Below are positions 1 to 37,733 of a stretch of 37,733 nucleotides of DNA, one piece after another (position 1 is the stretch's first letter; the number at the start of each line of letters is the position of its first letter). The stretch lies in assembly GCF_003334355.1 (NCBI RefSeq), contig NZ_QOWP01000034.1; one strand, 5' to 3'. Below the pieces are notes generated by a model. That model worked only from the letters and a program-made list of their open reading frames with translations. It did no database searches and had not been told where the DNA came from. The translations under genes were made by a program, and so were the position numbers. This stretch comes from Escherichia coli. Its GTDB lineage: Bacteria > Pseudomonadota > Gammaproteobacteria > Enterobacterales > Enterobacteriaceae.

Positions 1-102
1 GCTGAACTGTTGCTGGAAGACTACAAAGCCTCCCTGAAATATCTCAGCGATCACCCGAAACTGCAGGGTATTGCCCAACAGAACAGCTTTAAACATACCT
101 GA
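1..102 (+). CDS. gadB: Glutamate decarboxylase, 3' end only (5' part lies outside the window)
   Basis: Frame 1 translates to [33 protein letters not shown] and stops at TGA 100-102. This matches the conserved C-terminal tail of E. coli GadA/GadB, and gadC follows as in the gadBC operon. Confidence 0.85.
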
Positions 103-122
103 TAACGTTTAACGGTAACGGT

Positions 123-148
123 GTCCCGAAACGAACCCGTTTCGGGAC
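123..148 (+). other. Perfect 10-bp stem / 6-nt loop hairpin between gadB and gadC (GTCCCGAAAC-GAACCC-GTTTCGGGAC)
   Basis: Inverted repeat read directly from the sequence. No T-tract follows, so it is more likely an intercistronic mRNA structure than a full terminator. Confidence 0.5.
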
Positions 149-257
149 AATTTCCAAAGTCTGTTCACTGGCATTAGCAACGGAAAATATTGTTCTGAAT
201 ACGCTTCAGAACAAAACAGGTGCGGTTCCGACAGGAATACCGTTTTAGGGGGATAAT

Positions 258-1793
258 ATGGCTACATCAGTACAGACAGGTAAAGCTAAGCAGCTCACAT
301 TACTTGGATTCTTTGCCATAACGGCATCGATGGTAATGGCTGTTTATGAATACCCTACCTTCGCAACATCGGGCTTTTCATTAGTCTTCTTCCTGCTATT
401 AGGCGGGATTTTATGGTTTATTCCCGTGGGACTTTGTGCTGCGGAAATGGCCACCGTCGACGGCTGGGAAGAAGGTGGTGTCTTCGCCTGGGTATCAAAT
501 ACTCTGGGGCCGAGATGGGGATTTGCAGCGATCTCATTTGGCTATCTGCAAATCGCCATTGGTTTTATTCCGATGCTCTATTTCGTGTTAGGGGCACTCT
601 CCTACATTCTGAAATGGCCAGCGCTGAATGAAGACCCCATTACCAAAACTATTGCAGCACTCATCATTCTTTGGGCGCTGGCATTAACGCAGTTTGGTGG
701 CACGAAATACACGGCGCGAATTGCTAAAGTTGGCTTCTTCGCCGGTATCCTGTTACCTGCATTTATTTTGATCGCATTAGCGGCTATTTATCTGCACTCC
801 GGTGCCCCCGTTGCTATCGAAATGGATTCGAAGACCTTCTTCCCTGACTTCTCTAAAGTGGGCACCCTGGTAGTATTTGTTGCCTTCATTTTGAGTTATA
901 TGGGCGTAGAAGCATCCGCAACCCACGTCAATGAAATGAGCAACCCAGGGCGCGACTATCCGTTGGCTATGTTACTGCTGATGGTGGCGGCAATCTGCTT
1001 AAGCTCTGTTGGTGGTTTGTCTATTGCGATGGTCATTCCGGGTAATGAAATCAACCTCTCCGCAGGGGTAATGCAAACCTTTACCGTTCTGATGTCCCAT
1101 GTGGCACCAGAAATTGAGTGGACGGTTCGCGTGATCTCCGCACTGCTGTTGCTGGGTGTTCTGGCGGAAATCGCCTCCTGGATTGTTGGTCCTTCTCGCG
1201 GGATGTATGTCACAGCGCAGAAAAACCTGCTGCCAGCGGCATTCGCTAAAATGAACAAAAATGGCGTACCGGTAACGCTGGTCATTTCGCAGCTGGTGAT
1301 TACGTCTATCGCGTTGATCATCCTCACCAATACCGGTGGCGGTAACAACATGTCCTTCCTGATCGCACTGGCGCTGACGGTGGTGATTTATCTGTGTGCT
1401 TATTTCATGCTGTTTATTGGCTACATTGTGTTGGTTCTTAAACATCCTGACTTAAAACGCACATTTAATATCCCTGGTGGTAAAGGGGTGAAACTGGTCG
1501 TGGCAATTGTCGGTCTGCTGACTTCAATTATGGCGTTTATTGTTTCCTTCCTGCCGCCGGATAACATCCAGGGTGATTCTACCGATATGTATGTTGAATT
1601 ACTGGTTGTTAGTTTCCTGGTGGTACTTGCCCTGCCCTTTATTCTCTATGCTGTTCATGATCGTAAAGGCAAAGCAAATACCGGCGTCACTCTGGAGCCA
1701 ATCAACAGTCAGAACGCACCAAAAGGTCACTTCTTCCTGCACCCGCGTGCACGTTCACCACACTATATTGTGATGAATGACAAGAAACACTAA
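258..1793 (+). CDS. gadC: Glutamate:GABA antiporter (APC family)
   Basis: 511-aa ORF, highly hydrophobic with multiple transmembrane segments. N-terminus [22 protein letters not shown] recognised as GadC. RBS GGGGGA upstream of the ATG. Lies immediately downstream of gadB. Confidence 0.95.
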
Positions 1794-1818
1794 CCATGTC
1801 TGAATGGTTATAAGACAA

Positions 1819-1846
1819 GGGAGCGATAATTCATCGCTCCCTTTTT
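1819..1846 (+). terminator. Rho-independent terminator after gadC
   Basis: GGGAGCGAT-AATTC-ATCGCTCCC stem-loop followed by TTTTT, 25 nt after the gadC stop. Confidence 0.8.
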
Positions 1847-1923
1847 CGTGCTTGCTGTCGTATTGACTTAACGGGGATAAGTACGAGAATGAGCGCACAT
1901 CTGTTTACCGGAAACCAGCACAT

Positions 1924-3243
1924 ATGGATATCTGCTCCCGAAACGAGAAATTAGCGATTAGAAGACCGGCGATACTGGTTGCACTGGCACTTTTACTGTG
2001 TAGTTGTAAAAGCACGCCTCCAGAGTCCATGGTGACACCACCAGCGGGTTCAAAGCCACCAGCCACGACGCAACAATCGTCACAACCGATGCGTGGCATC
2101 TGGCTGGCCACGGTGTCTCGCCTCGACTGGCCACCGGTTTCCTCGGTTAACATTAGTAACCCCACCAGCCGGGCCCGTGTACAAAAACAGGCGATGATCG
2201 ACAAACTGGATCATCTGCAACGTCTCGGTATAAACACGGTCTTTTTCCAGGTCAAGCCGGACGGTACCGCCCTGTGGCCATCGAAAATTTTGCCGTGGTC
2301 CGATCTTATGACCGGTAAGATTGGTGAAAATCCGGGTTACGATCCGCTGCAATTTATGCTCGACGAAGCCCACAAGCGTGGGATGAAAGTACACGCCTGG
2401 TTTAACCCCTATCGCGTATCGGTTAATACGAAGCCCGGTACTATCAGGGAACTGAATAGCACTCTGTCTCAACAACCGGCGAGCGTCTATGTGCAACACC
2501 GCGACTGGATCAGAACGTCTGGCGATCGCTTTGTCCTCGACCCGGGCATCCCTGAGGTTCAGGACTGGATCACATCAATAGTCGCAGAAGTGGTTTCCCG
2601 CTATCCCGTAGATGGCGTGCAGTTTGACGACTATTTCTATACGGAGTCACCGGGTTCACGGCTAAATGATAACGAAACGTACCGTAAATACGGAGGCGCA
2701 TTTGCGTCAAAAGCAGACTGGCGGCGCAACAATACTCAGCAGTTAATTGCAAAGGTATCGCACACCATTAAAAGCATTAAGCCGGGAGTCGAATTTGGTG
2801 TTAGCCCGGCAGGCGTGTGGCGTAACCGATCACACGATCCGCTCGGTTCCGATACCCGAGGCGCGGCAGCCTATGACGAATCCTACGCTGACACCCGTCG
2901 ATGGGTGGAACAAGGATTGCTGGATTACATTGCTCCCCAAATTTACTGGCCGTTCTCACGGAGTGCCGCGCGTTATGACGTGTTGGCAAAATGGTGGGCG
3001 GATGTCGTTAAACCGACCAGGACCCGCCTGTATATCGGTATCGCCTTCTATAAAGTGGGTGAACCTTCAAAGATAGAGCCAGACTGGATGATTAACGGCG
3101 GCGTACCGGAACTGAAAAAGCAGCTCGATCTTAACGATGCTGTGCCCGAAATTAGCGGCACCATCTTGTTCCGTGAGGACTATCTGAATAAACCGCAGAC
3201 TCAACAAGCGGTCAGCTATCTGCAAAGTCGCTGGGGCAGTTAA
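1924..3243 (+). CDS. yddW: Lipoprotein glycoside-hydrolase-like protein (YddW; I recall it also being called DigH, a divisome-associated glycosyl hydrolase)
   Basis: 439-aa ORF with an N-terminal signal peptide and Cys-containing lipobox-like segment (LALLLCSCKS). Length and sequence match E. coli YddW. The exact start codon was not verified. Confidence 0.85.
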   Translation: MDICSRNEKLAIRRPAILVALALLLCSCKSTPPESMVTPPAGSKPPATTQQSSQPMRGIWLATVSRLDWPPVSSVNISNPTSRARVQKQAMIDKLDHLQRLGINTVFFQVKPDGTALWPSKILPWSDLMTGKIGENPGYDPLQFMLDEAHKRGMKVHAWFNPYRVSVNTKPGTIRELNSTLSQQPASVYVQHRDWIRTSGDRFVLDPGIPEVQDWITSIVAEVVSRYPVDGVQFDDYFYTESPGSRLNDNETYRKYGGAFASKADWRRNNTQQLIAKVSHTIKSIKPGVEFGVSPAGVWRNRSHDPLGSDTRGAAAYDESYADTRRWVEQGLLDYIAPQIYWPFSRSAARYDVLAKWWADVVKPTRTRLYIGIAFYKVGEPSKIEPDWMINGGVPELKKQLDLNDAVPEISGTILFREDYLNKPQTQQAVSYLQSRWGS

Positions 3244-3260
3244 ACTCCCATTCTTACTTT

Positions 3261-3295
3261 GTAACAAGCCGGTGCTTTACCCACCGGCTTGTTAC
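3261..3295 (+). terminator. 14-bp perfect hairpin downstream of yddW (GTAACAAGCCGGTG / CACCGGCTTGTTAC), terminator-like
   Basis: Perfect inverted repeat 17 nt after the yddW stop. No strong T-tract, so intrinsic-terminator function is uncertain. Confidence 0.5.
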
Positions 3296-3606
3296 CCTCT
3301 TAAACTATCCCACTAATAATCATGCTTACTTAAGTCAAATTAACCACACTTAGTTAAACAGCCATAAATCCCTAATAAAAATGTATGAATATGAAAAACC
3401 ATACGATATTCGCTGTCACCGAAAAATAATTACGATGGGCTATACTCTTCTGAAGAACAGTAGCGTAGATTGAAACTGTCCTAAATCGCTTATTTCTTTT
3501 CAGTATATCTTCATATTTCAGGAGAATATGGTGCAGTTAGTCGATCTCGCACGTTGCGTTTCATTTTGATTCCGTCTGATTTCCCAGCCTTATAAGGGTG
3601 TGAATT

Positions 3607-4989
3607 ATGGAGATGTATTTTAAAAGAATGAAAGATGAGTGGACCGGACTTGTCGAACAGGCAGATCCGCCCATTCGTGCTAAAGCCGCGGAAATTGCCG
3701 TTGCGCATGCTCATTATCTGAGTATCGAGTTTTATCGAATTGTCCGCATCGACCCGCATGCCGAAGAATTCTTGAGTAATGAACAAGTTGAGCGGCAGTT
3801 GAAGAGTGCGATGGAACGCTGGATTATTAACGTGCTTTCTGCCCAGGTTGACGATGTCGAAAGGCTAATACAAATCCAGCATACCGTCGCGGAAGTGCAT
3901 GCCCGCATAGGAATTCCGGTAGAAATTGTCGAGATGGGGTTTCGGGTGCTGAAAAAAATCCTCTATCCGGTGATCTTCTCTTCGGATTATTCCGCCGCAG
4001 AAAAACTTCAGGTCTACCATTTCTCGATTAACAGTATTGATATCGCGATGGAAGTGATGACTCGCGCGTTTACCTTTAGTGACAGTAGTGCCTCAAAGGA
4101 AGATGAAAACTATCGTATCTTCTCGTTACTGGAAAACGCCGAAGAAGAAAAAGAACGGCAAATAGCCTCAATACTTTCATGGGAAATAGATATTATCTAT
4201 AAAATCCTGCTGGATTCTGATTTAGGCAGTAGTTTGCCTTTAAGCCAGGCTGATTTTGGCCTGTGGTTTAACCATAAAGGTCGACATTATTTTAGTGGTA
4301 TTGCCGAAGTAGGCCATATCTCCCGTCTGATTCAGGATTTCGACGGTATTTTCAATCAAACCATGCGTAACACCAGAAATTTGAATAACAGAAGTCTGCG
4401 GGTGAAATTTTTATTACAGATAAGAAATACCGTATCGCAAATTATTACCTTGCTGCGTGAATTGTTTGAAGAAGTATCGCGCCACGAAGTCGGTATGGAT
4501 GTACTGACGAAATTACTTAACCGCCGTTTCCTACCGACTATCTTCAAACGCGAAATTGCCCATGCCAACCGGACCGGTACACCGCTGTCAGTGCTGATTA
4601 TTGACGTTGATAAATTCAAAGAGATCAACGATACGTGGGGCCATAACACTGGTGATGAAATTCTGCGTAAAGTCTCTCAGGCCTTTTATGACAACGTCCG
4701 CAGTAGTGATTATGTTTTCCGCTACGGGGGCGATGAATTTATCATTGTTTTGACTGAAGCTTCTGAAAACGAAACGTTACGTACCGCAGAACGTATTCGC
4801 AGTCGGGTGGAGAAAACCAAACTGAAAGCCGCAAACGGCGAAGATATTGCCCTCTCACTTTCCATCGGTGCCGCCATGTTTAATGGTCATCCTGACTATG
4901 AGCGCCTCATTCAAATAGCCGATGAAGCTCTGTATATCGCCAAAAGACGAGGTAGAAACCGTGTTGAACTCTGGAAAGCCAGTCTTTAG
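3607..4989 (+). CDS. dosC: Diguanylate cyclase with N-terminal globin-type sensor domain (oxygen-sensing DGC)
   Basis: 460-aa ORF with a GGDEF active-site motif (RYGGDEFIIV) in the C-terminal half. Recognised as DosC (YddV). Immediately precedes dosP. Confidence 0.93.
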   Translation: MEMYFKRMKDEWTGLVEQADPPIRAKAAEIAVAHAHYLSIEFYRIVRIDPHAEEFLSNEQVERQLKSAMERWIINVLSAQVDDVERLIQIQHTVAEVHARIGIPVEIVEMGFRVLKKILYPVIFSSDYSAAEKLQVYHFSINSIDIAMEVMTRAFTFSDSSASKEDENYRIFSLLENAEEEKERQIASILSWEIDIIYKILLDSDLGSSLPLSQADFGLWFNHKGRHYFSGIAEVGHISRLIQDFDGIFNQTMRNTRNLNNRSLRVKFLLQIRNTVSQIITLLRELFEEVSRHEVGMDVLTKLLNRRFLPTIFKREIAHANRTGTPLSVLIIDVDKFKEINDTWGHNTGDEILRKVSQAFYDNVRSSDYVFRYGGDEFIIVLTEASENETLRTAERIRSRVEKTKLKAANGEDIALSLSIGAAMFNGHPDYERLIQIADEALYIAKRRGRNRVELWKASL

Positions 4990-5013
4990 ATGCGCCAGGA
5001 TGCAGAGGTAATC

Positions 5014-7413
5014 ATGAAGCTAACCGATGCGGATAATGCCGCCGATGGCATTTTTTTCCCCGCCCTTGAGCAAAATATGATGGGTGCGGTGTTAATTAAC
5101 GAAAATGATGAAGTGATGTTTTTCAACCCCGCCGCAGAGAAGCTCTGGGGATACAAACGTGAAGAAGTCATTGGCAATAACATTGATATGCTGATTCCGC
5201 GGGATTTGCGTCCTGCGCATCCTGAATACATTCGTCACAACCGTGAAGGCGGTAAAGCGCGTGTTGAGGGGATGAGTCGGGAGCTGCAGCTGGAGAAAAA
5301 AGACGGCAGTAAAATCTGGACCCGTTTTGCGCTATCGAAAGTGAGCGCCGAGGGGAAAGTTTATTACCTGGCGCTGGTACGGGATGCCAGCGTAGAAATG
5401 GCGCAAAAAGAACAGACCCGACAATTGATTATTGCCGTTGACCATCTCGACCGACCGGTGATTGTCCTCGATCCGGAACGCCATATTGTGCAGTGCAATC
5501 GCGCATTTACCGAAATGTTTGGTTACTGCATTAGCGAAGCCAGCGGTATGCAGCCCGATACACTCCTGAACATTCCTGAATTCCCTGCCGATAACCGCAT
5601 TCGTTTACAACAGTTGCTATGGAAAACCGCCCACGATCAGGACGAATTTCTGCTGTTGACGCGCACCGGTGAAAAAATCTGGATTAAAGCCTCTATCAGC
5701 CCGGTTTATGACGTGCTCGCGCATCTGCAGAACCTGGTAATGACTTTCTCGGATATCACCGAAGAACGGCAGATTCGCCAGCTTGAAGGCAATATTCTCG
5801 CCGCCATGTGCAGCAGCCCGCCATTTCATGAAATGGGGGAAATCATTTGTCGTAACATCGAATCTGTACTCAACGAATCGCATGTTTCGCTGTTCGCACT
5901 GCGCAACGGGATGCCGATACACTGGGCGTCATCTTCCCACGGTGCAGAAATTCAAAATGCGCAAAGCTGGTCAGCGACCATTCGTCAGCGTGATGGCGCG
6001 CCTGCGGGGATCCTGCAAATTAAAACCTCGTCAGGAGCAGAAACCAGCGCCTTTATCGAACGCGTGGCAGATATCAGCCAGCATATGGCCGCGCTGGCGC
6101 TGGAACAGGAAAAAAGCCGTCAGCATATTGAACAACTCATCCAATTTGATCCGATGACCGGTCTGCCAAATCGCAATAACCTGCACAATTACCTCGATGA
6201 CCTGGTCGACAAAGCCGTCTCTCCCGTGGTGTATCTCATCGGTGTTGACCATATTCAGGATGTGATTGATAGCCTTGGCTATGCGTGGGCCGATCAGGCA
6301 TTGCTGGAAGTGGTCAATCGCTTTCGTGAAAAACTCAAACCGGATCAGTATCTCTGTCGTATCGAAGGTACGCAGTTTGTCCTCGTGAGCCTCGAAAACG
6401 ACGTCAGTAACATTACCCAAATCGCCGATGAGCTACGGAATGTGGTCAGCAAGCCGATAATGATTGACGATAAACCCTTCCCGCTTACCTTGAGTATTGG
6501 CATCAGCTACGACCTGGGTAAAAACCGCGATTACTTGCTCTCCACTGCTCACAATGCAATGGATTATATTCGCAAGAATGGCGGTAACGGCTGGCAGTTC
6601 TTCAGCCCGGCGATGAACGAAATGGTAAAAGAGCGTTTGGTTTTAGGCGCAGCGCTGAAAGAAGCGATTAGCAATAACCAACTGAAACTGGTTTACCAGC
6701 CGCAAATATTCGCAGAAACGGGTGAACTGTACGGCATCGAAGCCCTTGCTCGCTGGCACGATCCCCTGCATGGTCATGTGCCCCCTTCACGGTTTATTCC
6801 TCTCGCAGAAGAGATTGGTGAAATCGAAAATATTGGGCGCTGGGTCATCGCGGAAGCTTGCCGTCAGTTAGCAGAATGGCGTAGCCAGAATATTCATATC
6901 CCGGCGTTATCCGTGAACTTGTCGGCGCTGCACTTTCGCAGTAATCAACTGCCTAATCAGGTGTCTGATGCAATGCACGCCTGGGGTATTGACGGCCACC
7001 AGCTGACGGTAGAAATCACGGAAAGCATGATGATGGAACACGATACCGAAATCTTTAAGCGCATTCAGATCCTGCGTGATATGGGCGTGGGCTTATCGGT
7101 AGATGATTTTGGTACGGGCTTTTCCGGATTATCCCGCTTAGTCAGTCTTCCGGTAACGGAAATCAAAATTGACAAAAGTTTTGTCGATCGTTGTCTGACC
7201 GAAAAACGCATCCTTGCCTTACTTGAAGCCATTACCAGCATTGGGCAAAGCCTCAATTTAACCGTCGTGGCGGAAGGCGTCGAAACCAAAGAGCAATTTG
7301 AGATGCTACGCAAGATCCACTGTCGCGTTATTCAGGGATATTTCTTTTCCCGCCCCCTACCCGCCGAAGAAATTCCAGGCTGGATGAGCAGCGTGTTACC
7401 GCTGAAAATCTGA
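5014..7413 (+). CDS. dosP: Heme-PAS oxygen-sensing c-di-GMP phosphodiesterase (PAS-PAS-GGDEF-like-EAL)
   Basis: 799 aa from ATG 5014 (MKLTDADNAADGIFFPALEQ...). EAL motif (YGIEALARW) in the C-terminal domain. The ORF-track start at 4990 is an upstream in-frame extension that overlaps the dosC stop. Confidence 0.93.
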   Translation: MKLTDADNAADGIFFPALEQNMMGAVLINENDEVMFFNPAAEKLWGYKREEVIGNNIDMLIPRDLRPAHPEYIRHNREGGKARVEGMSRELQLEKKDGSKIWTRFALSKVSAEGKVYYLALVRDASVEMAQKEQTRQLIIAVDHLDRPVIVLDPERHIVQCNRAFTEMFGYCISEASGMQPDTLLNIPEFPADNRIRLQQLLWKTAHDQDEFLLLTRTGEKIWIKASISPVYDVLAHLQNLVMTFSDITEERQIRQLEGNILAAMCSSPPFHEMGEIICRNIESVLNESHVSLFALRNGMPIHWASSSHGAEIQNAQSWSATIRQRDGAPAGILQIKTSSGAETSAFIERVADISQHMAALALEQEKSRQHIEQLIQFDPMTGLPNRNNLHNYLDDLVDKAVSPVVYLIGVDHIQDVIDSLGYAWADQALLEVVNRFREKLKPDQYLCRIEGTQFVLVSLENDVSNITQIADELRNVVSKPIMIDDKPFPLTLSIGISYDLGKNRDYLLSTAHNAMDYIRKNGGNGWQFFSPAMNEMVKERLVLGAALKEAISNNQLKLVYQPQIFAETGELYGIEALARWHDPLHGHVPPSRFIPLAEEIGEIENIGRWVIAEACRQLAEWRSQNIHIPALSVNLSALHFRSNQLPNQVSDAMHAWGIDGHQLTVEITESMMMEHDTEIFKRIQILRDMGVGLSVDDFGTGFSGLSRLVSLPVTEIKIDKSFVDRCLTEKRILALLEAITSIGQSLNLTVVAEGVETKEQFEMLRKIHCRVIQGYFFSRPLPAEEIPGWMSSVLPLKI

Positions 7414-7426
7414 CAAATTCCTCTCG

Positions 7427-7444
7427 CCCGCACTCGCGGGTTTT
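7427..7444 (+). terminator. Short GC hairpin plus T-tract after dosP (CCCGC-ACTC-GCGGG-TTTT)
   Basis: Read from the sequence, 14 nt after the dosP stop. The stem is only 5 bp, so strength is modest. Confidence 0.55.
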
Positions 7445-7610
7445 CATTTAACGTGACACTGTCACTTAAATACTGTGATTTCAGCTACGATTCCGGGAGA
7501 TTCCTTCCTTAACTTCCCCTCTTGCACCAAAACTGCACTACGCTGCACAAATGTTGATCAAAAGTTAAAAAATATAACTTTAAGCCAGCATTCTGGCGCT
7601 TATCCCGGCA

Positions 7611-7626
7611 TGGCATGAGATCTGCA
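7611..7626 (+). promoter_or_regulatory. Sigma-54 (RpoN) -24/-12 type promoter upstream of ddpX (TGGCAT-N5-CTGCA)
   Basis: TGGCATGAGATCTGCA has GG and GC separated by exactly 10 nt, matching the sigma-54 consensus TGGCACG-N4-TTGCA at most positions. Located 45-60 nt upstream of the ddpX ATG. A GCAC-rich cluster at 7523-7549 resembles NtrC-type enhancer half-sites. Confidence 0.6.
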
Positions 7627-7670
7627 TAAGCGGAAAGCGCAGCAATTTTTGTCTTATACAGGAACCGTTT

Positions 7671-8252
7671 ATGTCGGATACCACCGAACTGGTTGATTTA
7701 GCCGTAATCTTCCCTGATCTGGAGATCGAATTGAAATACGCCTGCGCTGATAACATCACAGGTAAAGCTATTTATCAGCAAGCGCGTTGTCTGTTACACA
7801 AGGATGCGATTACCGCGCTGGCGAAAAGTATCAGCATCGCCCAGCTGTCAGGGTTACAACTGGTGATTTACGATGCGTATCGCCCACAACAAGCACAGGC
7901 GATGTTGTGGCAAGCCTGCCCAGACCCGCAATATGTTGTTGATGTGACGGTCGGTTCTAATCACAGCCGTGGCACGGCGATCGACCTGACGCTTCGTGAT
8001 GAGCACGGGAACATCCTCGATATGGGCGCAGGGTTCGATGAAATGCACGAGCGCTCCCATGCCTATCACCCTTCCGTCCCGCCCGCCGCTCAGCGCAATC
8101 GGCTGTTGCTGAATGCGATAATGACTGGTGGCGGTTTTGTCGGTATCTCCAGCGAATGGTGGCACTTCGAATTACCCCAGGCAGCGAGTTACCCTCTGCT
8201 CGCTGATCAATTCTCTTGTTTTATATCCCCTGGCACACAGCACGTCAGTTAA
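7671..8252 (+). CDS. ddpX: D-Ala-D-Ala dipeptidase (VanX homolog, Zn-dependent)
   Basis: 193-aa ORF. The SNHSRGTAIDLT and EWWHFE segments are typical of the VanX/DdpX family. First gene of the ddp operon. Confidence 0.93.
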   Translation: MSDTTELVDLAVIFPDLEIELKYACADNITGKAIYQQARCLLHKDAITALAKSISIAQLSGLQLVIYDAYRPQQAQAMLWQACPDPQYVVDVTVGSNHSRGTAIDLTLRDEHGNILDMGAGFDEMHERSHAYHPSVPPAAQRNRLLLNAIMTGGGFVGISSEWWHFELPQAASYPLLADQFSCFISPGTQHVS

Positions 8253-8265
8253 TCAGGAAACTGTC

Positions 8266-9816
8266 ATGAAGAGATCGATATCGTTTCGTCCCACATTGCT
8301 CGCGCTCGTCCTTGCCACAAATTTCCCGGTTGCGCACGCCGCCGTACCAAAAGATATGCTGGTGATTGGTAAGGCCGCCGATCCACAAACCCTCGACCCG
8401 GCGGTAACAATAGATAATAACGACTGGACAGTGACCTACCCGTCTTATCAGCGGCTGGTTCAGTACAAAACGGACGGTGATAAAGGCTCAACCGACGTTG
8501 AAGGCGATCTGGCAAGTAGCTGGAAAGCGTCTGACGATCAAAAAGAGTGGACGTTCACCCTGAAAGATAATGCTAAATTTGCCGATGGCACACCTGTCAC
8601 TGCCGAAGCAGTAAAACTTTCTTTTGAGCGGCTACTAAAAATCGGCCAGGGGCCAGCAGAAGCATTTCCCAAAGATTTAAAGATTGATGCTCCCGACGAA
8701 CATACGGTGAAGTTTACCCTTAGCCAACCATTCGCACCGTTCCTCTACACGCTGGCGAATGACGGTGCATCCATTATCAATCCGGCGGTCTTAAAGGAAC
8801 ATGCAGCGGATGATGCTCGCGGCTTCCTCGCGCAAAATACCGCCGGTTCCGGACCATTTATGCTGAAAAGCTGGCAAAAAGGTCAGCAATTAGTTCTGGT
8901 GCCAAATCCGCATTACCCAGGCAATAAACCGAACTTCAAACGGGTATCGGTAAAAATTATTGGTGAAAGTGCCTCCCGTCGCCTGCAGCTCTCCCGTGGC
9001 GACATTGACATTGCCGATGCGCTGCCGGTGGATCAACTCAACGCCCTGAAGCAGGAAAATAAAGTCAATGTGGCAGAGTATCCGTCACTGCGCGTTACCT
9101 ATCTGTATCTGAATAACAGCAAAGCGCCTCTTAATCAGGCGGATCTGCGTCGGGCCATTTCCTGGTCTACCGATTATCAGGGCATGGTTAACGGCATTCT
9201 GAGTGGTAACGGAAAACAGATGCGCGGCCCGATTCCGGAAGGCATGTGGGGCTACGATGCGACGGCAATGCAATACAACCATGACGAAACGAAAGCCAAA
9301 GCCGAATGGGATAAAGTGACGAGCAAACCCACCAGCCTGACGTTTCTCTACTCCGATAACGATCCGAACTGGGAGCCTATTGCTCTGGCGACACAATCCA
9401 GTCTCAACAAGCTGGGCATCATTGTGAAGCTGGAAAAGCTGGCGAACGCCACCATGCGCGACAGAGTGGGTAAAGGTGATTACGACATTGCGATTGGCAA
9501 CTGGAGTCCGGATTTTGCCGACCCGTATATGTTTATGAATTACTGGTTTGAGTCAGACAAAAAAGGTCTGCCGGGTAACCGCTCGTTCTATGAAAACAGT
9601 GAGGTCGATAAGTTACTGCGCAATGCGCTTGCGACCACCGACCAGACGCAGCGTACCCGGGACTACCAGCAGGCACAGAAAATCGTCATTGATGACGCTG
9701 CTTATGTGTACCTGTTCCAGAAAAACTACCAACTGGCGATGAACAAAGAGGTGAAAGGCTTTGTGTTCAATCCCATGCTGGAACAGGTCTTCAATATCAA
9801 TACCATGAGTAAATAA
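8266..9816 (+). CDS. ddpA: Periplasmic dipeptide-binding protein of ABC transporter (family 5 SBP)
   Basis: 516 aa from ATG 8266, with signal peptide MKRSISFRPTLLALVLATNFPVAHAA. The ORF-track start at 8128 is an upstream extension that overlaps ddpX. Confidence 0.93.
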   Translation: MKRSISFRPTLLALVLATNFPVAHAAVPKDMLVIGKAADPQTLDPAVTIDNNDWTVTYPSYQRLVQYKTDGDKGSTDVEGDLASSWKASDDQKEWTFTLKDNAKFADGTPVTAEAVKLSFERLLKIGQGPAEAFPKDLKIDAPDEHTVKFTLSQPFAPFLYTLANDGASIINPAVLKEHAADDARGFLAQNTAGSGPFMLKSWQKGQQLVLVPNPHYPGNKPNFKRVSVKIIGESASRRLQLSRGDIDIADALPVDQLNALKQENKVNVAEYPSLRVTYLYLNNSKAPLNQADLRRAISWSTDYQGMVNGILSGNGKQMRGPIPEGMWGYDATAMQYNHDETKAKAEWDKVTSKPTSLTFLYSDNDPNWEPIALATQSSLNKLGIIVKLEKLANATMRDRVGKGDYDIAIGNWSPDFADPYMFMNYWFESDKKGLPGNRSFYENSEVDKLLRNALATTDQTQRTRDYQQAQKIVIDDAAYVYLFQKNYQLAMNKEVKGFVFNPMLEQVFNINTMSK

Positions 9817-9817
9817 C

Positions 9818-10840
9818 GTGACCTTCTGGAGTATTTTACGCCAACGCTGCTGGGGGCTGGTGCTCGTGGTGGCGGGCGTCTGCGTGATTACGTTTATTAT
9901 CTCGCATCTGATCCCTGGTGATCCGGCGCGGTTACTGGCGGGTGACCGCGCCAGCGATGCTATCGTGGAAAATATTCGCCAGCAACTGGGACTGGACCAG
10001 CCACTGTATGTACAGTTTTACCGCTACGTCAGCGACCTGTTTCATGGTGACCTGGGAACATCCATTCGTACCGGGCGTCCGGTGCTGGAAGAGTTGCGTA
10101 TATTTTTCCCGGCGACGCTGGAGCTGGCTTTTGGTGCCCTGCTGCTGGCACTCCTGATTGGCATCCCGCTGGGCATACTCTCTGCAGTCTGGCGAAATCG
10201 CTGGCTGGATCATCTGGTGCGAATAATGGCCATTACCGGAATCTCCACACCTGCGTTCTGGCTTGGGCTGGGCGTCATTGTGCTGTTTTATGGTCATCTG
10301 CAAATTCTTCCCGGCGGCGGAAGGCTTGATGACTGGCTGGATCCACCAACGCACGTTACCGGCTTTTATCTGCTCGATGCGCTGCTTGAAGGCAACGGTG
10401 AAGTCTTCTTCAATGCGTTGCAACATCTCATCTTACCGGCATTAACGCTGGCGTTCGTTCACCTGGGAATTGTCGCTCGCCAGATCCGCTCAGCGATGCT
10501 GGAACAATTGAGTGAAGACTACATTCGTACCGCCCGGGCCAGCGGCTTGCCCGGCTGGTATATCGTTTTATGTTATGCGCTACCCAATGCGTTGATCCCA
10601 TCGATTACCGTATTGGGTTTGGCGCTGAGCGATTTGTTGTATGGCGCAGTGCTCACCGAAACCGTTTTTGCCTGGCCCGGAATGGGTGCATGGGTAGTAA
10701 CATCAATACAGGCGCTCGACTTCCCGGCAGTGATGGGCTTTGCCGTCGTGGTTTCATTTGCTTATGTGCTGGTCAACCTGGTGGTGGATTTGCTCTATTT
10801 GTGGATTGATCCGCGTATCGGACGTGGAGGTGGTGAATGA
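9818..10840 (+). CDS. ddpB: ABC transporter permease (DppB/OppB-like)
   Basis: 340-aa hydrophobic ORF with GTG start 1 nt after the ddpA stop. Permease signature region present. Confidence 0.9.
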   Translation: MTFWSILRQRCWGLVLVVAGVCVITFIISHLIPGDPARLLAGDRASDAIVENIRQQLGLDQPLYVQFYRYVSDLFHGDLGTSIRTGRPVLEELRIFFPATLELAFGALLLALLIGIPLGILSAVWRNRWLDHLVRIMAITGISTPAFWLGLGVIVLFYGHLQILPGGGRLDDWLDPPTHVTGFYLLDALLEGNGEVFFNALQHLILPALTLAFVHLGIVARQIRSAMLEQLSEDYIRTARASGLPGWYIVLCYALPNALIPSITVLGLALSDLLYGAVLTETVFAWPGMGAWVVTSIQALDFPAVMGFAVVVSFAYVLVNLVVDLLYLWIDPRIGRGGGE

Positions 10841-11733
10841 TGCTAAGCGAGGAAACGTCCGCCGTACGCCCACAAAAACAAACGCGATTTAACGGTGCAA
10901 AACTGGTATGGATGCTGAAAGGCAGTCCGCTCACCGTGACCAGCGCAGTCATCATTGTATTAATGCTATTGATGATGATTTTTTCACCGTGGCTGGCGAC
11001 GCATGATCCCAACGCCATTGATTTAACCGCCCGCCTTTTGCCGCCTTCTGCGGCGCACTGGTTTGGCACCGATGAAGTGGGACGCGATCTGTTTAGCCGC
11101 GTACTGGTCGGCAGTCAGCAATCAATTCTCGCCGGATTAGTCGTGGTTGCCATTGCGGGTATGATTGGTTCGCTACTCGGATGTCTATCCGGTGTGCTTG
11201 GCGGACGCGCAGACGCCATCATCATGCGCATCATGGACATTATGCTGTCGATTCCTTCGTTGGTACTGACAATGGCACTGGCTGCCGCTCTCGGGCCGAG
11301 TTTGTTTAACGCCATGCTGGCTATTGCTATTGTGCGAATTCCCTTTTATGTGCGCCTGGCGCGGGGGCAAGCATTAGTTGTACGCCAGTATACCTATGTT
11401 CAGGCGGCGAAAACCTTTGGCGCGTCTCGTTGGCATCTGATCAACTGGCATATTTTACGTAACTCCCTACCGCCGCTGATCGTGCAGGCATCGCTGGATA
11501 TCGGTAGCGCGATTTTAATGGCCGCCACGTTGGGATTTATTGGCCTGGGTGCTCAACAACCGAGTGCTGAATGGGGCGCGATGGTAGCAAATGGTCGCAA
11601 CTATGTACTCGATCAGTGGTGGTATTGCGCATTTCCGGGGGCAGCGATTTTGCTTACCGCCGTCGGGTTTAATCTCTTTGGTGATGGTATTCGCGATCTG
11701 CTTGACCCGAAAGCAGGAGGAAAGCAGTCATGA
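10837..11733 (+). CDS. ddpC: ABC transporter permease (DppC/OppC-like)
   Basis: 298-aa hydrophobic ORF. Its ATG overlaps the ddpB stop (ATGA). Confidence 0.9.
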   Translation: MMLSEETSAVRPQKQTRFNGAKLVWMLKGSPLTVTSAVIIVLMLLMMIFSPWLATHDPNAIDLTARLLPPSAAHWFGTDEVGRDLFSRVLVGSQQSILAGLVVVAIAGMIGSLLGCLSGVLGGRADAIIMRIMDIMLSIPSLVLTMALAAALGPSLFNAMLAIAIVRIPFYVRLARGQALVVRQYTYVQAAKTFGASRWHLINWHILRNSLPPLIVQASLDIGSAILMAATLGFIGLGAQQPSAEWGAMVANGRNYVLDQWWYCAFPGAAILLTAVGFNLFGDGIRDLLDPKAGGKQS

Positions 11734-12716
11734 CCCAACCCGTTCTGGACATTCAACAACTGCATTTGAGTTTCCCCGGTTTTAACGGTGATGTTCACGC
11801 GCTCAACAATGTGTCCTTGCAGATTAACCGCGGTGAAATTGTCGGTCTGGTGGGAGAATCCGGCTCAGGTAAATCAGTCACCGCAATGCTGATTATGCGT
11901 CTGCTACCGACGGGCAGTTATTGCGTACATCGGGGGCAGATTTCCCTGCTGGGAGAAGATGTTCTTAACGCGCGGGAAAAACAGCTTCGTCAGTGGCGCG
12001 GCGCACGAGTGGCGATGATCTTTCAGGAACCGATGACCGCCCTCAATCCGACACGTCGAATAGGTCTTCAGATGATGGACGTGATCCGCCATCATCAACC
12101 AATAAGTCGTCGGGAAGCCAGAGCTAAAGCGATTGACCTGCTGGAAGAGATGCAAATCCCGGATGCCGTGGAAGTTATGTCGCGCTATCCGTTTGAGCTT
12201 TCAGGTGGTATGCGCCAGCGGGTAATGATTGCGCTGGCATTCTCCTGCGAGCCGCAATTGATTATTGCCGACGAACCGACTACGGCGCTGGACGTCACGG
12301 TGCAGTTGCAGGTACTGCGTTTGCTTAAACATAAAGCCCGCGCCAGTGGAACTGCGGTTCTGTTCATCAGCCATGATATGGCCGTGGTGTCGCAACTGTG
12401 CGATAGCGTTTACGTGATGTATGCCGGAAGCGTAATTGAAAGCGGCGTGACGGCAGACGTTATCCATCATCCCCGGCATCCGTATACCATTGGTTTGCTG
12501 CAATGCGCACCAGAACATGGAGTACCACGCCAGCTATTACCCGCCATTCCAGGGACGGTACCAAACCTCACCCATTTGCCTGACGGCTGCGCTTTTCGCG
12601 ATCGTTGCTATGCGGCAGGTGCACAGTGTGAAAACGTCCCGGCGCTGACAGCGTGTGGTGACAACAACCAGCGCTGTGCCTGTTGGTATCCGCAGCAGGA
12701 GGTTATAAGTGTCTGA
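11730..12716 (+). CDS. ddpD: ABC transporter ATP-binding protein
   Basis: 328 aa with Walker A GESGSGKS and ABC signature LSGGMRQR. ATGA overlap with ddpC. Confidence 0.92.
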   Translation: MTQPVLDIQQLHLSFPGFNGDVHALNNVSLQINRGEIVGLVGESGSGKSVTAMLIMRLLPTGSYCVHRGQISLLGEDVLNAREKQLRQWRGARVAMIFQEPMTALNPTRRIGLQMMDVIRHHQPISRREARAKAIDLLEEMQIPDAVEVMSRYPFELSGGMRQRVMIALAFSCEPQLIIADEPTTALDVTVQLQVLRLLKHKARASGTAVLFISHDMAVVSQLCDSVYVMYAGSVIESGVTADVIHHPRHPYTIGLLQCAPEHGVPRQLLPAIPGTVPNLTHLPDGCAFRDRCYAAGAQCENVPALTACGDNNQRCACWYPQQEVISV

Positions 12717-13635
12717 CACGTTATTAACGTTACGCGACGTCCATATCAATTTCCCGGCCCGTAAAAACTGGCTTGGTAAAACTACGGAACATGTTCATGC
12801 CATTAATGGTATTGATTTACAGATCCGCCGTGGTGAAACCTTAGGGATCGTCGGCGAGTCAGGCTGCGGCAAAAGCACCCTCGCACAGCTTTTAATGGGT
12901 ATGCTGCAACCGAGCCACGGGCAGTACATCCGTTCTGGCTCACAACGCATTATGCAGATGGTGTTTCAGGACCCGCTCTCTTCGCTTAATCCGCGCTTAC
13001 CGGTGTGGCGCATCATCACAGAACCGCTCTGGATAGCTAAGCGTAGTAGTGAACAACAGCGGCGAGCGTTGGCAGAGGAGTTGGCTGTGCAGGTGGGTAT
13101 TCGTCCGGAGTATCTCGACCGCCTGCCTCATGCGTTCTCCGGCGGGCAGCGGCAACGTATCGCCATTGCCAGAGCACTCTCTTCGCAGCCTGACGTGATT
13201 GTGCTTGATGAGCCAACCTCTGCGCTGGATATCTCCGTTCAGGCGCAGATCCTCAATTTACTGGTAACGCTACAGGAAAATCACGGGCTGACCTATGTGC
13301 TGATTTCACACAATGTCTCGGTGATACGTCATATGAGCGATCGGGTGGCGGTGATGTATCTCGGGCAGATTGTAGAACTGGGCGACGCGCAGCAGGTGCT
13401 GACGGCACCTGCACATCCATACACCCGATTATTGCTGGATTCCCTCCCCGCCATTGATAAACCGCTGGAGGAAGAATGGGCATTACGTAAAACGGATCTG
13501 CCGGGAAACCGCACGTTGCCGCAAGGCTGTTTTTTCTACGAACGTTGCCCGCTGGCAACCCACGGATGTGAAGTCCGGCAATCATTAGCAATAAGGGAGG
13601 ACGGACGTGAGCTCCGGTGCTGGCGGGCGCTGTAG
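12709..13635 (+). CDS. ddpF: ABC transporter ATP-binding protein
   Basis: 308 aa with Walker A GESGCGKS and signature FSGGQRQR. GTG start preceded by AGGAGG. 8-nt overlap with ddpD. Confidence 0.92.
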   Translation: MSDTLLTLRDVHINFPARKNWLGKTTEHVHAINGIDLQIRRGETLGIVGESGCGKSTLAQLLMGMLQPSHGQYIRSGSQRIMQMVFQDPLSSLNPRLPVWRIITEPLWIAKRSSEQQRRALAEELAVQVGIRPEYLDRLPHAFSGGQRQRIAIARALSSQPDVIVLDEPTSALDISVQAQILNLLVTLQENHGLTYVLISHNVSVIRHMSDRVAVMYLGQIVELGDAQQVLTAPAHPYTRLLLDSLPAIDKPLEEEWALRKTDLPGNRTLPQGCFFYERCPLATHGCEVRQSLAIREDGRELRCWRAL

Positions 13636-13690
13636 AGATGCTAACAACGCATCAGGCATTCACGCGCCTGACGCGTCATCCGGCAATGCT

Positions 13691-14122
13691 TTACGATTTC
13701 AACTGGTAATCCAGCGTAATTTCCGCTTTCAGTACCTGAGAGACCGGGCATCCTGCTTTTGCTTTCTGGATTATGCCGTCAAAGGTAGAGGCATCAATAC
13801 CCGGCACCGCAACTTCACTCTTCAGTGCGATTTTCGTAATCGCAAAACCGGCATCCACTTTATCCAGCGACACATCGGCGGTGGTATCAATCGATGTTGG
13901 CGTGAATCCCGCTTCCCCCAGCATTAATGAAAGCGCCATTGAGAAACATGCGGCATGCGCTGCGCCAATCAGTTCTTCAGGGTTGGTTCCTTTTTCGCCT
14001 TCAAAACGCGTGTTAAATCCATACGGCTGTTGGTTCAGCACGCCACTCTCGGTGGATACTGTTCCCTTCCCGCGTTTGATATCGCCTTCCCAGTGTGCCT
14101 GACCTTTCTTATGGATTGTCAT
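13691..14122 (-). CDS. osmC: Osmotically inducible peroxiredoxin (OsmC/Ohr family)
   Basis: 143-aa ORF on the minus strand (MTIHKKGQAHWEGDIKRGKG...) with the two conserved Cys of the OsmC family. Convergent with ddpF. Confidence 0.93.
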   Translation of the reverse strand: MTIHKKGQAHWEGDIKRGKGTVSTESGVLNQQPYGFNTRFEGEKGTNPEELIGAAHAACFSMALSLMLGEAGFTPTSIDTTADVSLDKVDAGFAITKIALKSEVAVPGIDASTFDGIIQKAKAGCPVSQVLKAEITLDYQLKS

Positions 14123-14466
14123 TGTTGCTCTCCTGTGGGCTTAAAAAGGAAATTATAGACTACGTGAGAAACAGCACGAGGATAAGCAGGATATTCCGAA
14201 TAAAATCCGGCGAAAATATTACTTCTGCACTTAAATTAAATTCCCACAATAGATTACCGGGAATATATAACCCAAAAGATATTGTATCAATATTAATCGG
14301 ATCATACCAATCACAATCCCTATGAATATCATGGTGTTAAAATATAAAAATCATCAACCAGGACTAATCTTAACAACGAAGCGGCAAATATTTGCCATGC
14401 TGAATGTGCTTTATAAATCTGCGATCCGTAGCAGACACCATAAATACACAGACACGGAGAATCACT

Positions 14467-14682
14467 ATGTTTACTTATTATCAGGCAGAAAATTCAACAG
14501 CAGAACCCGCTCTGGTTAATGCCATTGAGCAAGGCCTTCGGGCACAGCATGGTGTTGTCACTGAAGATGACATTCTCATGGAGCTGACCAAATGGGTTGA
14601 AGCTTCTGATAACGACATCCTCAGTGATATCTACCAGCAAACGATCAATTATGTGGTCAGTGGCCAGCACCCTACGCTTTAA
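14467..14682 (+). CDS. bdm: Biofilm-dependent modulation protein
   Basis: 71 aa from ATG 14467 (MFTYYQAENSTAEPALVNAIEQG...). Divergent from osmC. The ORF-track start at 14404 is an upstream extension. Confidence 0.85.
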   Translation: MFTYYQAENSTAEPALVNAIEQGLRAQHGVVTEDDILMELTKWVEASDNDILSDIYQQTINYVVSGQHPTL

Positions 14683-14783
14683 GGTGCTATGCTTGATCGG
14701 CAACCTAATTTAGGGGTTTAGCACGTGTTTCTTCGCTACGGCGATGTTGTCCTTAAAACTAGCTACAGGATTGAGGAGTTAAA

Positions 14784-14921
14784 ATGAAATCGAACCGTCA
14801 GGCACGTCATATTCTTGGACTGGACCATAAAATTTCTAACCAGCGCAAAATAGTTACCGAAGGTGACAAATCCAGCGTAGTAAATAACCCAACCGGCAGA
14901 AAACGCCCCGCTGAAAAGTAA
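14784..14921 (+). CDS. sra: Stationary-phase-induced ribosome-associated protein (45 aa)
   Basis: ATG 14784 to TAA 14919-14921 encodes [45 protein letters not shown]. It is below the 60-aa cutoff of the ORF track and was recognised as Sra (RpsV). GAGG RBS upstream. Confidence 0.85.
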
Positions 14922-14952
14922 TTCATAACCATCAGTCCTCAATGACGATTAA

Positions 14953-14986
14953 ACACCATTGCCTGCGCAATGGTGTTTTTGTTTTT
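14953..14986 (+). terminator. Rho-independent terminator after sra
   Basis: ACACCATTGC-CTGC-GCAATGGTGT hairpin followed by TTTTTGTTTTT. Confidence 0.85.
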
Positions 14987-15077
14987 ATCTGCTTTATACT
15001 TGAGGCCGACGCCCTGGCGGTAAAGCAAAGACGATAAAAGCCCCCCAGGGATGGATATTCAAAAAAGAGTGAGTGAC

Positions 15078-16775
15078 ATGGAACCAAAAACAAAAAAACA
15101 GCGTTCGCTTTATATCCCTTACGCTGGCCCTGTACTGCTGGAATTTCCGTTGTTGAATAAAGGCAGTGCCTTCAGCATGGAAGAACGCCGTAACTTCAAC
15201 CTGCTGGGGTTACTGCCGGAAGTGGTCGAAACCATCGAAGAACAAGCGGAACGAGCATGGATCCAGTATCAGGGATTCAAAACCGAAATCGACAAACACA
15301 TCTACCTGCGTAACATCCAGGACACCAACGAAACCCTCTTCTACCGTCTGGTAAACAATCATCTTGATGAGATGATGCCTGTTATTTATACCCCAACCGT
15401 CGGCGCAGCCTGTGAGCGTTTTTCTGAGATCTACCGCCGTTCACGCGGCGTGTTTATCTCTTACCAGAACCGGCACAATATGGACGATATTCTGCAAAAC
15501 GTGCCGAACCATAATATTAAAGTGATTGTGGTGACTGACGGTGAACGTATTCTGGGGCTTGGTGACCAGGGCATCGGCGGGATGGGCATTCCGATCGGTA
15601 AACTGTCGCTCTATACCGCCTGTGGCGGCATCAGCCCGGCGTATACCCTTCCGGTGGTGCTGGATGTCGGAACGAACAACCAACAGCTGCTTAACGATCC
15701 GCTGTATATGGGCTGGCGTAATCCGCGTATCACTGACGACGAATACTATGAATTCGTTGATGAATTTATCCAGGCTGTGAAACAACGCTGGCCAGACGTG
15801 CTGTTGCAGTTTGAAGACTTTGCTCAAAAAAATGCGATGCCGTTACTTAACCGCTATCGCAATGAAATTTGTTCTTTTAACGATGACATTCAGGGCACTG
15901 CGGCGGTAACAGTCGGCACACTGATCGCAGCAAGTCGAGCGGCAGGTGGTCAGTTAAGCGAGAAAAAAATCGTCTTCCTTGGTGCAGGTTCAGCGGGATG
16001 CGGCATTGCCGAAATGATCATCGCCCAGACCCAGCGCGAAGGATTAAGCGAGGAAGCGGCGCGGCAGAAAGTCTTTATGGTCGATCGCTTTGGCTTGCTG
16101 ACCGACAAGATGCCGAACCTGCTGCCTTTCCAGACCAAACTGGTGCAGAAACGCGAAAACCTCAGTGACTGGGATACCGACAGCGATGTGCTGTCACTGC
16201 TGGATGTGGTGCGCAATGTAAAACCAGATATTCTGATTGGCGTCTCAGGACAGACCGGGCTGTTTACGGAAGAGATCATCCGTGAGATGCATAAACACTG
16301 TCCGCGTCCGATCGTGATGCCGCTATCTAACCCGACGTCACGCGTGGAAGCCACACCGCAGGACATTATCGCCTGGACCGAAGGTAACGCGCTGGTCGCC
16401 ACTGGCAGCCCGTTTAATCCAGTGGTATGGAAAGATAAAATCTACCCTATCGCCCAGTGTAACAACGCCTTTATTTTCCCGGGCATCGGTCTGGGTGTTA
16501 TTGCTTCCGGCGCGTCACGTATCACCGATGAGATGCTGATGTCAGCAAGTGAAACGCTTGCTCAGTATTCGCCGCTGGTCCTGAACGGCGAAGGTCTGGT
16601 ACTACCGGAACTGAAAGATATTCAGAAAGTCTCCCGCGCAATTGCGTTTGCGGTTGGCAAAATGGCGCAGCAGCAAGGCGTGGCGGTGAAAACCTCTGCC
16701 GAAGCCCTGCAACAGGCCATTGACGATAATTTCTGGCAAGCCGAATACCGCGACTACCGCCGTACCTCCATCTAA
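15078..16775 (+). CDS. maeA: NAD-dependent malic enzyme
   Basis: 565 aa from ATG 15078 ([23 protein letters not shown]...). Rossmann motif [10 protein letters not shown]. The ORF-track start at 15051 is an upstream extension. Confidence 0.93.
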
Positions 16776-16782
16776 GCCTACG

Positions 16783-16825
16783 CCCGGTAGTGAAGGCTAC
16801 CGGGCTATTTCCCTCTCCCTTTTTC
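16783..16825 (+). terminator. Hairpin plus T-rich tail after maeA
   Basis: CCCGGTAG-TGAAGG-CTACCGGG stem-loop followed by a T-rich tract (CTATTTCCCTCTCCCTTTTTC). Confidence 0.6.
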
Positions 16826-16908
16826 AGATCTCATCCATACTGGGTAGTGGCGAATAAATCTCATTTGCCTCACCTGCTATGCAGAACATCATCCGAAAAG
16901 GAGGAACT

Positions 16909-17919
16909 ATGAAGGCTGCAGTTGTTACGAAGGATCATCATGTTGACGTTACGTATAAAACACTGCGCTCACTGAAACATGGCGAAGCCCTGCTGAAAAT
17001 GGAGTGTTGTGGTGTATGTCATACCGATCTTCATGTTAAGAATGGCGATTTTGGTGACAAAACCGGCGTAATTCTGGGCCATGAAGGCATCGGTGTGGTG
17101 GCAGAAGTGGGTCCAGGTGTCACCTCATTAAAACCAGGCGATCGTGCCAGCGTGGCGTGGTTCTACGAAGGATGCGGTCATTGCGAATACTGTAACAGTG
17201 GTAACGAAACGCTCTGCCGTTCAGTTAAAAATGCCGGATACAGCGTTGATGGCGGGATGGCGGAAGAGTGCATCGTGGTCGCCGATTACGCGGTAAAAGT
17301 GCCAGATGGTCTGGACTCGGCGGCGGCCAGCAGCATTACCTGTGCGGGAGTCACCACCTACAAAGCCGTTAAGCTGTCAAAAATTCGTCCAGGGCAGTGG
17401 ATTGCTATCTACGGTCTTGGCGGTCTGGGTAACCTCGCCCTGCAATACGCGAAGAATGTCTTTAACGCCAAAGTGATCGCCATTGATGTCAATGATGAGC
17501 AGTTAAAACTGGCAACCGAAATGGGCGCAGATTTAGCGATTAACTCACACACCGAAGACGCCGCCAAAATTGTGCAGGAGAAAACTGGTGGCGCTCACGC
17601 TGCGGTGGTAACAGCGGTAGCTAAAGCTGCGTTTAACTCGGCAGTTGATGCTGTCCGTGCAGGCGGTCGTGTTGTGGCTGTCGGTCTACCGCCGGAGTCT
17701 ATGAGCCTGGATATCCCACGTCTTGTGCTGGATGGTATTGAAGTGGTCGGTTCGCTGGTCGGCACGCGCCAGGATTTAACTGAAGCCTTCCAGTTTGCCG
17801 CCGAAGGTAAAGTGGTGCCGAAAGTCGCCCTGCGTCCGTTAGCGGACATCAACACCATCTTTACTGAGATGGAAGAAGGCAAAATCCGTGGCCGCATGGT
17901 GATTGATTTCCGTCACTAA
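16909..17919 (+). CDS. adhP: Zn-dependent alcohol dehydrogenase (propanol-preferring)
   Basis: 336 aa from ATG 16909 with AAAGGAGG RBS. Zn-ADH motifs GHEGIGVV and [10 protein letters not shown]-binding GLGGLG. Confidence 0.93.
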
Positions 17920-18064
17920 GAGGCCTTTGCTGCGACTGCCATGTTCGGGTCGCAGCATCGCACACTCTCCAACATGAAATGGCTAAATGGATTATTGTTG
18001 CGTAGGAAGGAACAATAATGATAGTGTTCCCAGTGAAGGAACGCTACTGAGAGTAAAGACACTA

Positions 18065-18349
18065 ATGAAAATGGCCAATCATCCCCGCCCGGGGGACATT
18101 ATTCAGGAATCACTGGACGAACTTAATGTCAGCCTGCGCGAGTTTGCCAGAGCAATGGAAATTGCTCCCTCAACGGCAAGCCGATTGCTGACAGGAAAAG
18201 CAGCTTTGACGCCAGAAATGGCGATTAAACTTTCCGTGGTGATCGGCAGTTCGCCGCAAATGTGGCTGAATCTGCAAAACGCCTGGAGTCTGGCAGAGGC
18301 AGAAAAAACAGTGGATGTGTCGCGATTACGCCGTCTGGTTACGCAATAA
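18065..18349 (+). CDS. yddM: HigA-family antitoxin-like HTH (XRE) DNA-binding protein, apparently solitary
   Basis: 94 aa from ATG 18065 ([57 protein letters not shown]...). HTH architecture typical of HigA/VapI antidotes. No toxin-sized ORF in the 145-bp upstream gap. Confidence 0.8.
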
Positions 18350-18401
18350 AAAAATGGCACTTTATAAAGCGCCATTTAGAACTGATGACAAACGCAACAT
18401 T

Positions 18402-18499
18402 GCCTGATGCGCTACGCTTATCAGGCCTACACGTTCACTGCAATCTATTGGATTTGAAGGGTTTTTATGCCGGATAAGGCGTTCACGCCGCATCCGGCA
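18402..18499. repeat. BIME: two REP (repetitive extragenic palindromic) units, 18402-18430 and 18467-18499
   Basis: GCCTGATGCGCTACGCTTATCAGGCCTAC and ATGCCGGATAAGGCGTTCACGCCGCATCCGGCA. Near-identical copies recur at 35612-35640 and 35655-35687 in this window. Confidence 0.85.
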
Positions 18500-18529
18500 T
18501 GAACAAAGCCTACGTTGTCTACAATATGA

Positions 18530-18557
18530 AAATGGCGCCTTTTACAGCGCCATTTTC
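18530..18557 (-). terminator. 10-bp stem hairpin (AAAATGGCGC/GCGCCATTTT) downstream of fdnI, possibly bidirectional
   Basis: Perfect inverted repeat with AT-rich flanks, 21 nt past the fdnI stop on the minus strand. A related hairpin AAATGGC...GCCATTT lies at 18352-18378 after yddM. Confidence 0.65.
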
Positions 18558-18577
18558 AGCTTAAAGTTCAAAAGAGA

Positions 18578-19231
18578 TTATATCCCTTCTTCACTCTCTT
18601 TTTTCGCTTCTGCCTTCTCGATTTCACGATACCAGCGCGGATGGTGTTTCTTCGCCCAGCGACGACTTACCTTCCCTTCGATCATCCCTTTAATCGATCC
18701 TTTCACCCAAAATGCCATATACATATGGATCAGGATGGCGTGGATCAGGATGATGCCGGCAGCCGCGTGGATCAGCAGGCTGTAGCGAACAACCTGCATC
18801 GGGAAGTACTGCGCAAAGTACGGACGCCAGATAATCACCCCGGTCACCAGCAGCACGAAAATCATGCTCATGATCGACCAGAACATCATCTTTTGCCCGG
18901 CGTTGTACTTACCAACATCCGCCACTTTGTGCTCATTGCCTTTTAATACTTCGACAATGTTCAACAGCCACGGAATATCTTTCTTATCCGGGATGTTGTG
19001 ATGCACAAAACGCACAAACATAAACATCAGTGCGACGAAAATCGCAATGCCGAAGAACGGGTGCAAAATGCGTCCCATCTGCGGCGTACCGAAGGTTTGC
19101 GTCAGCCATTGCAGCGTCGGGAAGAAGAACGAAATCCCGGACAGCGCCACCAGGAAGAAGCAAATCACCACGGTCCAGTGACAGGCGCGATCAATAAATT
19201 TGGTGCGCACAATCATTTTCGACTTACTCAT
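18578..19231 (-). CDS. fdnI: Formate dehydrogenase-N gamma subunit (cytochrome b556)
   Basis: 217 aa from ATG at 19229-19231 ([20 protein letters not shown]...). Four transmembrane helices with conserved His. Start overlaps the fdnH 3' end by 8 nt. Confidence 0.92.
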
Positions 19232-20108
19232 GATGATCCTCCTCGTCATCGTCCACTTCCTTATTCGGGCCAATACCGATGTAGTGGAAAATCAACCCGG
19301 CAAAAGTGGCAATAAAGCCAGCCGCTGCCAGCGGTTTCAACGCGCCTTTCCACAGGCTTACCGAGGTGTCGATCTTCGGATCTTTCGGCAGACCGTGATA
19401 CAGCTCCGGCTGATCGGCGTGATGCAGCACGTACATAACGTGCGTACCACCGACCCCTTCCGGGTTGTAGACGCCAGCATGTTCGTAACCACGCGCTTTC
19501 AGTTTCGCCACGCGCTGTTCCGCCAGCTCCAGCATCTCCTTCTTGGTGCCGAAGTGGATAGCCCCGGTCGGACAGGTTTTCACACAAGCCGGTTCCTGGC
19601 CGACGCTGACGCGATCGACGCAGAGCGTGCATTTATATACCCGGTTATCCTCTTTGTTGAGGCGCGGAATATTAAACGGACACCCGGCAATGCAGTAACC
19701 ACAGCCGATGCAGTTTTCCGACTGGAAATCGACAATCCCGTTAGCGTACTGAATGATTGCACCAGCAGACGGGCACGCCTTCAGGCAGCCGGGATCTTCA
19801 CAGTGCATACAGCCGTCTTTACGGATCAGCCACTCCAGCTTGCCGTTCTGTTCGGTTTCGCTAAAGCGCATCACCGTCCAGGACTTGGCGCTCAGATCGG
19901 CGGGGTTATCGTAAACCCCGACGCAGTGCCCCACTTCATCACGGATGTCGTTCCACTCCGAACACGCCACCTGACAGGCTTTACAGCCGATACAGGTGGA
20001 AACGTCGATAAGTTTTGCGACTTCTGCTTTGTAATCACGCACCTGAGAAGGCGGCGTGATGGAGTTAGTTGCGGACCTTTTGATAATGTCCTGCGTTTCC
20101 ATAGCCAT
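19224..20108 (-). CDS. fdnH: Formate dehydrogenase-N beta subunit (4x[4Fe-4S] ferredoxin-type)
   Basis: 294 aa with multiple CxxCxxCxxxCP ferredoxin motifs ([37 protein letters not shown]) and a C-terminal transmembrane anchor. Confidence 0.93.
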
Positions 20109-20120
20109 CTGTTCGCCCCC

Positions 20121-37733: not shown

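Follow-up and report, generated by a model that had tools for sequence, protein, structure and literature searches.

A conserved stem-loop in the gadB-gadC spacer of Escherichia coli lies at a mapped mRNA 3′ end

The spacer between gadB and gadC of Escherichia coli carries a 12-bp stem-loop, here called hairpin 1, which on balance appears to define and protect the 3′ end of a gadB-only mRNA, with some transcription continuing into gadC. Hairpin 1 is real, functional-looking and conserved, yet of a well-known kind. Among the acid-resistance systems of E. coli, the most effective one has the gadBC genes at its core. To our knowledge, work on their regulation has been confined almost wholly to the promoter. 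If the conserved stem-loop makes a gadB-only message, it would represent a post-transcriptional layer setting the enzyme-to-antiporter ratio. Stabilising or attenuating hairpins within operons are a textbook concept; the gain is therefore incremental. In the literature accessible to full-text search, no discussion of hairpin 1 was found.

Locus and structure of hairpin 1

The window, i.e. the whole stretch of 37,733 nucleotides that was analyzed, carries the 3′ end of gadB, gadC and digH in this order, as identified by its match to E. coli and by identical records annotated in RefSeq. Positions 1–400 are identical to strain MG1655, in which the minus-strand coordinate equals 1,570,747 minus the window position. 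The last 102 nt of the gadB coding sequence occupy positions 1–102 of the plus strand, ending with the stop codon TGA (100–102) and followed by a second in-frame stop, TAA (103–105) (open reading frame list and RefSeq annotation of identical E. coli records). The gadC coding sequence (258–1793, plus strand) begins with the ATG at 258 and is reached via read-through of hairpin 1, according to the open reading frame list, the annotation and SMRT-Cappable-seq data. The MG1655 RefSeq record holds no annotated feature at the site of hairpin 1.

A perfect 10-bp hairpin at positions 123–148 with GAACCC between its arms had been reported in a preliminary description of the sequence. The letters read GTCCCGAAAC-GAACCC-GTTTCGGGAC, as stated there, and the perfect stem extends to 12 bp: TGTCCCGAAACG (122–133) pairs with CGTTTCGGGACA (138–149) around the 4-nt loop AACC. 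The 5′ arm (UGUCCCGAAACG, 122–133, plus strand) was delimited by sequence, predicted fold and perfect-stem scan, and the 3′ arm (CGUUUCGGGACA, 138–149, plus strand) additionally by pair counts. The loop (134–137, plus strand) was placed by the predicted fold and by variant comparison, with CACC and AAGC as polymorphisms in sampled E. coli. The stem starts 19 nt past the gadB TGA; its 10-bp version begins at the 21st nucleotide, which agrees with the distance of 21 nt given earlier. Compared with the generally known size of the footprint of a terminating ribosome, this start would be just out of reach of a ribosome that terminates on gadB.

The fold of positions 118–158 has a predicted energy of −21.1 kcal/mol (z = −4.85), a stability not reached by any of 200 dinucleotide shuffles. 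In the window (37.7 kb), a scan for perfect stems of 10 bp or more with loops of 3–10 nt gave 13 nested hits in six places, compared with a mean of 0.31 nested hits from the same scan on 100 dinucleotide-preserving shuffles. Hairpin 1 is more than a product of chance. Mapped RNA 3′ ends coincide with three of the six places.

The stem is followed by AAUUUCC and not by a U-tract (tail AATTTCCAAAGT / AAUUUCCAAAGU). Three of the eight nucleotides after the hairpin are U (tail AAUUUCCA), and the two stem-proximal positions are A. A consensus terminator scan did not include the site in its output. The absence of a T-tract, pointed out beforehand, is thus borne out by the letters and by the terminator scan.

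Mapped RNA 3′ end and read-through into gadC

In Term-seq data for MG1655 grown in M63 glucose medium, one 3′ end maps to 1570594(-), with an average of 33,817 reads (Supplementary file 1, sheet M63 0.4; Adams et al., 2021, PMC7815308). The coordinate corresponds to window position 153, the last U of GGGACAAUUU, 4 nt past the stem of hairpin 1. Coordinate mapping of the Term-seq end places U153 at the close of the tail AUUU (150–153, plus strand); the flanking sequence given in the published file stops at ...GTTTCGGGACAATTT (PMC7815308). A 3′ end at about position 150 had been named as the feature to look for, and the published end at 153 with its 33,817 reads provides it. The end is labelled 'orphan' in the atlas because it is located 51 nt from the gadB stop, the limit for 'primary' ends being 50 nt (PMC7815308). 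Hairpin 1 would account for this orphan end.

The same M63 sheet lists the end of the gadC terminator at 1568900(-), window position 1847, with 70,553 reads (PMC7815308). This intrinsic terminator at the end of the operon (1817–1847, plus strand; stem scan and Term-seq) consists of an 11-bp stem followed by UUUUUC, with the 3′ end at 1847. Each of the two ends, 1570594 and 1568900, is listed once, in the M63 sheet only, and neither occurs in the two LB sheets (PMC7815308). The missing LB entries most likely reflect expression and not a regulation of the hairpin.

Full-length transcripts across the hairpin are contained in SMRT-Cappable-seq data. The accessible part of Supplementary Data 2 lists the operon b1493|b1492, full-length gadB|gadC, from the transcription start site 1572073 (PMC6131387), in line with the earlier statement that gadB and gadC are co-transcribed across the hairpin. 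As far as these entries go, read-through is therefore real and hairpin 1 is at most a partial stop. Among the operon variants listed in that part around the start site 1572073, none comprises gadB only, and none of the entries listed there for this locus is a gadC-only start site (PMC6131387). A search for an internal gadC promoter returned one weak consensus match only (228–257), which ends at the gadC start codon. An internal promoter for gadC was rejected on the basis of this weak match and of the lack of a gadC-only start site among the SMRT-Cappable-seq entries in the accessible part of the table.

Conservation within Escherichia

The 85 nt around hairpin 1 were found in 5,406 of 5,426 complete E. 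coli genomes, at a median of one place per genome. The changes in five sampled E. coli variants are confined to the loop, which reads CACC or AAGC instead of AACC, or to the loop-closing pair. One E. coli genome, the beluga whale isolate KC-Dl-1 (locus L088), has lost hairpin 1 through a deletion whose junction links the 3′ portion of gadB with mid-spacer sequence; its gadB is annotated as frameshifted and as a pseudogene.

Across the Escherichia species, the gadB-gadC spacer is 93% identical, and the substitutions cluster in the hairpin. The stem of E. albertii is kept by three double changes, one U-A to C-G and two A-U to G-C. At a locus labelled E. coli strain E69, an A-U pair has become G-U, which is compatible with a sense-strand RNA only. 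Pairs of hairpin 1 have thus been kept by compensatory substitutions, as in conserved structured RNA elements. The numbers of U's after the stem among Escherichia are 3, 3, 3, 2, 2 and 1, while the stem is kept. Since the three compensatory pairs all derive from one lineage, E. albertii, the Escherichia changes alone give a modest indication of selection on the pairing and not on the U's. The earlier description had left two roles side by side, a partial terminator or a 3′ stabiliser of gadB mRNA; this either/or is upheld by the mapped 3′ end, the compensatory changes and, as far as the listed transcripts go, the read-through.

The sequence just 3′ of hairpin 1 (window 154–189, AAGTCTGTTCACTGGCATTAGCAA) is mostly invariant in the Escherichia alignment including E. 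albertii, whereas the hairpin sequence varies. It might contain a cleavage or binding site.

Stem-loops in the spacers of other Proteobacteria

A scan of one genome per species yielded 80 gadC loci, about 65 of which have gadB directly upstream. The best perfect-stem hairpin was stronger than those of all 200 dinucleotide shuffles in 40 of 61 spacers (at least 40 nt in length), a count which misses the imperfect stems present in several more spacers. Matched controls exceeded all shuffles in 1 of 54 segments of the same length upstream of gadB and in 0 of 54 segments inside gadB. The spacer hairpins usually start 10–35 nt past the stop, and their sequences are unrelated between genera. They occur, among others, in Providencia, Proteus, Yersinia, Tatumella, Acinetobacter, Brucella/Ochrobactrum, Halomonas and several Rhizobiales.

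A family of eight loci belongs mostly to Providencia and Proteus and includes a Klebsiella sp. and an unclassified Enterobacteriaceae bin. RNAalifold analysis of this family gave a 13-bp consensus stem with compensatory changes in 9 of 13 pairs and with G-U pairs on the sense strand. Taken together, the Escherichia alignment and this independent, Morganellaceae-centred hairpin family show that the RNA structure of the sense strand is under selection, both purifying and compensatory.

True U-runs follow the spacer hairpin in Yersinia rohdei, a Serratia sp., a Comamonas locus, a related metagenome bin and a Citrobacter sp. Most other taxa have a spacer hairpin without a real U-run. The U-richness after gadB-side and gadC-side hairpins at 48 loci did not differ significantly (p = 0.26), in a metric which is noisy because A/U pairs are absorbed into stems.

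RT-PCR has shown co-transcription of gadB and gadC in Brucella microti (PMC5695133). Related Brucella and Ochrobactrum loci, distinct from B. microti itself, carry a 13-bp hairpin in the spacer, and the co-transcription may proceed across such a hairpin. The occurrence of strong hairpins of unrelated sequence in 40 of 61 spacers suggests that the arrangement is generally selected in decarboxylase-antiporter operons. It is conceivable, though improbable, that the stem-loop after the decarboxylase gene is an ancient and independently re-invented feature of gadBC in Alpha-, Beta- and Gammaproteobacteria and acts as a regulated rather than a fixed valve. Equally speculative examples of such a valve are a ProQ-like hairpin binder or an acid-dependent RNase activity which would shift the ratio of the GadB and GadC messages.

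Proposed protection of the gadB message and alternative explanations

The favoured explanation is a barrier to exonucleases. RNA polymerase from the gadB promoter would transcribe the hairpin, which lies just past the footprint of a ribosome ending at the gadB stop, and many transcripts would be extended into gadC. Transcripts broken or ended downstream, whether cut by an endonuclease (within the AU-rich spacer or within gadC) or stopped by premature termination, would be trimmed in 3′-to-5′ direction by PNPase and RNase II. At hairpin 1, we infer, the 12-bp stem would stall these exonucleases and leave a stable end at ...GGGACAAUUU. Weak intrinsic termination at the UUU there may contribute a minor share of the ends. 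As a net result, the gadB message would be more abundant and longer-lived than the gadC message. Through hairpin 1, cells can thus probably keep a larger pool of gadB than of gadC message, with a presumed effect on the GadB:GadC ratio. Such an imbalance would suit an enzyme that is abundant in the cytosol and works with an antiporter in the membrane.

One documented class of stable stem-loops lacks U-rich tails; these stem-loops set the steady-state 3′ ends of mRNAs and block PNPase and RNase II, and they can drift to and from intrinsic terminators by a change of U content alone (Dar and Sorek, 2018, PMC6061677). Hairpin 1 resembles these protective stem-loops in its steady-state 3′ end directly downstream of a stable and U-poor stem, and in the transcription continuing beyond it, seen as full-length gadB|gadC transcripts in the accessible SMRT-Cappable-seq entries. 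It differs from the elements at the ends of transcription units, as it is located inside an operon between co-transcribed genes and is not followed by a C-rich tract. The 108 nt of the region 3′ of hairpin 1 contain 20 C and 25 G and are not C-rich; a loading of Rho there is therefore unsupported. No Rho region is present near hairpin 1 in data from an LB experiment, a condition in which the gad genes are poorly expressed (PMC7815308).

Protection by the stem is also favoured by the lack of a U-tract, by the silent terminator scan and by a stem which is kept while the U's decay in Escherichia. Against it stand the position of the end on the last U of UUU, the spacing of +4, which equals that of the bona fide gadC terminator, the detection of the 3′ end in only one of three Term-seq conditions, the lack of a gadB-only variant among the accessible SMRT-Cappable-seq entries, and the U-runs after the hairpin in some other genera. 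The spacing and the terminal U do not separate trimming from termination because the gadC terminator has the same spacing.

A leaky intrinsic, Rho-independent terminator is the main alternative, held as a tentative possibility. The hairpin and the AAUUU would release some polymerases at U151–153 and so reduce the transcription of gadC, with RNA protection as a secondary effect. As in intrinsic terminators, a stable GC-containing stem-loop is present (12 bp, −21.1 kcal/mol), and its stem is predicted to be more stable than that of the gadC operon terminator (−18.1 kcal/mol). The 3′ end lies exactly on the last U of a short U run, 4 nt past the stem and spaced as at the gadC terminator, and read-through occurs downstream, as at leaky terminators inside operons. 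The true U-runs in Yersinia rohdei, the Serratia sp., the Comamonas locus with the related bin and the Citrobacter sp., and the U-richness across taxa, which shows no significant difference between the gadB and gadC sides (p = 0.26), point in the same direction. However, the U-rich tract of about 7–8 nt directly after the stem is lacking: hairpin 1 has just three U's, two stem-proximal A's and no call in the consensus scan. These few U's are not conserved in the close relatives within Escherichia despite the compensated stem, and a gadB-only primary transcript is absent from the SMRT-Cappable-seq variants in the accessible list. The exonuclease barrier is considered more likely than the leaky terminator, and both can coexist.

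A role as a translational or structural regulator of gadC is very unlikely. The 5′ arm would pair alternatively with the gadC Shine-Dalgarno region, and translation would be tuned by hairpin formation or processing. A duplex of the 5′ arm (window 119–135) with positions 236–260 has a predicted energy of −13.5 kcal/mol, and 12 of 500 shuffles were as good. However, the local hairpin forms earlier and, at −21 kcal/mol, far exceeds this duplex in stability, the Shine-Dalgarno region is about 100 nt away, and the changes in the E. albertii arm are, judged by eye, unmatched in that region. Least probable of all, with hardly any weight, is a palindrome acting as DNA (a site for protein binding or recombination) or a functionless neutral leftover: any perfect palindrome is a possible site for a dimeric DNA-binding protein, but it is the hairpin potential and not a motif which unrelated sequences keep in many genera, G-U pairs occur on the sense strand only, compensatory changes are observed, an RNA end maps to the hairpin base, and the single copy per genome makes it neither a REP nor a mobile repeat.

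Known element classes were compared as well. A REP element or mobile repeat was rejected, the 85-nt query having a median of one place per genome in 5,406 genomes. A scan of positions 1–2000 with the Rfam 15 covariance models gave no match overlapping 103–257, even at E-values up to 10. Hairpin 1 does not qualify as an Hfq-type small RNA derived from a 3′UTR, given its short UUU tail and a read number below that of the operon terminator. An RNase III site was rejected, a stem of only 12 bp being too short for it. The malE-malF REP element of the malEFG operon is reportedly an intercistronic hairpin which stabilises mRNA, as described by Newbury et al. in 1987. By analogy with this element, hairpin 1 would follow a highly needed upstream gene and shield the upstream segment from 3′ exonucleases, resulting in unequal expression within the operon. 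Unlike the malE-malF element, it is single-copy per genome, not a REP and without a match in Rfam.

Other hairpins and sequence features

A second, AU-rich hairpin with a perfect 10-bp stem (TTGTTCTGAA-TACGC-TTCAGAACAA) is located at 190–214 on the plus strand (stem scan and fold, −10.9 kcal/mol). On the minus strand, TATTTTCC comes directly after the hairpin, and the scan flagged it as terminator-like. No Term-seq end is listed for it, 1570594 being the only coordinate that begins with 15705 (PMC7815308); the second hairpin therefore gives no stable end. Its stem is less well kept and is broken in E. whittamii, in the locus labelled E. coli E69 and in E. albertii. Possibly, it is part of the same intercistronic architecture. 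The related spacers of Providencia and Proteus also have a second, weaker hairpin (ATCAG...CTGAT) and then a T-rich run.

The sequence which the paralogue gadA has in common with gadB ends about 4 nt after the stop. Nevertheless, a 15-bp perfect hairpin (−28 kcal/mol) unrelated to hairpin 1 starts about 17 nt past the gadA stop, ahead of gadX (positions 408–470 of locus L090, about 3666107–3666169 on the minus strand of MG1655; stem scan and fold). Like hairpin 1, it comes soon after the stop, with the downstream gene in a listed transcription unit, gadAX. It differs from hairpin 1 in its sequence, its larger loop and a tail richer in U (GCUUAUUAAU), and the Term-seq file contains no end at the gadA hairpin (PMC7815308). 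An 11-bp perfect hairpin after digH (window 3264–3292) likewise lacks a U-tract (tail TACCCTC). The accessible part of the SMRT-Cappable-seq table contains a read-through variant past it, b1491|b1490, listed as novel (PMC6131387).

Five of the matches to the gadB-gadC junction are carried by plasmid records and not by chromosomes. At the non-Escherichia loci (L009–L074), GadC is 69–81% identical to the E. coli protein, and the adjacent GadB only 51–64%. From these identities, gadB and gadC of Escherichia appear to have different evolutionary histories, with a junction somewhere in the spacer. The 3′ arm of hairpin 1 resembles the ribosome-binding region of gadC (CCGTTTCGGGA versus CCGTTTTAGGGGGA). 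Directly 5′ of hairpin 1, a tandem direct repeat AACGGT-AACGGT covers window positions 112–123. In one isolate from urine (368_BP0078, locus L087), the AACGGT unit occurs three times, a pattern resembling replication slippage.

Follow-up and report, generated by a model that had tools for sequence, protein, structure and literature searches.

The dosC–dosP oxygen-sensing operon and its leader in a chromosomal segment of an Escherichia coli strain very close to K-12

The window, a stretch of 37 733 nucleotides of E. coli DNA, carries the dosC and dosP genes on its plus strand (Table 1). The pair is also named dgcO–pdeO and was formerly called yddV–yddU/dos; it is a known and well studied system in which two heme proteins make and break c-di-GMP in response to oxygen. 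A preliminary description had recognized the two genes, and its coordinates are correct: the listed open reading frames of 460 aa (3607–4989) and 807 aa (4990–7413) begin with the dosC start at 3607 and end with the final base of the dosP stop codon at 7413. All 37.7 kb of the window, from gadB to narZ, are collinear with K-12, and the two genes are flanked by digH and ddpX in the K-12 order digH–yddY–dosC–dosP–ddpX (dosC/dgcO/yddV, b1490; dosP/pdeO/yddU, b1489; yddY, b4746). The whole 363 nt digH–dosC spacer, including the leader, is 100% identical to that of K-12 MG1655, as is dosC, and dosP differs from its K-12 counterpart at two nucleotides (99.9% identity); the two loci also agree in their domains, heme ligands, terminator and GGDEF, EGTQF and EAL motifs. 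A match to the locus was found in 5414 of the 5426 complete E. coli genomes, with dosC and dosP annotation among the matches listed. Sequence comparison supports the identification of dosC and dosP at the level of orthology; we found no evidence contradicting either gene identification, and whatever weakness the account has lies in its regulatory part. The present analysis itself provides gene identity, domain architecture, key residues, synteny, the pattern of leader conservation and the position of yddY; RpoS control, co-transcription, O2 responses and protein partners come from the literature, and the exact promoter, the transcription start and any role of yddY are what we infer. As a whole, the account of a chromosomal dosCP operon in a strain very close to K-12, with the transcription and protein roles proposed below, is almost certainly correct.

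Table 1. Features of the dosCP locus, in positions of the window.
Feature	Position	Strand	Description
Inverted repeat	3261..3295	+	Perfect 14 bp arms, 7 nt loop, 18 nt after the digH stop (3243)
Distal AT-rich spacer	3296..3384	+	Not conserved, indel-polymorphic
Conserved promoter block	3385..3452	+	85–93% identity across Escherichia
Predicted dosCP mRNA 5'UTR	3453..3606	+	About 147–154 nt; 76–91% conserved outside the yddY body
yddY (b4746)	3528..3569	+	13 codons plus stop; annotated in K-12, identical sequence in the window
dosC (dgcO, yddV)	3607..4989	+	Globin-coupled diguanylate cyclase, 460 aa; 100% DNA and protein identity to b1490
DosC globin domain	~aa 1–155; His98 codon 3898–3900	+	From Pfam and residues
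DosC middle domain	aa 173–298	+	From Pfam and PDB
DosC GGDEF domain	aa 297–460; GGDEF motif residues 374–378, nt 4726–4740	+	RSSD five residues upstream
dosC–dosP intercistronic spacer	4990..5013	+	24 nt; dosP Shine–Dalgarno AGAGG at 5004–5008
dosP (pdeO, yddU, dos)	5014..7413	+	Heme-PAS c-di-GMP phosphodiesterase, 799 aa
DosP heme-PAS	His77 codon 5218–5220, Met95 codon 5272–5274 (807 numbering)	+	
DosP second PAS (PAS-PAC domain)	Follows the heme-PAS	+	Order as in PMC11543664
DosP silent cyclase domain	EGTQF residues 459–463 (807 numbering), nt 6364–6378	+	EGTQF in place of GGDEF
DosP EAL domain	EAL motif residues 584–586 (807 numbering), nt 6739–6747	+	
Intrinsic terminator-like hairpin	7423..7447	+	GCCCGCACTCGCGGGT then TTTTCATTT; 10 nt after the dosP stop; from terminator scan

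DosC is composed of a sensor globin, a middle domain and a cyclase domain, which are matched in Pfam by Protoglobin (PF11563; residues 27–155, E = 4.7e-10), DosC_2nd (PF21118; residues 180–289, covering the whole model, E = 6.8e-49) and GGDEF (PF00990; E = 1.7e-50), respectively. Against TIGR00254 the protein scores 178 bits (cut-off 37.4). The heme-pocket residues Tyr43 and Gln60 (distal), Leu65 and His98 (proximal) are all present. Residues 1–170 match PDB entries 4zva and 4zvb, entitled 'Diguanylate cyclase DosC', with E values of 1e-96 to 1e-101, and entries 4zva, 4zvb, 4zvc and 4zve together span all three domains, 4zvc being the middle domain. The GGDEF motif is intact, as a catalytically competent GGDEF domain would require. 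Heme binding and O2-dependent cyclase activity have been reported for the identical K-12 protein (PMC11543664, PMC8846402); reviews disagree as to whether O2 activates or inhibits it (PMC8846402 versus PMC11543664). The combination of sensor globin and GGDEF domain is common to DosC and the globin-coupled cyclases DgcO/PccGCS of Pectobacterium and BpeGReg of Bordetella, which are distant from it in sequence; globin domains of this type (PDB 4uii, 4uiq and 6m9a) show detectable homology to DosC (E = 1e-13 to 1e-19). No DosP match was found in the flanks of the distant full-length relatives that were recovered (35–37% identity).

In DosP, Pfam identifies PAS_9 twice (1.5e-13 and 1.8e-11), GGDEF (1.9e-21) and EAL (2.5e-69), and the domain order and the EGTQF sequence in the silent cyclase domain are as described in PMC11543664. 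The preliminary description, which had seen the GGDEF and EAL motifs now placed in Table 1, gave the layout as a cyclase with an N-terminal sensor followed by a PAS–EAL protein. The sensor, cyclase, PAS and EAL parts stand, and the Pfam matches agree with them, but the layout was simplified: DosP is PAS–PAS–GGDEF (degenerate)–EAL, and DosC has a middle domain. DosP scores 1641.7 bits against the NCBIfam equivalog NF008467, nearly twice the cut-off of 857, with residues 1–799 aligned to profile positions 1–800. Present are His77 (proximal ligand), Met95 and Arg97 (distal switch) and Leu99 (807 numbering), and the protein matches the structures 1v9y and 1s66 and the full-length structures 9bgv and 9cdr. 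O2-stimulated hydrolysis of c-di-GMP to pGpG has been reported for the K-12 protein, and the oxygen-controlled c-di-GMP turnover that was assigned to the pair from general knowledge agrees with the literature on the operon status and function of dosCP (PMC11543664, PMC8846402, PMC5635695). PdeR (YciR) of E. coli and RbdA and MucR of Pseudomonas (PDB 5xgb, 4rnh and 5m3c) resemble DosP in combining PAS input, a GGDEF domain that is silent or regulatory and a catalytic EAL domain, and match it strongly across the GGDEF–EAL part; unlike DosP, they are not encoded beside a partner cyclase. To our knowledge, phosphodiesterases of this type lack a heme-binding PAS domain with the His77/Met95 ligand switch.

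The statement that dosP immediately follows dosC is accurate in that the dosC stop codon TAG (4987–4989) is directly followed by an in-frame ATG, the annotated dosP start lying 24 nt further on. These 24 nt are the eight extra codons (MRQDAEVI) of the historic 807-residue Dos numbering, and UniProt entry P76129 is without the corresponding N-terminal residues (PMC11543664). The frame is open from 4990, the stop–start junction is a classic arrangement for coupling, and structural work has all used the 807-residue numbering with constructs containing MRQDAEVI. A dosP start at ATG 4990, translationally coupled to dosC through TAG-ATG rather than independent at 5014, is nevertheless very unlikely: this ATG reads ATT in the divergent lineage E. 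coli E69, and three Citrobacter loci have no in-frame upstream ATG, the frame closing within 1–9 codons, whereas GCAGAGGTAA and the ATG-AAG-CTA of the start at 5014 are kept in E69 and in all three Citrobacter loci. Furthermore, ATG 5014 has a good Shine–Dalgarno sequence (AGAGG) 5 nt ahead of it, that of 4990 is weak, and 799 or 800 residues is the length adopted by RefSeq, UniProt and the NCBIfam profile alike. The comparative data thus favour ATG 5014 and a DosP of 799 residues.

The two genes have the layout of an operon: adjacent and co-directional, they are separated by 24 nt, no strong terminator intervenes, and dosP is followed by a terminator; the hairpin at 7423–7447 is the likely operon end. 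The sole hairpin near the dosC–dosP junction is weak and not significant. The terminator scan flagged a hairpin and T-run at 5035–5052, 21 nt into dosP (seven pairs followed by TTTTTTCC), the stem of which persists, with altered loops, in four Escherichia lineages and which might be read as an internal attenuator lowering dosP relative to dosC. Such a role is extremely improbable, as only three pairs are G–C, the seven sites returned by the scan compare with a chance expectation of 4.4 ± 2.0, the fold of 4960–5080 is no better than that of shuffled sequences (z = +0.58), the hairpin is absent in Citrobacter and the sequence is under coding constraint (NAADGIFF). Escherichia and Citrobacter retain the pairing of dosC with dosP as well as the dosP Shine–Dalgarno sequence and ATG; in Phytobacter and one Trabulsiella paralogue just the pairing is kept, and the enterobacterial orthologues in Kluyvera and Enterobacter comprise DosC without DosP.

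The inverted repeat at 3261–3295 marks both the digH 3' end and the boundary at which the leader (3296–3606) begins, and is not followed by a T-run. An Rfam match to rli61 over this hairpin was dismissed as chance (24.2 bits, below the gathering score of 50; E = 0.4). The leader is indeed AT-rich, as had been pointed out: its G+C content is 35.4% against 50.3% for the whole window, which places it at the 4th percentile of 311 nt windows, and only two loci in the window are more AT-rich. Its distal part is 43–53% identical to that of four other Escherichia lineages, compared with 49–58% at four-fold degenerate sites of dosC, and its indels include a 12 nt AATTAACCACGC insertion in BL21(DE3) and MY504; by this comparison the distal 90 nt evolve as neutral sequence would. 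Conservation across Escherichia is confined to the proximal ∼220 nt (3385–3606), where identity by block is 76–100% except in the yddY body (67–74%), and since the neutral expectation is 49–58% the proximal leader, the yddY body apart, is under purifying selection. The proposal that the AT-rich region reflects complex regulation is therefore supported in part, by these ∼220 nt, which also contain the translated yddY, and not by the unconstrained distal 90 nt.

H-NS binding had been put forward as a suggestion on the basis of AT-richness. H-NS is known to target the gadBC genes nearby, and H-NS repression and σS dependence often coincide; with the low G+C content, these points would fit a leader that is mainly an H-NS-bound silenced tract, dosCP being governed chiefly by relief of H-NS repression. 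We consider this unlikely. A literature search on yddV plus H-NS gave nothing relevant and no binding data, the most AT-rich distal part (3296–3384) evolves neutrally and the conserved part looks like a specific promoter and 5'UTR. That the locus is core E. coli and not horizontally acquired also counts against a silenced tract.

Within the conserved promoter block, the heptamer CTATACT (3440–3446) is invariant in all six leaders compared and fits a σS extended −10 element (C at −13 plus TATACT), and it would be the −10 of the dosCP promoter. A σ70 promoter scan requiring a −35 match returned no site in the leader. RpoS dependence of dosCP has been described (PMC11543664, PMC5635695), and co-transcription or RpoS dependence is also covered by PMC5435950, in which the dosC 5'UTR of BL21(DE3) is 147 nt long. 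As the BL21 leader downstream of CTATACT has the same length as that of the window, the 5' end would lie near position 3460. This is ∼14 nt past the proposed −10 rather than the usual ∼7 nt, in a study that appears to be probe (array) based with probably limited resolution. In published genomic SELEX data the RpoS holoenzyme gave a peak inside digH and the RpoH holoenzyme one in the spacer, which makes the promoter assignment tentative.

The predicted 5'UTR contains yddY, which the preliminary description had missed. The small open reading frame has a Shine–Dalgarno sequence AGGAGA at 3519–3524 and ends 37 nt upstream of dosC, and its product has been detected by chromosomal SPA tagging (PMC6001520). 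This detection, and a 13-residue sequence that is nearly fixed within most E. coli, would be in keeping with a functional peptide, for example a small regulator of DosC or DosP, rather than a cis-acting upstream frame or incidental translation. We regard a peptide function as quite unlikely: no part of the 5'UTR is less conserved than the yddY body (67–74%), the frame is truncated to MVP*, MVL*, MVR* or MM* in E. whittamii, in E. albertii and in two divergent lineages of E. coli, a 5 nt deletion in some E. coli yields a different 20-residue peptide, the frame is fused to unrelated sequence in ∼1100 genomes with a dosC deletion, and it is absent from Citrobacter leaders. The Shine–Dalgarno sequence and ATG are 100% conserved in Escherichia while the body ranges from 2–3 codons in other lineages to 20 codons in one E. 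coli variant, which makes it conceivable, if still doubtful, that yddY acts in cis as a translated mini-uORF of the dosCP 5'UTR and not as a peptide gene. Its initiation region (3495–3535) is predicted to pair with that of dosC (3587–3626) at −25.5 kcal mol−1, 1.5% of shuffled sequences doing as well, and no covariation was found for this pairing. If yddY were such a mini-uORF, ribosome loading there would open the dosC start site or compete with it, thereby adjusting DosC output and the DosC:DosP ratio. By resemblance, yddY may be likened to the translated upstream small frames of enterobacteria (leader peptides and 'start–stop' mini-ORFs), being short, translated, preceded by a strong Shine–Dalgarno sequence and close upstream of the main gene, and shrinking in sister lineages to 2–3 codons; it differs in having neither a run of regulatory codons nor a terminator/antiterminator pair. 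An invariant 12 nt motif inside a 5'UTR that is 85–91% conserved is unremarkable by itself.

In the proposed mechanism, transcription would most likely start from a σS-dependent promoter in the conserved proximal digH–dosC spacer, with CTATACT as its −10, giving a 5'UTR of ∼150 nt that carries the translated 13-codon yddY. The transcript would run through dosC, the spacer with its own Shine–Dalgarno sequence and dosP, and would end at the hairpin and T-run at 7423–7447. DosC, as a globin-coupled diguanylate cyclase, would convert GTP to c-di-GMP, and DosP, as a heme-PAS phosphodiesterase, would linearize c-di-GMP to pGpG when its heme binds O2, so that the two may jointly set local c-di-GMP by oxygen tension in stationary phase. 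Both are reported to work in an RNase E/PNPase degradosome complex and to alter curli, PNAG and colanic acid output.

As a finding the locus carries little weight: the DosC–DosP pair of heme-based oxygen sensors is textbook material, its structures solved and its literature extensive, and the copy in the window is essentially the K-12 allele. The gains are in annotation, namely the placing of yddY in the leader, the support for the 799-residue DosP start and the distinction between a neutral AT-rich spacer and the conserved ∼220 nt that make up the promoter and 5'UTR. Two small leads concern whether yddY translation controls dosC and whether the substitution R215H (807 numbering; R207H in 799 numbering) alters DosP signalling. 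The latter arises from a G>A change at 5633 and affects a conserved arginine within the second PAS domain; it and a synonymous change at 6708 are the two private differences of the window dosP from K-12.

The two genes were identified as dosC and dosP, as the preliminary description had proposed, on the agreement of K-12 identity, protein domains and synteny; its open reading frames and its sightings of the GGDEF and EAL motifs were also correct. The locus is present in 5414 of 5426 complete E. coli genomes (megablast with positions 3200–7500 as the query), and the labels diguanylate cyclase DosC and oxygen-sensing c-di-GMP phosphodiesterase DosP, beside digH, were found among the matches listed. 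The gene order gadB-gadC-digH-dosC-dosP-ddpXABC is that of K-12 MG1655, to which dosC and the full 363-nt digH–dosC spacer are 100% identical; dosP differs by two nucleotide changes, one of them non-synonymous. The full 37.7-kb window is collinear with K-12 gadB–narZ in two blocks (99.8% and 98.9% identity). The dosCP finding is already known; the observation is confirmed and its interpretation supported, and the present analysis adds yddY, a 799-residue DosP start, a division of the leader into conserved and neutral parts and several side observations.

Features of the dosCP region. Block identities are to the window, from an alignment with two divergent E. coli lineages, E. whittamii and E. 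albertii
Feature	Position	Remark
digH	1924–3243	upstream of dosC
Distal spacer	3296–3384	43–53% identity
Promoter block	3385–3452	85–93% identity
5'UTR, part 1	3453–3518	85–91% identity
yddY SD and ATG	3519–3530	100% identity
yddY	3528–3569	SD AGGAGA at 3519–3524; identical to K-12
yddY body	3531–3569	67–74% identity
yddY stop to dosC ATG	3570–3606	76–89% identity
ORF 1 (dosC), 460 aa	3607–4989	co-directional with ORF 2
dosC four-fold degenerate sites	within 3607–4986	49–58% identity; neutral reference
DosC Protoglobin	aa 27–155	Pfam
DosC DosC_2nd	aa 180–289	Pfam
DosC GGDEF domain	aa 297–452	Pfam
ORF 2 (dosP), 807 aa from first ATG	4990–7413	co-directional with ORF 1
DosP PAS domains, two		Pfam
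DosP GGDEF-like domain	aa 386–533	Pfam
DosP EAL domain	aa 555–789	Pfam
ddpX	7671–8252	downstream of dosP

A Pfam search recovered the globin/PAS plus GGDEF/EAL architecture, and DosP scores 1641.7 bits against the NCBIfam equivalog NF008467 (cut-off 857). The GGDEF motif comprises DosC residues 374–378 and the EAL motif DosP residues 584–586 (numbered from ATG 4990). The sensor residues Tyr43, Gln60, Leu65 and His98 of DosC and His77, Met95 and Arg97 of DosP were all found. The label 'PAS-EAL' given to DosP holds for the PAS and EAL domains but simplifies the real order, hPAS-PAS/PAC-EGTQF-EAL, in which EGTQF is the silent cyclase motif, matching the description in PMC11543664. Crystal structures are available for every DosC domain (4zva, 4zvb, 4zvc and 4zve), as are cryo-EM structures of full-length DosP (9bgv, 9cdr and others). 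DosC synthesizes c-di-GMP under the control of its globin heme, O2-bound DosP converts c-di-GMP to pGpG, and both proteins are σS-induced, abundant in stationary phase and partners of RNase E/PNPase (PMC11543664, PMC5635695, PMC8846402, PMC12360218); reviews disagree as to whether DosC is turned on or turned off by O2. The mechanism ascribed to dosCP in the window rests on this literature on identical proteins.

The non-synonymous change in dosP (G>A at 5633, codon 5632–5634) replaces Arg by His at residue 215 (207 counted from ATG 5014). Arg is kept at this position in the Escherichia, Citrobacter and Phytobacter orthologues, and the surrounding 67 nt have an exact match in none of the 5228 complete E. 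coli genomes that hold the segment (best match 98.5%). The synonymous change, at 6708, occurs in none of the three alleles used for comparison (K-12, Z1323PEC0012 and STEC276). For either change, the source could be genuine private variation, mutation in the laboratory or an error in sequencing.

The dosC stop codon (TAG, 4987–4989) directly abuts ATG 4990, and RefSeq places the dosP start at ATG 5014. In E. coli E69 the first of these codons reads ATT, and the frame upstream, in three loci of Citrobacter, lacks any ATG and closes within 1–9 codons. Since ATG 4990 is absent from these loci while GCAGAGGTAA plus ATG-AAG-CTA at the dosP start is kept throughout the loci compared, we conclude that the native start is probably 5014, giving a protein of 799 residues. 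The 807-residue numbering (His77, Met95) is a historical convention (PMC11543664). A candidate internal terminator at 5035–5052 in dosP was rejected, as the fold of the dosC–dosP junction is no different from that of shuffled sequences.

The leader (3296–3606) begins right behind a perfect 14-bp hairpin (3261–3295) that follows the digH stop codon. It is AT-rich, as previously claimed, with a G+C content of 35.4% versus 50.3% for the window (4th percentile of 311-nt windows). By the block identities relative to the dosC four-fold sites, the distal 90 nt are neutral spacer and the proximal ∼220 nt, except for the yddY body, are constrained. A permissive Rfam scan of 3000–7900 gave rli61 over the digH hairpin as its sole match, which is sub-threshold (24.2 bits versus 50, E 0.4) and was dismissed as chance, as were the only direct repeats in the leader, two short two-copy families. 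The distal spacer carries a 12-nt insertion polymorphism, AATTAACCACGC, in BL21(DE3) and MY504; the insertion is a near-tandem duplicate of the adjoining AATTAACCACAC, which is single-copy in the window and K-12.

The heptamer CTATACT (3440–3446) is invariant in all six leaders and fits the σS extended −10 pattern (C at −13 plus TATACT). Expression of dosCP is reported to be RpoS-dependent (PMC11543664, PMC5635695). A length of 147 nt is reported for the dosC 5'UTR in BL21(DE3) (PMC5435950), in a study that seems to have used probes (an array) and would hence be limited in resolution. Downstream of CTATACT the BL21 leader is free of indels, so this length places the dosC 5' end near 3460, upstream of yddY and about 14 nt past the −10, a gap that is acceptable only because of that resolution. 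CTATACT is the probable −10 element of the dosCP promoter. A σ70 consensus scan of the leader found no site, a result that is uninformative for σS promoters lacking a −35. Papers on σS in vitro and by ChIP-seq make no mention of dosC/yddV, and the literature on the transcription start gave a dosC 5'UTR length only from the BL21(DE3) study. The leader had also been suggested as a possible H-NS target. Its AT-richness is real, but a literature search for H-NS binding there returned nothing relevant, and the stretch richest in A+T is the unconstrained one.

The leader also contains yddY (b4746), a 13-codon gene annotated in K-12 37 nt upstream of dosC, which went unnoticed in the preliminary description and whose product has been seen by chromosomal SPA tagging (PMC6001520). 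Most E. coli, among them K-12, BL21 and O157, encode a product of 13 residues, with R9H or C10R as variants; in one E. coli variant (strain T16R), a 5-nt deletion gives 20 residues with another tail. The product is reduced to MVP*, MVL*, MVR* or MM* in the four Escherichia lineages of the leader alignment and is fused to unrelated sequence in genomes carrying a dosC deletion. Such variability between lineages argues against a conserved peptide function and would fit either an upstream ORF acting in cis or translation that is incidental. In favor of the former, the yddY initiation region (3495–3535) is predicted to pair with that of dosC (3587–3626) at −25.5 kcal/mol, versus −17.9 ± 2.8 for 1000 dinucleotide shuffles, 1.5% of which equal it. 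Covariation supports no 5'UTR structure: most changes break pairs in the consensus fold of eight Escherichia 5'UTRs, and its covariation term is unfavourable (+1.58). The fold of the putative 5'UTR in the window is marginal (z-score −1.9; 8 of 200 shuffles as good). We consider it unlikely that yddY is a regulatory upstream ORF.

When one genome of each species was scanned, full-length DosC orthologues were found in Escherichia, Citrobacter, Kluyvera, Phytobacter, Enterobacter and Trabulsiella. A dosP gene lies behind dosC in Escherichia, in Citrobacter sedlakii and C. amalonaticus, in Phytobacter and behind one Trabulsiella paralogue, and is missing from this position in Kluyvera and Enterobacter. 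The genomes of Trabulsiella odontotermitis and T. guamensis carry two or three DosC paralogues each, at 59–63% identity to the E. coli protein; a dosP homologue (45% identity) lies behind just one of these. A 398-nt contig of Oceanospirillum linum ATCC 11336 (coverage 0.9) encodes DosC residues 1–79 with 100% identity to E. coli and almost certainly entered this marine assembly as a contaminant from E. coli.

Most of dosC is missing in an allele widespread among E. coli (about 1100 of 5426 genomes), as in MY504 (locus L003, 1545–2110). The leader is retained to window position 3561, within yddY, and is followed by a 47-nt dosC fragment (4248–4294), the last 165 nt of dosC and an intact dosP; with the leader kept and most of dosC lost, dosP is without its cyclase partner yet behind its native promoter. 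The allele lacks the ddp operon, so that osmC comes next after dosP. Loss of DosC in some strains has already been reported (Povolotsky & Hengge, 2016, as cited in PMC5635171). Independent insertions in otherwise near-identical alleles split dosC by IS1A in STEC276 (locus L088, 1487–2257) and by ISVsa5 (IS4-like) in Z1323CEC0002. In the E. albertii type strain NBRC 107761 (locus L012, 4501–6583) dosC residues 1–352 run out of frame into dosP (residue 453 onwards), and both genes are pseudogenes; an in-frame chimera was rejected, the parts lying in different frames and dosP being broken further. Directly behind lies a minus-strand OsmC-like ORF (by translation), an arrangement shared with the deletion allele of E. 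coli.

Within dosC, positions 4402–4419 (minus strand) match exactly the 18-nt PhoB box CTGTAATAAAAATTTCAC, which PhoB is reported to bind in the yddV coding region (PMC3465305); the box lies in the AT-rich middle-domain part of the gene (G+C 37–41% over 4000–4400). The first 18.5 kb hold 38 differences relative to K-12, of which nine are packed into 285 nt of 5' digH (1945–2229) and a further 20 are grouped at 15935–16604; these clusters look like small recombination patches in a K-12-like background. Although dosCP is a core chromosomal locus, matches to it occur in five E. coli plasmid records, which may represent large pieces derived from the chromosome or artefacts of assembly. At 24300–26500 the window reaches its highest AT content (G+C 28–33%), far above that of the dosC leader; K-12 collinearity assigns this stretch to yddL-yddK-yddJ, which lie between yddG and narU.

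Follow-up and report, generated by a model that had tools for sequence, protein, structure and literature searches.

What drives transcription of ddpX and the transporter genes behind it, and to which signal does that promoter answer? We addressed this in a stretch of E. coli chromosome of 37,733 nt (the window), in which the region of interest is the dosP-ddpX intergenic interval, 7414-7670; dosP ends at 7413, and ddpX was taken from the list of open reading frames. An earlier note on this DNA had proposed a sigma-54 promoter here, preceded by three GCAC motifs resembling NtrC half-sites, and had suggested that nitrogen limitation is the signal. In an identical RefSeq region the gene order is dosC, dosP, ddpX, ddpA, ddpB, ddpC, ddpD, ddpF and then osmC on the opposite strand, and the ends of ddpX and the five transporter genes overlap or nearly touch, as in an operon. 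Judged from the sequence, a GC-rich hairpin with a T-run just after dosP looks like the terminator of that gene and would insulate ddp from dosCP transcription, so that ddp would need its own promoter. We propose that 7522-7637 is very probably the enhancer and promoter of the E. coli ddpXABCDF operon, at which NtrC~P activates sigma-54-dependent transcription under nitrogen limitation. The features on which this proposal draws are collected in the table.

Features of the dosP-ddpX region and the ddp operon (window coordinates), with conservation in the 16-genome footprint where it was scored
Feature	Position	Strand	Basis or remark	Conservation
Apparent dosP intrinsic terminator, GC stem and T-run	7426..7450	+	terminator scan, sequence	
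ddp module (upstream element, promoter, six genes) as indel	7493..13645	.	genome comparison	
Upstream flank				0.42
NtrC-type site 1, TGCACCAAAACTGCACT, centre -106	7523..7539	.	5/14 mismatches to TGCACCAnnnTGGTGCA	
Block TGCACCAAAA (site 1)				0.95
Middle TGCAC repeat, in weak right half of site 1	7534..7538	+	not conserved	
NtrC-type site 2, TGCACAAATGTTGATCA, centre -85	7544..7560	.	4/14 mismatches to TGCACCAnnnTGGTGCA	
Site 2 block				0.88
GTTAA just past site 2				0.90
A+T-rich spacer, 91% A+T, A6 tract, GTTAA at 7564-7568	7561..7583	.	sequence, footprint	
Spacer				0.54
Sigma-54 -24/-12 element ATGGCATGAGATCTGCA (ddpXp)	7610..7626	+	PWM; published site identity; conservation	
TGGCA of sigma-54 element				1.00
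TGCA of sigma-54 element				0.97
Predicted transcription start	7637	+	12 nt past C of GC element, 19 nt past motif centre	
Ribosome-binding site AGGA, 7 nt before ddpX ATG	7660..7663	+	sequence	
ddpX, Zn-dependent D-Ala-D-Ala dipeptidase, VanX family	7671..8252	+	ORF; RefSeq annotation, identical region; Pfam PF01427 on homologues	
ddpABCDF, D,D-dipeptide ABC importer genes	8266..13635	+	ORFs; mapped RefSeq annotation	

The RpoN element claimed in the earlier note, TGGCATGAGATCTGCA, lies exactly at 7611-7626, with GG at 7612-7613, GC at 7624-7625 and 10 nt between them. Scored with a sigma-54 position weight matrix (PWM) trained on 133 independent ChIP-seq sites (Bonocora et al.), a set that excludes the two lying in this window, the interval 7610-7626 reached 14.8, and nothing else in the 37.7-kb window scored higher on either strand. 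For comparison, the validated sites have a median of 14.4, ddpXp falls within the upper 60% of them, and shuffled windows reach its score 0.3 times per window. The second-best match (14.5 at 32727-32743) is inside narY and coincides with the other published sigma-54 site in the window. The strict pattern TGGCA-N7-TGCA gave a similar picture: it occurs twice, where 0.53 would be expected, and each copy coincides with a sigma-54 ChIP site already in print. A loose consensus with three or fewer mismatches returned 53 matches against 71 expected and was discarded as uninformative.

That ddpXp is a sigma-54/NtrC promoter is already published. The sequence ATGGCATGAGATCTGCA is, letter for letter, the intergenic, sense-oriented sigma-54 ChIP-seq site OS16 (Bonocora et al. 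2015; PMC4591121), which has a peak 10-fold above threshold (peak centre 1561149, motif centre 1561153), a predicted start 34 nt from ddpX and a mark showing that it was predicted in EcoCyc. The motif centre is at window position 7618, and the K-12 (U00096.2) position therefore equals 1568771 minus the window position. The same motif was printed from sigma-54 overexpression arrays (Zhao 2010), and the site was recovered by genomic SELEX (Shimada 2021; PMC8743547).

Nitrogen control of ddp through sigma-54 and NtrC, as the earlier note supposed, is likewise documented. An NtrC ChIP-seq peak at ddpXABCDF was found in nitrogen-starved cells (Brown 2014; PMC4066584), and Brown et al. cite Zimmer (2000) for NtrC-dependent ddp expression, in agreement with the earlier note. 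In gel shifts, NtrC, the RpoN holoenzyme and both together shift a ddpX probe that its primers place at window 7340-7748; purified NtrC alone suffices, and NtrC with RpoN holoenzyme forms a ternary complex (PMC8743547). By qPCR, ddpX mRNA rises 104-fold on nitrogen depletion, a response that the same authors conclude needs both RpoN and NtrC (PMC8743547). The promoter studied here thus differs in nothing from E. coli ddpXp as described in EcoCyc/RegulonDB and in these reports (Bonocora 2015; Zimmer 2000; Brown 2014; Shimada 2021), having the same sequence, gene and regulators. As a textbook member of the NtrC/sigma-54 nitrogen-scavenging group, the promoter itself adds nothing new, and its value is that of a positive control: a reading of raw sequence recovered a real, experimentally validated promoter and its enhancer.

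The predicted start was computed from the sequence, by the distance rule given in the table and the 34-nt distance in Table 1 of Bonocora et al.; a literature search for an experimentally mapped ddpX 5' end found none. As Bonocora et al. emphasize, many sigma-54 sites may be permanently silent (PMC4591121), and ddpXA expression has been reported to be RpoS-dependent in stationary phase; both observations would fit a site that is non-productive, like many intragenic sites in E. coli, with ddp transcribed from a sigma-70 or sigma-S promoter. We find this scarcely credible. The element is intergenic and on the same strand as ddpX, has the dosP terminator upstream and leaves a predicted leader of 34 nt to the start codon; more than 65 genomes keep it in front of the orthologous operon; the 104-fold induction on nitrogen depletion is attributed to RpoN and NtrC (PMC8743547); and a consensus scan of 7350-7720 found no sigma-70-type promoter. 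A sigma-70 or sigma-S promoter was also considered as the explanation of the RpoS dependence itself and was rejected on the same scan; ddpXp alone leaves that dependence unexplained, and it may be an indirect effect.

We also considered whether the published NtrC ChIP-seq intervals (80 bp) locate the enhancer, and rejected them for this purpose. At ddpX the interval corresponds to window 7590-7670, which is over the promoter and off the upstream element, and at nine other Ntr promoters (glnA, nac, glnH, astC, rutA, argT, yeaG, yhdW and patA) the reported intervals likewise sit on the sigma-54 motif centres. At glnA the interval covers the promoter although strong NtrC sites lie 90-120 bp further upstream, indicating that the intervals do not resolve enhancers.

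The upstream GCAC string TTGCACCAAAACTGCACTACGCTGCACA is present where the earlier note had described it, except that it runs from 7522, not 7523, to 7549. Its GCAC cores start at 7524, 7535 and 7545, within TGCAC copies at 7523, 7534 and 7544 that form direct repeats spaced by 11 and 10 bp; such a cluster of three same-strand TGCAC inside 27 nt is found a single time in the window, whereas Markov-1 simulations predict 0.02. When compared with the published NtrC consensus TGCACCAnnnTGGTGCA, the region yields two candidate dyads (sites 1 and 2), whose centres are 21 bp apart, about two helical turns; the scan also picked up an overlapping middle 17-mer at -95. In site 1 the left half, TGCACCA, is perfect and the right half poor, as is the case almost everywhere among the orthologues. 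The same mismatch scan recovers the sites of glnAp2 at -140 (one mismatch) and -108 (two), nac at -152 (one), glnH at -121 (two) and -108 (one), and glnK at -87 (four), and the ddpX sites, with four and five mismatches, rank beside that of glnK. Single sites of this quality turn up about every 380 bp in the window, which is chance level; taken from the E. coli sequence alone, such dyads would prove nothing. The left halves of the ddpX dyads are, however, perfect or nearly so. Our literature search found no footprint or mutational data on the upstream element and no printed position or layout of the ddpX NtrC sites, and the sequence of the element had no match in the literature or in the Shimada supplement.

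The evidence that carries the two-dyad layout comes from other genomes. One genome per species was scanned with a DdpX alignment, giving 80 loci from Enterobacterales and a few Pseudomonas, and the promoter regions of 16 genomes (nine named genera plus two metagenome-assembled genomes) were used for a phylogenetic footprint, in which conservation is the majority fraction. By this alignment, the Escherichia promoter and upstream element are homologous to those of the other genera. Of the nine differences between E. coli and Escherichia sp. E1V33, six lie in the 15 nt that immediately precede the element, and 7517-7570 has none. The site 2 core, CTGCACAAATGTTG, does not vary among Escherichia, Citrobacter, Enterobacter and Huaxiibacter. 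Orthologous NtrC-type sites reach two to three mismatches, including a near-consensus dyad, TGCACCGATTTTGTGCA (two mismatches), in two Enterobacteriaceae genomes, and the best sites of the upstream zone mostly have three to four mismatches, as against five to six in matched coding controls. In Serratia and Rahnella the left arm of the dyad is weak and the right arm strong (TGCCCAATTGTTGTGCA; TTGTGCA); a swap of half-site strength from left to right between Escherichia/Citrobacter and Serratia/Rahnella is expected if selection keeps the total affinity of the 17-bp dyad. The footprint shows which enhancer bases are under selection and can guide the design of footprinting and mutagenesis experiments.

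Spacing follows a comparable pattern. A distance of 21 bp between the dyads is shared by Escherichia, Citrobacter, Enterobacter, Brenneria, Lonsdalea, Prodigiosinella and Rouxiella. Rahnella has 22 bp, and Serratia and Huaxiibacter have 30-31 bp; in Huaxiibacter the extra length is due to a duplication of the 10-bp unit CTGCACTACG. The site 2 core and the sigma-54 motif are separated by 66-67 nt in Escherichia, a gap that widens to 76-79 nt in Citrobacter and Enterobacter and to 86-89 nt in Mixta, Brenneria and Lonsdalea; these distances differ by steps of about one helical turn, with the register lost in more distant genera.

The three GCAC motifs might be read in another way, implied by the earlier note, as equivalent direct-repeat NtrC half-sites, one per helical turn and each taking one subunit, with no pair of dyads. 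The helical phase of the TGCAC copies at 7523, 7534 and 7544, together with their chance rate of 0.02 per window, agrees with such an arrangement, as does Huaxiibacter, in which the 10-bp duplication creates a fourth copy and keeps the phase. The conservation pattern nevertheless makes it improbable. At the middle position GCAC gives way to GAAC in C. youngae, C. koseri and Enterobacter and to GCGC, GGGC or GATC in Mixta, Brenneria and Lonsdalea, whereas both outer copies hardly vary; moreover, conservation runs past the third GCAC through a stretch, AAATGTTGATCA, that matches the right arm of a dyad, and this is the half that is strong (TTGTGCA) in Serratia and Rahnella. Of the half-sites proposed in the earlier note, the first and third correspond to strong left arms of NtrC-type dyads kept across genera; the middle one (GAAC, GCGC or GATC elsewhere) does not share this status and, on comparison of the orthologous sequences, is probably not a separate half-site.

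The conserved GTTAA past site 2 lies outside the 17-bp NtrC dyad. This, the weak match to the NtrC consensus in E. coli and the failure of the NtrC ChIP coordinates to resolve the element could all be accommodated if the upstream block were the target of another enhancer-binding protein or transcription factor and the NtrC dependence of ddp were indirect. Such a scenario is very unlikely, given that purified NtrC is enough to shift the ddpX probe and joins the RpoN holoenzyme in a ternary complex (PMC8743547), that the perfect TGCACCA half-site and the two-mismatch orthologous dyads are specific to the NtrC consensus, and that, among the loci listed, no open reading frame large enough for an enhancer-binding protein lies within about 2 kb upstream.

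Direct activation by NtrC from two dyads, the reading that we prefer, can be set out as follows. Sigma-54 RNA polymerase would hold ATGGCATGAGATCTGCA (7610-7626) as a closed complex. NtrC~P, accumulating under nitrogen limitation, would assemble on the two dyads (predicted contacts 7523-7539 and 7544-7560, at -106 and -85), reach the promoter by looping over the short spacer, the first 23 nt of which are 91% A+T and contain an A6 tract, and remodel the closed complex, with transcription starting at about 7637 only then. The A+T-rich segment (7561-7583) probably helps the DNA bend; it forms an Escherichia-specific palindrome, AAAGTTA-N7-TAACTTT. An IHF site in the spacer was considered as well: between enhancer and promoter the IHF core WATCAANNNNTTR has only a two-mismatch match (7556-7568), of a kind that occurs about 290 times in the window by chance, and IHF is therefore not invoked.

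Since each dyad matches the consensus only poorly, the enhancer probably belongs to a weak class, like that of glnK. Weak NtrC enhancers, as work on glnK and nac has established, fire only at high NtrC~P, and by analogy ddp may need high NtrC~P and be a late member of the regulon that responds to true starvation. Once imported, D-Ala-D-Ala would be split by DdpX, acting as a cytoplasmic dipeptidase beside the D,D-dipeptide importer, and the D-alanine would be deaminated to yield ammonium. Nitrogen scavenging from D-Ala-D-Ala is thus a reasonable physiological reading, and it would fit the scavenging theme of the Ntr regulon, a theme credited to Zimmer et al.

Comparison with better-studied promoters places ddpXp among its relatives. 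What the promoters of glnK-amtB, glnHp2 and ddpX have in common is a sigma-54 -24/-12 element and, between -85 and -135, dyads of the NtrC type. The best glnK site, with four mismatches, is similar to the ddpX sites; those of glnHp2 are strong (one to two mismatches), unlike those of ddpX, and glnHp2 uses IHF. With glnAp2, ddpX shares a pair of phased dyads, at ddpX of NtrC type, ahead of its sigma-54 promoter, as well as activation by DNA looping, which for ddpX is the predicted mode. The two differ in that the glnAp2 dyads have one and two mismatches, lie at -140 and -108 and are 32 bp apart, whereas those of ddpX have five and four, lie at -106 and -85 and are 21 bp apart.

Outside Escherichia the operon begins differently. 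Escherichia has its sigma-54 motif 44-45 nt before ddpX, whereas in almost every other genus there is no sigma-54 motif directly before ddpX and a gene of about 288 codons on the same strand is found there instead; genera with this arrangement include Citrobacter, Enterobacter, Lelliottia, Huaxiibacter, Franconibacter, Mixta, Brenneria, Lonsdalea, Serratia, Rahnella and Rouxiella. The gene was present in 72 of 80 related loci, typically 9-20 nt upstream of ddpX (up to about 120 nt in Rahnella and some Brenneria), and a strong sigma-54 motif, e.g., ATGGCACGCGTCCTGCA, lies about 55-75 nt upstream of it; a motif scoring at least 11 occupies the equivalent place in 67 of the 72 loci with the regulator-ddpX arrangement. 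Its product is an RpiR/MurR-family protein with HTH_6 and SIS domains, and the NCBIfam model that fits it best is SapR. As the scores of 374-429 bits stay below the cutoff of 500, we regard the protein as a homologue of SapR and not as an equivalog. A blastn search of 5426 complete E. coli genomes with the Citrobacter gene gave no match, nor did a tblastn search of the window.

In 69 of the 72 regulator-containing loci a palindrome, TTGTTA-N6-TAACA (GTTA-N6-TAAC), directly follows the -12 element; the three others (two Pseudomonas and one Enterobacterales genome) have no sigma-54 motif either. None of the eight loci that lack the gene (two Escherichia, a metagenomic Enterobacterales, Erwinia endophytica, Pantoea, Mixta, Pseudomonas and a 275-nt fragment) has the palindrome, although the Mixta locus contains a truncated gene and a variant palindrome, and the 275-nt fragment has no upstream sequence. 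In the E. coli window the palindrome is absent from 7623-7712. Because it co-occurs with the regulator gene, the palindrome is likely the operator of the SapR-like regulator. Lying over the start site, it may serve in repression. In Burkholderia pseudomallei, however, a sapR mutant shows reduced expression of the adjacent dipeptidase and dipeptide ABC genes (PMC9884982), which would point to activation, or to polarity.

The B. pseudomallei sapR-ddpX-dipeptide ABC cluster and the enterobacterial operons contain the same dipeptidase and ABC importer genes as E. coli, and the enterobacterial operons also have the upstream element and the sigma-54 promoter. The differences are that (i) both kinds of cluster open with a SapR-like, RpiR-family gene, which Escherichia is without, and (ii) the enterobacterial operons carry GTTA-N6-TAAC right after the -12 element, which Escherichia is also without. 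On balance, we lean towards the view that the E. coli ddp promoter is a stripped-down form of an older promoter under two controls, that Escherichia and, independently, two other lineages lost the regulator gene and its operator together, that the operon then answered to nitrogen alone, and that the middle GCAC and the Huaxiibacter duplication are by-products of slippage. If this is true, E. coli ddp no longer answers to a substrate or cell-wall signal. In one metagenomic genome (L039) the last codons of the regulator gene remain beside ddpX (CAGTTCGAACATGA compared with CAATTCGAACAATAA), a remnant indicating that the gene was lost independently there. Deletion breakpoints were also sought in the 44-nt E. 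coli leader, by local alignment with the regulator genes of Citrobacter, Enterobacter, Huaxiibacter and Mixta and 300 shuffles. Five of six alignments were no better than the shuffles, 20-157 of which reached the score, and the Huaxiibacter alignment, reached by 7 of the 300, maps elsewhere than the others and was not counted. Only the last 16 nt or so of the E. coli leader (ACAGGAAnCGT..ATG) resemble the regulator-ddpX junction.

As far as our literature search shows, what is new here is modest: the two-dyad layout, its deep conservation, and the loss in Escherichia of a SapR-like regulator together with its probable operator. The missing regulator and likely operator matter when ddp regulation is extrapolated between E. 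coli and Citrobacter, Enterobacter, Serratia or Burkholderia. A more distant comparison is with VanX of the vanHAX cluster in vancomycin-resistant enterococci, a D-Ala-D-Ala dipeptidase of the enzyme family homologous to DdpX (Pfam PF01427). Expression of VanX is governed by the two-component system VanRS, acting through a sigma-70-type promoter, and the role of the enzyme is in resistance, not nutrition.

Within E. coli, the ddp region is itself variable. A 321-nt query around the promoter and upstream element matched 5392 of 5426 complete genomes; the match was partial in 1176 of the 5392, and three of these that were sampled matched only the first 110 nt or so. The promoter region is thus absent from up to about 22% of complete E. 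coli genomes, and the dosP-ddpX arrangement was found in 4216. In the one ddp-less genome inspected, a urinary isolate, dosP is followed directly by osmC, and 7493-13645 is replaced by 66 unrelated nt, so that enhancer, promoter and all six genes come and go as a unit. The left edge of this indel lies 30 nt upstream of site 1.

In most Enterobacterales (loci L004-L078 of the DdpX-alignment scan), the sigma-54 promoter and ddpX are separated by a SapR-like gene of the RpiR family, whose product of about 288 aa carries HTH_6 and SIS domains. The same gene neighbourhood is found in Burkholderia pseudomallei, where sapR adjoins genes for a D-Ala-D-Ala dipeptidase and a dipeptide ABC system. Two conserved elements of these loci are probably operators: a TTGTTA-N6-TAACA palindrome, which is restricted to loci with the regulator gene, and TGACAG-N5/6-TAACAGCGAGG, which lies just 5' of the regulator start codon.

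Outside Escherichia, two lineages present a lone ddpX directly behind a strong sigma-54 motif, namely an Enterobacterales MAG (L039) and Erwinia endophytica (L060). At neither locus did we find a regulator gene, the palindrome, or transporter genes 3' of ddpX. The MAG still carries the final codons of the regulator, which indicates that this lineage lost the gene in a separate, independent deletion.

The spacer between the enhancer and the ddpX promoter holds two inverted repeats in Escherichia, neither of which is kept beyond that genus. The first, AAAGTTA-N7-TAACTTT, has the GTTA...TAAC form in common with the candidate operator of other genera, but its spacer is one base longer; the second, GCCAG-N5-CTGGC, amounts to an NtrC-like 17-mer with five mismatches. 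Separately, the 10-bp enhancer unit CTGCACTACG is duplicated in tandem in Huaxiibacter chinensis (L037), creating a fourth TGCAC and lengthening the distance between the two NtrC-type sites by exactly one helical turn.

Within E. coli, the entire ddp module (enhancer, promoter and ddpXABCDF) behaves as an indel. Up to about 22% of complete E. coli genomes matched the query at its dosP end alone, and strain MS10711 has 66 nt between dosP and osmC in place of the module. The palindrome GTGACAcTGTCAC is kept in strains lacking ddp and thus belongs to the dosP side.

Table. Coordinates of the features discussed
Feature	Position	Strand	Remarks
SapR-like regulator gene (examples)	L005 2120-2986; L016 2134-2988		
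TTGTTA-N6-TAACA, conserved palindrome	L005 2064-2081; equivalent positions in 69 loci		directly 3' of -12 element
Lone ddpX behind sigma-54 motif	L039 2945-3000; L060 2912-3000		
AAAGTTA-N7-TAACTTT, inverted repeat	window 7561-7581		spacer; Escherichia-specific
GCCAG-N5-CTGGC, inverted repeat	window 7584-7598		spacer; Escherichia-specific; centre -45
CTGCACTACG tandem duplication	L037 about 1935-1975		
ddp module	window 7493-13645		
GTGACAcTGTCAC, perfect 13-bp palindrome	window 7454-7466		just 3' of dosP terminator
NtrC-like 17-mer cluster	window 18726-18784		inside coding sequence
CTGGCACTACCGTTGCA, sigma-54 site	window 32727-32743	+	PWM score 14.5, rank 2 in window

Two database loci are probably contamination or mislabelling. 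One (L079), a 275-nt contig labelled Nocardioides malaquae, carries a ddpX fragment with 100% identity to E. coli and is a low-coverage part of an actinobacterial assembly; the other (L056) is an enterobacterial-type ddp locus in an assembly labelled Chryseobacterium.

Elsewhere in the window, NtrC-like 17-mers cluster at just one further place; repetition of the TGGATCAG motif gives rise to this cluster, which probably reflects chance or the repeat. The sigma-54 site CTGGCACTACCGTTGCA corresponds to IS19, an intragenic sense site within narY whose ChIP signal was weak, at 2-fold above threshold (Bonocora, PMC4591121).

Follow-up and report, generated by a model that had tools for sequence, protein, structure and literature searches.

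The perfect 13-bp palindrome GTGACACTGTCAC in the dosP-ddpX intergenic region of Escherichia coli is almost certainly matS13, a MatP-binding member of the matS set of the E. coli Ter macrodomain. It is an already known and catalogued site and not a transcription-factor operator. The palindrome, read directly from the sequence, occupies exactly positions 7453-7465 of the window (i.e. the whole stretch of 37,733 nucleotides that was analysed). The window covers the E. coli dosP-ddpX-narZ region and corresponds to the reverse complement of approximately 1,532,839-1,570,746 in the MG1655 genome. The dyad lies 40 nt 3′ of the stop codon of the dosP-like ORF, and the ATG of the ddpX-like ORF (7671) is found 206 nt downstream of the dyad (Table 1). 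The initial annotation had described this dyad together with a terminator-like hairpin upstream and a sigma54-like element downstream, and both the dyad and these surroundings were confirmed. It had also stated that no feature explains the dyad. This holds for the RefSeq annotation, in which no feature is given here, but not for the published catalogue of matS sites, where the dyad appears as matS13. The value of the identification is mainly one of annotation: without a RefSeq feature, a reader of the sequence alone sees an orphan palindrome, and a recognised matS13 is not misfiled as a regulatory operator of ddpX.

Table 1 Coordinates of the features discussed in the text (feature, window position, strand, length, basis and remarks).
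dosP-like ORF	4990..7413		807 aa	ORF list; dosP by BLAST (5,426 complete E. coli genomes)
Terminator-like hairpin, T-tract after it	7426-7441 (with T-tract to 7449)			terminator scan
matS13 GTGACACTGTCAC	7453..7465	.		dosP-ddpX intergenic; consensus match; MG1655 NC_000913.3 1,563,282-1,563,294; published list
Sigma54-like element TGGCATGAGATCTGCA	7611-7626			2 mismatches to TGGCAC-N5-TTGCA; 146 nt downstream of the dyad
ddpX-like ORF	7671..8252		193 aa	ORF list; ddpX by BLAST (5,426 complete E. coli genomes)
matS12 GTGACAGTGTCAC	33750..33762	.		same 13-mer, opposite orientation; MG1655 1,536,807-1,536,819; published list

The motif GTGACRNYGTCAC is the recognition motif of MatP, named matS (PMC6907758 Table 2, citing Mercier et al. 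2008). The dyad fits this consensus exactly, with R = A, N = C and Y = T. Mapping to MG1655 (NC_000913.3) placed the dyad and a second copy of the 13-mer in the window at the coordinates given in Table 1. In Supplementary file 1 of Seba et al. (2024, eLife), matS12 is listed at 1536807 and matS13 at 1563282 (PMC10945525). The 28 matS sites of that study were defined from three independent MatP ChIP-seq experiments, and the published matS sites of Ter range from 1,136,538 to 1,974,386 (PMC10945525). The coordinates that we computed in MG1655 are equal to the published ones. Therefore, the two copies are matS13 (the dyad) and matS12. The number 13 follows the 28-site scheme of 2024 and not the original 23-site list of 2008. 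ChIP data had been proposed as the deciding check on the dyad, and its coordinate is indeed present in this ChIP-seq-derived list. The dyad shares with the matS/MatP system of E. coli the 13-bp consensus, the location in Ter, the Ter-restricted over-representation and the published coordinates, and its core is identical to that of oligonucleotides used in MatP binding assays. No difference of substance was found, and the dyad is a member of this system. The sequence match, the position, the enrichment in Ter, the conservation in E. coli and the coordinate identity with the published list were established in the present analysis.

For this single 13-bp site, generic and motif-specific statistics gave opposite answers. 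The window contains 12 perfect dyads of any sequence with the same 6+1+6 geometry, where 9.2 would be expected, and the perfect palindromy of the dyad alone is thus not beyond chance. In contrast, GTGACRNYGTCAC had two matches in the window (the dyad and 33750-33762) against 0.01 expected, and none of 100 shuffles gave two matches. The former statistic is not significant and the latter is highly significant. The copy at 33750-33762 is the reverse complement of the dyad, 26.3 kb away, and is located inside a narW-like coding ORF (33260..33955), where the frame reads ...agt gac agt gtc aca.... The earlier description of the dyad as isolated has to be qualified by this identical copy in the opposite orientation.

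A search of the genome for other occurrences had also been proposed. In MG1655, exact matches to the consensus were found nine times in 242 kb around dif (1,480,001-1,722,000), where 0.06 matches were expected from base composition. No match was found in a control sample of 250 kb outside Ter, composed of the oriC region at 3.90-4.05 Mb and of segments at 2.80-2.85 Mb and 0.40-0.45 Mb (Ori, Left and NS-right); the Ter and non-Ter samples together represent 492 kb, or about 11% of the genome. In the window and in Ter alike, this class of 13-mers exceeds expectation by a factor of about 150-200. The dif site was located at 1,590,750-1,590,777, which is 27.5 kb from matS13 and places matS13 within the Ter macrodomain, around dif. 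On its side of dif, matS13 is the nearest matS site. The sites after 1,563,282 were located at 1,600,472 (the next one across dif), 1,619,966, 1,630,324, 1,665,175 and 1,679,136 (with one mismatch each), and 1,704,002. Counting these sites onward from matS13 gives the numbers 14 to 19 and reproduces the published position of matS19, 1,704,014 being where the 13-mer at 1,704,002 ends. In the LiTer15 construct, an attB at 1,596,000 separates matS13 from matS14 (PMC10945525), in agreement with the location of these two sites on opposite sides of dif. The gene matP (b0956, annotated as ‘macrodomain Ter protein’) is located at 1,018,485-1,018,937 in MG1655, the reference strain, and is outside the window.

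A check of conservation in related genomes had been proposed as well. We searched a 61-bp query centred on the dyad in 5,426 complete E. coli genomes. The stretch was present once per genome in 5,343 of them, being identical in 2,623 genomes, with one to three differences in 2,660 and with more differences in 61. Nine haplotypes spanning the identity range, a small sample, were then aligned. Their flanks were polymorphic at positions 7414, 7445, 7446, 7452 (which adjoins the dyad), 7472, 7483 and 7490. The 13-mer was changed only once, by an A to G substitution at the degenerate R position in strain F467, and it matched the consensus in all nine haplotypes. In a sample of this size, the conservation of the 13-mer against varying flanks is supportive rather than decisive. 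A chance palindrome with no function would be compatible with the expected frequency of 6+1+6 dyads in the window. However, the enrichment of the 13-mer class in the window and in Ter, its absence from the non-Ter sample, the retention of the 13-mer against a polymorphic background, and the presence of the site on the matS list of a paper that used MatP ChIP-seq to define its set all argue against such a reading, the probability of which we regard as vanishingly small. The motif-specific statistics and the published site list in effect refute it.

The ddpXABCDF operon was wholly absent in four of the nine aligned strains (NC101, Dog168, isolate 131 and NR2550), in which osmC directly follows dosP. 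In these strains, the homology to the window stops near 7491, about 26 bp past the dyad, and the 13-mer is intact. The same early-ending match pattern was observed by BLAST in approximately 1,100-1,200 of 5,392 genomes. These strains bear on another possible function of the dyad, namely that a dimeric transcription factor acting locally (CRP-like or of another kind) uses it as an operator to regulate the ddpX sigma54 promoter, instead of or besides MatP binding. The intergenic location of the dyad upstream of the sigma54-like element (Table 1) would suit an operator, and palindromes of this size are typical of operators. However, the 13-mer is kept where the whole ddp operon is gone along with its promoter, and a function of the dyad that depends on the ddpX sigma54 promoter is therefore disfavoured. 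The motif also occurs in the narW coding sequence and at seven more sites in the 242-kb Ter sample, with unrelated gene neighbourhoods. Such a recurrence fits a chromosome-wide site rather than a gene-specific one. In a full-text literature search, no paper joining MatP, matS and ddpX was found, nor anything relevant on matS with ddpX or narW. We consider a local operator highly improbable. The initial annotation, which likened the dyad to an operator for a dimeric transcription factor, was right in that the dyad is the site of a dimeric sequence-specific DNA-binding protein, MatP, but not in its assignment to local transcriptional control.

The resemblance to a CRP half-site that had been noted for the dyad did not hold, as no match to TGTGA-N6-TCACA with two or fewer mismatches was found at or near the dyad. 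A CRP operator was likewise rejected for the dosP-ddpX intergenic region as a whole at the same threshold. CRP operators are, like the dyad, palindromic with GTGA/TCAC arms. However, their arms are separated by 6 bp, whereas 3 bp separate the GTGAC arms of the dyad, and they are linked to promoters, whereas the motif of the dyad is spread over a chromosomal domain.

A function at the RNA level was also considered, in which the dyad forms a hairpin at the 3′ end of dosP and aids termination or transcript stability. When 7405-7500 was folded as RNA, the dyad formed a stem of 5 bp closed by a loop of 3 nt. Pairing of UUUAA with UUAAA lengthened this stem, which adjoins the terminator hairpin, and the fold as a whole had a z-score of -2.4. 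However, the dyad is located 3′ of the terminator, hairpin and T-tract included (7426-7449), and most dosP transcripts should therefore end before the dyad. The hairpin at 7426-7441 was the only one accepted by the terminator scan. An RNA hairpin also leaves unexplained why the motif occurs in both orientations and in coding DNA across Ter. Furthermore, the A to G substitution in F467 weakens the symmetry of the dyad, while the DNA consensus is still fitted. An RNA-level role is extremely unlikely, even more so than a local operator. The extension of the stem uses an imperfect symmetry around the dyad (TTTAA-c-(13-mer)-TTAAA, window 7447-7470). This symmetry looks like a local coincidence, and the flanks of other matS sites in MG1655 differ. 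An intrinsic terminator at the dyad itself was rejected as a candidate, its hairpin (5 bp, 3-nt loop) being followed by TTAAATAC with no T-run.

For the properties of matS13 as a MatP site, the in vivo MatP occupancy, the nanomolar binding of the core and the mechanisms involving MukBEF and ZapB are taken from papers. The probable occupancy of matS13 in vivo is based on its inclusion in the ChIP-seq-derived list of 2024. A match to the consensus alone does not guarantee occupancy, because at least one consensus site (matS5 of Nolivos et al.) showed no enrichment (PMC4738335). In vitro, one MatP dimer binds to the matS oligonucleotide AAAGTGACACTGTCACCTT (named ‘matS19’ under the 2008 numbering) with a Kd of 15 nM (PMC6538776), and GTGACAGTGTCAC is the matS used in EMSA and tethered-particle (TPM) experiments (PMC7394560). 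Both oligonucleotides share an identical 13-bp core with the dyad and have other flanks; this core is the usual specific substrate for MatP in biochemical work. No matS coordinates are given in Thiel 2012 (PMC3330122).

As a matS site, matS13 would act by binding a MatP dimer on its 13-bp palindrome, as one of roughly 23-28 such sites in the Ter macrodomain. MatP bound to matS13 and to its neighbours, including matS12, would give the roughly 0.8-1 Mb that surround dif their identity as ‘terminus’. From there, matS-bound MatP would unload or exclude the SMC complex MukBEF from Ter. It is known that MukBEF is unloaded or displaced from Ter by MatP-matS (PMC4738335; PMC8669397, cryo-EM of MukBEF-MatP-matS), and that its inhibition scales with how many matS sites there are and how densely they are spaced, their density rising toward dif (PMC10945525). 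The C-terminus of MatP would also join Ter to the divisome via ZapB, so that sister termini stay paired at mid-cell until division; the MatP-ZapB interaction has been reported to keep them there until the cell divides (PMC7394560; PMC6907758). Bridging between matS sites appears infrequent in vivo (PMC7394560; PMC6907758). Within this scheme, matS13 would contribute additively like the other sites, with no special local role.

A special role of matS13 could take several forms. MatP bound at matS13 might modulate the enhancer-dependent activation of ddpX or the read-through from dosP, or the site might have a larger share in MukBEF exclusion owing to its location near dif. The dyad directly follows the dosP terminator, and the upstream region of the ddpX sigma54 promoter, which contains TGCACC, is found about 60 bp downstream of the dyad. 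A local effect on ddpX is disfavoured because strains lacking ddp keep matS13, and we judge a special role of any of these kinds very unlikely. The NtrC consensus, taken as TGCACC-N5-GGTGCA, had no match with three or fewer mismatches in the intergenic region, and we make no claim on NtrC sites.

The SlmA-binding sites (SBS) of about GTGAGTACTCAC are, like matS, short GTGA...TCAC palindromes scattered on the chromosome, through which a dimeric protein couples chromosome position to division. They are 12 bp long with a core that differs from that of matS. SBS are depleted from Ter, whereas matS sites are confined to it, and SlmA belongs to the TetR family and has FtsZ antagonism as its output. 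In Bacillus subtilis, the XDS are analogous terminus sites, where the bound protein unloads an SMC complex (PMC8669397, PMC10945525). The components are XerD and Smc-ScpAB in B. subtilis and MatP and MukBEF in E. coli, and the sequences are unrelated. The relation between XDS and matS is therefore an analogy and not membership.

Several minor observations were also made. A perfect sigma54 core (TGGCAC-N5-TTGCA) is present at 32728-32743 (+) within a narY-like ORF (31716..33260); the total counts of this pattern were below chance expectation. A 20-mer from the dosP terminator was present in all nine aligned E. coli sequences, yet a scan of species-representative genomes gave only two chance matches in unrelated MAGs and none in Escherichia; the region is either absent from the representative or was overlooked by the scan. 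Strain F467, which carries the sole substitution seen in the 13-mer, also has 7 bp (TTTTCAT) duplicated in tandem within the T-tract of the dosP terminator (window 7441-7458). Five matches to the stretch around the dyad were found on records classed as plasmids; these may be contigs that were wrongly assigned, or plasmids that carry a piece of the chromosome. In strain CAVP880, only 7551-7700 of the window was matched and ddpX is annotated beside dosC, a pattern that suggests the loss of dosP and probably also that of matS13.

Follow-up and report, generated by a model that had tools for sequence, protein, structure and literature searches.

The ddpXABCDF genes of Escherichia coli very probably form a starvation-induced module that salvages peptidoglycan-derived D-Ala-D-Ala and plays no role in glycopeptide resistance. 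This reading draws on the identity and order of the genes, their protein families, the conserved catalytic residues of the dipeptidase, a promoter with known control and the lack of van partners, all of which are supported here or in cited work. The preliminary description of the locus had likewise seen an operon built for import and hydrolysis and not for resistance. The same view is the published one, reportedly set out by Lessard et al. 1998 (Chem Biol 5:489) and Lessard & Walsh 1999 (PNAS 96:11028), which PMC6403190 and PMC11514776 both cite. It agrees with an operon that answers to nitrogen starvation and stationary phase (PMC8743547, PMC4591121, PMC3173086), with the transporter substrate taken from its context.

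Gene layout and control of the operon

The analysed window is a stretch of 37,733 nt from E. coli assembly GCF_003334355.1 (contig NZ_QOWP01000034.1), in which the operon occupies positions 7671-13635. This segment is 100% identical in nucleotide sequence to ddpX-ddpA-ddpB-ddpC-ddpD-ddpF of E. coli K-12 MG1655, and its RefSeq annotation is ddpXABCDF, six co-directional genes. The locus is the already known, ordinary chromosomal ddpXABCDF of E. coli K-12 (b1488-b1483; formerly vanX/yddS-yddO), with the same genes, order and promoter and with no difference; the neighbours, dosP upstream and osmC downstream, are also shared. The E. coli ddp operon was reportedly described in the two papers of Lessard and colleagues (1998-99). 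The locus, the homology to VanX, the non-resistance role and the regulation have been documented since 1998-2000, standard annotation pipelines name the locus correctly, and the scientific weight of the present analysis is small. The features of the locus are as follows.

7423-7441, plus strand: intrinsic-terminator-like hairpin and T-run (GCCCGCACTCGCGGGT then TTTCATTT; 6 pairs, 5 of them G-C)
7493-13646, no strand: presence/absence cassette spanning the six ddp genes and their promoter region
7523-7550, plus strand: candidate NtrC enhancer region, TGCAC-containing half-sites (TGCACCAAAACTGCACTACGCTGCACA), ~60-100 nt upstream of the -24 element
7610-7626, plus strand: sigma-54 (-24/-12) promoter (ATGGCATGAGATCTGCA), GG at 7612-7613 and GC at 7624-7625
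7671-8252, plus strand: ddpX, cytoplasmic zinc D-Ala-D-Ala dipeptidase, 193 aa
8266-9816, plus strand: ddpA, periplasmic family-5 substrate-binding protein, 516 aa
9818-10840, plus strand: ddpB, DppB/OppB-type permease, 340 aa, GTG start
10837-11733, plus strand: ddpC, D,D-dipeptide ABC transporter permease, 298 aa
11730-12716, plus strand: ddpD, OppD/DppD-type ATPase, 328 aa
12709-13635, plus strand: ddpF, OppF/DppF-type ATPase, 308 aa, GTG start
13647-13690, no strand: REP-like palindrome between the convergent ddpF and osmC

The start of ddpA given here is the RefSeq ATG; the mechanical list of reading frames runs further, to a GTG at 8128. The dipeptidase had been described as fused into the importer operon. 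The operon linkage holds, but there is no protein fusion, ddpX being a cistron of its own that ends 13 nt before ddpA. Overlaps of 4 nt between ddpB and ddpC, 4 nt between ddpC and ddpD and 8 nt between ddpD and ddpF indicate translational coupling. The terminator-like hairpin lies just past the dosP stop codon (7413) and, judged from its sequence, appears to part dosCP from the ddp transcription unit. The downstream palindrome has a predicted fold of -25.7 kcal/mol (z = -3.9), equalled by 0 of 200 shuffles, and is probably a 3' stabiliser or terminator of ddp. Its likeness to a REP element refers to the REP consensus.

A pattern scan placed the segment 7610-7626 at 2 mismatches from TGGCAC-N5-TTGCW, and the sigma-54 ChIP-seq site listed for ddpX, at a distance of 34 nt, is an identical 17-mer (PMC4591121). 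A ddpX promoter probe is bound by NtrC in gel shifts, RpoN holoenzyme also binds the promoter, and the induction of ddp under nitrogen starvation depends on NtrC and RpoN (PMC8743547). The half-sites suggest that the exact NtrC site is at 7523-7550. Nitrogen depletion raises ddpX mRNA 104-fold and ddpF mRNA 2.2-fold (PMC8743547), so the expression of the dipeptidase and of the transporter may be partly uncoupled. The transporter has been called 'stationary phase-induced' (PMC3173086), an RpoS-dependent stationary-phase induction of ddp has also been published, and in the mouse gut ddp expression is lowered (PMC10936423). The sigma-54/NtrC control, which the preliminary description did not mention, marks ddp as a system for scavenging nitrogen and carbon.

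In the proposed mechanism, the NtrC-activated sigma-54 promoter would fire under nitrogen limitation and give one polycistronic, translationally coupled message. DdpA would be exported by means of its signal peptide and would capture D-Ala-D-Ala in the periplasm, DdpB and DdpC would make up the channel, and ATP would be hydrolysed by DdpD and DdpF. In the cytoplasm, DdpX, as a zinc peptidase that has the active site of VanX, would then cleave the dipeptide into two D-Ala, which would probably feed the D-amino-acid dehydrogenase DadA, encoded elsewhere, and end as pyruvate and ammonium.

DdpX and the van dipeptidases

The homology of DdpX to VanX that had been pointed out previously is borne out by profile, structure and active-site comparisons. 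DdpX is a full-length match to Pfam PF01427 Peptidase_M15 (E 3.9e-79, residues 4-186 of 193 covered) and matches VanX of PDB entry 1R44 with an E of 1.1e-20; the identity to VanX is 38% over 153 aligned columns. Residues R71, H98, D105, E162 and H165 of DdpX align with R71, H116, D123, E181 and H184 of VanX. The alignment shows that the His-Asp-His zinc ligands, the catalytic Glu and the Arg are invariant among DdpX, VanX-A, VanX-B and VanX-F. The roles of the zinc ligands, the catalytic Glu and the Arg, which stabilises the transition state, are reportedly known from the structure of VanX (Bussiere et al. 1998, cited in PMC6403190), and E. coli DdpX was reportedly found by Lessard et al. 1998 to hydrolyse D-Ala-D-Ala in vitro. 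The bond acted on is the same for the two enzymes.

The two dipeptidases are nevertheless separate. DdpX passes the NCBIfam equivalog NF007557 'D-alanyl-D-alanine dipeptidase' (334.7 bits, cut-off 176) and fails the VanX equivalog NF033115 (93.9 bits, cut-off 320). The phylogeny proposed earlier as a check was built by neighbour joining with 200 bootstraps. It recovered a VanX clade and a clade of Escherichia and Citrobacter DdpX, each at 100%, and placed DdpX as the sister of VanX in 4% of the replicates. In comparison with VanX of the vanA-, vanB- and vanF-type clusters, DdpX has the PF01427 fold family and the zinc site in common, but the identity is only 34-39%, and DdpX lacks two insertions of the VanX clade; one is the residue pair 'DG', and the other, ~16-18 residues long, follows position 90 in DdpX numbering. 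VanX is encoded with vanH-vanA and vanRS and responds to glycopeptide sensing, whereas DdpX is encoded with an ABC importer and responds to starvation. These comparisons support the assignment of DdpX as a distant M15 homologue of VanX and not a VanX orthologue. Family cut-offs (94 bits vs. 320) together with gene context tell DdpX and VanX cleanly apart, and for resistome screens a Peptidase_M15/VanX-like match in Enterobacteriaceae is no van determinant.

A partial or cryptic van cluster, in which ddpX would deplete D-Ala-D-Ala to favour an alternative precursor, could be read from the homology to VanX and the identical catalytic residues. However, the score on the VanX equivalog and the position outside the VanX clade oppose this reading, and so do the surroundings of the gene. 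A named VanX elsewhere sits in a vanR..vanW-vanH-vanA-vanX cluster. The RefSeq annotation of the whole 37.7-kb window holds no homologue of vanH, vanA, vanR, vanS or vanW and no two-component system; adhP and maeA, which lie in the window, belong to dehydrogenase families unrelated to vanH. A tblastn search of the window with the VanR-, VanW-, VanH- and VanA-like proteins of a Paenibacillus van cluster gave a best E of 0.59, and VanX itself had ddpX as its sole match (E 4e-22). The lack of a vanH/vanA-type dehydrogenase or ligase and of vanRS homologues, previously judged by eye, is thus confirmed over the entire window. The operon is under NtrC/sigma-54 and starvation control, with no VanRS-type system, and the outer membrane of E. 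coli already protects against vancomycin. The partial-cluster reading is effectively refuted and retains next to no probability.

The transporter and its ligand

The importer set is complete, as the preliminary description had stated, with one binding protein, two permeases and two ATPases. DdpA matches PF00496 SBP_bac_5 (E 1.6e-100), and its N-terminus (MKRSISFRPTLLALVLATNFPVAHA/AV) resembles a Sec signal peptide ending in AHA. DdpC passes NF007376 'D,D-dipeptide ABC transporter permease' (624 bits, cut-off 434). The best NCBIfam matches are DppB/Opp2B for DdpB, OppD/DppD for DdpD and DppF/OppF for DdpF, and the domains present in the orthologues from Citrobacter are PF00528, and PF00005 with PF08352. 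The best NCBIfam scores of DdpA are 182 bits for NikA and 172 bits for DppA, both far below the cut-offs. There is no structure of DdpA in the PDB, in which the nearest entry is an unnamed binding protein, 5u4o; the best PDB relatives include a heme/AI-2-binding protein (6ofq) and an agropinic-acid-binding protein (6hlx). A HMMER alignment placed D416 of DdpA on the Asp of the WTGD motif in Yersinia pestis DppA, a residue that binds the alpha-amino group of the peptide.

The make-up of the system is that of DppABCDF and the Opp, Nik and Gsi importers (TC 3.A.1.5), namely a single family-5 binding protein, a pair of BPD_transp_1 permeases and a pair of ATPases with an oligo_HPY C-terminal domain; the WTGD Asp of DppA is kept as well. 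However, no Ddp component reaches the cut-off of a Dpp, Opp, Nik or Gsi equivalog, and unlike these importers the Ddp system has its own hydrolase gene, a sigma-54 promoter and a presumed D,D ligand. The transporter is still termed 'putative' in reviews (PMC3173086) and is said elsewhere, on earlier work, 'to import D-alanyl-D-alanine' (PMC10936423). No direct evidence for the ligand was found in the literature, where the statements rest on context, and it is likewise from gene context that we infer the transport of D-Ala-D-Ala by DdpABCDF.

Two other assignments of function were weighed against the salvage of D-Ala-D-Ala. DdpX may act on the cell's own cytoplasmic D-Ala-D-Ala at the onset of starvation, to stop or remodel peptidoglycan synthesis or to bring about lysis, with the transporter importing another peptide-like nutrient. 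When overproduced, VanX and DdpX destroy the D-Ala-D-Ala precursor, with a lytic or potentially lethal effect (PMC6403190, PMC11514776), multicopy fragments of ddpX altered the susceptibility to phage N4 (PMC7553319), the induction of ddpX is ~50 times stronger than that of ddpF, and the specificity of DdpA is putative. However, dipeptidase and transporter genes are closely linked in their inheritance across genera and are lost together, which argues for one shared substrate; the retained WTGD Asp of DdpA also counts against a separate role for DdpX, and membership of a nitrogen-scavenging regulon fits catabolism. Action on the cell's own pool is therefore considered improbable. A still smaller probability is given to DdpABCDF as an Opp/Dpp/Nik-type importer of broad or different specificity (its cargo being, for example, metal chelates, opine-like compounds or other dipeptides of D-amino acids), with D-Ala-D-Ala as one substrate or a minor one. 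The slightly higher score of DdpA against the NikA than against the DppA models and the ligands of its two PDB relatives point in this direction, but the NikA and DppA scores do not approach the family cut-offs, the model passed by DdpC was curated for D,D-dipeptide permeases and the operon encodes no enzyme other than a dipeptidase. The VanX/DdpX dipeptidase family is highly specific for D-Ala-D-Ala, which further disfavours a broad importer.

Distribution of the ddp cassette

Alignment of the window with two empty-site loci (L003 and L004) showed that in ddp-less E. coli positions 7493-13646 are replaced by 66 nt. At least 80% of the operon is found in 4272 genomes and the empty-site allele in 1117. 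The right edge of the indel is the palindrome at 13647-13690. In E. coli the ddp genes are gained or lost as one block that includes the promoter, and the 66 nt, a relic of a diverged ddpF-like gene in place of the operon, would imply an old loss event.

Outside Escherichia, the six ddp genes are collinear in Citrobacter, where the individual proteins have an amino-acid identity of 78-94%, and also in a genome further removed (L007), where it is 56-71%. In these rpiR-ddpXABCDF modules (L005-L007) the six genes are orthologous to those of E. coli, but a gene for an RpiR-family (HTH_6) regulator lies directly upstream of ddpX and the flanking genes differ. A tblastn search found no rpiR gene or relic in the E. 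coli locus, in which NtrC/sigma-54 is used instead. The RpiR-bearing relatives point to a possible rewiring of ddp control to NtrC/sigma-54 in Escherichia. The textbook label of the importer could be wrong, since the ligand of DdpA has never been structurally defined and the family scores are ambiguous. However, a combined reading, in which the label 'the D-Ala-D-Ala importer' is wrong or incomplete and the operon is a dispensable cassette with an old loss and rewired control, is judged unlikely.

About 21% of complete E. coli genomes are without the whole cassette and carry the ddpF-like relic. This fraction, together with the down-regulation in the mouse gut, suggests that the fitness contribution of the operon is conditional.

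Organization of the operon and its proteins

Over its entire length, the region 7400-13900 of the window is 100% identical to K-12 strains, MG1655 among them (megablast, 5,426 complete E. coli genomes). The RefSeq annotation shows the following gene order.

Gene order in the window (RefSeq annotation)
Left part: gadC-digH-dosC-dosP, then ddpX-ddpA-ddpB-ddpC-ddpD-ddpF
After ddpF: osmC(-)-bdm-sra-maeA-adhP-yddM, then fdnIHG(-)-yddG-yddL
Right part: narU-narZ-narH(narY)-narW-narI(narV), then yddE-nhoA(-)-yddH

The span of 7671-13635 assigned to the operon in the preliminary description runs exactly from the first base of ddpX to the end of the ddpF stop codon. The genes are tightly packed, with gaps of 13 nt between ddpX and ddpA and 1 nt between ddpA and ddpB, and overlaps of 4 nt (ddpB/ddpC), 4 nt (ddpC/ddpD) and 8 nt (ddpD/ddpF). 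Thus, ddpX is a separate cistron, and the wording that the dipeptidase is "fused into" the importer operon holds as operon linkage but not as a gene fusion.

DdpX (193 aa) matches the Pfam family Peptidase_M15 (PF01427, E 3.9e-79) and scores 334.7 bits against the NCBIfam equivalog NF007557, "D-alanyl-D-alanine dipeptidase" (cut-off 176). Its N-terminus is acidic and has no signal peptide, so the enzyme should be cytoplasmic. DdpA (516 aa) is the only Ddp protein with an export signal, a typical Sec signal (MKRSISFRPTLLALVLATNFPVAHA/AV), and contains an SBP_bac_5 domain (E 1.6e-100). The NCBIfam models identify DdpB and DdpC as Dpp/Opp-type permeases, DdpD as an OppD/DppD-type ATPase and DdpF as an OppF/DppF-type ATPase; DdpC also passes the curated model "D,D-dipeptide ABC transporter permease" (624 bits vs. 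434). The set of binding protein, permeases and ATPases is thus complete, as originally proposed. The NCBIfam family scores of DdpA are ambiguous between NikA and DppA, and a PDB search found no DdpA structure. In a HMMER alignment, Asp416 of DdpA pairs with the aspartate in the WTGD motif of DppA from Y. pestis. In DppA, this aspartate binds the peptide alpha-amino group.

According to the primary literature on DdpX (Lessard et al.), the enzyme reportedly hydrolyses D-Ala-D-Ala, is induced in stationary phase and is harmful when overproduced because it destroys the cell-wall precursor. The 1998 work of Lessard et al. is also said to describe RpoS dependence and to be the source of the stationary-phase description. 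DdpABCDF would import D-Ala-D-Ala freed by peptidoglycan turnover, and DadA would oxidise the resulting D-Ala to pyruvate and ammonium. Such a route is reasonable, since Asp416 of DdpA matches the WTGD aspartate and the operon lies in a nitrogen-scavenging regulon. The ligand of the ddp transporter is still described as "putative", and reviews call the permease stationary-phase induced (PMC3173086).

Relationship of DdpX to VanX and to van clusters

The sole structurally solved relative of DdpX is the Enterococcus VanX (1R44, E 1.1e-20). Alignment with VanX-A, VanX-B and VanX-F showed that His98, Asp105, His165, Glu162 and Arg71 of DdpX correspond to His116, Asp123, His184, Glu181 and Arg71 of VanX, all of which are invariant. 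In VanX, His116, Asp123 and His184 are the zinc ligands and Glu181 is catalytic. The shared catalytic residues, the match to 1R44 and an identity of 33-39% between DdpX and the VanX proteins confirm the proposed homology. However, DdpX reaches just 93.9 bits against the VanX equivalog of NCBIfam (cut-off 320), and two insertions in the VanX clade are missing from the DdpX clade.

Searched exhaustively with HMMER, 1.84 billion cluster representatives (50% representatives) yielded 5,171 DdpX homologue clusters at E<=1e-3, 190 of them at E<=1e-30. The best 150 of the 5,171 clusters each scored at least 126 bits vs. 77.6 bits for VanX in the search for structural relatives, indicating that many lineages are nearer to DdpX than VanX is. 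A 90%-clustered search was unsuited to a deep tree, with only Escherichia and Citrobacter among its best 120 matches; the tree sequences were taken from the 50%-representative search and a second, VanX-seeded search. A neighbour-joining tree (185 trimmed columns, Kimura distances, 200 bootstraps) was built from DdpX and four close homologues, together with 83 representatives, the 1R44 fragment and ten VanX proteins named as such in their source, VanX-B and VanX-F among them. The tree placed DdpX in its own clade with the Escherichia and Citrobacter proteins (100% support), and the named VanX proteins also formed a clade (100%). A sister relationship between the two clades received 4% support. 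The joining of P0128, P0129 or P0132, three deeper DdpX relatives whose positions the tree leaves unsettled, to the DdpX clade was supported by at most 20%. Since the deep support is low, the tree is read here only as placing DdpX neither inside nor sister to the VanX clade. DdpX is a VanX homologue, not a VanX.

Across the whole window, nothing van-like appears in the RefSeq annotation, nor did NCBIfam scans of the dehydrogenases and sensor proteins encoded nearby reveal any van-like protein. Among these neighbours, adhP encodes a zinc alcohol dehydrogenase, maeA a malic enzyme, and dosC and dosP c-di-GMP enzymes. A van cluster reached via VanX from Paenibacillus lautus contains a response regulator followed by vanW, a 2-hydroxyacid dehydrogenase, a D-Ala-D-X ligase and vanX, whereas ddpX sits with ABC importer genes. 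Searches of the window with the VanR-, VanW-, VanH- and VanA-like proteins of this cluster (tblastn) gave a best E of 0.59, and its VanX matched only ddpX (E 4e-22). The annotation and these searches agree with the earlier statement that no van ligase, dehydrogenase or regulator is linked to the operon. The reading of the locus as serving import and hydrolysis rather than resistance is therefore supported, as it matches the published view and resistance partners are absent from the window, with the transporter ligand being putative. These findings restate what has been published on exactly this locus since 1998-99 and are already known; their value is as a caution for resistome annotation.

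Promoter and regulation

Three features flank the operon.

7423-7441: terminator-like hairpin, 3' of dosP
7610-7626: sigma-54 site, 17-mer ATGGCATGAGATCTGCA, found by pattern scan and identical in sequence to a published ChIP-seq site
13647-13690: REP-like palindrome between the convergent ddpF and osmC (-25.7 kcal/mol, z = -3.9)

The sigma-54 pattern shows no enrichment in the window, with 19 matches vs. ~25 expected, and the site at 7610-7626 owes its credibility solely to its coincidence with the ChIP-seq site listed for ddpX at a distance of 34 nt from the gene, which has the identical 17-mer (PMC4591121). A generic scan found no sigma-70 promoter upstream of ddpX, consistent with a sigma-54 promoter. 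The ddpX promoter is bound by NtrC and the RpoN holoenzyme, and nitrogen depletion raises ddpX mRNA 104-fold and ddpF mRNA 2.2-fold in a manner that requires rpoN and ntrC (PMC8743547). The difference between the two genes suggests strong polarity, attenuation or processing inside the operon. A terminator scan found no internal terminator except weak consensus matches, and an Rfam search detected no RNA element within or close to the operon, the only match in the window being the SECIS of fdnG.

The six ddp genes are collinear in Citrobacter (78-94% amino-acid identity per protein) and in a more distant genome (L007, 56-71%), with flanking genes unlike those of E. coli. In these loci, a gene for an RpiR-family (HTH_6) regulator lies 14 nt upstream of ddpX.

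L005:9120-9986 (Citrobacter): RpiR-family regulator gene
L006:9120-9986 (Citrobacter): RpiR-family regulator gene
L007:6129-6986 (more distant genome): RpiR-family regulator gene

In contrast, tblastn detected neither this regulator nor a relic of it in the E. coli window (the best match, at an unrelated site, had E 1.1), where the sigma-54/NtrC promoter is found instead, suggesting that the ddp regulator switched between genera. The gene digH, encoding a peptidoglycan glycosyl hydrolase of the GHL10 family (window 1924-3243; L005:2595-3962), lies a few kb upstream of ddp in both E. coli and Citrobacter, with different intervening genes. DigH has no NCBIfam match at E<=1e-10.

Loss of the operon and neighbouring features

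Within E. coli, the operon shows a clean presence/absence polymorphism. At least 80% of the region 7400-13900 is present in 4,272 of the 5,426 complete E. coli genomes, and 1,117 carry an empty allele. In the empty allele, as seen at L003:3094-3159 and in a second ddp-less locus (L004), 66 nt replace window 7493-13646, which holds the promoter and all six genes. The REP-like palindrome is kept in ddp-less genomes and forms the right edge of the indel. A filler of unrelated sequence would suggest that the operon had been inserted into K-12-like strains. However, it aligns to ddpF codons 146-166, from the ABC signature to the Walker B region, with 50 of 61 positions matching (~82%) and a 1-nt deletion; seven of the 11 substitutions fall at third codon positions. 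The idea of an unrelated filler was rejected because the alignment scores 62, whereas none of 100 shuffles exceeded 33. The 66 nt resemble the remains of a diverged ddpF-like gene, implying that the ddp-less strains lost the operon long ago rather than that K-12 gained it. The joint inheritance and loss of the dipeptidase and the transporter support a shared function.

In the ddp-less E. coli strain R2, dosC is reduced to a 164-nt frameshifted fragment (L003:427-590) and dosP is intact; the dosC-ddp neighbourhood thus seems liable to decay in certain lineages. When genes were overexpressed in a Dub-seq screen, resistance to phage N4 was conferred by fragments carrying ddpX and by several c-di-GMP phosphodiesterases, including dosP, which adjoins ddpX (PMC7553319).

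Further along the window, one RNA element was detected.

22528-22586 (-): SECIS_3 element (Rfam 84.3 bits, cut-off 63)

The element lies at the in-frame UGA of fdnG, which splits the mechanical ORFs 20121-22532 and 22581-23168 (-). It is an expected and known feature of this gene, which encodes the selenocysteine-containing alpha subunit of formate dehydrogenase-N. The segment at ~24000-27000 has a G+C content of 0.33-0.40 compared with ~0.52 window-wide. It includes yddL, a truncated porin pseudogene, along with a leucine-rich-repeat gene disrupted by a frameshift, and is probably of horizontal origin and decayed.

Follow-up and report, generated by a model that had tools for sequence, protein, structure and literature searches.

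yddM of Escherichia coli, an orphan HigA antitoxin gene at the site of a lost HigB toxin gene between adhP and fdnI

The stretch of DNA analysed (the window, 37,733 nucleotides) includes the maeA-adhP-yddM-fdnIHG segment of Escherichia coli. Between the adhP stop at 17919 and the yddM ATG at 18065 there is a spacer of 145 bp (17920-18064), the distance given in the initial annotation of this DNA, and it is within this spacer that most of the features of interest lie (Table 1).

Table 1. Features of the adhP-yddM interval, in coordinates of the window
Feature	Coordinates	Strand	Remarks
adhP (alcohol dehydrogenase), neighbour upstream of yddM	16909..17919	+	ORF; adhP annotated at orthologous loci
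Hairpin TGCTGCGAC-N12-GTCGCAGCA right after the adhP stop	17928..17957	+	inverted repeat I1; kept in all alleles
Segment specific to toxin-less alleles	17958..17994	+	replaces ~90 bp of toxin-bearing spacer, without clear homology (alignments)
14-codon ORF, not a gene	17974..18018	+	overlaps the promoter/operator
Perfect 9-bp inverted repeat ATTATTGTT/AACAATAAT with 11-bp loop GCGTAGGAAGG	17991..18019	+	inverted repeat I2
GTTGCG block, putative -35 of the ancestral higBA promoter (TTGCGT 17998-18003)	17997..18002	+	in 24/24 sequences, 8 genera
Palindrome GGAACAATAATGATAGTGTTCC, proposed HigA operator 1	18009..18030	+	inverted repeat I3; half-sites invariant across genera
Extended -10-like TGaTAgtgT, within proposed operator 1	18019-18027	+	18 nt downstream of the -35-like TTGCGT
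Inverted repeat TGTTCC-N7-GGAACG, proposed operator 2	18025..18043	+	GTTCC and GGAAC in 24/24
Filler of 16 nt, CTACTGAGAGTAAAGA	18044..18059	+	in place of the toxin ribosome-binding site and ORF; common to all toxin-less alleles
CAC TAA, probable last toxin trace (final His codon and stop overlapping the yddM ATG)	18060..18065	+	
yddM, HigA-family antitoxin / XRE helix-turn-helix protein, 94 aa	18065-18349	+	

That YddM is an XRE helix-turn-helix protein of HigA type was read from the DNA alone by the initial annotation, and it is borne out. The protein matches the NCBIfam model TIGR02607, 'HigA family addiction module antitoxin', with 93.7 bits over model positions 1-80 of 81 (curated cut-off 47.7 bits), and Pfam HTH_3, the Cro/C1-type helix-turn-helix, with an E-value of 9.5e-9. 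Over its 94 aa it is 100% identical to PDB entries 2ICP/2ICT, 'antitoxin HigA', which establishes the HigA fold; a review assigns these structures to YddM of E. coli CFT073 (PMC3968373). The gene already carries a HigA family antitoxin annotation at NCBI.

The frame of yddM is open upstream as far as an ATG at 17987, giving an ORF of 120 aa. Since HigA homology within this ORF begins only at residue 29, and since the extension is broken in an allele with a 29-bp deletion, the 94-aa start is the real one; the solved protein, which also has 94 aa, speaks against an N-terminally extended YddM as well. A 14-codon ORF does exist upstream. It is nested in a 25-codon ORF (17941-18018). The R1-type allele of ~1060 genomes has ATT in place of its ATG, so that the 14-codon ORF can be regarded as irrelevant, and neither it nor the enclosing 25-codon ORF is a toxin remnant, the ATG being lost in R1 and HigB similarity being absent from both.

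Among the ORFs of the window there is no HigB/RelE-like reading frame between adhP and yddM, and tblastn with the toxin of the orthologous locus found none in the whole 37.7 kb. The initial annotation was right that yddM has no toxin partner here. Coupling to an upstream HigB (PF05015) gene, which 1331 E. coli genomes and other genera have at the orthologous locus, is lacking, and what the window holds is an orphan antitoxin, its toxin deleted, and not a complete type II toxin-antitoxin module (higBA).

The initial annotation had suggested that the gene was orphaned by loss of a toxin, and that strains with a higB-like gene might be found by comparing the adhP-yddM interval across E. coli. A megablast search with positions 17700-18700 as query against 5426 complete E. 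coli genomes did find them. Some of the records have, between adhP and yddM, a gene annotated as 'type II toxin-antitoxin system RelE/ParE family toxin'. In strains A0 34/86 and 'capsule mutant 16b' it is 279 bp (92 codons) long and ends on the A of the yddM start codon. Its product, MIMNFRHKGL...NWRITFEFVNGDAYILDYEDYH, matches Pfam PF05015, HigB-like, over residues 4-92 (E 4.2e-17) and the Proteus vulgaris HigB endoribonuclease (4MCT_B) over its full length (E 1.2e-31); its match to NCBIfam RelE_StbE falls below the cut-off of that model. Toxin DNA occurs in 1331 of the 5426 genomes, one copy in each, and adjoins yddM in every record listed.

For outgroups, YddM was used as query against one genome per species, which gave 41 loci; at these, gene order was established by tblastn with the toxin, YddM, AdhP and FdnI. 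Toxin and YddM occur as a pair, the toxin stopping 2 bases short of the yddM ATG, in E. albertii and two other Escherichia lineages. The pair is also found in more than 10 Citrobacter species, in Pluralibacter, Cedecea, Buttiauxella, Chimaeribacter and Erwinia rhapontici, and in two Enterobacter spp. and one unclassified Enterobacteriaceae genome. The pair is directly followed by fdnI in Escherichia, Citrobacter, Pluralibacter, one of the two Enterobacter spp. and the unclassified genome. As the outgroups carry the pair in the same place, the pair is ancestral at this position and the toxin-less state is derived. Orphaning of yddM by toxin loss, as originally proposed, is thereby upheld, both within the species and from outside it.

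Within the species, yddM is present in 5413 of the 5426 genomes, in 5409 near full length, and all of these are ≥95% identical. The toxin-less spacer family accounts for 4089 genomes, which together with the 1331 toxin-bearing ones make 5420 of the 5426. A window-type allele (≥95% identity to the window spacer) is carried by ~2950 genomes, K-12 derivatives and O157:H7 among them by strain name, and the R1-type allele by ~1060, among them O104:H4 and O111:H8; the toxin is carried by E2348/69, Nissle 1917 and 83972, again by strain name. Carrying toxin DNA is not the same as carrying a toxin gene that is intact. An identical 1-nt deletion (CGCCACC-ACTCGC) is shared by 545 of the 1331 carriers and is annotated 'frameshifted' in AVS0456, so an intact toxin gene is possible in at most ~786 genomes (14%). 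A further deletion, of 29 bp, is found in a minority of the toxin-less family, and a nonsense allele of yddM itself, W74*, in 34 genomes. One E. coli genome, O157:H7 TR01, stands apart: its toxin-less spacer is of another kind, a mosaic in which the final 47 bp of the toxin are still present.

In toxin-bearing Escherichia alleles the adhP-higB spacer is 185 bp long and very similar throughout. The window has in common with them the hairpin that follows adhP at 17928-17957 (RNA fold -20.8 kcal/mol, z -2.95) and a core of ~50 bp, 17995-18043. After the hairpin, toxin-bearing alleles have CCTGTTTTT, a U-tract, and the window has ATCGCACAC, without one; the tract belongs to ~50 bp of upstream spacer that has also been lost from the window allele. 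Read-through from adhP into yddM may be conceivable for that reason. Downstream of the core comes the 16-nt filler, which does not significantly resemble any part of the toxin operon (local score 10; shuffles average 12.1). Immediately before yddM, toxin-bearing alleles end in ...TATCACTGATG (...TAT CAC TGA TG), R1 ends in CACTGATG, identical to the toxin end, and the window in CACTAATG. It is suggestive, from the 4-5 nt concerned, that the last toxin codon and its stop survive in the toxin-less alleles. Alignment of the alleles thus shows removal of the whole 92-codon higB together with its ribosome-binding site in the lineage of the window allele, with ~16 nt of apparently unrelated filler instead.

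The junction ...GGAAC[G/A]CTACTGAGAGTAAAGACACT[A/G]ATG is common to the window, JS426, R1, C1 and TUM2330 alleles. As all sampled toxin-less alleles share it, the toxin deletion was most likely one event, which then spread to ~75% of sequenced strains. A first alignment had pointed to a clean microhomology deletion, with one ATGAA at codon 3 of the toxin and another at the start of yddM as its ends, which CACTGATG in R1 and the 16 unmatched nucleotides do not support. A paralogous source of the toxin-less spacer was also considered and rejected, sensitive blastn returning this locus only; where some genomes match in a 'second place', it is the segment with the inverted 11-bp loop that is matched.

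The control region was compared over 130 bp upstream of the toxin start at 23 loci from 8 genera, to which the window spacer was added (24 sequences). Besides GTTGCG, the blocks conserved in 21-24 of the 24 are G-AACA (18009-18014), T18016, T-G-n-T-A (18019-18023), GTTCC (18026-18030), GA (18035-18036) and GGAAC (18038-18042), and the sequence between them varies freely. Every cross-genus-invariant block from 17997 to 18042 is retained in the window, and the alignment shows the putative core promoter/operator to be intact there: GTTGCG, GGAACA-N10-TGTTCC-N7-GGAAC and the extended -10-like TGnTA. yddM therefore now stands directly behind the putative ancestral higBA promoter. Searching the spacer for palindromic operator sites, also suggested at the outset, was thus rewarded with operator-like repeats that are conserved across genera. 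The two proposed operators share their central half-site, and operator 2, which across the alignment reads TGTTCC-N7-GGAAC(A/G), is arranged alike where the toxin is present, as in L001 (inverted repeat I4). Alone, the operator 1 palindrome is not statistically exceptional, with a single perfect match in the window and at least one in 17 of 100 shuffles. From the layout of these elements we infer a promoter consisting of the -35-like TTGCGT and the extended -10-like element, with HigA operators overlapping both and a predicted transcription start near 18034; the real evidence is the conservation across genera. A consensus scan of the spacer found neither a canonical sigma-70 promoter nor an intrinsic terminator, and both were set aside as candidates. 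SELEX with sigma70-RNA polymerase gave a promoter signal at yddM/adhP (PMC3946193).

The AGGA ribosome-binding site of the toxin is absent and the remaining GAGAG is 11 nt from the yddM ATG, so translation of yddM may be weak. The 11-bp loop of the perfect 9-bp inverted repeat is inverted in the R1 allele (CCTTCCTACGC is its exact reverse complement), that is in ~20% of the E. coli genomes, and the inversion breaks up both the GTTGCG block and an operator half-site. The 29-bp deletion of the C1-type allele, found in some toxin-less genomes, removes the palindrome and the -10.

The coding sequence of yddM was compared in 16 Escherichia sequences, of which the 13 E. coli alleles represent the toxin-bearing, the frameshifted and all toxin-less types. 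There are 39 variable sites and 37 of them are synonymous; among the 13 E. coli alleles and E. albertii the protein does not vary. The two amino-acid changes are from toxin-bearing 'E. coli' SCPM-O-B-8794 and Escherichia sp. MOD1-EC7003 (one-genome-per-species scan). In a large protein collection at least 1000 contigs encode the exact YddM sequence, against at most 22 for each full-length variant listed. The main exception is the 73-aa W74* form with 487 contigs, and shorter 'partial' entries are also among those listed; W74* alleles sit in toxin-less backgrounds. This conservation argues for retention of YddM under selection, as judged from the pattern of substitutions. Whether selection acted on the orphan state itself is a narrower matter. 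The toxin-less clade has only ~5 substitutions in yddM, all synonymous, and the yddM of toxin-bearing T-HYM1 does not differ from one of the toxin-less alleles. With so few substitutions in that clade, and alleles shared with toxin-bearing strains, the evidence for such selection is suggestive and not decisive.

Toxin decay has occurred independently elsewhere. Citrobacter sp. FP75 has a deletion of ~175 bp within its toxin gene, C. portucalensis has a toxin frameshifted by an 11-bp deletion and Xenorhabdus lircayensis also has a frameshifted toxin. Only C-terminal remnants of the toxin are left in X. khoisanae and Chimaeribacter californicus. The antitoxin is kept in all five. Toxin-less lineages in these three genera mostly keep an intact antitoxin, and a toxin without an antitoxin was not found among the loci compared. 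Loss of the toxin first is the expected order for a toxin-antitoxin module.

On what YddM does without its toxin there are published data from K-12. A ChIP-exo study reports YddM as confirmed DNA-binding and derives a motif (PMC6237786), and a pooled CRISPR perturbation study gives differentially expressed genes that agree with YddM binding sites, as a direct regulatory connection (bioRxiv 10.64898/2025.12.20.695731). A genetic-interaction map ties yddM to stress regulators (PMC9283627), and in a Keio screen the yddM deletion was hypersusceptible to epetraborole, without complementation (PMC12457515). In a urinary-tract model in mice, CFT073 deleted for higBA showed no phenotype (PMC3464220). 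An autonomous regulatory role, which the initial annotation had offered as a possibility, is plausible with this outside experimental support. Conservation, DNA binding and the perturbation effects speak for it, and it is only in part established.

Taken together, these observations make it probable that an ancient chromosomal higB-higA module, placed between adhP and fdnI in Escherichia, Citrobacter and relatives, has left yddM as its antitoxin, a putative autorepressor that has been retained as a minor regulator. A YddM dimer would bind the GGAACA/TGTTCC/GGAAC inverted repeats and repress its own promoter, with HigA of Proteus, Pseudomonas aeruginosa and P. putida as the model. With the toxin gone YddM would have no partner to neutralise and repression would no longer be modulated by the toxin; some yddM transcription may come through from adhP. 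Purifying selection would be preserving the protein, and the most plausible reason is a minor part in regulating a few host promoters by DNA binding, a role for which the ChIP-exo and CRISPRi data in K-12 are the basis.

A bolder version, possible though rather doubtful, is that HigA has been domesticated as a core-genome transcription factor, with HigB repeatedly purged by selection, HigA left unchanged and the control region rewired from autoregulation of toxin-antitoxin style. The purging events would be the deletion in ~75% of E. coli, the frameshift in a further 10% and the independent losses in Citrobacter, Xenorhabdus and Chimaeribacter. Signs of rewiring would be the loss of the U-tract, the 11-bp inversion that flips the -35 block and a half-site in ~20% of strains, and the 29-bp operator deletion.

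Some of the same observations could be read the opposite way, the orphan being functionless and slowly decaying, and persisting only through the shortness of the time elapsed or through harmlessness. Damage to the promoter/operator in part of the population (the inversion in ~1060 genomes and the 29-bp deletion), W74* in 34 genomes, the weak ribosome-binding site and the CFT073 higBA deletion without a urinary-tract infection phenotype are all compatible with such a neutral remnant. It is nevertheless unlikely. Synonymous change at 37 of 39 sites, with no amino-acid replaced in the 13 E. coli alleles or E. albertii, does not look like decay. Nor does the presence of yddM in all except 13 of 5426 genomes, or the mostly intact antitoxin in the independent toxin-loss lineages of the three other genera, and DNA binding in vivo and perturbation effects have been published for K-12.

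An orphan YddM might instead be kept to neutralise HigB arriving on plasmids or mobile elements and so prevent post-segregational killing, an anti-addiction idea that is established for orphan antitoxins (PMC7354431). HigB homologues are found on 538 plasmid records, of which Escherichia contributes 99. Their resemblance to the lost cognate toxin, however, is at most ~57% identity. The few near-identical 'plasmid' matches are large records of 0.2-4.9 Mb, several of them chromosome-sized, and a plasmid origin of the locus is rejected on the same figures. Recognition between antitoxin and toxin is usually narrow. An anti-addiction role is accordingly possible but unsupported, and very improbable. 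That yddM was never paired, being an ancestral solo XRE regulator beside which a toxin was inserted later in toxin-bearing E. coli, has in its favour the lack of a toxin in ~75% of sequenced E. coli and otherwise only the window itself, and it can practically be dismissed, given the occurrence of the pair at this position not only in E. albertii and two other Escherichia lineages but also in many Citrobacter and in several genera further removed, the one-base start/stop overlap and conserved promoter upstream of the toxin in the outgroup pairs, and the window's own retention of that promoter directly upstream of yddM together with CACTAATG, which mirrors the toxin end.

The status of a K-12 y-gene is thereby settled: YddM is a true HigA with a lost toxin, neither a mis-annotated regulator nor part of a hidden complete toxin-antitoxin module. 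As an intact cognate toxin is present in at most ~14% of genomes, counts of 'higBA', or of toxin-antitoxin load, in E. coli should take the locus as strain-dependent. The alleles make up a natural series for the fate of an antitoxin after toxin loss: intact pair, frameshifted toxin, deleted toxin, inverted promoter, deleted operator and truncated antitoxin. The textbook order of decay, in which the toxin goes first, is seen in unusual detail, and current views of toxin-antitoxin evolution stand. If the domestication reading were true, the locus would be a naturally replicated, population-scale case of a selfish addiction module becoming a host regulator.

That an orphan is present here was already known, as the NCBI HigA annotation, the structure published as HigA and two papers show. 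HigB homologues were reported by Van Melderen and Saavedra De Bast (2009) in CFT073, 536 and UTI89 and as absent from MG1655 and O157:H7 (PMC2654758), and the antitoxin was described as alone at this locus in K-12 and HS (PMC7232551). New here are the polarity given by outgroups, the population census, the non-trivial junction and the conserved operator footprint, as well as the frameshift sub-lineage, the recurrent toxin decay elsewhere and the promoter inversion and deletion alleles.

Of the known systems, the closest is higB-higA of E. coli CFT073 and NRG857c ('ParE-2/HigA-2', TA20), which is the orthologous locus between adhP and fdnI. Its HigA is 100% identical to the YddM of the window and the promoter/operator core is the same, but it has the 92-aa toxin gene overlapping the higA start, whereas the window is without the toxin, its ribosome-binding site and ~50 bp of spacer. 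HigB-HigA of the Proteus vulgaris plasmid Rts1 (4MCT/4MCX; HigA-operator complexes 6CHV/6CF1) has an antitoxin of the same family (YddM against 4MCX_A, E 1.3e-18), its HigB shares the C-terminal ...NWRITF..NGDAYIL.YEDYH with the lost toxin, and its order is toxin first, as at the orthologous E. coli locus. That module is plasmid-borne, complete and an addiction module; yddM lies on the chromosome at a syntenic core position and has no toxin, and the operator sequence differs.

HigA of P. aeruginosa, P. putida and P. vulgaris represses its own operon through inverted repeats in the promoter (PMC6987408). In P. aeruginosa HigA and P. putida GraA this is done by small XRE-HTH dimers on a central palindrome and flanking half-sites, and the P. 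aeruginosa protein also represses the unrelated promoters mvfR and pel (PMC6987408), a precedent for an antitoxin as a general regulator. Both are still paired with toxins, unlike YddM, to which they have only distant similarity (E 2e-8 to 2e-11). Orphan antitoxins of Klebsiella pneumoniae, Acinetobacter and Bartonella were left after toxin degradation and have been proposed to be remnants, regulators or anti-addiction factors (PMC7354431), and ybaQ has been reported as a second HigA-type orphan in K-12 (PMC7232551). Compared with the other orphan antitoxins described, yddM is distinguished in that its intact ancestral state, the deletion junction and the population frequencies can all be directly reconstructed.

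The 9-bp arms of a perfect inverted repeat, ATTATTGTT and AACAATAAT, enclose an 11-bp segment, GCGTAGGAAGG, in the control region of yddM, the gene for a HigA-family antitoxin. In about 1060 of the 5426 complete E. coli genomes, O104:H4 and O111:H8 among them, this segment is exactly inverted to CCTTCCTACGC. As a result, the conserved GTTGCG block is broken up and the first proposed operator half-site reads GCAACA instead of GGAACA. The change has the look of a hairpin-loop (template-switch) inversion that went to fixation in a large lineage. In some toxin-less genomes (C1, TUM2330) a further deletion, of 29 bp, lies between two GAAGGAAC direct repeats; the proposed operator palindrome and a −10-like element are lost with it, and yddM stays intact.

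Toxin-bearing alleles have a U-rich tract, CCTGTTTTT, after the adhP hairpin; the toxin-less allele has lost it. Because of this loss the adhP terminator may be weaker in that allele, and in K-12-type strains adhP and yddM may share a transcript. A mosaic adhP-yddM spacer, seen only in the single genome of E. coli O157:H7 TR01, has the same length as that of the window (145 bp); in it the hairpin is followed by 35 bp of upstream sequence of toxin-bearing type, the 29-bp window-type hairpin element and, at the end, the final 47 bp of the toxin gene. Such a spacer must have come either from a separate deletion/recombination event or from an error of assembly.

Where the HigB-like toxin gene persists, it is frequently frameshifted by a single 1-nt deletion, CGCCACCGACT to CGCCACCACT, present in 545 genomes (41% of the toxin carriers in E. 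coli), which suggests a single successful clone whose toxin is inactivated. The orthologous toxin has been inactivated independently, and the antitoxin retained, in Citrobacter sp. FP75 (an internal deletion of ~175 bp), C. portucalensis (an 11-bp deletion), Xenorhabdus spp. and Chimaeribacter californicus (remnants only). The antitoxin itself is cut to 73 aa in one toxin-less sub-lineage by a TGG to TAG change at yddM nt 221 (W74*), carried by 34 complete genomes (O6:H16 strains among them) and by 487 contigs in a large protein collection.

Coordinates of the features discussed (L, orthologous loci)
Feature	Window	Other loci	Strand
11-bp segment with repeat arms	17991-18019	L046:592-620	
29-bp deletion region	18005-18042	L048:681-716; L049	
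U-rich tract	17958-17966	L001:1758-1768	
TR01 mosaic spacer		L045:1402-1546	
Frameshifted toxin		L002:1906-2183	
Inactivated orthologous toxins		L007:2895-3000; L013:2734-3000; L027, L028, L030	
W74*		L053/L054/L056:1421	
REP-type repeats	about 18385-18500		
fdnG reading frame (listed as only 803 aa)	20121-22532		−

The yddM-fdnI spacer, which differs in length among strains, contains REP-type repeats, and an IS200/IS605 transposase is inserted there in some strains (H25, H26, L048, L049). Window 18385-18431 has a median of 30 matching places per genome. Further along the window, the fdnG reading frame is short, at 803 aa, whereas a 3048-bp gene is annotated in orthologous records; the short frame is consistent with the in-frame TGA selenocysteine codon known for formate dehydrogenase-N.

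What the first reader, a model, noticed from the sequence alone, without database searches (positions are those of the whole stretch)
18349..18560. BIME (two REP units) bracketed by twin AAATGGC/GCCATTT hairpins, with a second near-identical BIME at 35612-35687
The yddM-fdnI convergent gap holds two REP palindromes flanked on each side by related hairpins (18352-18378 and 18530-18557). A near-identical REP pair recurs between yddE and nhoA. These are the only clear intra-window repeats. The flanking duplicated hairpins suggest the BIME inserted into, or duplicated, a pre-existing terminator.
Basis: seen in the sequence. Interest (0 to 1): 0.3.

Follow-up and report, generated by a model that had tools for sequence, protein, structure and literature searches.

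The report
BIME-1 repeat flanked by duplicated terminator hairpin
A known 152-bp E. coli intergenic repeat (BIME-1) sits in the terminator hairpin shared by yddM and fdnI, with a full copy of that hairpin on each side; the same footprint at five other loci hints at how these repeats insert.

Summary
Hairpin H1 (18352-18377) and hairpin H2 (18527-18558) flank a complete 152-bp BIME-1 (18378-18529). It consists of an outer flank, a Z1 REP, a 34-nt L linker, a Y REP and a second outer flank.

The "second BIME" at 35610-35687 shares only the REP cores (94% and 97% identity). Its linker is 12 nt, and it has no outer flanks and no flanking hairpins.

- E. coli genomes without the BIME are exactly 178 bp shorter and carry one hairpin.
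- A cryptic Escherichia clade, Citrobacter and Salmonella also carry one fdnI terminator hairpin.
- E. albertii has the doubled form.
- Among 5,426 complete E. coli genomes, about 42% have no unit. About 56% have at least one unit, and at least 1,241 of those (K-12 included) carry two or more tandem 178-bp units.

The pattern is general. BIME-1 ends abut a hairpin foot in 11 of 14 loci, against 1.6% of random positions. At five other convergent gene pairs, filled alleles carry the hairpin on both sides and empty alleles carry it once. The duplicated length equals the hairpin length (20-29 nt).

I infer integration by staggered breaks at the two hairpin feet. I found no published description of this footprint, but the key 1997 paper was not readable.

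The parts
18347..18349 (+). yddM (HigA-family antitoxin) stop codon, followed by the A-run that precedes H1
18352..18377 (.). H1, the left copy of the duplicated 26-nt terminator palindrome (one A-C mismatch on the + strand). On the minus strand it is followed by U7 and scores as terminator-like.
18378..18529 (+). Complete BIME-1 unit (152 bp). Its ends are defined by alignment to paralogs at uspB-pitA, entD-fepA and cueO-gcd.
18378..18399 (+). BIME-1 left outer flank (AGAACTGATGACAAACGCAACA; family consensus GAGACTGATGACAAACGCAAAAC)
18400..18431 (+). REP / palindromic unit, Z1 type (TTGCCTGATGCGCTACGCTTATCAGGCCTACA)
18432..18465 (+). Long (L) linker of BIME-1. The IHF core is degenerate in this copy.
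18466..18499 (+). REP / palindromic unit, Y type (TATGCCGGATAAGGCGTTCACGCCGCATCCGGCA)
18500..18529 (+). BIME-1 right outer flank (…ACAATATGA; family consensus …CAACAATCTGA)
18527..18558 (.). H2, the right copy of the duplicated palindrome (26-nt copy 18530-18555). It has a perfect 12-bp stem, and the T-run continues toward fdnI.
18578..18580 (-). fdnI stop codon
35610..35687 (+). Second REP pair between yddE and nhoA: Z1-like REP 35610-35641, 12-nt linker, Y REP 35654-35687. It has no BIME-1 flanks and no flanking hairpins, so it is not the same kind of BIME.

Best explanation
The segment is a BIME-1 element, also called RIP or RIB: a REP doublet Z1-L-Y with conserved outer flanks, 152 bp long. 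It integrated at the single bidirectional intrinsic-terminator hairpin shared by the convergent genes yddM and fdnI.

Integration duplicated the whole 26-nt palindrome. One copy (H1) stays with the upstream A-run next to yddM. The other (H2) stays with the T-run next to fdnI.

Inferred mechanism: the target was broken once on each strand, at the foot of the hairpin that each strand forms. The stagger therefore equals the hairpin length, and gap filling after joining copied the hairpin onto both sides. The most plausible enzyme is the hairpin-recognising REP-associated tyrosine transposase (TnpA-REP, also called RAYT). I could not test this.

After insertion, the two hairpin copies act as direct repeats. 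They drive gene conversion and unequal recombination, which gives alleles with one and two (or more) tandem 178-bp units in E. coli.

Inferred functional consequence: both mRNAs keep a terminator hairpin, and transcripts that pass the proximal copy carry the BIME-1 in their 3' UTR before reaching the distal hairpin with its U-run.
For: Shown at this locus:
- The anatomy and the repeat statistics hold.
- BIME-less E. coli alleles are exactly 178 bp shorter and carry one hairpin.
- Citrobacter, Salmonella and a cryptic Escherichia clade have a single conserved fdnI hairpin. E. albertii and a divergent 'E. coli' (L011) have the doubled form.
- The 152 bp between the hairpins is a full BIME-1. Paralogs are about 85% identical over query positions 3-151, and the alignment fixes both ends.
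- In O157:H7 the two copies are identical, AAATGGCGCCTTTTACAGCGCCATTT on both sides.
- K-12 carries H1-BIME-H2'-BIME-H2. The K-12-type internal junction is present at >=99% identity in 1,241 genomes.

Shown at other loci:
- Filled alleles have the hairpin on both sides and empty alleles have it once at five convergent pairs: uspB-pitA (25 nt), aspC-gloC (about 20 nt), pbp4b/yfeW-yfeX (29 nt), yacH-lpdA (20 nt). ridA-mgtA has hairpins on both sides in the filled state.
- Left/right flank alignment scores are 15-26 at five loci, against a maximum of 10 in 210 permuted pairs.
- The BIME-1 left end lies 0-3 nt from the 3' foot of a stem with at least 7 paired bases in 11 of 14 loci, against 1.6% of 36,000 random positions.

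Folding: H1(-) -13.2 kcal/mol followed by U7, H2 -18.7 and -20.8, the single hairpin -16.2 and -17.3.
Against: - In the window, H1 and H2 differ at 4 of 26 positions. Each differs at 3 positions from the single hairpin of BIME-less alleles, so later divergence or gene conversion must be invoked.
- Relatives of the candidate enzyme (IS200/IS605 Y1 transposases) leave no target duplication (PMC3333891, PMC2817692).
- Roughly half of the full-length BIME-1 loci have a hairpin at only one end. At cueO-gcd the filled/empty comparison shows insertion at the hairpin foot without a duplicate.
- Only the yddM-fdnI locus was polarised with outgroups. At the other loci the direction (insertion or excision) rests on parsimony.
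- Termination and 3'-UTR effects were not measured.
Confidence: 0.85

Rival explanations
1. The doubled state is primary within E. coli, and the single-hairpin alleles are products of precise excision, by recombination or slippage between H1 and H2. On this reading the polymorphism reflects loss rather than retention of an uninserted allele.
For: H1 and H2 are direct repeats 178 bp apart, and the empty allele is exactly 178 bp shorter. Recombination between the copies does occur: there is a two-unit allele, and there are converted copies in O157 and B2 strains. According to citing papers, Bachellier et al. [quoted passage not shown] From memory, that paper's abstract speaks of 'excisions of a whole BIME-1'.
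Against: All empty alleles I read (L001, L219, L003) share the loop GCGCTTCTTAAAGCGC with the cryptic-clade locus L007. That loop is not a single-crossover chimera of any H1/H2 pair seen. Outgroups show that one hairpin is ancestral. Even if some empties are excisions, the duplicate still had to arise at insertion.
Confidence: 0.08
2. BIME-1 inserts next to a hairpin on one strand without any duplication, as IS200/IS605-type elements do. The second hairpin copy arises later through an unrelated local duplication or recombination. It is kept by selection because the convergent partner gene would otherwise lose its terminator.
For: cueO-gcd shows a hairpin-foot insertion without a duplicate. About half of the loci have a hairpin on only one side. 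All loci with duplicates whose flanking genes were identified are convergent pairs that share a terminator.
Against: At six loci the second copy begins exactly at the BIME-1 end (…CAATCTGA|hairpin) and spans exactly the hairpin, from 20 to 29 nt. Independent secondary duplications would not place their junctions so precisely or so repeatedly.
Confidence: 0.1
3. H1 and H2 are two independent terminators, one for each gene, that resemble each other by chance or convergence. The BIME simply lies between them.
For: Convergent genes often have their own terminators, and both hairpins fold stably.
Against: The two copies are 82% identical over 34 nt in the window and 100% identical over 26 nt in O157. 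The motif is expected 0 times by chance. BIME-less genomes and outgroups have only one hairpin.
Confidence: 0.02

Closest known systems
BIME-1 (also called RIP or RIB elements) of E. coli: Gilson 1991, Bachellier 1994, Oppenheim 1993, Boccard & Prentki 1993, as summarised in PMC3333891 and PMC1187871
   Same: One Z1 and one Y palindromic unit in inverted orientation. A conserved long L linker. A total size of about 140-150 bp. An extragenic position at 3' ends of genes. Presence/absence polymorphism among strains.
   Different: The flanking duplicated target hairpin is not part of any definition I could read. This copy's IHF core is degenerate. BIME-1 is described as occurring in single copies, yet K-12 and at least 1,241 genomes carry two or more tandem units, each with an interleaved hairpin.
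REPIN / RAYT (TnpA-REP) system and IS200/IS605 single-strand transposition
   Same: A REP doublet as the mobile unit. A hairpin-recognising HUH Y1 enzyme. Action on single-stranded DNA hairpins. An IS200C is inserted beside the same yddM-fdnI hairpin in some strains.
   Different: These systems are described as leaving no target duplication, and insertion of REPs in vivo is described as not established (PMC3333891; bioRxiv 10.64898/2026.03.23.713779). Here a duplication of the whole hairpin is seen.
Bacterial MITEs with target-site duplications
   Same: Non-autonomous, about 150 bp, with imperfect terminal inverted repeats (…TGATGACAAA / TTTGTCAACA…) and flanking direct repeats of target sequence.
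   Different: MITE duplications are short and of fixed length, set by the transposase. Here the length is 20-29 nt and equals the length of the local hairpin.
CRISPR spacer acquisition (Cas1-Cas2), a mechanistic analogy only, cited from general knowledge
   Same: Integration at both borders of an often palindromic repeat, one border per strand. Gap filling then duplicates the whole repeat on either side of the insert.
   Different: Unrelated enzyme, insert and biology. No evidence of any Cas involvement.
REP dimers 'inserted within' target palindromes in Thermomicrobium roseum and Halothiobacillus neapolitanus (Di Nocera et al. 2013, PMC3733652)
   Same: REP doublets associated with a palindromic target sequence on both sides.
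   Different: Those are described as a palindrome split by the insert, with one arm on each side. Here a complete hairpin stands on each side. Different species and REP families.

Membership tests
BIME-1 (RIP/RIB) | One Z1-type and one Y-type REP (palindromic unit) in inverted orientation | tested here: met
   REPs at 18400-18431 and 18466-18499 align column by column with BIME-1 copies at uspB-pitA, entD-fepA and cueO-gcd.
BIME-1 (RIP/RIB) | Conserved long (L) linker between the two REPs | tested here: met
   The 34-nt linker 18432-18465 aligns with the paralog linkers (…CTGCAATnTATTGnATTTG…).
BIME-1 (RIP/RIB) | IHF binding site in the L linker | tested here: inconclusive
   No match to WATCAANNNNTTR with up to 1 mismatch inside 18432-18465. 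By eye this copy has 2 mismatches, and the family consensus itself has 1. Binding was not measurable.
BIME-1 (RIP/RIB) | Conserved outer flanks, giving a unit of about 140-150 bp | tested here: met
   Paralogs match query positions 3-151 of 18379-18529 at about 85% identity. The alignment fixes the ends GARACTGATGAC… and …CAATCTGA.
BIME-1 (RIP/RIB) | Occurs as a single copy per locus (PMC3333891) | tested here: met
   The window has one unit. K-12 and at least 1,241 other genomes carry two or more tandem units at this locus, which is an exception to this feature.
Bidirectional intrinsic (Rho-independent) terminator (the hairpins) | G+C-rich stem-loop with an A-run upstream and a T-run downstream, between convergent genes | tested here: met
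   Single ancestral hairpin AAAAAAATGGCGC…GCGCCATTTT, -16.2 and -17.3 kcal/mol. H1 on the minus strand scores as terminator-like.
Bidirectional intrinsic (Rho-independent) terminator (the hairpins) | Transcripts actually end there | not testable with these tools
   No 3'-end mapping data could be read. The supplement of PMC6061677 is not held.
IS200/IS605-like or RAYT-mediated single-strand transposition | No duplication of target sequence on insertion | tested here: not met
   The whole hairpin is duplicated at yddM-fdnI and five other loci. At cueO-gcd there is no duplicate.
IS200/IS605-like or RAYT-mediated single-strand transposition | Dependence on TnpA-REP | not testable with these tools
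   Needs genetics or biochemistry.
Classical MITE | Short target-site duplication of fixed length | tested here: not met
   The duplicated length is 20, about 20, about 23, 25, 26 and 29 nt at six loci, tracking the hairpin length.
BIME-2 (for the second element, 35610-35687) | Y and Z2 REPs with a short S linker, in tandem multiples | tested here: inconclusive
   The linker is short (12 nt) and there is a single pair. The left REP is 94% identical to the Z1-type REP of the BIME-1. It fits 'atypical BIME' better, but I made no comparison with reference Z2 units.

The most novel reading that the evidence does not exclude
BIME-1 is a structure-targeting mobile element. Each strand's 5' end is joined at the 3' foot of a terminator hairpin. 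When both strands are used, the whole hairpin is duplicated, so the target-site duplication has a length set by the local hairpin (20-29 nt) rather than by the enzyme. This would be a previously undescribed insertion footprint for the REP/RAYT system. It would explain why BIME-1 elements sit at 3' ends of genes and inside bidirectional terminators.
Probability: 0.45. Interest if true: 0.65.

Novelty: new variant of a known kind. Interest (0 to 1): 0.45.

Why it matters
How REP/BIME elements spread has been open for about 40 years. Recent papers still call the in vivo insertion mechanism unestablished and 'semi-random' (bioRxiv 10.64898/2026.03.23.713779).

This work gives that question a concrete, testable footprint:
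- a reproducible target (the foot of a terminator hairpin);
- a duplication whose length equals the hairpin;
- natural filled and empty alleles at several loci.

It also bears on three other points.
- It explains how a 152-bp repeat can enter a shared terminator without leaving either convergent gene without a hairpin.
- It shows that the duplicated hairpins make the locus a copy-number polymorphism (0, 1 or 2+ units) in thousands of E. coli genomes.
- It provides isogenic-like natural variants for testing REP effects on 3' UTRs.

If the footprint was already described in the older BIME literature that I could not read, the finding reduces to a well-documented example of a known element.

Tried and rejected
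1. I rejected the 'CAATA' extension of the direct repeat (34 nt) as part of the duplication. It lies in the conserved BIME-1 right end. That end reads CAATCTGA in paralogs and E. albertii, CAATATGA in the window and CAATAAAA in a B2 strain. The resemblance therefore reflects drift or gene conversion, and the true duplicate is the 26-nt palindrome.

2. Rfam gave only sub-threshold hits to REP-derived families: naRNA4 at 35.7 bits against a gathering score of 59.5, and ES036/CssrF at 30.9 against 37.6. This adds nothing beyond 'it is a REP'.

3. The NC_000913.3 annotation as held lists no repeat features in this region.

4. A viral-contig scan for the BIME-1 left end found nothing.

5. I looked for 3'-end mapping data for fdnI and yddM, but the supplement is not held.

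6. Bachellier et al. 1997 (PMC1207841), the paper most likely to have described BIME-1 empty sites, is not held. Five full-text searches found no description of hairpin duplication.

7. The cysM-yfeS/yfeK BIME-1 locus is a variable gene junction and could not be read as filled versus empty.

8. Counting alleles by BLAST coverage was unreliable, because separate pieces are joined and the 40-piece limit was reached. I used junction-specific short queries and identity bands instead.

9. The many nhmmer hits covering only profile positions 24-123 looked like a flank-less BIME-1 class. They are reverse-strand echoes of the same quasi-palindromic loci.

10. I considered that two independent insertions, one on each side of the hairpin, followed by recombination could produce hairpin-BIME-hairpin. 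I rejected this as very unlikely to recur at six loci.

Full report
**Observation.** The window is the E. coli adhP-yddM-fdnI region. RefSeq annotation under the BLAST hits names yddM and fdnI, and YddM matches the HigA family. Between the yddM stop codon (18347-18349) and the fdnI stop codon (18578-18580, minus strand) lie the following parts:
- H1, 18352-18377: AAATGGCACTTTATAAAGCGCCATTT.
- Z1-type REP, 18400-18431.
- A 34-nt linker, 18432-18465.
- Y-type REP, 18466-18499.
- H2, 18527-18558, with a perfect 12-bp stem. Its 26-nt palindrome copy is 18530-18555.

The two hairpins form a direct repeat with 178-nt spacing. The hairpin motif occurs nowhere else in the 37.7-kb window, and none was expected in shuffles.

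The REP pair between yddE and nhoA (gene identities) is 94% and 97% identical to these REPs. Its linker is 12 nt, and it has neither outer flanks nor hairpins. The recurrence is therefore of REP cores, not of the same BIME.

**What lies between the hairpins.** I searched 18379-18529 against 5,426 complete E. coli genomes. In genomes that lack the element at this locus, the best match is a paralog about 85% identical over positions 3-151. Aligning paralogs from uspB-pitA, entD-fepA and cueO-gcd shows conservation starting at GA(G/A)ACTGATGACAAACGC… and ending at …TTGTCAACAATCTGA. Outside those limits the sequences are unrelated.

The insert is thus a complete BIME-1 (RIP/RIB class) of 152 bp, 18378-18529. 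It fits exactly between the two palindrome copies. The 'CAATA' that seemed to extend the direct repeat belongs to the BIME-1 end. This copy's IHF core is degenerate.

E. coli is polymorphic at this locus.
- Empty alleles (L001, L219) are exactly 178 bp shorter. They carry one hairpin, AAAAATGGCGCTTCTTAAAGCGCCATTTT, flanked by an A-run on the yddM side and a T-run on the fdnI side.
- The window type has one unit.
- K-12 MG1655 has two tandem 178-bp units, H1-BIME-H2'-BIME-H2.
- Some strains have IS200C inserted beside the single hairpin (L003).
- One allele has lost the right arm of the hairpin (L004).

Junction-specific searches give these counts:

| Allele | Count |
|---|---|
| Single-hairpin junction | 2,277 genomes |
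| BIME-1 at this locus (>=90% identity) | about 3,031 records |
| Best match only a paralog | 2,438 records |
| K-12-type internal junction at >=99% identity | 1,241 genomes |

Outgroup sequence downstream of fdnI shows one hairpin in Escherichia sp. MOD1-EC7003. That hairpin is identical to the one in the E. coli empty allele. Many Citrobacter species and Salmonella enterica subsp. arizonae also have one hairpin. E. albertii and a divergent 'E. coli' (L011) have the hairpin-BIME-hairpin form.

One hairpin is therefore ancestral, and the doubled state is derived and old. All empty alleles I read share a loop (TTCTTAAA) that is not a crossover product of any H1/H2 pair seen. This argues that they are an old uninserted haplotype rather than recent excisions.

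In O157:H7 the two copies are identical over 26 nt. In a B2 strain the BIME right end has been converted to the yddM-side sequence. The copies therefore exchange sequence.

**Generality.** A metagenome scan with the BIME-1 left-end pattern returned 120 contigs, and a profile search was run over all fetched DNA. Together they gave 15 full-length loci. The left-end hairpin test below used a 14-locus set from the pattern-based clustering of the same contigs.

The BIME-1 left end lies 0-3 nt from the 3' foot of a stem with at least 7 paired bases in 11 of those 14 loci. The same is true of 1.6% of 36,000 random positions in the same contigs. Some other loci have the hairpin at the right end instead.

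Left and right flanks are homologous well beyond permuted controls at five loci, with scores of 15-26 against a maximum of 10 in 210 permuted pairs. Two more loci are borderline.

| Locus | Duplicated length | Genomes with filled allele | Empty allele read |
|---|---|---|---|
| uspB-pitA | 25 nt | 1,940 | single hairpin |
| aspC-gloC | about 20 nt | 2,811 | single hairpin |
| pbp4b/yfeW-yfeX | 29 nt | 1,400 | single hairpin |
| yacH-lpdA | 20 nt | 494 | single hairpin |
| ridA-mgtA | about 23 nt | 4,678 | no clean empty allele seen |
| cueO-gcd | none | 2,741 | single hairpin; insertion at the foot, with 5 nt replaced by 7 nt |

All duplicated loci whose flanking genes were identified are convergent gene pairs sharing one A-run/hairpin/T-run terminator. 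The duplicate spans the hairpin from foot to foot, so its length varies with the hairpin.

**How it most likely works.**

Shown: the element, its exact ends, the ancestral single hairpin, the recurrent foot-to-foot duplication, and the later recombination between the copies.

Inferred: the target was broken at the foot of the hairpin on each strand. Because the site is a palindrome, equivalent cuts on the two strands are staggered by the hairpin length. Joining of the element and gap filling then copy the hairpin onto both sides. Where only one strand is used, or one copy is later lost, the hairpin remains on one side only.

The natural candidate enzyme is TnpA-REP (RAYT). It recognises REP hairpins in single-stranded DNA and cleaves and recombines BIMEs in vitro (PMC3333891). 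However, its IS200/IS605 relatives leave no duplication, so this step is speculative.

Folding gives H1(+) -10.2 kcal/mol, H1(-) -13.2 followed by U7, H2 -18.7 and -20.8, and the single hairpin -16.2 and -17.3. I infer that both genes keep a terminator, and that read-through transcripts carry the BIME-1 in their 3' UTR. This agrees with reported REP roles as terminators and decay blocks between convergent genes (bioRxiv 10.64898/2026.03.23.713779). I could not read any 3'-end data for these genes.

**Comparison with what is known.** The element is an ordinary member of BIME-1. Presence/absence polymorphism of BIME-1 among strains is known (PMC1187871, citing Bachellier 1997).

I could not find three things in the searchable literature: the targeting of the hairpin foot, the hairpin-length duplication, and tandem BIME-1 units with interleaved hairpins. 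Reviews state that REPs lack MITE signatures (PMC3184786) and that IS200/IS605-type elements make no target duplication.

The nearest published remark concerns REP dimers 'inserted within' target palindromes in two unrelated species (PMC3733652). The 1997 Genetics paper on BIME polymorphism is not held, so I cannot exclude prior description.

As an object this is a known repeat in the best-studied bacterium. The value lies in the insertion footprint, which recurs and is testable. Interest is moderate (0.45). Confidence in the core explanation is 0.85, and in the specific staggered-cleavage mechanism about 0.45.

Noticed in passing
L003:500-1210 (E. coli strain 47538; same site as window 18350): An IS200C copy is inserted between the yddM stop codon and the single terminator hairpin. 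On the minus strand that is directly after the hairpin plus its T-run. Two of 40 evenly spaced BLAST rows had this allele. A Y1-transposase element therefore uses the same hairpin as BIME-1.
   Followed up: partly
L002:1700-2107 (E. coli K-12 MG1655; equivalent to window 18350-18578): K-12 has two tandem 178-bp units (hairpin+BIME-1) where the window has one. The middle hairpin H2' is AAATGACGCCTTTTACAGCGCCATTT. BIME-1 is usually described as single-copy per locus. The internal junction is found at >=99% identity in 1,241 genomes, with up to 3 places per genome.
   Followed up: partly
L004:500-530 (E. coli strain HCP5S3_I2): This allele has the single hairpin but has lost its right arm (…aaaaaatggcgcttcttaaa|tcagctt…). 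That should disable the shared terminator.
   Followed up: no
L213:185-225 (cueO-gcd, E. coli AHB19): An internal deletion of most of the BIME-1 between two GGCATGAA repeats (hairpin end plus BIME start, and REP-Y end). Only the right outer flank is left, as a solo remnant.
   Followed up: no
L161 and L113 (metagenome contigs, entD-fepA BIME-1): A foreign sequence (tgaactgaaccccaaaacctggacagtttcagttaaccgg…) interrupts the Y REP in its loop. From memory, IS1397-type elements insert specifically into REP loops. I did not identify the insert.
   Followed up: no
L007:3155-3600 (Escherichia sp. MOD1-EC7003): This Escherichia lineage has no yddM next to fdnI. A different gene on the opposite strand abuts the same single hairpin. 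The hairpin is thus conserved while its neighbour changes.
   Followed up: no
L023, L025, L026 (Citrobacter youngae and C. gillenii group), downstream of fdnI: A lone REP-like palindrome (…gtaggc(c/t)g(g/a)ataa…ccggca…) sits between yddM and the single fdnI hairpin. The same intergenic region has therefore acquired REPs independently in Citrobacter.
   Followed up: no
window 18423-18504: Sub-threshold Rfam matches to REP-derived sRNA families: ES036/CssrF on the linker (30.9 bits, gathering score 37.6) and naRNA4 on the Y REP (35.7 bits, gathering score 59.5).
   Followed up: no
window 7440-7470 and 33745-33775: A 31-nt inverted repeat pair (77% complementary) containing GTGACACTGTCAC / GTGACAGTGTCAC palindromes, 26 kb apart. 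It may be a shared operator-like site or may be chance.
   Followed up: no
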